From assembly GCA_029856365.1 (NCBI GenBank), contig JAHQWW010000034.1:1-29487 (forward strand): 29,487 nt of DNA. The letters are read 5' to 3'. Numbering within the stretch: the first letter of the stretch is position 1; each line of letters starts with the position of its first letter. The translations under genes and the position numbers were made by a program. Of this stretch, positions 1 through 29,487 are shown piece after piece. A model generated the notes under the pieces. It had not been told where the DNA came from. It saw nothing but the letters and a program-made list of their open reading frames with translations, and did no database searches. Origin of the DNA: Candidatus Hodarchaeota archaeon (GTDB taxonomy: Archaea; Asgardarchaeota; Heimdallarchaeia; Hodarchaeales; Hodarchaeaceae).

Positions 1-656
1 CCTGAGTTGATCCAATCGGCTAAGGTGTTGTAATAAACTACCCCATATTCATGTTGCTTGAGGATTCCTGCAGAGTTAATAAATGCCACTGTTGGTATTG
101 AAGTAGCAGAAAAGGCCTCTCTTCCCGTATGATTGATATCAAGTCCTATAGTCCAAGTTATACCGTGGAGGTTTTTATATTCAGATAATATGCTGAGAGA
201 ATCATAATCAGCTACAGAAATAGAAAGAATTTGGACATTGGGGAAATTAGAGTGTATGGTTTTTAGTTCTCCAATCTGAGTTTTACATGGTGCACATTGT
301 GTTCCCATAAGGTCAAGTAAGATTGGTTTCCCAGCATAATCAGATAAACTTGCCTTTTGCCCATCTAAAAACTGAAACTTGAAATCCAGCTCTGCAGAAA
401 TAGTTCCCCCCTTGGGATTAGGTTGTGTCTGAGGATAAGTTCCTAATGAAAGGACACCTAGAGTCACTATCGAAAAAAAAGCAAGTACCATAATGATTTT
501 TGTTACAGATATTGAGGGAGATTGTGTGGAAGACATTTTGTGATGTTTTCCTTGTATTGTATCTAAGGAGGAGATTATATCATTTAACTTTTCACTCTGA
601 GACATCTCAGTTTCTTCAGAATTTTTCTGAGGTAGTTTTGTGGTTCTTCTTGCCAT
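1..656 (-). CDS. Membrane-anchored TlpA/ResA-family thiol-disulfide oxidoreductase (3' end runs off the window)
   Basis: Not in the ORF track; translated by hand: MARRTTK...KIIMVLAFFSIVTLGVLSLG (TM)...SLSDYAGKPILLDLMGTQCAPCKTQIGELK...ILSISV...WTIGLD...SIPTVAFINSAG. It has a CxxC (CAPC) and the cis-Pro IPT motif. No stop before position 1. Alternative starts include ATG 536. Confidence 0.85.
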   Translation of the reverse strand, partial: MARRTTKLPQKNSEETEMSQSEKLNDIISSLDTIQGKHHKMSSTQSPSISVTKIIMVLAFFSIVTLGVLSLGTYPQTQPNPKGGTISAELDFKFQFLDGQKASLSDYAGKPILLDLMGTQCAPCKTQIGELKTIHSNFPNVQILSISVADYDSLSILSEYKNLHGITWTIGLDINHTGREAFSATSIPTVAFINSAGILKQHEYGVVYYNTLADWINS

Positions 657-785
657 TAGTCCGCCTTCACTTCATTCTAAGATACTTTTTTCATCAGGTT
701 TTTTATTTTTCATGATCCAAAATATATAATCAAATAAATTGATATATATTATTCTTTAGTGGATAAATTCTTTTTACAATTACGA

Positions 786-812
786 TTTAAGTTCCCTGTG
801 TACGGTGTATAC
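786..812 (+). promoter_or_regulatory. Candidate TATA box (TTTAAG, 786-791) plus dyad operator GTGTAC-GGT-GTATAC (798-812)
   Basis: Lies in the divergent intergenic region upstream of the 890-7948 operon. A near-identical motif with the same TATA spacing occurs at 8555-8569. Confidence 0.55.
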
Positions 813-889
813 TAACTTTTTAATTCTCTTGAATTTTGTTTTAAATCAGAGTTCAAATCCAGTGTATGTATCTTGGTGATTCAGTAAGT

Positions 890-2896
890 ATGAGAAAGCA
901 TTATCAGACTTATTTCCTTCCTATATTGGTTTTTTTTATACTGATTTTACCCTGCATCAATATCAAATCTACATCTACCTTCCTAAAACCAAGAATAAAC
1001 ATAGATGATAATAATTTTTCGAATAGCTCTTCGCTCAAACTTCAACAAACAATTAATCCCAATAAAACCCTTTTACCAAGATCTAACTTTTCAGTCACAG
1101 AATTTCAGGATGGATTACCCAATTTCGCTTATAATGCTTCTATCCTTTCAATAAATGCGTCTCACTGGAAAGTCGAATGTAATTATTCACGAACAATGAA
1201 ATTTGGATCTTCTGAGACTTTTCCCAACGAATTCACTACTCCAGTAACTCGAGGAAGTCTCTATCACACCTACTACGCAAAAAATTATTATAACTGGTTT
1301 GGAGAAAGACAGGAAACATTTGATTACTGGATTAATACAACTGGCTTTTCCAAAGGATATGAGTATACAATTGGCCAATTGAACATGAGTGTACTTGATG
1401 AAGAGCCTATAAATTTGGTTAATATCGGAAACTTTCAAGCTTGGAAAGTTAATATGACTTTTTCTCAATATGTTGATCCTATGACTTATTGGTATTCTAA
1501 AGATGGTTTTTTTTTATGCCTATATTTTAAATATATTTCAATATTTTGGTATAATTTAACTACAATAGAGATTGCTGAACTCCCAACAAACTACAATGGG
1601 CCATTTCTTGGCCAAATGTCTCCTCAGAACAATTCTCATGTTGCTAATAGCTCAATCATAGATATCAAATTTCTTTCACCTTATGGTGTTGAAATCATTA
1701 ATTATCATTGGGATTCCTTTGAAAATACTACTTCAACTATTTTACAAACGACTATTCCATCTGAAAATGGTTCTCATGAGTTATTTGTAACCGTAAAAGA
1801 CAATATAGGTCTTTTTAATTATTTTTATTTTTCTTACTTCACTGATTATTCAATTCCAGGGATTTTTTTAGAAAATCTCAATAATAATAGCCATATTCAA
1901 GGATTCAGTCAGATAAGATTGTTAATTTACAATGGAAATGGCTCAATAATCTATAATTGGGATGGAAACGATAACGATACTATATCTGAGAATACACCGA
2001 TTGTTATTCCAAATAATGAGATAGTATATGAATTAAATGTCTATATTGATAATGGAGTTGCATGGGCCAGTAAAAGGTTTATTTTTACTGTAGATAACTC
2101 AGCACCATCCTTCTCCCTCCAGAACTTAGAAAATAATTCTGTTCTTAAAGGATCGGTCATTTTTCAAATAAGACCATCTGAAGATTGTAATCTTACCTTT
2201 AAACTAAACAATGTGCCAATTAATAGTTTTTTAGCGGAATTTAATGAATCTTACGAAGAAGAACTTCCAGAACTTGAAAATGGAACTCATCAACTAATTA
2301 TTTACGCAGTAGATGAAGCCCAAAATATTAACCAAACAAGAATAATGTTTTCTATTTATATAAGTGCATTTAACTGGAATTGGGATATAACAGCCGAGGT
2401 TCCTAAAACGATAAACTTCAATGATGCCTTGGGTAACCTCTGGTTTATTCTTACTATAACTTCATCAATTGATCAATATTTTAACCTTTCAGTTTCATCA
2501 GAGGATTCATTACCAATAAAAACAGAAAAGATGGAATATGTGATAAAATTCAATTGTGAAAAACCAGATGAAATTATTTTCATTACCCTAACATTCATTT
2601 TGCCTTCCAATACAAGTAAATTTCCTGTTTATCAATGGAAATATTGGGATATTCAATCGAGTCAGTGGGCTAATATTACTACTGTACATAATGAGGTCAC
2701 TAACAGTTGGGAAGCTACATTTGATGGTTATGTCCCATATTTTACTCTGATAAATACAGGCACAATGACTAGTGTAAAATCAATAACTCCTGGAGGTGGT
2801 GAAATTCCATCATTTGAGATTGTACCAGCTTTATTATCTTTGATTACAATATCTTTTATTGTCTATAGCAAAAGAAAATTAAGAAAACTCTCCTAG
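890..2896 (+). CDS. Secreted cell-surface glycoprotein: N-terminal beta-rich domain, three Ig-like repeats, PGF-pre-PGF-like domain, IPSF-TM-basic C-terminal anchor
   Basis: GGTGAT at 875-880 favours ATG 890 (the ORF is open from 866). Signal peptide MRKHYQTYFLPILVFFILILPC; repeats of the form NNS..Y.WD..NG.H.L.....D..N; many N-X-S/T sequons; ends GEIPSFEIVPALLSLITISFIVYSKRKLRKLS (PGF-/Loki-/Heimdall-CTERM-like). Confidence 0.8.
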   Translation: MRKHYQTYFLPILVFFILILPCINIKSTSTFLKPRINIDDNNFSNSSSLKLQQTINPNKTLLPRSNFSVTEFQDGLPNFAYNASILSINASHWKVECNYSRTMKFGSSETFPNEFTTPVTRGSLYHTYYAKNYYNWFGERQETFDYWINTTGFSKGYEYTIGQLNMSVLDEEPINLVNIGNFQAWKVNMTFSQYVDPMTYWYSKDGFFLCLYFKYISIFWYNLTTIEIAELPTNYNGPFLGQMSPQNNSHVANSSIIDIKFLSPYGVEIINYHWDSFENTTSTILQTTIPSENGSHELFVTVKDNIGLFNYFYFSYFTDYSIPGIFLENLNNNSHIQGFSQIRLLIYNGNGSIIYNWDGNDNDTISENTPIVIPNNEIVYELNVYIDNGVAWASKRFIFTVDNSAPSFSLQNLENNSVLKGSVIFQIRPSEDCNLTFKLNNVPINSFLAEFNESYEEELPELENGTHQLIIYAVDEAQNINQTRIMFSIYISAFNWNWDITAEVPKTINFNDALGNLWFILTITSSIDQYFNLSVSSEDSLPIKTEKMEYVIKFNCEKPDEIIFITLTFILPSNTSKFPVYQWKYWDIQSSQWANITTVHNEVTNSWEATFDGYVPYFTLINTGTMTSVKSITPGGGEIPSFEIVPALLSLITISFIVYSKRKLRKLS

Positions 2897-2916
2897 ATGT
2901 CCTGGATCGTATCGAA

Positions 2917-4614
2917 ATGAACTACAGATATCCCCCTCCTGATCTCTTGATTATCAATCGCGATAAAGTAATATTCAGCTCTGGAGTAGGAAAGCTAACA
3001 AAATATCCAGATATTTCTGGTACCCTTGCTAATGTGTTGACACTTTTTTCCCATAAAATTTTGAAGGGGGAACAAATTAACTTCATTAAATTTGACAACC
3101 ATAAAATGGTATTTCTAACATCTCAAAAACCTGAATTCCCATCACTTATAGCAGTAGTACTTGTACCTAGCGTGGTGAGTGCAAAACGAGCTATTCCTGT
3201 TATGAGAATTGTATTGAACTTAATGGAAGAATATTTGGAGGAAAAAATCCATGATGCCAAATTTCAACAGCTAGATTGTTTTAATAGAGTCATTAATTTT
3301 CCTTCTCAATCATTATTTCTTCTTCCAAAAACTGCTGAAGGAATTAGATCCGCTCTTGTTCTTTTAGCTAGTTTCGCTCATGATCTCCAAGTTAGTCTTG
3401 AAAAAGTAACTTCAAGAATGTTCTTTGTGGTCGAGGAAGACTACTTAGCAATTGAAAAAATAATTGATAAAGTTGAGAATCTTGGTGTCTTATCATTATT
3501 TCCATTACCTACCCATTTAAAGAACCCTGAGAATAAATTTTGTGAAATCGGGTACAAATCACCCATTCGACAGTTTTTCTCCGCAATACCTGAAGAAAAA
3601 CCGTTTCAAACTCTTGCGAGAATTTTCGGATCTCATTCTAATGCATTTAAAATGAAATCTTTCGTTGATAATGATGAAGCATTGGAAGTTATGCAATCAA
3701 TTGCCTCATTAGATAAAATATATGATGTTTTCGTACGGAATGAGATTCTTCTTAATACTATAATGAATCCAGGGCAAGACGTTGTAGCAACACTCTCTTC
3801 ACCTCTTTTAAAGAAAATGATGGAGATAGCTGAAAAAAAAGATCTTGTTCCTAGAAAAGTTACCGCAGAGCAATATAAATTGGATCAGATTGATGGGATC
3901 GTTAAGTTAAAAAATGTGGAGAGAGTATACAGGCTAGGAAATCAACAAATTTATGCTTTAAAGGATGTATCTTTAGATCTAGCTAGTGGACAACTTGTAG
4001 TAGTCTTAGGCCCATCTGGTTCAGGTAAAACCACTCTCTTGAACGTTATTGGAGGGATTGATAAGTGTAAGGGTACAATTAAAGTAGGTAATATCGAAGT
4101 TACAAAATTAAGTAAAAGGAAACTCACAAGATACCGACGCGAGAACTGTGGGTTTATCTTTCAATTCTTCAACCTAATACCTGTACTAAATGCTCTGGAG
4201 AATGTGGAGTATGCAGTAGAGTTATCGGAAAAAAGAAAAATGACGCAAGAAGAAGTAAGAGCGAGAACTGAAAAATATATCAGAAAGATTGGATTATGGG
4301 ATAAACGATTTTTGTTTCCATCTCAACTTTCTGGAGGAGAGCAACAACGTGTTGCTGCTGCACGTGCTTTTGCTAAAGAACCCGAAATACTGCTATGTGA
4401 TGAACCAACAGGGGAACTTTCAGTAAAAGAAGGTAAGAAAGTATTAGCTGTTATTCAAGAGATGATTAAAGACAGACCAAACCTCCTAGTTATACTTGTC
4501 ACACATAATCAAAAGATTTCTTTGATTGGAAATCGAGTAATCAGATTGCGATCTGGTAAAATAGATTCTATTACTTCTCAGACACCAACTCCTGCTAAGG
4601 AGATTACATGGTAA
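2917..4614 (+). CDS. LolD/MacB-type ABC ATPase fused to an N-terminal longin-like (plus possible DENN-like) region
   Basis: The NBD starts at about aa 328 (3898): Walker [11 protein letters not shown]-loop [15 protein letters not shown], Walker B LLCDEPT, VTHN. Residues 1-125 show a longin beta-beta-alpha-beta-beta-beta-alpha pattern by eye. The ATPase call is firm; the N-terminal fold is inferred. Confidence 0.85.
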
Positions 4615-4641
4615 TGAAGGATTAAGAAAGAGGCAAATCCT

Positions 4642-7188
4642 ATGACCAAAATTACTAAAAACATATTTCGTGCATTGAAAGCTCATAAAGCTCGTTTTTT
4701 TACCATCAGTATGGTGATAGCCATAGGTATAACCTCATTTAATGGGATGGTGACAGCTTTTGTGGTTATGACGAGAACTTATAACAATGCATTTGAAGAT
4801 TACAATATGGCAAGTTTCACAATGCAGACAGCAAATCCTGGAGGCTCTGGGGAAGATGCATGGATTGATTATAATAATTTAACAAGATACATGGATGAGT
4901 TTATGAATCAAGGAGAAGAAGAATCTAGTGTATTGACTTATGAATTAAGGATCGTTTATGACACAATATTTGAAATCCGCGGAACTCGTCAAAATGGTCG
5001 AATAGTCGCATATAGTACTTTTGATAAAAAGGGAAATTATCGTGAACAGCCCAATGTAAATGGATTTAAAATGCTTACTGGAGACCCATTTTCCGAAACA
5101 AGTCAGTACAGAAATGTGTGTTTGGTTGAGACACATCTTGCTACATATTGGAAGCTCGAACCACATGAATTCATTGCAGTGGGAGATAACGATGTCCCTT
5201 TTGAAATTCTCGGAACACTTGGTACTCCAGAGTATTTGATCAATATGGGTTCATATGCTGATATTATGCCTAGTCCTCGCCGTTTTGGTGTGGTTTACCT
5301 CCCCCTAAAAAGAGCTCAAGTATTGTTAAACGTCCCAGGTCGAGTAAATGAAATTTCTGTCCTTCTAAAAACTGATCTCTATACTCGCCAGCGAGAAACA
5401 ATAGCAGAGGACTTAAAGACCTTTCTTGAGGAAACTCACAACTTGAAATTAAGTGATCCCATTGATAGAGATAAACAGCCTGCATATTATTTACTCAAAT
5501 TGGATATTGAAGAAGCTCGTGAATTCGGATATGTTTTACCTATCATAATTCTTGTAATGGCAATGGGTGGATTATACGTACTTTTAGGGAGAATGGTTGT
5601 TGCTGAACGAAAAGATATTGGCGTCGCACAAGCTCTTGGTTATAGCCGCAGAACTATAATCCTTCAATATCTGGGAATAGCGATGATTGTCGCACTTGTA
5701 GGAACGATTATAGGATCCATATTAGGACTATTATTCCTAGATTGGTTTGGCCCATTGTACACACAAATGCTTACAATTCCTTTTGATCCCAAGGTTACTC
5801 TAGAGTGGCCAATACTCATAGTAGGATTCTTTTTAGGGATCTCTACAGGTTTTATTGGAGGATATTTACCTGTTCGTGGAGCAATCCAACCTCTTCCTGC
5901 AGAAAGCTTGAGGTTTGATCCATCATTGCATATTACGACTGGACGAGTACCTCTTGCTGAAAGAATTTTAAATAAATTCCGAATACACTTGAAAGTCACT
6001 GGTTACAAAATTCCAGTTAGGAATTTCTTTCGTAGTAAACGCAGAACCTTTTCTTCTGTTTTTGCAGTCATTGTATCGGTTTCGTTAATCTCAATGGTAT
6101 TTGGGATGATGGAATCGATGTCTTATGCGTTGGAATTTCAATATGAAGTAGCCGAGGATTGGGATTTACGAATTGATTATTCCGAGATACCTTCGAATGC
6201 TTCCGAAATCGCCAAAGCTATCAACAAAATTGATGGTGTGTCAAATGTAACATACCATCTTCTTTCAGGAGCGACTGTCACATCAAATCAATCGAAGATA
6301 AGTAAACAAATTCAATTAATTGGAATGAATGATTTTAATGGCTATATTGCTCATAAGTTTAATTTTGATGCTGGTACATTTGATCCAAATGGTGTTGTAT
6401 TGAGTCGTCCCATTGCTGAAAAACTAAAAGTATGGGAAAAGGACTATATATTACTTGAGATTCCCCGTCTTACAAAATTAGTAAGTTCAGCTCCATTAAG
6501 AGCACATTTTGAGATGGTGAATGTTTCATTTCCCATAACTGGAATTGTAGACGAATTCAATGGTTTAGTTGCTTATATAGGATTGAATAAGTTAATACAG
6601 GCAAGCAATTTTGATGATTTTGGTCAACCAGCTAATATTGTATTGATCAAAGTAGAAAATCCCACACCAACTCAATTAGATTCAATACGTAAAGAGATTT
6701 ATGCAAAATATAGTTATAATATAAGAAATATTTTTACTAAGGAAGAACAGAGTAGCGATTTTGCTGACCTTCTTGATCTAATTTATTTTATTATCTACAT
6801 TGTCGCAATATTTGCTGTAATTCTATCGTGTTCAATCGTATATAATACCATTTATATCAACTTACAAGAACAACAAAGGGAGATAGCTACCCTATTAACT
6901 ATTGGTACGCCCAATAGGCGACTTATCAGAAATGTTACAGTAGAAAATTTGATAATAACTATAATTGGGACGGTCTTAGGTTTAATCCTAGGATGGATCA
7001 TGTTATGGTTTTTCATGAAAGTCATTTTGGATTTGGAATTTTTTAGAATAAAATTATTCATAAGTAATGAAACAATTCTACTCTCATTTGGATTGACTTT
7101 GATTGGTGTTTTAGTGGCTCAATTCTTCCCTTTAAGAAGGGCTTTGAATCTGAATCTTGCAGAAGCAACTAAAGAACGTGTGATTTAG
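4642..7188 (+). CDS. Type VII ABC (MacB/LolCE/FtsX-like) permease, internally duplicated
   Basis: Two repeats of TM + large extracytoplasmic domain + 3 TM, with coupling motifs ERKDIGVAQALGYS and EQQREIATLLTIGTP. Confidence 0.92.
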   Translation: MTKITKNIFRALKAHKARFFTISMVIAIGITSFNGMVTAFVVMTRTYNNAFEDYNMASFTMQTANPGGSGEDAWIDYNNLTRYMDEFMNQGEEESSVLTYELRIVYDTIFEIRGTRQNGRIVAYSTFDKKGNYREQPNVNGFKMLTGDPFSETSQYRNVCLVETHLATYWKLEPHEFIAVGDNDVPFEILGTLGTPEYLINMGSYADIMPSPRRFGVVYLPLKRAQVLLNVPGRVNEISVLLKTDLYTRQRETIAEDLKTFLEETHNLKLSDPIDRDKQPAYYLLKLDIEEAREFGYVLPIIILVMAMGGLYVLLGRMVVAERKDIGVAQALGYSRRTIILQYLGIAMIVALVGTIIGSILGLLFLDWFGPLYTQMLTIPFDPKVTLEWPILIVGFFLGISTGFIGGYLPVRGAIQPLPAESLRFDPSLHITTGRVPLAERILNKFRIHLKVTGYKIPVRNFFRSKRRTFSSVFAVIVSVSLISMVFGMMESMSYALEFQYEVAEDWDLRIDYSEIPSNASEIAKAINKIDGVSNVTYHLLSGATVTSNQSKISKQIQLIGMNDFNGYIAHKFNFDAGTFDPNGVVLSRPIAEKLKVWEKDYILLEIPRLTKLVSSAPLRAHFEMVNVSFPITGIVDEFNGLVAYIGLNKLIQASNFDDFGQPANIVLIKVENPTPTQLDSIRKEIYAKYSYNIRNIFTKEEQSSDFADLLDLIYFIIYIVAIFAVILSCSIVYNTIYINLQEQQREIATLLTIGTPNRRLIRNVTVENLIITIIGTVLGLILGWIMLWFFMKVILDLEFFRIKLFISNETILLSFGLTLIGVLVAQFFPLRRALNLNLAEATKERVI

Positions 7189-7201
7189 GAGGAATAAGTA
7201 A

Positions 7202-7948
7202 ATGGCGTACATCACACTTGAGAATGTTGGAAAAAACTATATCTTAGGTGAAACCATGACTCAAGCTTTAGATGGAATTAACCTCAACATAGAATTAGGA
7301 GAACTTGTCGTCATCTTTGGGCCCTCTGGAGCTGGGAAAACAACACTTTTAAACATGATTGGTGGTTTGGATATTCCCACATCTGGCAAAGTGACTGTTG
7401 GTGAAATTTCCGTTTCGACTCTGTCCGCTAAATGGTTAACTATCTACAGGAGAAAGAAAGTTGGGGTAGTGTTCCAATTTTTTAACCTTATTTCTCGATT
7501 ATCAGCTTTGGAAAATGTTGAATATGCTCTAGAATTAGTAGGTGTAAAAAAAGAATCTAATGGTGGGGTCACTTTCGATTCCAAAGTGATTCGTAATACA
7601 GCTAAAGAATACCTTGATAAAGTAGGTCTTCACGATCGGATACATCATTTTCCAGCCCAATTAAGTGGGGGAGAACAACAACGAGTCGCCATTGCAAGAG
7701 CGCTTGCAAAAGAACCTGAAATCCTATTGGCCGATGAACCAACAGGGAATTTGGATTTTAAGATTGGAAGACAAGTTTTAGAAATAATGGAAGCCATGAC
7801 AGGGAAGAAATTAAATCGTACAGTGGTTATTGTGACCCATAATGAAGCCATTTGCCCATTAGGGGATAGAGTGATTCGATTGTCTGATGGTCGAATAGTA
7901 GAGGATTATACCCAAAAATTTACGCCTGCTGAAGAGTTATATTGGTAA
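7202..7948 (+). CDS. LolD/MacB-type ABC transporter ATP-binding protein
   Basis: [35 protein letters not shown]; GGAGG RBS; C-terminal tail PAEELYW. Confidence 0.95.
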   Translation: MAYITLENVGKNYILGETMTQALDGINLNIELGELVVIFGPSGAGKTTLLNMIGGLDIPTSGKVTVGEISVSTLSAKWLTIYRRKKVGVVFQFFNLISRLSALENVEYALELVGVKKESNGGVTFDSKVIRNTAKEYLDKVGLHDRIHHFPAQLSGGEQQRVAIARALAKEPEILLADEPTGNLDFKIGRQVLEIMEAMTGKKLNRTVVIVTHNEAICPLGDRVIRLSDGRIVEDYTQKFTPAEELYW

Positions 7949-7961
7949 TATAACTTGGTTT

Positions 7962-7987
7962 ATTAAAAATATAAAAAAAATAAAAAT
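7962..7987 (-). terminator. Possible oligo-T terminator for the RDD gene
   Basis: A-tracts on the + strand (T-tracts on the - strand) between convergent genes. Confidence 0.3.
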
Positions 7988-8024
7988 CCCCCCATATTCG
8001 GTTAAACTGCGATCAAATCTGATT

Positions 8025-8436
8025 TTAGAGACCCTCTGGTCGTTTATCTACGATTTTAACGACTTTTGTACCTCCACGCATGAAGAATAGTCGCTTAATA
8101 TGTGTAACAAATTTTCTTTTAGTATTTGAATTATCGTCATAGACTACATAGAGACCCATTATTATTTTTCCAACTGTTTGACCATTCGTAAAACTAGGAA
8201 CCAAGATGAAATAGACGAGAATGCTAAATATCAACATTAATAACAACATTAACCAATAAATTTCAGAAAATTCAATGTTTGGGAATATTAACGGTTTCCA
8301 AAGCATATTCCATTCTAATTCGACACCCCACTGACAAAACACAGTTAAAATCGCTACAATAACAAGATCGATAATAAGAGCTTATGAATCGAGGTCCAAT
8401 TGGACTGATTTCATATTCAATTCGTTCAGTTGACAT
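8025..8436 (-). pseudogene. RDD-family membrane protein, frameshifted (pseudogene or sequence error)
   Basis: GGTGA RBS then ATG 8436: MSTERIEYEISPIGPRFI. Removing one T at 8382/8383 continues the frame as ALIIDLVIVAILTVFCQW...VYFILVPSFTNGQTVGKIIMGLYVV, giving the R..A..ID and GQT.GK..MG..V RDD motifs (136 aa). Confidence 0.85.
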
Positions 8437-8542
8437 ATTACTCACCAATTTATAATTTTTTAATGATCTTTCTACATTTATTTGATTTTTGTAGGATGAA
8501 ATCCACTTCAGGTAGGATTGTACTCCTTTACAATAATGATTA

Positions 8543-8569
8543 TTAAATATTCTCGTGTACAGTGTGCAC
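8543..8569 (+). promoter_or_regulatory. Candidate TATA box (TTAAAT, 8543-8548) plus dyad operator GTGTAC-AGT-GTGCAC (8555-8569)
   Basis: Directly upstream of the RHH gene; second copy of the 798-812 motif. Confidence 0.6.
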
Positions 8570-8603
8570 AACCCCTTATATGTCATTCCAGAGGATGCTC
8601 TAT

Positions 8604-8789
8604 ATGCGGACATCAACAATAACTGTGCGACTACCGCTAAAGGTTTTACATGAAATTGAAAGGCTATCAGAAGTCACAAAATTACGTCCCTCCGTACTCT
8701 GTGCTTATGTGCTGCAAGATAAGCTACACGAATGGGTACGTGAATATGCAGAGAATATTTCTAAAAAAATAATAGGTGATCGCAAATGA
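8604..8789 (+). CDS. Ribbon-helix-helix (CopG/MetJ/Arc-like) DNA-binding protein
   Basis: GAGGA at 8591-8595 favours ATG 8604. MRTSTITVRLPLKVLHEIERLSEVTKLRPSVLCAYVLQDKL shows the alternating beta-strand (TITVRL), helix, turn, S-helix pattern. Confidence 0.8.
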   Translation: MRTSTITVRLPLKVLHEIERLSEVTKLRPSVLCAYVLQDKLHEWVREYAENISKKIIGDRK

Positions 8790-9535
8790 TTGAGGTATTA
8801 CTCTGTTTGAGTGCTATGATTAGCATGCTTTCATTGGCAGGCTTATTTCTTTATGCTGCTATTAAATTCTTCAAAATCTGGAGAAAATTTCGTGAGGAAT
8901 CGTTGTTCCATATTGGAATGTTAAGCTTTGGATTGGTCTTATATTTTCTCATTGTTATGATGATGGTTGGTTTTGCTGAGGATTCGGATATTACTTTATT
9001 TTTAATTAAAAGAGTTGTTGGTATTGCATACTCGATATTATCCCTTGAAATGAGTCTATTTTATGTGACTGCATTTACAAATAGACGAACACTCTGGGAA
9101 AAATATATTCCATTTCTATTTGGTATAACCACTGGAATTTCTTTTGCTATATTAGGAATGAGTGAAACAGATCCATGGTTTTCGATACTCCTCTTAATAG
9201 CTTACCTTACTCCCTTAATCCTAATAACTATTCTCGTTATAAGAATTGTACTTAGGTCTTATCATCTTTTACAAGAAGATAAACTCACTCCTGAGGATAG
9301 AGGTTTTATAAAAACTCTAGCTGGTACAGCATTAATTCTATTAATGGGTGCTTTAGGAGACCTTAGTTTTTATTGGATCATTATTCTTATTGGTATTGGC
9401 CTTTGGCCTTCTATTGTGTTACTTGCTGGAATCATTGCACCTTTGACATTCATTCTAGCATTTTTTCTCATTAGAACCGTATTTTTGAATATTGAGGAGG
9501 CAGATATTGTTCATTTAATGAATCTCTTGAGTTAA
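8786..9535 (+). CDS. Uncharacterised ~7-TM membrane protein
   Basis: Seven hydrophobic segments by eye; ATGA start/stop overlap with the RHH gene; no soluble output domain. Confidence 0.75.
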   Translation: MIEVLLCLSAMISMLSLAGLFLYAAIKFFKIWRKFREESLFHIGMLSFGLVLYFLIVMMMVGFAEDSDITLFLIKRVVGIAYSILSLEMSLFYVTAFTNRRTLWEKYIPFLFGITTGISFAILGMSETDPWFSILLLIAYLTPLILITILVIRIVLRSYHLLQEDKLTPEDRGFIKTLAGTALILLMGALGDLSFYWIIILIGIGLWPSIVLLAGIIAPLTFILAFFLIRTVFLNIEEADIVHLMNLLS

Positions 9536-9634
9536 TAATAAGGAGAATGAAGCCTAGGATCTGGTTGCAACCAAATTTGATTCAGCTTAGAAATTTGTAC
9601 ATAAATTGACCCTAGAAAAGCTACGACGGAATTT

Positions 9635-9822
9635 TTAGGTTATTTGTTTGGAAGGGCAAGGAGTATCGCCATATGAACAGAATACACAACAGTCCTCTTT
9701 TTCAGGTTGAAGTATAACCTGGCAGTTTCTGCATTTATGAAGAACCACGCAATGACCAACAGACATTCAAATATTTCAGCAAAACCACATTTTGGGCAAG
9801 TTAAGGTAGATTCTGGCTTCAA
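9635..9822 (-). pseudogene. GDCCVxC-domain cysteine-rich protein, frameshifted (pseudogene or sequence error)
   Basis: AAGGAGA RBS, TTG start: MKPESTLTCPKCGFAEIFE. A frame change at about 9766 gives MSVGHCVVLHKCRNCQVILQPEKEDCCVFCSYGDTPCPSKQIT, stop at 9635-9637. One added base restores a 62 aa protein. Confidence 0.85.
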
Positions 9823-9897
9823 TGTATTCTCCTTAGTTGAGATTTAGATAGAAATTTTTCTTTAAGAATTTCGTATTTAATTCTTTGATTAATACAA

Positions 9898-11115
9898 TTA
9901 CTTATCTGGATGCTCAATATTTTTTTCTACATCTCTGATTCGTTCACTAATCGACGGGTGAGACATAAAAAACAACTTTTCCCACCACGGAGGGTCGATA
10001 TCCGATAGGTTCTGGTCAGCCATCTTGATAAACAAGCTTTTTGCTACAATTGGATTCATGATAATGGAAGAAGCAAAATTATCTGTTACCACTTCTTGTT
10101 TCCTCGAATACCAGAGACTTGGTATATCTATAATAAAAGACAGAATCCAAAAGCATACTCCAATTACTGGGATACCGCTAACATCCCCAATCACTGATGA
10201 GTAACCAAAGACAATTGCAAGCGGCGTAAACATAAGATGTGTTAGCAAGAATATCAGAACTGTCGTGAAGCTAATAATAGCCATCTTTTTCCAGAAATCA
10301 TGATGTTTGTAATGACCGATTTCATGTGCTAGGATCCACTTAATTTCATTTGTCGTATATTTATCGAGTATTGTATCAGCAATGATGATTCGTCGTGTAT
10401 TACCTAGGCCTAAGAGAGCTGCATTAGATGTAGTTGCAATCTCGCCTATACGCCAAATAAAAGCTCTTGTAATCTTAATACCTATTTGTTGTGTCATTTG
10501 AACTAGCTCTGCTGATAATTCAGGATGAGTTTCTTCCAAAGGATCAAACTTGAAGAATAGGGGGAGAATAATGATAGGAACGAGATTAGAAAAGATTATA
10601 GTGAATAAAATAAGTATTATCGATGCCCAGAACCACCAAATATCTGGAAAAGTTATCAATAGCCAATAGAAACCTTCAAACAAAGGAAAGCTAATCATGA
10701 AACCAATAATAATTCCTTTGAAGTAACGTAAAAACCATCGTTTATTTGCAAGCTTAGAGAGACCGTATTTTCTTGATAACTTTGAATGTAGATAAAAGGA
10801 TACAGGTAGTTCTGTAATATTTACAATAAGAAACCCAATGATGAAAAAAATACCTGTAATGATGAAAGGATCCTCCATGCCGTATTCATTCAACAAATCT
10901 CGAAAGATCACTGTCACTCTAGAAAGTAAAACACCAATAGAAATGATTATAGAAATGATCATCAATCGAATGCTGTACAGACGAGCGGTGCGTGTATAAG
11001 CAATAGCTAGCTCTCTACGTTTAGGATCAAACTCTGTTACTAATATTGGTTCAGTTGGAATCGATTCTTTTGTTTCCTCTAGTTCAGAATGTTCTTTCAT
11101 ACTTTGATCATCCAT
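9898..11115 (-). CDS. Ste24-like M48 family zinc metalloprotease
   Basis: Multi-TM N-terminus, NAALLGLGNTRRIIIADTIL, HEIGH zinc motif, RKQEVVTD, SHPSISERI. Confidence 0.92.
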   Translation of the reverse strand: MDDQSMKEHSELEETKESIPTEPILVTEFDPKRRELAIAYTRTARLYSIRLMIISIIISIGVLLSRVTVIFRDLLNEYGMEDPFIITGIFFIIGFLIVNITELPVSFYLHSKLSRKYGLSKLANKRWFLRYFKGIIIGFMISFPLFEGFYWLLITFPDIWWFWASIILILFTIIFSNLVPIIILPLFFKFDPLEETHPELSAELVQMTQQIGIKITRAFIWRIGEIATTSNAALLGLGNTRRIIIADTILDKYTTNEIKWILAHEIGHYKHHDFWKKMAIISFTTVLIFLLTHLMFTPLAIVFGYSSVIGDVSGIPVIGVCFWILSFIIDIPSLWYSRKQEVVTDNFASSIIMNPIVAKSLFIKMADQNLSDIDPPWWEKLFFMSHPSISERIRDVEKNIEHPDK

Positions 11116-11144
11116 AGTAGAGATCTTCCTTGATGTTACTTCTT

Positions 11145-11936
11145 CTAACTCCTCTGTTGAAATATATTACAGCGGGAAATAGCAGGTGCTAGTACTTTTT
11201 TTGACAAATCAATATCGTTTCTTTCTATCTCGTTATAGAGATGTTCTAATGATTTTTGATGAAAATCATCTGAGATAGCTCGTTGATGGGAAAAAACACG
11301 ATTACGAATAAAACGTACAAGATCATTTAATGAGATTTCTCTTTCGCCCTCAAATTTATAGTTAATGTGGTTCCACCCTCTTTTTGTCAAGTAGATGATG
11401 AGATTACGTCGAGCTAGATCCCCTCGGTGGATATGACGGAAACCAGCCTCAGCTAGTTTCCCATAATAAATTTCAAAGGGAATTGTTTGATGATAATCAA
11501 CATATGCTTCCAGATTGATAAAATATCCCCGTTGAACTAATATTGGGGTCATCTTCTCAATAAATTGGAAAACATCTGGCAACAGGTGAAGCAAATGACA
11601 CGTGAGAATGATATCGAATTGATTTTGAGAAAAAGGTAATGAAAGGCCATCAGCAACAATCAACTGAATACAGTCCGCAGAAATAGTTTTCTTACGACAA
11701 TTCTGTAACATTTTTTCGGAGGTATCCATCCCAATTGTATTTTTCTTAAGTTTTCTTGAAAGAGGAATCGCTATCCTCCCCGTTCCAACACCAATTTCTA
11801 AAATTTTTGAATTAGAGTGAATTTTGACATTCTTTTGTATAGTTTCAACAGTTTTTTTCATTAAATCATCGGGAATAGCCCGAGAATAATCATAAAATGA
11901 TGAAGCCCAATCGAAACAACCATAATATGAACCCAT
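11145..11936 (-). CDS. Class I SAM-dependent methyltransferase
   Basis: ILEIGVGTGR motif I, ADGLSLPF, FDIILTCHLLH. Likely start ATG 11936 (the ORF is open to 11993). Confidence 0.9.
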   Translation of the reverse strand: MGSYYGCFDWASSFYDYSRAIPDDLMKKTVETIQKNVKIHSNSKILEIGVGTGRIAIPLSRKLKKNTIGMDTSEKMLQNCRKKTISADCIQLIVADGLSLPFSQNQFDIILTCHLLHLLPDVFQFIEKMTPILVQRGYFINLEAYVDYHQTIPFEIYYGKLAEAGFRHIHRGDLARRNLIIYLTKRGWNHINYKFEGEREISLNDLVRFIRNRVFSHQRAISDDFHQKSLEHLYNEIERNDIDLSKKVLAPAISRCNIFQQRS

Positions 11937-12126
11937 TAGAAAGCCCAAATTTGTAGTAAAGCGAAAAAATCTCTTTTCTCTGTAAATCTGCAATTATTAT
12001 AAACTTTTTAGGGATAAATGCTTTTCGACACTTTAGTTGAAACTCTTATTAGATCTTTCTTGATTTTTAATTATCAAAATATTTTAAGAAATATTCAGAA
12101 TTAAGAAATACATATTCTTTTTTAAG

Positions 12127-13557
12127 ATGGAAATAATCCTTATGAGGCTATATAACTCTTTATCACGAAAGAAGGAAGAATTTATCACTATTGAGGAGAA
12201 AAAAGTTCGTTTTTATTCGTGTGGCCAGACTTTATACGAAGATGCTCATATTGGAAACGCTAGAACATATTCCTACTGGGATGTTTTAGTTAGGTATCTT
12301 CGTTGGCGAGGTTATGATGTTTTTTGGGTGCAGAACTTTACTGACGTTGGCCATTTAACTGATGATGCTGATAGTGGTGAAGATAAAATCATACGTACAG
12401 CAAAAGCCAAAGAAATCCAACCAATGGTGTTAGTAGAAGCACAAATTCGGAGATTCTATGAAGATATGGATGCTCTTAATATCCAACGAGCAGATATTTA
12501 TCCCCGTGCGACTGCTGAAATCCCAGATATGATCGAATTCGTAAAGGATTTACTAGAAAAAGGGTTTGCTTACGAAGTTAATGGCTCAATCTATTTCGAT
12601 GTTATGAAATTTCCGTCCTACGGAGAACTCAGCCCTTCTAATTATTCTGAGGAGTCAGCAGGCGCTCGTATTGCTGTTAACCCCGAAAAGCGAGATCCCA
12701 GGGATTTTGCACTGTGGATTCGAGCTCCTCCAGAACATCTAATGAAATGGCCATCCCCATGGGGTCTTGGTTATCCTGGTTGGCATCTTGAATGTAGTGT
12801 AATGTCTCAAAAGTATCTTGGTGCTACCTTGGATATTCATGGAGGTGGAATAGACCATCTTTATCTTCATCATCCGAATGAAATCGCTCAATCTGAAGCA
12901 CGGACGGGCAAAACATTTGTGAACTATTGGTTACATGCAGCATTCTTAACAGTAGATGGGGAACGAATGGGAAAATCGAAGGGAAATTTTATTCTTGTGC
13001 GTGAACTCCTTCAGGAATACGATCCTATGCTAATACGACTATTTCTGGTTAATTCTCACTATCGTAAAAGTGTAGATTTCAACCGTGATGCACTTGTCCA
13101 AACTCAAGTTCTTCTTGATCGAATTAGAACAACAGTTGCCGCCATTAATCAAGCGCCAGGGGAAACTAAGTCGGACTTGAGTTCATCAATAACTCAAGTC
13201 GAAAAAGACTTTGTTACGGCAATGGACGATGATTTGAACACTGTTGGCGCTATTCAAGTAATAATGCAGTTTATTAGAAAGGTTAATACTTCTTTAGACA
13301 ATGAAAAATCCCTCTTGGAAAAAGCAAAAAATACAATCATCACTTTAGTAGGAATACTCGGAATCACTCTGAAAGATCAGGGACAACAAGGAATGGTTTC
13401 TCTTTCCGCTATAGTGGATCTGATTGTACAATTGAGAGATAAATTAAGAGAAGCCAAACAATATGAACTCTCTGATCATATAAGATCGGAGCTGTTAAAG
13501 AAGGGGATTCAACTGGAAGATAAACCAGAAGGTACAATTTGGAAGATGAAAAATTGA
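12127..13557 (+). CDS. cysS: Cysteine--tRNA ligase
   Basis: CGQTLY..AHIGNAR, NFTDVGH, WPSPWG.GYPGWHLECS, DIHGGG.D...HHPNE.AQSE, RMGKSKGN, HYR, MDDDLNT. The start may be ATG 12142. Confidence 0.97.
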   Translation: MEIILMRLYNSLSRKKEEFITIEEKKVRFYSCGQTLYEDAHIGNARTYSYWDVLVRYLRWRGYDVFWVQNFTDVGHLTDDADSGEDKIIRTAKAKEIQPMVLVEAQIRRFYEDMDALNIQRADIYPRATAEIPDMIEFVKDLLEKGFAYEVNGSIYFDVMKFPSYGELSPSNYSEESAGARIAVNPEKRDPRDFALWIRAPPEHLMKWPSPWGLGYPGWHLECSVMSQKYLGATLDIHGGGIDHLYLHHPNEIAQSEARTGKTFVNYWLHAAFLTVDGERMGKSKGNFILVRELLQEYDPMLIRLFLVNSHYRKSVDFNRDALVQTQVLLDRIRTTVAAINQAPGETKSDLSSSITQVEKDFVTAMDDDLNTVGAIQVIMQFIRKVNTSLDNEKSLLEKAKNTIITLVGILGITLKDQGQQGMVSLSAIVDLIVQLRDKLREAKQYELSDHIRSELLKKGIQLEDKPEGTIWKMKN

Positions 13558-13592
13558 CTTTTTATTGTATTAGCAATTACGGAGTCATTTAT

Positions 13593-15272
13593 ATGGAGAT
13601 TATTTTCTCTTTGAATCAAGATTCTCATTGGTCATATTCACAAATTGTTGTAATCACTCTTCTAATTTTATCCTCTTGTCAATCAGGGTCTTTATTGGTT
13701 AATTCAATTCATAATATGGACAATTGTATCTTACAACTTCAAAACACAAAAGGTTTCTCAAATAATAGTAATAATACTGCTATTTCTAAAAAGATAGCAG
13801 AAGTAAAACAACCTGAACAAGAGCCCTTTGTTAACCATTTGGGAGAAGTTTTTGAAGGTTTTAATCTCTTTCAATTTCGGGATCTTGATAATCCACCCCC
13901 CAATTTTAAAATAACTGATATGGACGGAAGAATAATAGACGAATTTCAGATAGATAAAACTGATGGTTATGGGGTTCCTATCAATTCCACCACATTCCTA
14001 TTAGTTTTCGAAAATTCAACATATTTTTGGAATATTGAAACAGGTAGAAATCAGTTGTTTGACTTCTCTAGCCATCATGATATCTCCTATAATCCAATGA
14101 CCAAAACTTTCATGACCTTAGAAACATATACTATTATTAATCCTTATGTTACTATTCCTGGACAAATTCTAATTGATACTTACGCTTTTGATTATGATGC
14201 CATTCGTGAAATAAATATGGATGGTGATGTAATCTGGGAATTAAACAGTAGTTCTTTTGTTCCATATGATTGGTGGTCTGGAGAATTAACCACAACAGGA
14301 AATATGGATGTCACGCATTCCAATAGTGTCTTTTGGGATATAGAAGATGATATGATTTATCTTAACATCCGAAATCTGAATACATTCTTTAAAATAGATC
14401 ATAAGACTGGAGAAGTTTTGTGGGGCTTAGGTGAACACGGGGATTTTACTCTTTTCGACCATTATGGCATTCAGCGACAGAATCTTTTTTATCATTCGCA
14501 TGCCCTCAAAAAGGTTGATAATAGCACCTTTATTCTCTTTGATAATGATTATTTAAACAAGACGAACGCAAATAACCATCGCTCGCGTCTTTTAGAGATC
14601 ACTATCAATGAAACTACCATGACAGCCAATATTTCGTGGGTTTGGACTGGAGTAGATGAATACTATTCAGCTTATTGGGGGGATGTCGATAGACTACCAA
14701 ATGGAAATCGTTTTGGTGCCTTTGGAACACAAACTCATCCTGGAACAGACATTGGTCCAAGGTTTGTCGAGGTTAATGAAGCAGGTGAAATTGTTTGGGA
14801 AATGTACTATAAAGGAGGAAAATATGGTATTTACAGAGCTGAACGATACCGACAAAGCCCTATTCTTAGTACTCCCGAGGATAAAATGACCGCAATAGGA
14901 GATCCTATAAGAATAACTTGGCAAACATGGTATAACTTTAGATCAAAAATAACAATGAAAGGCTCTTATAAATTATATCGAGATGGTAACGCAATTAACG
15001 ACGGGGAAGTCGTGTTTGATAAATTCTGGCGTCCAACCAATTTAACATTTGATCTTAATTCACTCGAACAAGGTAAATATATTTTCACATTGGTAGTTGC
15101 AGACGAGGGAGGGCATACAGCTGAAGATACAGTCATTGTTTATGTTGGGATCTCTCCATCAGAAGCAACATCAAACTCAGTAACGATACCTTCAATAGTT
15201 AGTCTTCTATTAGGCTTGGGAATAATGATTATAACGCGAATAAAAAAGAGAAAATTGAAATCGGAGCTCTGA
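13593..15272 (+). CDS. Secreted arylsulfotransferase (ASST)-like beta-propeller protein with C-terminal Ig-like domain and membrane anchor
   Basis: HHD, DVTHSNSV, IDHKTGEVLWGLG, FYHSHA, LFDN, WGDVDRLPNGN, YRAER; ends TIPSIVSLLLGLGIMIITRIKKRK. GGAG at 13581 favours ATG 13593. Confidence 0.82.
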   Translation: MEIIFSLNQDSHWSYSQIVVITLLILSSCQSGSLLVNSIHNMDNCILQLQNTKGFSNNSNNTAISKKIAEVKQPEQEPFVNHLGEVFEGFNLFQFRDLDNPPPNFKITDMDGRIIDEFQIDKTDGYGVPINSTTFLLVFENSTYFWNIETGRNQLFDFSSHHDISYNPMTKTFMTLETYTIINPYVTIPGQILIDTYAFDYDAIREINMDGDVIWELNSSSFVPYDWWSGELTTTGNMDVTHSNSVFWDIEDDMIYLNIRNLNTFFKIDHKTGEVLWGLGEHGDFTLFDHYGIQRQNLFYHSHALKKVDNSTFILFDNDYLNKTNANNHRSRLLEITINETTMTANISWVWTGVDEYYSAYWGDVDRLPNGNRFGAFGTQTHPGTDIGPRFVEVNEAGEIVWEMYYKGGKYGIYRAERYRQSPILSTPEDKMTAIGDPIRITWQTWYNFRSKITMKGSYKLYRDGNAINDGEVVFDKFWRPTNLTFDLNSLEQGKYIFTLVVADEGGHTAEDTVIVYVGISPSEATSNSVTIPSIVSLLLGLGIMIITRIKKRKLKSEL

Positions 15273-15280
15273 GAATATCA

Positions 15281-16480
15281 TTAAGCGAATACTCTTTCAA
15301 TTCGTTCAAGCGATTCCTTTAATATTGAGAGGGGACATGCAATGTTTATTCGTTCAAATCCTTCCCCACCTGCTCCGAATTTATATCCAGAGTCTAATGC
15401 CAACTTTGCCTCCTCTACCATCATTTTCTCCAATTCTTTAGACTCAAACCTGAATTCTCGGAAATCTAACCAAACAAGGTATGTTCCTTCTGGTTCGATA
15501 ACAGAGACTTTAGGAAGTCTATCTTTAATGAAAGATCGTAGAAAATTTAGATTACGTTCAAGTACTCGGATAAGAGAGTCTAACCATTCCTCTCCCTTGT
15601 CATATGCTACTTGTAACGCTAAAGCTCCAAAGGAATTTGGCGTGGTCAAAGCATTGTTTTCCATTTGAACTTTAAAAGCTTCTCGAAGTCTTTCATTTGA
15701 AATTATAACATTAGAGTGTTGAAAACCAGCCAAATTGAACGTTTTACTACCTGCAGTGCATGTGATTGAATGTTGAGCAAATTCTTCAGATATTGAGGCA
15801 AAGACTGTGTGTTTATACTTCGGATACACTAAATCACAGTGAATTTCATCTGAAATTACCAAAATGTCATTTTCTAGACAAATATCTCCTAATCTAGTTA
15901 ATTCTTCTTTTACCCAAACTCGGCCAACAGGATTGTGAGGGCTGCAAAGAATCAAGATCTTTGTGCGAGGATCCTTAGCTTTTTCTTCAAAATCGTCATA
16001 GTTCATTTGATAATGGGAGTCAACTAAATCTAATTGGTTGGCCACAATTCCTCGTCCATTGTTTTTAATAATGGAAGCAAAAGGGTAATAAACAGGGTCT
16101 TGAATAATCACTTTATCCCCTGGTTGAGAAAACCTCTGTACTATGTAAGCGCATGCTTGAACAATGCCAGGAGAAAAAACAAGCCAATCCTCATCTAAAG
16201 CCCAGTTATGACGACGTCTAAACCAATTTATGATAGAGCTATTATATTTTGAGGGATCAGGGCCGGTATACCCAAAGATACCGTGTTTTACTCGTTCTAT
16301 AAGAGCGTCAATTACAGGTTGAGGAGCTCGGAAATCCATATCTGCAACCCATAGGGGTAATAAATCCTCTTTGCCAAACAGCTTCTTCAAATAGAAGGGA
16401 TCCCATTTAATAGATCCAGTATTTGAACGATCAATAATTTCATCGAAAGAACTAAAGTCTACATTAGCCATCATTATCAC
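15281..16480 (-). CDS. PatB/MalY-family PLP-dependent C-S lyase (cystathionine beta-lyase)
   Basis: SIKWD, PLWVADMDF, HGIFGY, LCSPHNPVGRVW, SDEIHCD, SKTFNLAG, PEGTYLVWLD, RINIACP. The true start is probably ATG 16474 or 16471. Confidence 0.93.
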   Translation of the reverse strand: MIMMANVDFSSFDEIIDRSNTGSIKWDPFYLKKLFGKEDLLPLWVADMDFRAPQPVIDALIERVKHGIFGYTGPDPSKYNSSIINWFRRRHNWALDEDWLVFSPGIVQACAYIVQRFSQPGDKVIIQDPVYYPFASIIKNNGRGIVANQLDLVDSHYQMNYDDFEEKAKDPRTKILILCSPHNPVGRVWVKEELTRLGDICLENDILVISDEIHCDLVYPKYKHTVFASISEEFAQHSITCTAGSKTFNLAGFQHSNVIISNERLREAFKVQMENNALTTPNSFGALALQVAYDKGEEWLDSLIRVLERNLNFLRSFIKDRLPKVSVIEPEGTYLVWLDFREFRFESKELEKMMVEEAKLALDSGYKFGAGGEGFERINIACPLSILKESLERIERVFA

Positions 16481-16564
16481 ACCAATATTCTCGTTTGATT
16501 TTTTATTTCAATGGAGAATAAATTACTATTGTAGAAGAAGTTCTATACTGCTTTTGAAAGAAAT

Positions 16565-18355
16565 CTAAAGGCCTAGAGCTTCTAGTTTGTCTTTTGTTGG
16601 AATCCCCTCACGATCCCAACCTCTCAACTGGTAGTATTCTGCTTTTACTCTCTCAAAATCCTCTAAATTAATTTTTTGACCTTTTGGATCCCCCTCAGGA
16701 GCTTCTTCCTGATAAAAACGTGCTGGTAAGACATCATTAAATGCAGTAATTCCTTCACGTGTATTGAACAATCGAGTTAAGTTCCATATTCGTTCACCAG
16801 TCGTCAAGTAACTCTCTGGAGTGTATGAAAAACCTGTAGCAGTATTAAACATCTCAACCATTTCAGTGACATCAAATGGCAAGAAATCACACAAAACTAA
16901 GGAGAAACACACAGCCCTTTCATCTTGCGATTCTTTAACGAATTTAGGTACTCCTTCCATACTGAATCGGGTTAATGAACCTGAAAGTTCTGCTCCTGGT
17001 GTCCAGCACCGCTGATGACAACCTCCACGATCAGAAGTTGAATAGGCTAATGCCATACCAAAAGAACCACGAGGTTCAACACCAGCTAGTTCTAAATTCT
17101 TGACTTGAATCGCAAAATCAACACTATTTTGACCTATTTCTTTTGCAGCAGAGAATGAACCCTTAGCAAACAATTCTCCAATTCCGTTTCGTTCTGCAAT
17201 TAAACGTAACATCTCATGCTGGGCATCTACGTTACCGAATTCTAAGTTCTGAACATCTTTTTGGTCTAAAATTCCTTTCTCACTACATTCCATCGCAAAT
17301 GCAATTGTTCCCCCTGCTGTAATTGTGTCAATTCCAAGATCATCACAAATCTGAGATGATTTTGCGATCGCCCCCAGATCATCAATACCGCAGCTCGCCC
17401 CTAGGAGTGCAATTGTTTCATACTCGGGACCATCAACTTCTAAACCAGCATACTTGCCTTCATTAAATCGGGTTGTTTTCCCGCAGGCAATTAAACATCC
17501 ATAACAAGCAGTATGACCAATTACAAACTCATCACGCATTCTCTCTCCAGAAATTGCTTCAGCATTCTCAAACACACCCGATTGAAAGTTCTTTGTCGGC
17601 AGAAAACCTGCATCATTAGCCATCTTGACCCACATGACTGTCCCGACCTCATGACGACGTTTAACTCCAGGATTCTCACGTACTTTCTTTCTAAATGCTC
17701 TTGTTAATACCTTGAATCTATCTGGATCCACAACCTCAATCTTTTGTGATCCCCATGCAACAACTGCTTTGAGATTTTTGGATCCCATTACCGCCCCTGC
17801 GCCTCCTCTACCAGCCATATGGGTTCGATCAGTCATAATATTAGCAAATGTTACCAGATTCTCCCCCGCAGGGCCAATAGAACAGACTTCTGATCCATTA
17901 TGTCTCTTTTTTAAGATTTCTTCAACTTCATATGTTCCTTTACCCCAGAGATCGTCTGCAGGATGAATTTCAACTTGTTCAGAGGAGACTATTAAATAAC
18001 TGGGAGAATCAGCTCTTCCTCGGAACTTAATAAAATCAAATCCAGCTCTCTTTAAACGATGACCAAATTTACCCCCGATTTGGCTATCAAGATATATCCC
18101 TGTGTGAGGGGATTTTGTAACAATACACCATCTTCCAGACGTTTGAACAGATGTACCAGATAAAGGACCAGTCATGAACAGCAAAATATTGTTAGAGCTT
18201 AAAGGATCGACTCCCTTGTTCAATGTATCATATAGTAATTTTACTCCAAGACCCTTACCACCTATGAACTGCTCTGCAAGGCGCATATCAAGTTTAAGCT
18301 CTGTTATTTTTCCTGTGGAGAGGTTAATGTCTAGATAATTACCCATGTATCCCAT
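16565..18355 (-). CDS. aor: Tungsten-dependent aldehyde:ferredoxin oxidoreductase family protein
   Basis: KSPHTG, IGPAGEN, AGRGGAGAVMGSKNLKA, CYGCLIAC, GPEYET, DDLGIDTI, RGGCH, YYQLRGWD. Confidence 0.95.
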   Translation of the reverse strand: MGYMGNYLDINLSTGKITELKLDMRLAEQFIGGKGLGVKLLYDTLNKGVDPLSSNNILLFMTGPLSGTSVQTSGRWCIVTKSPHTGIYLDSQIGGKFGHRLKRAGFDFIKFRGRADSPSYLIVSSEQVEIHPADDLWGKGTYEVEEILKKRHNGSEVCSIGPAGENLVTFANIMTDRTHMAGRGGAGAVMGSKNLKAVVAWGSQKIEVVDPDRFKVLTRAFRKKVRENPGVKRRHEVGTVMWVKMANDAGFLPTKNFQSGVFENAEAISGERMRDEFVIGHTACYGCLIACGKTTRFNEGKYAGLEVDGPEYETIALLGASCGIDDLGAIAKSSQICDDLGIDTITAGGTIAFAMECSEKGILDQKDVQNLEFGNVDAQHEMLRLIAERNGIGELFAKGSFSAAKEIGQNSVDFAIQVKNLELAGVEPRGSFGMALAYSTSDRGGCHQRCWTPGAELSGSLTRFSMEGVPKFVKESQDERAVCFSLVLCDFLPFDVTEMVEMFNTATGFSYTPESYLTTGERIWNLTRLFNTREGITAFNDVLPARFYQEEAPEGDPKGQKINLEDFERVKAEYYQLRGWDREGIPTKDKLEALGL

Positions 18356-18381
18356 TTATCATCCCAACATAGACAGATAGG

Positions 18382-19419
18382 CTATCTGGAAATTTTTCGA
18401 TGAATATCTAGAATATCAGTCAACAAAGCATAACCAGTAGCTGCTCGACCAGCACCTGGCCCGATGACTGTTACATCACCCAAGTATTTCGTTGTATAGG
18501 TGAGAGCATTGATTGGACCGCTGACTGCAGCAAGAGGATGATCTAAGGGGATTTTTTTTGGCATAACATATGCTTCAACTGATCCATCATCCTTCAATTC
18601 TGCCCCTGCGATAAGTTTCCAGCGTTTGCTTTCTTTTTTAGCTTCATCTATGTCTTGAGAAGTGATTTTAGTTATTCCTTGGCATGGAACCTGATCCTTA
18701 GTAATATTACCTCCCATAACAACATTGGTCAGGATTACGATCTTTCCAAGTGCATCAAAACCTTCCACATCGGCTGTTGGGTCAGCTTCCGCATAACCGA
18801 GTTTTTGAGCCTGTTTTAAGGCTTCCTCGTATTTTAATCCCTTTTCCATCTCTGTTAAAATATAGTTAGTTGTTCCGTTGACAATTCCTGCTACCTTAGT
18901 TATTTTTGAGCTTGCTAAATTGTTAACGCCTAGATTTATGGCTGGTGTTCCGCTTAAAACTGTCCCCTCGAATCGCATTTCGACCCCATTTGTTTTTGCC
19001 ATCGAAATTAGTTCACGTGCAGCCAAGGCAATTGGTCCTTTATTTGTCATGACTACATGCTTGTGACATCCTATTGCAGTTTTAATATGTGTTATTGCAG
19101 GTTCTCCCGTGTTAATATCTGTCCAAGAAACCTCAATAATGAGATTAGCGTTCGTTTCTGTTATTGTTTTTAGACTATCCCATCCCTTAATCCCCTCTGG
19201 ATACTCATCGATCTTCCCAGTAGATTTCACTAATTCAAGAAGCTTTTGAAGATCTAATCCAACTTCATTGTAAACTGAACCTTTCATTTTGTCAGATACA
19301 GCAACAACTTCAAATTCAAAACCGATCTGATTTTTCAAATCGTTTTTTTGTTCTAAGAGTATCTCAGCAAGACCTTGCCCGACAACCCCAAATCCAATAA
19401 ATGCGATTCTTGTGATCAT
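18382..19419 (-). CDS. hom: Homoserine dehydrogenase (no ACT domain)
   Basis: GFGVVG, VVMTNKGP, FEGTVLSGTP, GIVNGTTNYIL, GYAEADPTADVEGFDA, GPGAG; AGGTGA RBS before ATG 19419. Confidence 0.95.
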   Translation of the reverse strand: MITRIAFIGFGVVGQGLAEILLEQKNDLKNQIGFEFEVVAVSDKMKGSVYNEVGLDLQKLLELVKSTGKIDEYPEGIKGWDSLKTITETNANLIIEVSWTDINTGEPAITHIKTAIGCHKHVVMTNKGPIALAARELISMAKTNGVEMRFEGTVLSGTPAINLGVNNLASSKITKVAGIVNGTTNYILTEMEKGLKYEEALKQAQKLGYAEADPTADVEGFDALGKIVILTNVVMGGNITKDQVPCQGITKITSQDIDEAKKESKRWKLIAGAELKDDGSVEAYVMPKKIPLDHPLAAVSGPINALTYTTKYLGDVTVIGPGAGRAATGYALLTDILDIHRKISR

Positions 19420-19435
19420 AGAGTTCACCTATTTT

Positions 19436-20605
19436 TCAGAAAGATTCCTTAATGTTTTTTATTGCCTCATTTATAATGTCAACAGATGTTGCATAAGAAA
19501 ATCGAAGATATCCCTCTCCTGCATCCCCAAAAATCGTCCCTGATAAACATGCTACCCCATTTTCTAATAATAATTCATCAGCTAATTCTTTGGAAGTCTT
19601 ACTAGTACTCTTTATGTTGGGAAAAACATAAAAAGCACCCTGAGGTTTCAAACAGGAAAATCCTGGAATACTATTTAAACCTTCAACTATTGAATCCCGT
19701 CTTTTGCGAAATGCCATCATATTTCTCTTCAGTTCTTCTTGTGGTTCTTTCATTTTCAATGCAGCAACTCCACCTTTTTGGATAAAAGCATTTACGCACG
19801 AAACCGTCATTGAGATTAATAGTCCCATCCGATCAATGATTTTCTCTGGCCCTATTACATACCCCAATCTCCATCCAGTCATTGAATAAGCTTTAGAGAA
19901 ACCATCTAAAATGACTGTTCTTTCTTTACATTCATCATGTTTAGAACAGGAGTAAAATTTCTCATCATATGTCATTTTCGAATAAATTTCGTCGGAAAGA
20001 AGGTAGATATCGTTCTCTTCTGCAAGTTCAGCTATTCGGACGAGTTCCTCCTTCTTCATAACAGAACCTGTCGGATTTTGCGGGCTATTTAGAATAATAA
20101 TTCTTGTTTTGGATGAAATTTTATCTTCCACATCAGAGGGATTTAACCGAAACTCATTTTCTTCTTTGAGAGGAAGTGAGATATTTCCTGTATTTAGATA
20201 ATGGACAACAGCTCTATAGGTAGGAAAACCTGGATTAGGATGAATAATTTCTTCATTGTGAGGATCTTTAATCACTGCACGAAGCATGTAGTAAATAGCA
20301 GCATTTCCCCCTGGAACGATGAGTATTTGGTCTAGAGACGGGCGGAATCCTCTTGTTACTCCTATTTCATCCTGAATAGCCTCTTTCAGCTCAAGAATCC
20401 CATGAGCTGGGACATATCCAGTGAAATTCTCGTCTAATGCCTTCTTTGTTGCTTTTTTCACAACTTCAGGGGTACAAAAATCAGGTTGACCTATCTCAAA
20501 GTGTAAAATCCGTTTGCCTTGACGTTCAAGTGCTTGTGCCCGTGACAAAACATCAAAAATTCCTGCTCCCGTACGTAAACCCTCAAAATCGAGCATATTT
20601 TTCAC
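19436..20605 (-). CDS. Class I/II PLP-dependent aminotransferase (aspartate aminotransferase-like)
   Basis: EIGQPDF, NSPQNPTG, SDEIY, GFSKAYSMTGWRLGY, PQGAFY, LRFSYA. Confidence 0.93.
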   Translation of the reverse strand: MKNMLDFEGLRTGAGIFDVLSRAQALERQGKRILHFEIGQPDFCTPEVVKKATKKALDENFTGYVPAHGILELKEAIQDEIGVTRGFRPSLDQILIVPGGNAAIYYMLRAVIKDPHNEEIIHPNPGFPTYRAVVHYLNTGNISLPLKEENEFRLNPSDVEDKISSKTRIIILNSPQNPTGSVMKKEELVRIAELAEENDIYLLSDEIYSKMTYDEKFYSCSKHDECKERTVILDGFSKAYSMTGWRLGYVIGPEKIIDRMGLLISMTVSCVNAFIQKGGVAALKMKEPQEELKRNMMAFRKRRDSIVEGLNSIPGFSCLKPQGAFYVFPNIKSTSKTSKELADELLLENGVACLSGTIFGDAGEGYLRFSYATSVDIINEAIKNIKESF

Positions 20606-21898
20606 TCAGCGATGATGAAGATTACGTGCTGCGATAAACGAAATACCATTCTCAGTGAGAATACGTGCAGTGGTATTGATAGCATCATGTCTATCTAGAT
20701 AATTAATCCGTAGTGCATCCCAGTGATTAGCGTTTATAATATCTTCTTTAGCACGAAAATAATCCAAAATATCTGTGGGATGATCTCGCTTACTATCTAC
20801 TTCAACATCACCACCCTCGTGCTTCGCGCTCACATTCTTAACTTTTAGTGCCAGCTCAACTAATTCCTGACGACGATCGTAAGGTTGTCTTACTATACTT
20901 TTTTGAGTTTCAATTACGTGATGTTCCAAACGAACAACGTCTTCAAAACCAAATTCGTTCCGAATATATGCACTTAATTCGATCGTTTGATTATTCACCG
21001 AATTGGCAAGATTAAATCCGATCAATGGGCTACTACCATCCTCACGTGCAAATAATTTGGCAGTAAGAAGTGTCCAGAGACAAGAGTATGGATTATCATT
21101 ACCCATGTATACTGATATCTTGAATTCATTATTGATCCCCAGCTTGTAGAGAAAGTAACCCAAAAGAACTGTACCAGGGTTAATATTGAGTACTTGCTCA
21201 ACACCGTAATTTGTGTAATAATACAAATATTCATCTACCCATTTAATAGCAAAATCATTAGGTTGGCCAACACCACCAAAATAGCCAGTGATAGTCTCTG
21301 GACCACCCAGATGAACATTGACAGGGTTACCATCAGGACCAGGAGTAGTACCTTTTGTGTCTAAAGTTTCAACATAAGTTGCACCGATGATCTGCATAGC
21401 TGCAGCCATCGCTAACAAATCTCCATCTTCTTCTTGTTCTTTCATTCTTCTAACACGAATGATTCGTCCAGGCATCAAATCTTGGTTATCAATAGCACGT
21501 TGGGCTCCTTCAATTAAGAAAGGAAAATATTGGCATGCTGATAGTTCTAAAGTCACAGCAAAAGATTCATCAAACTTAAAACTGGCATAATCAGCCCCTA
21601 GTATTTTCCGACGATAATCATTGATACTAATGAAAGCCCGTTGATCACGTTGGGCATATAACCACTCAAGATCTTTCACATATTCAGGTTTTTTCTTTTC
21701 TAGCTGACTGAATAGGTTATCTAGATCCTTTGCTTCCTCTGCTTTTCGATTAATCTCATTTACTCCGCCATATTTATCTATAAGTTCTAAGAGATCATTT
21801 ATAAGTGGATTGTTTCCCTGTAACAGAAAATTATTGATTTCCTTCAGATTCTGCTCAGATATTTGTAATTTTTCTTGCAGTTCATTTTGGCTATTCAT
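20606..21898 (-). CDS. Uncharacterised soluble protein, enzyme-like (possible TIM barrel)
   Basis: 430 aa ORF heading the operon, GGAG RBS, abuts the aminotransferase gene. Gly/His/Glu-rich blocks VETLDTKGT, NVHLGGPETITGYFGGVGQPN, RLEHH, AKHEGG. No family recognised. Confidence 0.75.
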   Translation of the reverse strand: MNSQNELQEKLQISEQNLKEINNFLLQGNNPLINDLLELIDKYGGVNEINRKAEEAKDLDNLFSQLEKKKPEYVKDLEWLYAQRDQRAFISINDYRRKILGADYASFKFDESFAVTLELSACQYFPFLIEGAQRAIDNQDLMPGRIIRVRRMKEQEEDGDLLAMAAAMQIIGATYVETLDTKGTTPGPDGNPVNVHLGGPETITGYFGGVGQPNDFAIKWVDEYLYYYTNYGVEQVLNINPGTVLLGYFLYKLGINNEFKISVYMGNDNPYSCLWTLLTAKLFAREDGSSPLIGFNLANSVNNQTIELSAYIRNEFGFEDVVRLEHHVIETQKSIVRQPYDRRQELVELALKVKNVSAKHEGGDVEVDSKRDHPTDILDYFRAKEDIINANHWDALRINYLDRHDAINTTARILTENGISFIAARNLHHR

Positions 21899-22160
21899 AG
21901 ATAGATTCTCCTAGGTAATTCTTCTATTGTTTCAAAAAAAAACCATTCTCTACAATATTATTTAGATATTTTATTTAATTAACTCATTTGTGGTTAAGTT
22001 AAAATTCTACATTGTAATTTAAAAAAATTATTTAGTATTACCTTTGATTTTTGTCCTTTTTGAACTCTTTTAAGGATCATTATAACTGATTCTTTCTTTC
22101 ATCAGCCAAATAGTGGTTTTTTTCTGCTTGGAAACTTTTAATTGTTCCGAAGACAAAATT

Positions 22161-22865
22161 TCAAAGGCTTGTATCAGATATAATGCGTCCATCATCCATG
22201 CGAATAAGTCGCATGCCTGGTTTAAGCATCTCCTCGTCATGAGTAACACATATAATTGTTTTACCATATTCTTGGTTAAGTTTGGTGATTAGTGCTATTA
22301 TTTCAAGACCAGTGACTGAATCCATATCGCCAGTAGGCTCGTCTGCTAATATGATTATGGGATCATTAGCTAAAGCTCGAGCAATTCCCACACGCTGTTT
22401 TTCACCCCCAGATAGTTCATGTGGATGGTGATTTAATCGATGATCTAAATTTACTAGATTAAGTAATTCTTTGGCTCTTATCTCTCGCTGTGATCGTTTC
22501 ACATTTGCAATTAACATTGGAAGTTCAACATTTTCCTGGGCGGATAGTATTGGATGAAGATTAAAAAATTGAAAAATAAATCCAAGTTTATATCGCCTTA
22601 TTTCACACAGCTGACGATCACTTAGTGTCTGTAGATCATCTCCTAATACCTTGACATTCCCTGCTGATGGTGCTTCTAGTCCTGCAATGGTATTTAATAA
22701 GGTACTCTTACCACTCCCACTTGGCCCCATGACCATTATAAACTCATTTGGACGAACAGTAATATTTATATCACTAAGAGCATCGATTGTGTGCGCTCCA
22801 AGCTTGTAACGCTGACTCACACCTTCCAGTTCAATGATATTCTCACTAGAGGACGATTTACTCAT
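22161..22865 (-). CDS. LolD/MacB-type ABC transporter ATP-binding protein
   Basis: GPSGSGKST, LSGGEKQRV, DEPTGDMD, VTHD; GAGGTGA RBS favours ATG 22865. Confidence 0.95.
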   Translation of the reverse strand: MSKSSSSENIIELEGVSQRYKLGAHTIDALSDINITVRPNEFIMVMGPSGSGKSTLLNTIAGLEAPSAGNVKVLGDDLQTLSDRQLCEIRRYKLGFIFQFFNLHPILSAQENVELPMLIANVKRSQREIRAKELLNLVNLDHRLNHHPHELSGGEKQRVGIARALANDPIIILADEPTGDMDSVTGLEIIALITKLNQEYGKTIICVTHDEEMLKPGMRLIRMDDGRIISDTSL

Positions 22866-22878
22866 TTTAATGATCACC

Positions 22879-23730
22879 TCAAGCTGGAATGATTGTTATA
22901 TGGCCATCAATTAGTTCTAACTTCGCGTGTTTTTTCAAACCCGCTTTATTTCGCAGCTCTTCTGGAATACGAATGTTTCCATGATCATCTATGTAGAAAA
23001 TTTCTTCTCGTTCTGAAACTGATTTCTCTGGATCAATTGCGCGATGCATACCAATTATTTGCCCATCAAGAATATTCACAGCTTGTTTAGTCATGTTAGC
23101 AAATCGATGGTCATGAGTTACTACAACAAATGTTGTTCCTAGTTCTCTGTTTATTTCTTGAAAATAATCAATGATTTTAAAAGTTGTTACACTATCTAGT
23201 TCACCTGTGGGTTCATCTGCAAGAATAATTGCTGGATCATTGGCCAATGCAACAGCGATTCCCACTCGTTGGGCTTCTCCCCCAGATAACTCGTGAGGTT
23301 TATGATTAACTCTTTTTTCTAGACCAACTCTCTTTAACAATTCAAGTGTTCTTTGTTTTTGTTTCTGAAGTCCCCACCGACTTGTCATTTTCATTGGAAA
23401 GATGACATTCTCAAAAGCAGTGATGTTCCATATGAGATTTCTTTGAGGGAACTGGTAAAGAAAACCAACTTGATGACGACGATATTCAACCAATTCTTTT
23501 TTCTTCATTTTGTTAATGACTTGACCATCGACAATTATGTTTCCTGAGGATGGTTTATCTATTCCACCTATTAAATTGATGAGAGTGCTTTTACCTGCTC
23601 CGCTTGGTCCAATAATTGCGCTCATTTCACCTTTATCTGCCGCTAATTCTATGCCTCGTAAGGCTGGTACTTGGATTTTAATCACTGGATCTGTATAAAG
23701 CTTAAATACATCTTGACATTCGAGAAACAT
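22879..23730 (-). CDS. ABC ATPase with C-terminal AbrB/SpoVT-like extension
   Basis: GPSGAGKST, LSGGEAQRV, DEPTGELD, VTHD, then YIDDHGNIRIPEELRNKAGLKKHAKLELIDGHITIIP (D..G.I.IP...R...G swapped-hairpin pattern). Confidence 0.9.
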   Translation of the reverse strand: MFLECQDVFKLYTDPVIKIQVPALRGIELAADKGEMSAIIGPSGAGKSTLINLIGGIDKPSSGNIIVDGQVINKMKKKELVEYRRHQVGFLYQFPQRNLIWNITAFENVIFPMKMTSRWGLQKQKQRTLELLKRVGLEKRVNHKPHELSGGEAQRVGIAVALANDPAIILADEPTGELDSVTTFKIIDYFQEINRELGTTFVVVTHDHRFANMTKQAVNILDGQIIGMHRAIDPEKSVSEREEIFYIDDHGNIRIPEELRNKAGLKKHAKLELIDGHITIIPA

Positions 23731-26586
23731 TCATTCCACCTTTAAAACTCGACTTATATCTTTCTTTGTTGCTTTATATGCTATTATAAGAGTTCCTATT
23801 GTAGCAACAAAAATAACAAGAGCTAAGAAACTAAAAATGAAGTCGAAAGGATAAGCTACCACAATTGGAGGTACCGTTCTGCCCATTTGAGTTACCAAGA
23901 GGAAAATAGTCGTATTTACTAACCCTGTTCCAAAACCGATAACTAATCCAAAGAAAAGTATTGATAATCCTTCAATACTGAACAAAATTGCTGTTTGAGT
24001 ACGAGTCATACCTAAAGCTCGTTCCACTCCTATTTCTTTCCCTCGTTCAAGATATGTGAAAAGAGAGAACATTACCGTCCCTAAAACTGAAATTATAATA
24101 CAAACAGAAAGCGCGGTATTAAGGATTGCCAATATAAAACGTCGTTCGACACTTTTAATATAATTTTGATAATCAAGCATCGCAGAATAAGTATGAGGAG
24201 TTTGGATTGATAGATATTTAACAGTATTATAGACAACTTCAGGATTGCATGTAGGTTCCAACTCACAAAGAATACTTGAATCGTAAATTGCTACATATTC
24301 ATACTTATTTAAGTCATAAAACATACCTAGGCTTCCTATTACAAATATTGAATCAACAGGAGCCCATTCATATTCCTGATACTGAGGCCATAGATTAAAC
24401 GTGCCAACAATTGAATAATTACGATAATCTGAATCTCTTGCATAAAATAAGCTTTTATTGTAAAAATGAAACCCAAATGAATCATTTATCTCTAAATTAG
24501 GATATTTATCCATATTTTCTTTGTAGAGAATGATTGATTGATTATCTGCTATCTTTTCCATAAGAGTGGTAAGAGGTGAACTAATACCAAATCGTTCTTC
24601 ATCGAAAAAGGCAATTTCTGCATAAGATCGGGGATCTACAAAACAAAAAATGTAATATTGTGTTCCTGTTTCACTAGGGGTATTAGCGAAGAATGTTTGA
24701 GTAACGCGAGAGATACCTGATATGTTCTGTACCGTATGAAGCAAAGATACATCACTATATTCACCAACAATGTTAACTTTAAGATCAGCCCCAGTGTAGT
24801 AATAGTACTCCATTTTTTTAGTTTCATCAACAGAAATTGTTAAAGAGCCAGAAATAATAGTGTATGAGATTGCTAAAGTGATCAAAATGACCGCTTGGCT
24901 TGCTGCCTCTTTATGACGTACTACGTTTCTTAATGCAAAAGCTCCAAGTTTTCCTCTTTTTTTCCATAGAAATTGAGCTAGATTTTTGATAAAAAGAGGG
25001 AAAAGTCTCGCAATCAATAGAATTGATCCAAAAAATAGCAAAAAAGGCGTGGGAACACCCACTAATAAGAAAATAACAGGCAATAAGGGAATAAACTCTC
25101 CACTTGACACAATAATATTCCCTATTTCATTAATTATGAAATAGCCAGCTAAACCCAAAATAGTAGCTATTACATCAAGATAATAGCGCTTCCAAAATGG
25201 AGAAATTCTTTCTACTGGAATGATTGATTCCTGAATAGTCATTCGGGTATATTGAATCATTGCAGATACATTAAGGATAATTGTTATAATTATGACAAAG
25301 ATAAACAAAGTTTGAATGAGATTGGCTGAAATTTTTACTGGTAGTGTCTTACCAGAAAAGTCAAGAAAGTTTACAGACCTTATGATAGTACCAGTTACGA
25401 AATATCCAAGAGTAAATCCACAGATGAGGGTTATACCAATTGCAACTATTGATTCTCCTATAAGAAAGATAAATACTTGTTGCCACGATCCTCCTCGCGT
25501 TTTAAGGATACCAATAGTTTCTTTCTTTTGACGTTTAATCAAACTATATGAATAACCGACAAAATAGACCGCGATTGCTATGACAGGGATATCTATCAAA
25601 AATAAAAGGATTTGTAGAATTCGTACATTTTCTATTACGATATCAAAATTATCTAGGAGGTTGTATACATCAAAAATATCTACAGAGAGGGTTTTATTCT
25701 CTAAATTAACAAAAAAGTCATTCATTTTAGTAAACAATGCATTAAATTTTGCTTTTTCTTTCGACAGATCATTAATATTGAATCGCGATTGATCAAGGAA
25801 GATCTTACCATGTACAGTTGATACAAATATATAGGGATGATCACCCATTATTTGTGTCATCAAATCTAAAGCTTTTTCTAAAGAGGTTAACATGAAATAA
25901 TTTTCAGAAGAATAATCTAAGAAAAGGTGTTCTAGAAGTAGTTTTTCTGCTTTACTATACTCCAATATTCCTACTATAGATACATTAACGGCAGTAAATC
26001 TAGCCCAGACTGCACTTGTTGGATGGATCCCTACATTAATGTGTTGTCCAATTTCTAATTGAGAATTATTCTCTTTTATAACTACAATAATCTCTGTATA
26101 GTTTTCAGGTAAACGCCCTCCAGGGTTCAAGTAGGATTCTATACTTGATAATACATCGGGTTCCATCGTTCTTAAATTAGCAGCCTGAAATGGATAGTTT
26201 GATGGGAAGTTCTCATAATAACCTAACTTGAACTCCCCAAACCAACGCTGTTTGACGAAATAATCTTGATACTCAGCTGCCTCGAAAGAATTAGTTACTA
26301 ATTGGGAAAAATTCTTATGATTATTGATCCAATCAAGCTCTCCACTGTCAACAGTCGGATAGAGCTCAATTTGAATCTCCCCACTGAAATCATTCCTTTC
26401 TTCGGAATAAAGTAGTTCTTCGATTAATTCAGTATTATATGATTCTATCAGCATTGAGCTTGTTGCTATGATTGTTGTAGCTATAACTAATCCGATTATT
26501 GTTGCTAGTAGAGCTTTACGGTTGTTTGTGATAAAACGAAAGGAAATATAACTAAGATCATATATTTTCTTTAATGAATCTGGCAT
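23731..26586 (-). CDS. Type VII ABC (FtsX/MacB-like) permease, internally duplicated
   Basis: RQKKETIGILKTRGGS and ERGKEIGVERALGMT coupling motifs; two large extracytoplasmic domains. Confidence 0.92.
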   Translation of the reverse strand: MPDSLKKIYDLSYISFRFITNNRKALLATIIGLVIATTIIATSSMLIESYNTELIEELLYSEERNDFSGEIQIELYPTVDSGELDWINNHKNFSQLVTNSFEAAEYQDYFVKQRWFGEFKLGYYENFPSNYPFQAANLRTMEPDVLSSIESYLNPGGRLPENYTEIIVVIKENNSQLEIGQHINVGIHPTSAVWARFTAVNVSIVGILEYSKAEKLLLEHLFLDYSSENYFMLTSLEKALDLMTQIMGDHPYIFVSTVHGKIFLDQSRFNINDLSKEKAKFNALFTKMNDFFVNLENKTLSVDIFDVYNLLDNFDIVIENVRILQILLFLIDIPVIAIAVYFVGYSYSLIKRQKKETIGILKTRGGSWQQVFIFLIGESIVAIGITLICGFTLGYFVTGTIIRSVNFLDFSGKTLPVKISANLIQTLFIFVIIITIILNVSAMIQYTRMTIQESIIPVERISPFWKRYYLDVIATILGLAGYFIINEIGNIIVSSGEFIPLLPVIFLLVGVPTPFLLFFGSILLIARLFPLFIKNLAQFLWKKRGKLGAFALRNVVRHKEAASQAVILITLAISYTIISGSLTISVDETKKMEYYYYTGADLKVNIVGEYSDVSLLHTVQNISGISRVTQTFFANTPSETGTQYYIFCFVDPRSYAEIAFFDEERFGISSPLTTLMEKIADNQSIILYKENMDKYPNLEINDSFGFHFYNKSLFYARDSDYRNYSIVGTFNLWPQYQEYEWAPVDSIFVIGSLGMFYDLNKYEYVAIYDSSILCELEPTCNPEVVYNTVKYLSIQTPHTYSAMLDYQNYIKSVERRFILAILNTALSVCIIISVLGTVMFSLFTYLERGKEIGVERALGMTRTQTAILFSIEGLSILFFGLVIGFGTGLVNTTIFLLVTQMGRTVPPIVVAYPFDFIFSFLALVIFVATIGTLIIAYKATKKDISRVLKVE

Positions 26587-27033
26587 AGCTTCTCATCCTA
26601 GTTTTTAATCAGAGAGAGGTTTTTGGAAATATCAATGATACAATGTCTAGAATATAGTTACTGAAGAATTTAAATGAAAGACTCATGAATCCAAAGGTAA
26701 TAATTGGAAATAACAATGAGAAAGATTATGATTGTTGAAATCGAAAATGGTTATTTAAATCTCTTCACACCTGCAGTTATTGTTGCAGCGGGTTAATTCC
26801 TCTTCATCTCGTTGGATGGTTCCTACTTCTTTTAACATGGTTAATTGAGGATATGGAAAATTCATTTACATAAAATGATGGGTCTTAGTAAGAGCGAAAA
26901 AGTATTTGGAAGTAGTTCACCTATCTTGATGGAATATATTTGCGAATAGAACTAGACTGGTTGGTTGAAGTTATGGAGAAAAAATGCCCCACCAAATCTA
27001 TTTCTAATTATATGATGTCAGTCTAACGTTTCG

Positions 27034-29112
27034 TTAGCGTCGAAAACCCTCAACTTTGTCCCAATCATGCCAACCAATTGGTGCAAATTTTTGACTTCTG
27101 GGTATCTCAGTATTTATTGTATAGGCAATAGCTTTTCTCAAAGTCCGACGAGTTATAATTTCAGTACTTATTACTGGTATTATTATCGTTAAAATTGTCC
27201 ATAAAAGGATAAAATTTACACTGATGTTTGTTTGAATCTGAATTGAAAAGCTTATGTACCACACCAATAATTCTGATCCAATTAAGCCATTTAAAATTCC
27301 AATAATTACTCCAGTTGTCACAAGGAGTGTTGATTCTACTAAAAGCGTTTGAAAAACCTCACTATGTGACAGCCCTATCGCTCGTAGGATTCCTATTTCT
27401 CTTTCCATTTTCAAATTTGTCATTAAAATGCTTAAGAATTGAGTTAAGGCTGCAATAAGAAAGGTATAAATGATAAGAACCTGAAAAAAAACCGTAATCA
27501 TCATCAAAGTACTTTCAATGACCTGAGCATAGAAATCAACTGGAATTATTTCATTTAAAGAAGGATATCTCCCCGCAAGCTGATTTGCGACAACATTAGG
27601 ATGGTCACTATCAGATGATAACTTCATAATGAACCAATTTGCAGTATTGTTCGACCAATAATTTTGAAATAAAACATTTGAGACATATAAATAATAACCA
27701 TGTTGAAGGAAGGGATTACCAGCTGTAATCCCTGTTAATATAACCTCAATACTTGAATTTGATGACACTTGGATTGTTAAATTATTACCAATTCTTCCAC
27801 CAATCAGATTTAGAAGTATATCACTAATTATTGCTCCTTTTCTTGTCGCATTTAATAAAGCTGGGATGTCTGTATCAAGTGGGCTTATCATTGTTTCATT
27901 AAAGAAATACTCATAGGAGGTGGGGTTTATTCCTAAAACATAACCATATACGTTTTCAATCTTCGTTCTTTGTTGTTGCATAAATTCAGCTCTTTCTATA
28001 TCAGAATTATTCATTACAAGTTCATCGACAAACGATAGTGAAACCTGAGAATCATCTGTAGTCTCTGCAATAATATCAATACGTCCATAACGTTCTTCAT
28101 AATACTCAGGAACAGATTCAATAATACCAGCAGATGTGATACCTAGTATAAGAATAAATGAAAGAGCTAGTGCCGTTACCATGGTTGTAATGATTGATTT
28201 TTGCGATTCTCTTGCAATATTTCTAGTAGCAATGATTCTGGGCACACGTCCATGCCAGATCATTAATTTTTCTCCTATTTTAGGGACAAAATGCAATAAG
28301 CTGGTTTCGAGAAGCAAGATTCCCAGAAAAACTAATCCAATAGCAAAAAAAGGCCAGGAAATTATTTCAAATGATAGGAATTCGCTTGAACTTATTGAAT
28401 TGGCCGTTACAAAACCAATAATAACTACTATTGCGCCAATTATCATAAAAAATAACCAGGATCTTGATTTAGACTTTTTCATCCTAGTTTTCAAGTGAAT
28501 ATTCTGGATAACAGGGAGAGAAATCGCCTTGAAAATAGGATATAACCCAGCCAACAATGTGATCAGAATTCCACTTATATAAGCGATAAAAAGTGAAGTA
28601 GGTTTGATTATAATAGTATCTAAACGTACAGTAGTAAAGTAAAAATTCAAAAAAAACATTGGAAAGAATGAAAAAACTATTCCTATAAGAATACCAATAA
28701 GACCAGCAACCCCACCATAAATTAACACTTCCAAACCAAGAAATACAAAAATTTGAAGATTGGAGGAGCCTATAGCTCTTAACACACCAAACTCTTTTGA
28801 TCGTTCTCTAATATTCATTGAAAGTACGTTGGTAATAAATAAGAATTCAACAACAAATGACACTAAGATAATGAGACTCATTGCAGTTTGATAAGATCGA
28901 ATAGCTAATATATCAGTTTCGCTAAGCGAATTCTCTCGATAAACATCATAATCTAATCCAACGAAATCCTGTATTTTTTCAGCAACACTATTAATATTGA
29001 TAAAATTTACAACTTTCACAACTAAATGACAGTTAACAAAATATTTAGAAGTGAACAGACTAATTAAATAGTCAAAATCGAAAAGAATGAAGAATAAGCG
29101 TGATAAATGCAT
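27034..29112 (-). CDS. Type VII ABC permease, N-terminally truncated (likely partial gene or pseudogene)
   Basis: ERSKEFGVLRAIGSS and EREIGILRAIGLS motifs. The ORF begins at what looks like the end of the first extracytoplasmic domain and lacks TM1 and most of that domain. No obvious RBS at 29112. Confidence 0.8.
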   Translation of the reverse strand: MHLSRLFFILFDFDYLISLFTSKYFVNCHLVVKVVNFININSVAEKIQDFVGLDYDVYRENSLSETDILAIRSYQTAMSLIILVSFVVEFLFITNVLSMNIRERSKEFGVLRAIGSSNLQIFVFLGLEVLIYGGVAGLIGILIGIVFSFFPMFFLNFYFTTVRLDTIIIKPTSLFIAYISGILITLLAGLYPIFKAISLPVIQNIHLKTRMKKSKSRSWLFFMIIGAIVVIIGFVTANSISSSEFLSFEIISWPFFAIGLVFLGILLLETSLLHFVPKIGEKLMIWHGRVPRIIATRNIARESQKSIITTMVTALALSFILILGITSAGIIESVPEYYEERYGRIDIIAETTDDSQVSLSFVDELVMNNSDIERAEFMQQQRTKIENVYGYVLGINPTSYEYFFNETMISPLDTDIPALLNATRKGAIISDILLNLIGGRIGNNLTIQVSSNSSIEVILTGITAGNPFLQHGYYLYVSNVLFQNYWSNNTANWFIMKLSSDSDHPNVVANQLAGRYPSLNEIIPVDFYAQVIESTLMMITVFFQVLIIYTFLIAALTQFLSILMTNLKMEREIGILRAIGLSHSEVFQTLLVESTLLVTTGVIIGILNGLIGSELLVWYISFSIQIQTNISVNFILLWTILTIIIPVISTEIITRRTLRKAIAYTINTEIPRSQKFAPIGWHDWDKVEGFRR

Positions 29113-29155
29113 CTGGCTTTATATATACGAATTCGTCTTCGAGTGATTCGCTCAT
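29072..29155 (-). pseudogene. 5' fragment (27 codons) of a probable MPN/JAB-domain gene
   Basis: GGAGGA RBS then MSESLEDEFVYIKPDAFITLILHSFRF*, matching the V.I.P.A...i..H first strand and helix of MPN domains. Starts 3 nt after the upstream MPN-like gene's stop. Confidence 0.6.
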
Positions 29156-29158
29156 TTT

Positions 29159-29487
29159 TCAATCCTCCGTATCTTTAATCAGAATTGATCTGCTCTTGAA
29201 AGAAGTTAAGATTTTCATTAAAATATCGATAACATCGTCCAATTCGAAGAAATCTGAATATTCCCATCTAACTGTTGTGAAATCGCTCATCATATTAATT
29301 TCTTTCAAATCACCTTCTAGGCGAAATATTGTAAAGCCATCATCAAATGCTAAATTGTCACAATTAAAAATTATCACAATGCTTGGTGGAAATCCTAAAC
29401 TCTGAAAATAGAGGTGATTCTTCTTGTCCAAAATTGTAGTTTTTATGCCAAGTTTTTTAGAGTTTCTAGCCCACCCTATTATATATT
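29159..29487 (-). CDS. MPN/JAB (Mov34)-like protein with degenerate JAMM motif, C-terminal part (5' end outside the window)
   Basis: The frame is open to the window edge: YIIGWARNSKKLGIKTTILDKKNHLYFQSLGFPPSIVIIFN...GFTIFRL. This aligns without gaps over the GWYHSHPGFGCWLSGVD motif of Rpn11, followed by strands matching AVAVVVDP and AFRL. Confidence 0.7.
   Translation of the reverse strand, partial: YIIGWARNSKKLGIKTTILDKKNHLYFQSLGFPPSIVIIFNCDNLAFDDGFTIFRLEGDLKEINMMSDFTTVRWEYSDFFELDDVIDILMKILTSFKSRSILIKDTED

Follow-up and report, generated by a model that had tools for sequence, protein, structure and literature searches.

Predicted inactive MPN-domain genes at the tip of an Asgard archaeal contig: a probable assembly chimera and putative pseudo-enzyme partners in Lokiarchaeia

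Introduction

Pairs of MPN-domain proteins in which an enzyme is joined to a pseudo-enzyme are characteristic of the proteasome lid, the COP9 signalosome, eIF3 and BRISC of eukaryotes, and the end of one archaeal contig raises the question of whether an Asgard archaeon carries such a pair. The contig (JAHQWW010000034.1 of assembly GCA_029856365.1, a Candidatus Hodarchaeota archaeon) is 29,487 nucleotides long, and this whole stretch is referred to here as the window. A first-pass annotation read its right-hand end as two tandem MPN genes, the first of them a JAMM-dead pseudoenzyme, and saw in them a possible Rpn8/Rpn11-like operonic pair that would point to an archaeal origin of the MPN-heterodimer architecture. 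Here, we ask whether the two genes are what they seem, whether they belong to the organism in whose genome they were deposited, and what their intact relatives may do.

Results

The first gene is a predicted dead MPN protein

The first gene (gene A; 29159..29485, minus strand) is open at the contig end, and the window holds its 3' part of 108 codons and a stop. Its relatives lead us to expect an MPN-fold protein of ~202 aa, the 5' ~94 codons of which lie past the contig end. The degenerate JAMM motif GWARNSKKLGIKTTILD (29426..29476, minus strand) was aligned to the motif GWAHTHPGLGLFLSGTD of a JAMM-intact MPN protein encoded elsewhere in this genome (G000:C154:23532-24422, Pfam JAB 1.3e-14), on which BLASTP places it with a pairwise E=7e-6. 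The motif, read from 29476 to 29426, bears out what had been claimed for it, with both zinc-binding His residues changed to R and S, the Ser changed to Thr, and the Asp retained.

A phmmer search of 1.8 billion proteins identified P0001 as the nearest protein relative of the gene A fragment (202 aa, 90% identity, E=2e-57), and further relatives of ~200 aa were recovered as well. The full-length relatives of gene A are missing the upstream JAMM Glu. When searched alone against Pfam JAB (PF01398), the 108-aa half-domain of the window gave no match; full-length P0001, however, scored 26.4 bits, above the gathering cut-off of 22.5 bits, as did gene B of metagenome contig L008 (28.7 bits) and P0006 (40.9 bits). 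Lacking the JAMM Glu and both zinc-binding His residues, the product of gene A is, as judged from its own and related sequences, a predicted catalytically dead MPN pseudoenzyme.

The AlphaFold (AF2) model of P0001 has an MPN fold (pLDDT 85, pTM 0.85). Foldseek comparison of this full-length relative with the PDB returned CSN6, BRCC36, Rpn8, Mov34 and Rpn11 with a probability of 1.0 and E values of ~1e-8, and VIA-align gave Z scores of 14.6-17.3 across 142-175 residues. The top structural match was CsRpn11, the Rpn11 homologue of Caldiarchaeum subterraneum (Z 17.3, rmsd 2.1, 142 residues). The A/B family profile likewise matched BRCC36, Rpn8, CSN5, Rpn11 and eIF3h at 1e-8 to 1e-4, with BRCC36 the best of these (2.5e-8). 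The JAB matches of the full-length relatives and the fold of the P0001 model thus uphold the assignment of both genes at the contig end to the MPN family.

The second gene is also dead, and ends at a junction

Between the stop codon of gene A (29161-29159) and the ATG of the second gene (gene B, beginning at 29155) lies a spacer of 3 nt, AAA (29156..29158, minus strand), as first described, and the same spacing is found in L008. Gene B is present in the window up to its 27th codon (29075..29155, minus strand), as delimited by DNA alignment with L008 and L015. Over these codons the DNA matches, at 100% identity, the beginning of an L008 gene that encodes an MPN protein of at least 145 aa. The reading frame is closed by an in-frame TGA (29074-29072), which is a product of the junction, L008 having TGG at this site. 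Gene B is therefore not cut off by the contig end, as had been supposed, but stops at the point where the sequence passes into another gene with no relation to it. Read-through of the TGA was considered and rejected: L008 has TGG, divergence beyond this point is complete, and a TAG follows four codons on.

In relatives, gene B (~200 aa) is JAMM-dead (GWYRSS...). The JAMM ligands are lost in 8/8 orthologues checked and in those of genomes G135 and G136. With its neighbour dead as well, gene A does not make up an inactive/active couple of the Rpn8/Rpn11 kind with gene B; of the operonic pair originally proposed, the tandem arrangement stands, since it recurs in relatives.

The tip is joined to a truncated native permease

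Homology to MPN gene B stops at 29073, and homology to the native gene beyond it begins at 29095-29099; DNA alignments place the junction zone at 29073..29099. The native gene encodes an FtsX/MacB-type ABC permease (27034..29095, minus strand; two FtsX domains, Pfam 5.6e-23) in DNA that belongs to the window organism. In the window this gene is 5'-truncated: ~190 N-terminal codons are missing, and its alignment to a paralogue of 898 aa begins at residue 190. L061, a JGI metagenome contig assembled independently, matches 7230 nt of the window (29095-21866) at 99.79% identity; beyond 29095, it runs upstream into an intact permease start, and no MPN genes are found there. The shortened permease is thus very probably a product of the assembly and not a pseudogene. 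The end of contig C10 of the same assembly, which encodes permease residues 5-49, was considered as the missing 5' part; it has neither synteny with G007 nor a match to L061, which indicates that it comes from another paralogue.

At the join, the two parents have 23 nt with one mismatch in common, ATTCTTCATTCTT[A/T]TCGATTTTG, so that the exact words common to L061 and L008 are just 13 and 9 nt on either side of the mismatch. A 32-mer spanning the junction was looked for in other metagenome contigs, and none of them has it.

The tip is of Lokiarchaeial origin

At the DNA level, the 415-nt tip shares 93.5% identity with L008 and 88.7% with L015 (from the MAG WORB4), both of which are Lokiarchaeial, and this similarity ends sharply at 29073. 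The CysRS encoded in the window is 73-85% identical in genomes of the same genus, whereas it is 40% identical in the WORB4 genome, which is labelled as of the same phylum only. Inside the tip there is a switch point at 29233..29247, seen in protein comparison and as a change in DNA identity. Residues 1-84 of the tip match variants P0011/P0012 at the protein level, and residues 85-108 together with the start of gene B match P0001/L008; in DNA, identity to L008 is 100% between ~29247 and 29073 and ~89% ahead of that. The tip is thus a mosaic of two variants, the P0011/P0012 side having been compared as protein.

Gene A was absent from 21 genomes of the same genus, and a search of 40 same-genus and same-class relatives yielded just two spurious frames with stops. 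An extension of the contig to the right had been thought a way to recover more of the pair; the window is already the whole of contig C22, and when the full-length proteins A to D (C and D being the genes that follow A and B in Lokiarchaeia, below) were used as tblastn queries against all 204 contigs of the genome bin, no remainder of the cluster was detected. As the bin is 84% complete, the missing cluster genes are weak evidence taken alone. The intact permease on L061, the Lokiarchaeial DNA match, the mosaic tip and the lack of gene A in 21 congeners together argue that the pair is not native here, contrary to its initial reading as resident in this organism. By its sequence, the tip belongs to an Asgard archaeon of a different class, a Lokiarchaeon in which four MPN genes are clustered.

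How the two sequences came to be joined may be explained in two ways. We consider it very probable that the contig tip is a metagenome assembly chimera. One observation against this is that a graph join at k of at least 21 would require a variant removing the mismatch between the parents. The same shortness of the common exact words lends something to the idea of a real junction, in which part of the Lokiarchaeial MPN cluster entered this strain by recent horizontal transfer and recombined into its permease by microhomology, leaving both genes as dead remnants: illegitimate recombination also uses stretches such as this one (23 nt with one mismatch, or 9-23 nt), and transfer among Asgard archaea, whose genomes co-occur in sediments, is possible. 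An independent assembly of the same population, however, keeps the permease intact, and the junction word is absent elsewhere. The piece also lies in the last 415 nt of the contig and is a mosaic of two variants, the rest of the cluster is not in the bin, and gene A occurs in 0/21 congeners. These observations make a real junction improbable. Gene annotation of this organism should accordingly leave out the last ~400 nt of the contig.

A and B lie upstream of two JAMM-intact MPN genes in some Lokiarchaeia

In most of the relatives that carry the intact genes, A and then B (both MPN-, ~200 aa) are followed by C (MPN+, ~470 aa) and D (MPN+, ~465 aa). The full A-B-C-D arrangement is present at L009, L014, L023, L025, L026 and G135:C41, and at L015 the cluster is present with gene A interrupted by the contig end. 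In every locus with both A and B (L008, L009, L010-L012, L013, L014, L015, L016, L023, L025 and L026) the two are in tandem with a gap of 0-30 nt. The adjacency predicted for Asgard relatives was therefore found; a JAMM-active second gene was not, B being dead. The Glu is missing from all orthologues of A and B, and so are one or both His residues, save in A at L025, which retains HxH..T..D.

C and D beside A/B have a complete E...HxH...S..D zinc site and helical tails of ~270 residues. The E-HxH-S-D motif of C is present in all loci examined. That of D is intact wherever A/B occur, and both C and D are intact in 9/9 A/B loci checked; in genomes without A/B, D is altered in 8/17 (degenerate forms EHR.., KLH.., QHH..). 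The C/D pair itself, tandem MPN genes of ~450-530 aa, is widespread in family f20. Strong A/B pairs were found in 6/399 Asgard genomes sampled, a minority of Lokiarchaeia (Promethearchaeia). A and B are located away from C/D in some genomes (G146 and G168), and G151, which is 100% complete and congeneric with WORB4, has C/D and lacks A/B.

In a tree of the Lokiarchaeial paralogues, each of the four genes forms a single clade, and A groups with B (support 98/93) and C with D (97/95). A 'PLIxExxE'-type motif closes A and B, and the same motif in C and D comes after the MPN domain. The sequences of A and B are those of conserved yet fast-evolving paralogues.

At L025 and L026 a TPR gene (258-261 aa) lies between B and C and is the sole repeat protein inside the cluster. 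Its predicted structure consists of 12 helices without strands or a winged helix (pLDDT 94). The best fold matches are LGN, SNAP and KLC, and there is a faint sequence match to RPN7 (E 0.033). It was considered as a PCI-like or EMC2-like protein; neither is favoured by the model, which has no winged helix and whose best folds are generic TPR proteins. A ~255-aa zinc-ribbon gene upstream of A was also considered as a homologue of a ~840-aa divergent neighbour and set aside, as the zinc ribbon alone matches. No ubiquitin-system genes (ubiquitin, E1, E2, E3) were found in the A/B neighbourhoods examined.

Discussion

Our overall best explanation, to which we give a probability of about 0.8, combines pieces of dead Lokiarchaeial A and B genes joined to a foreign permease by assembly with an inferred pseudo-enzyme role of these genes in their true host. 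The assembler would have joined the Lokiarchaeial A/B piece to the middle of a permease from an Asgard archaeon of another class at the near-identical 23-nt stretch. In the true host, A and B would be degenerate, tail-less copies of a module of the C/D type. By analogy with Rpn8, CSN6 and Abraxas/KIAA0157, they may serve there as putative pseudo-enzyme partners or scaffolds of two active isopeptidases, C and D. The placing of A/B away from C/D in G146 and G168, and the C/D pair of G151 that has no A/B beside it, speak against such a role.

That the window organism itself has an operonic dead and active MPN pair foreshadowing the MPN heterodimers of the eukaryotic lid, CSN and eIF3 now seems scarcely credible. 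The idea has its attractions. Both genes belong to the eukaryote-like type of MPN genes, as the matches of the family profile show, true hosts have predicted active MPN+ genes within the same cluster, and according to a 2018 paper an Rpn11/Rpn8-type organisation was not known in archaea (PMC6043591). The adjoining gene B, however, is dead in all orthologues checked, and the pair is not native to the window genome. A and B group together, and with C/D from the same archaea, their distribution is patchy, and the TPR gene found in the cluster of two lineages resembles LGN, SNAP and KLC rather than PCI subunits. The archaeal origin of the heterodimer architecture suggested in the first-pass annotation likewise finds no support: in a tree that holds Lokiarchaeial sequences only, A and B are mutual sisters beside C+D, and this grouping, together with the occurrence in 6/399 genomes, speaks for a parallel that arose within a lineage rather than for an ancestor of Rpn8, CSN6 or eIF3f.

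A different reading of A and B is that they are EMC8/EMC9-like (UPF0172) scaffolds unrelated to isopeptidases, their adjacency to C/D being incidental. The A orthologues P0004 (26.1 bits) and P0010 (33.2 bits) exceed the UPF0172 cut-off (PF03665, 24.4 bits), and along its entire length the P0001 model can be aligned with EMC9 (Z 16.0, level with Rpn11 and BRCC36) and EMC8, the two ranging over Z 15-16. Eukaryotic EMC8/9 bind the TPR protein EMC2, and a TPR gene stands between B and C at L025 and L026. The JAMM-intact C also passes the UPF0172 cut-off, however, at 27.8 bits, which indicates that this match is generic for MPN domains, and P0001, the protein closest to the window fragment, has no UPF0172 match. 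In fold searches Rpn11, BRCC36 and CSN6 do equally well or better, EMC2 is absent from the top 50 fold matches of the TPR protein, and A/B and C/D are paralogous and kept together in one cluster at most loci. We regard an EMC-like role as very unlikely, and return to A and B as putative partners of C and D.

A bolder form of this proposal, which we offer tentatively and at somewhat less than even odds, is that in a minority of Lokiarchaeia A and B form a hetero-oligomeric isopeptidase complex with the long-tailed, active C and D. The dead subunits of such a complex would be tail-less, and it would be a parallel to Rpn11/Rpn8, CSN5/CSN6 and BRCC36/Abraxas or, less likely, ancestral to them. Our search of the literature on Asgard MPN, Rpn8, PCI, CSN6, BRCC36 and pseudoenzymes found no account of dead MPN paralogues in Asgard archaea. 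That some Lokiarchaeia encode two conserved dead MPN paralogues immediately ahead of a widespread tandem pair of long-tailed, predicted active JAMM genes thus appears to be undescribed. A tractable archaeal 2+2 system would reveal the origin of such pairs and the contribution of the dead partner.

Among known archaeal proteins, A and B can be compared with CsRpn11, an active stand-alone enzyme encoded within a ubiquitin operon (PMC6043591). They have in common with it an archaeal, eukaryote-like MPN domain, a similar size and C-terminal helices, but their catalytic residues are lost and no ubiquitin, E1, E2 or E3 genes adjoin them. Compared with the C/D tandem pair of the Lokiarchaeia themselves, A and B are short, tail-less and always dead, and only a minority of lineages have them upstream of C/D.

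The likeness to Rpn8-Rpn11 and CSN6-CSN5 lies in a eukaryote-like MPN fold, also found in A, in dead paralogues encoded beside active JAMM paralogues, and in helices C-terminal to the MPN core. Those eukaryotic pairs, however, consist of one subunit of each kind, whereas the Lokiarchaeial set comprises four paralogues (two short and dead, two long-tailed and active) in which the two dead genes adjoin each other. Furthermore, no PCI-domain partner was found for A-D, the TPR protein of the cluster being the one folded neighbour.

In the BRCC36-Abraxas and BRCC36-KIAA0157 complexes, the cores of BRCA1-A and BRISC (PMC4579573), the tails are distributed differently, as the Lokiarchaeial dead subunits are tail-less and the active ones tailed, and the A-D neighbourhoods examined are without ubiquitin-system genes. 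In both systems, nevertheless, a tailed (helical or coiled-coil) active MPN+ protein occurs with a pseudo-DUB MPN- protein, the Lokiarchaeial set being known from its genes, and BRCC36 is the best profile match of A/B. By analogy with these complexes, a higher-order (2+2) stoichiometry is conceivable for A-D.

Identity of the ORFs at the contig tip

At the right end of the window, a 108-aa ORF on the minus strand (gene A; 29485..29159, starting YIIGWARNSKKLGIKTTILD...) is open at the contig end and carries the degenerate JAMM motif at 29476-29426, where the first-pass annotation had quoted it. A Pfam search with this fragment alone returned no match. The fragment aligns along its length (pairwise E=7e-6) with a JAMM-intact MPN protein of the same genome (C154:23532-24422), which was found by genome-wide tblastn at E=0.04 and has its own Pfam JAB match of 1.3e-14; in this alignment GWARNS...TTILD falls onto GWAHTH...LSGTD. 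Among 1.8 billion representatives searched with phmmer, the closest relative was P0001 (202 aa, 90% identical, E=2e-57), accompanied by further relatives of ~200 aa. The relatives of full length score above the Pfam cut-off for JAB, and their profile matched BRCC36, Caldiarchaeum Rpn11, Rpn8, CSN5, Rpn11 and eIF3h in the PDB (2.5e-8 to 1e-4). Foldseek, which the annotation had suggested as a check, recovered the MPN fold for the AlphaFold model of P0001 (pLDDT 85, pTM 0.85), with probability 1.0 to CSN6, BRCC36, Rpn8, Mov34 and Rpn11, and VIA-align gave Z of 14.6-17.3. These alignments, profile and model matches confirm the proposal that the first ORF is an MPN domain in which both zinc-binding His residues are lost.

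A second MPN gene had been placed 3 nt past the stop of A, and this was borne out: AAA separates the stop from the ATG of gene B at 29155, and on metagenome contig L008, which encodes P0001, the second gene likewise begins 3 nt past the stop and is at least 145 codons long. In the window, a TGA at 29074-29072 (minus strand) ends B after just 27 codons. It is incomplete, as had been said, but it is cut by a junction with a permease gene and not by the contig end.

Origin of the permease junction

The permease ORF (27034..29112, minus strand, two FtsX domains) lies in a different frame from the 27-codon ORF. Over 415 ungapped nt the window shares 93.5% identity with L008, rising to 100% across the final ~175 nt; the two diverge abruptly past 29073 (TTT TGA CTA... 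in the window versus TTT TGG CCG... in L008). Permease homology begins at 29095-29099; alignment to an 898-aa paralogue on contig C111 starts at that protein's residue 190, and alignment to the same-genus orthologue in genome G007 starts at window position 29099. The divergence from L008 and the onset of permease homology indicate that what reads as a 27-codon ORF is the beginning of B running into the interior of the permease gene.

The MPN feature in the window is a foreign fragment, and the contig tip that bears it is chimeric. For CysRS (window 12127-13557), identity is 73-85% to same-genus genomes and only 40% to the WORB4 genome (G150 = G041, family f20), which shares only the phylum with the window organism, i.e. 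belongs to another class; WORB4 carries an MPN cluster (L015) whose DNA is 88.7% identical to the tip. Gene A was absent from a search of 21 same-genus genomes and 19 others of the class, and neither the rest of A and B nor any orthologue of the longer genes C and D described below was found in the window's own assembly (204 contigs, 84% complete; the window is all of contig C22).

We consider the junction to be an assembly chimera, with a probability of about 0.85. Native permease and B share ATTCTTCATTCTT[A/T]TCGATTTTG, a stretch of 23 nt with one mismatch, at which an assembly graph can cross or, rarely, illegitimate recombination can do so; a real strain-specific rearrangement would use the same stretch, but is unlikely. 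Two JGI metagenome contigs matched a 36-mer taken on the junction's permease side; one of them (L061, 7,895 nt) is 99.79% identical to window 29095-21866 over 7,230 nt and carries the intact permease 5' part upstream of the match (start MSFTLPWRNV...). The junction 32-mer occurred in no metagenome contig searched. The tip is itself a mosaic, in which A agrees fully with variants P0011/P0012 over residues 1-84, and with P0001/L008 over residues 85-108 and on through the start of B.

Assembly of this genome seems to fail or mis-join at the FtsX permease family. One contig end lies inside a paralogous permease (C55:24246-24626, L038) that lacks ~220 codons at its start and is preceded by sequence rich in stops, and another contig stops 49 codons into a further copy (C10:32317-32451, L037). 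The native part of the window encodes two MacB/FtsX-type ABC systems, one with ATPases at 22161-23730 and a 951-aa permease at 23731-26586, the other at 2917-7948.

The A-B-C-D cluster in relatives

Non-adjacency in relatives would have spoken against a pair; A adjoins B in every locus with both genes, and most of these loci continue with a further two MPN genes, the longer C and D. Lengths of A-B-C-D are 201, 199, 468 and 466 aa in L009, 202, 201, 477 and 464 aa in L014, and 199, 206, 475 and 465 aa in L023; in L015 A is cut and B, C and D have 203, 471 and 463 aa, and all four are present in G135:C41. Two small genes, one of 103-109 aa and one a TPR protein of 258-261 aa, lie between B and C in L025 and L026, and A-B and C-D are on separate contigs in L013/L016, G146 and G168. 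In the maximum-likelihood tree the four genes form four orthologous groups, with support of 98/93 for (A,B), which lie on long branches, and 97/95 for (C,D). A 'KPLIxExxE'-type motif terminates A and B and in C and D sits between the MPN core and helical tails of ~270 residues. Together with the tree, this common motif makes A and B look like tail-less, degenerate copies of a C/D-type module. Pfam matches to UPF0172 (EMC8/9) were taken as generic to MPN domains, since active C also scores over threshold.

JAMM states were read column by column in the aligned orthologues. C has E-HxH-S-D in all loci read, as does D in 9/9 loci with A/B. A lacks the Glu in every orthologue and one or both His in all but L025_A/P0016. 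A dead-plus-active couple of the Rpn8/Rpn11 kind, which the annotation had raised as a possibility, does not hold for A and B, as every B orthologue is missing the Glu and, at the least, the first of the two His. In one lineage, A (P0016 = L025:10001-10639, and P0015) reads GWFHSHGG...TPTD, keeping HxH, Thr and Asp with the catalytic Glu missing; judged from these residues, decay appears to be at an intermediate stage here, and zinc binding may persist. D is degenerate in 8 of 17 A/B-less genomes (altered loci among L043-L054, e.g. G264:C7, G260:C31, G242:C112, G266:C54, G259:C34, G278:C167, G241:C51, G247:C268), with readings EHRSD, KLHTD and QHHSD. Five of the eight come from one genus, so we make no statistical claim on D decay; there may be two alternative sources of a dead partner, A/B or degenerate D, in cases that are phylogenetically non-independent.

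Distribution and gene neighbourhood

Strong short A/B pairs occur in 6/399 genomes of the phylum (G150, G152, G146, G168, G135, G136). In family f20, long C/D genes are commonly found in tandem; 135/135 of its genomes have matches, usually with 4-7 MPN genes each, and G151 (WORB4's genus, 100% complete) has C/D and lacks A/B. This makes A/B an accessory that occurs patchily, nested inside C/D-bearing genomes. Genomes of the window's genus have only two generic MPN genes each. In families f15-f17 an MPN domain opens frames of 578-610 aa (G131:C112:58856-59434, L034; G127:C21:618-1187, L035; G125:C61:11124-11696, L036; G130:C7:125013-125579), matching the A/B profile at 1e-38 to 1e-40; by sequence these are a candidate third, long form of the A/B subfamily.

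The MPN-cluster neighbourhoods examined showed no gene for ubiquitin, E1, E2 or E3. A PCI-type or EMC2-type partner was sought, with the TPR protein of L025 and L026 as the candidate, and not found. Directly before A in some loci lies a ~255-aa protein (L009:376-1161, L014:170-928, L010:3-602, L024:100-765). Its N-terminal domain is conserved, and a charged linker leads to a double zinc ribbon at the C terminus. In a different set of lineages a 675-900-aa protein is divergently transcribed from A-B (minus strand; L026:7319-9829, L025:7174-9873, L016:1-2025, L013:1-930, L027:1-2454). It is internally duplicated, carries zinc ribbons, ends in a coiled coil and has no Pfam family match; the L026 and L016 copies are homologous (E=9e-23). 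Three loci have a ParA/MinD-like (CbiA) ATPase within a few kb of the cluster (L025:19250-20639, L026:17979-20648, L023:4564-5367), and SMC is also near in L025 and L026.

Proposed role and comparison with known MPN pairs

For A and B, the fold, the loss of catalytic residues, the conservation of orthologues, the order of the genes and the nested distribution are established. Beyond this, they would be pseudo-isopeptidases partnering one another, C and D, or both, and serving as scaffolds or regulators of C and D in the manner of Rpn8, CSN6 and Abraxas/KIAA0157. We offer this role tentatively. Of the first-pass annotation, the tandem MPN genes and the JAMM-dead A stand, but the pair is foreign to this genome, and its suggestion of an archaeal origin for the eukaryotic architecture is less likely than a parallel, with A/B in so few genomes of the phylum. 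According to a 2018 study (PMC6043591), the MPN+/MPN- organisation (JAMM zinc site intact in one partner and lost in the other) was not known in archaea, and no description of it in archaea was found in later literature. What is added here is an extra pair of short, always-dead MPN paralogues beside C/D. Among known systems, the eukaryotic MPN+/MPN- pairs Rpn11/Rpn8, CSN5/CSN6 and BRCC36/Abraxas come closest; the Lokiarchaeial A-B-C-D cluster is probably not their ancestor but a lineage-specific parallel.
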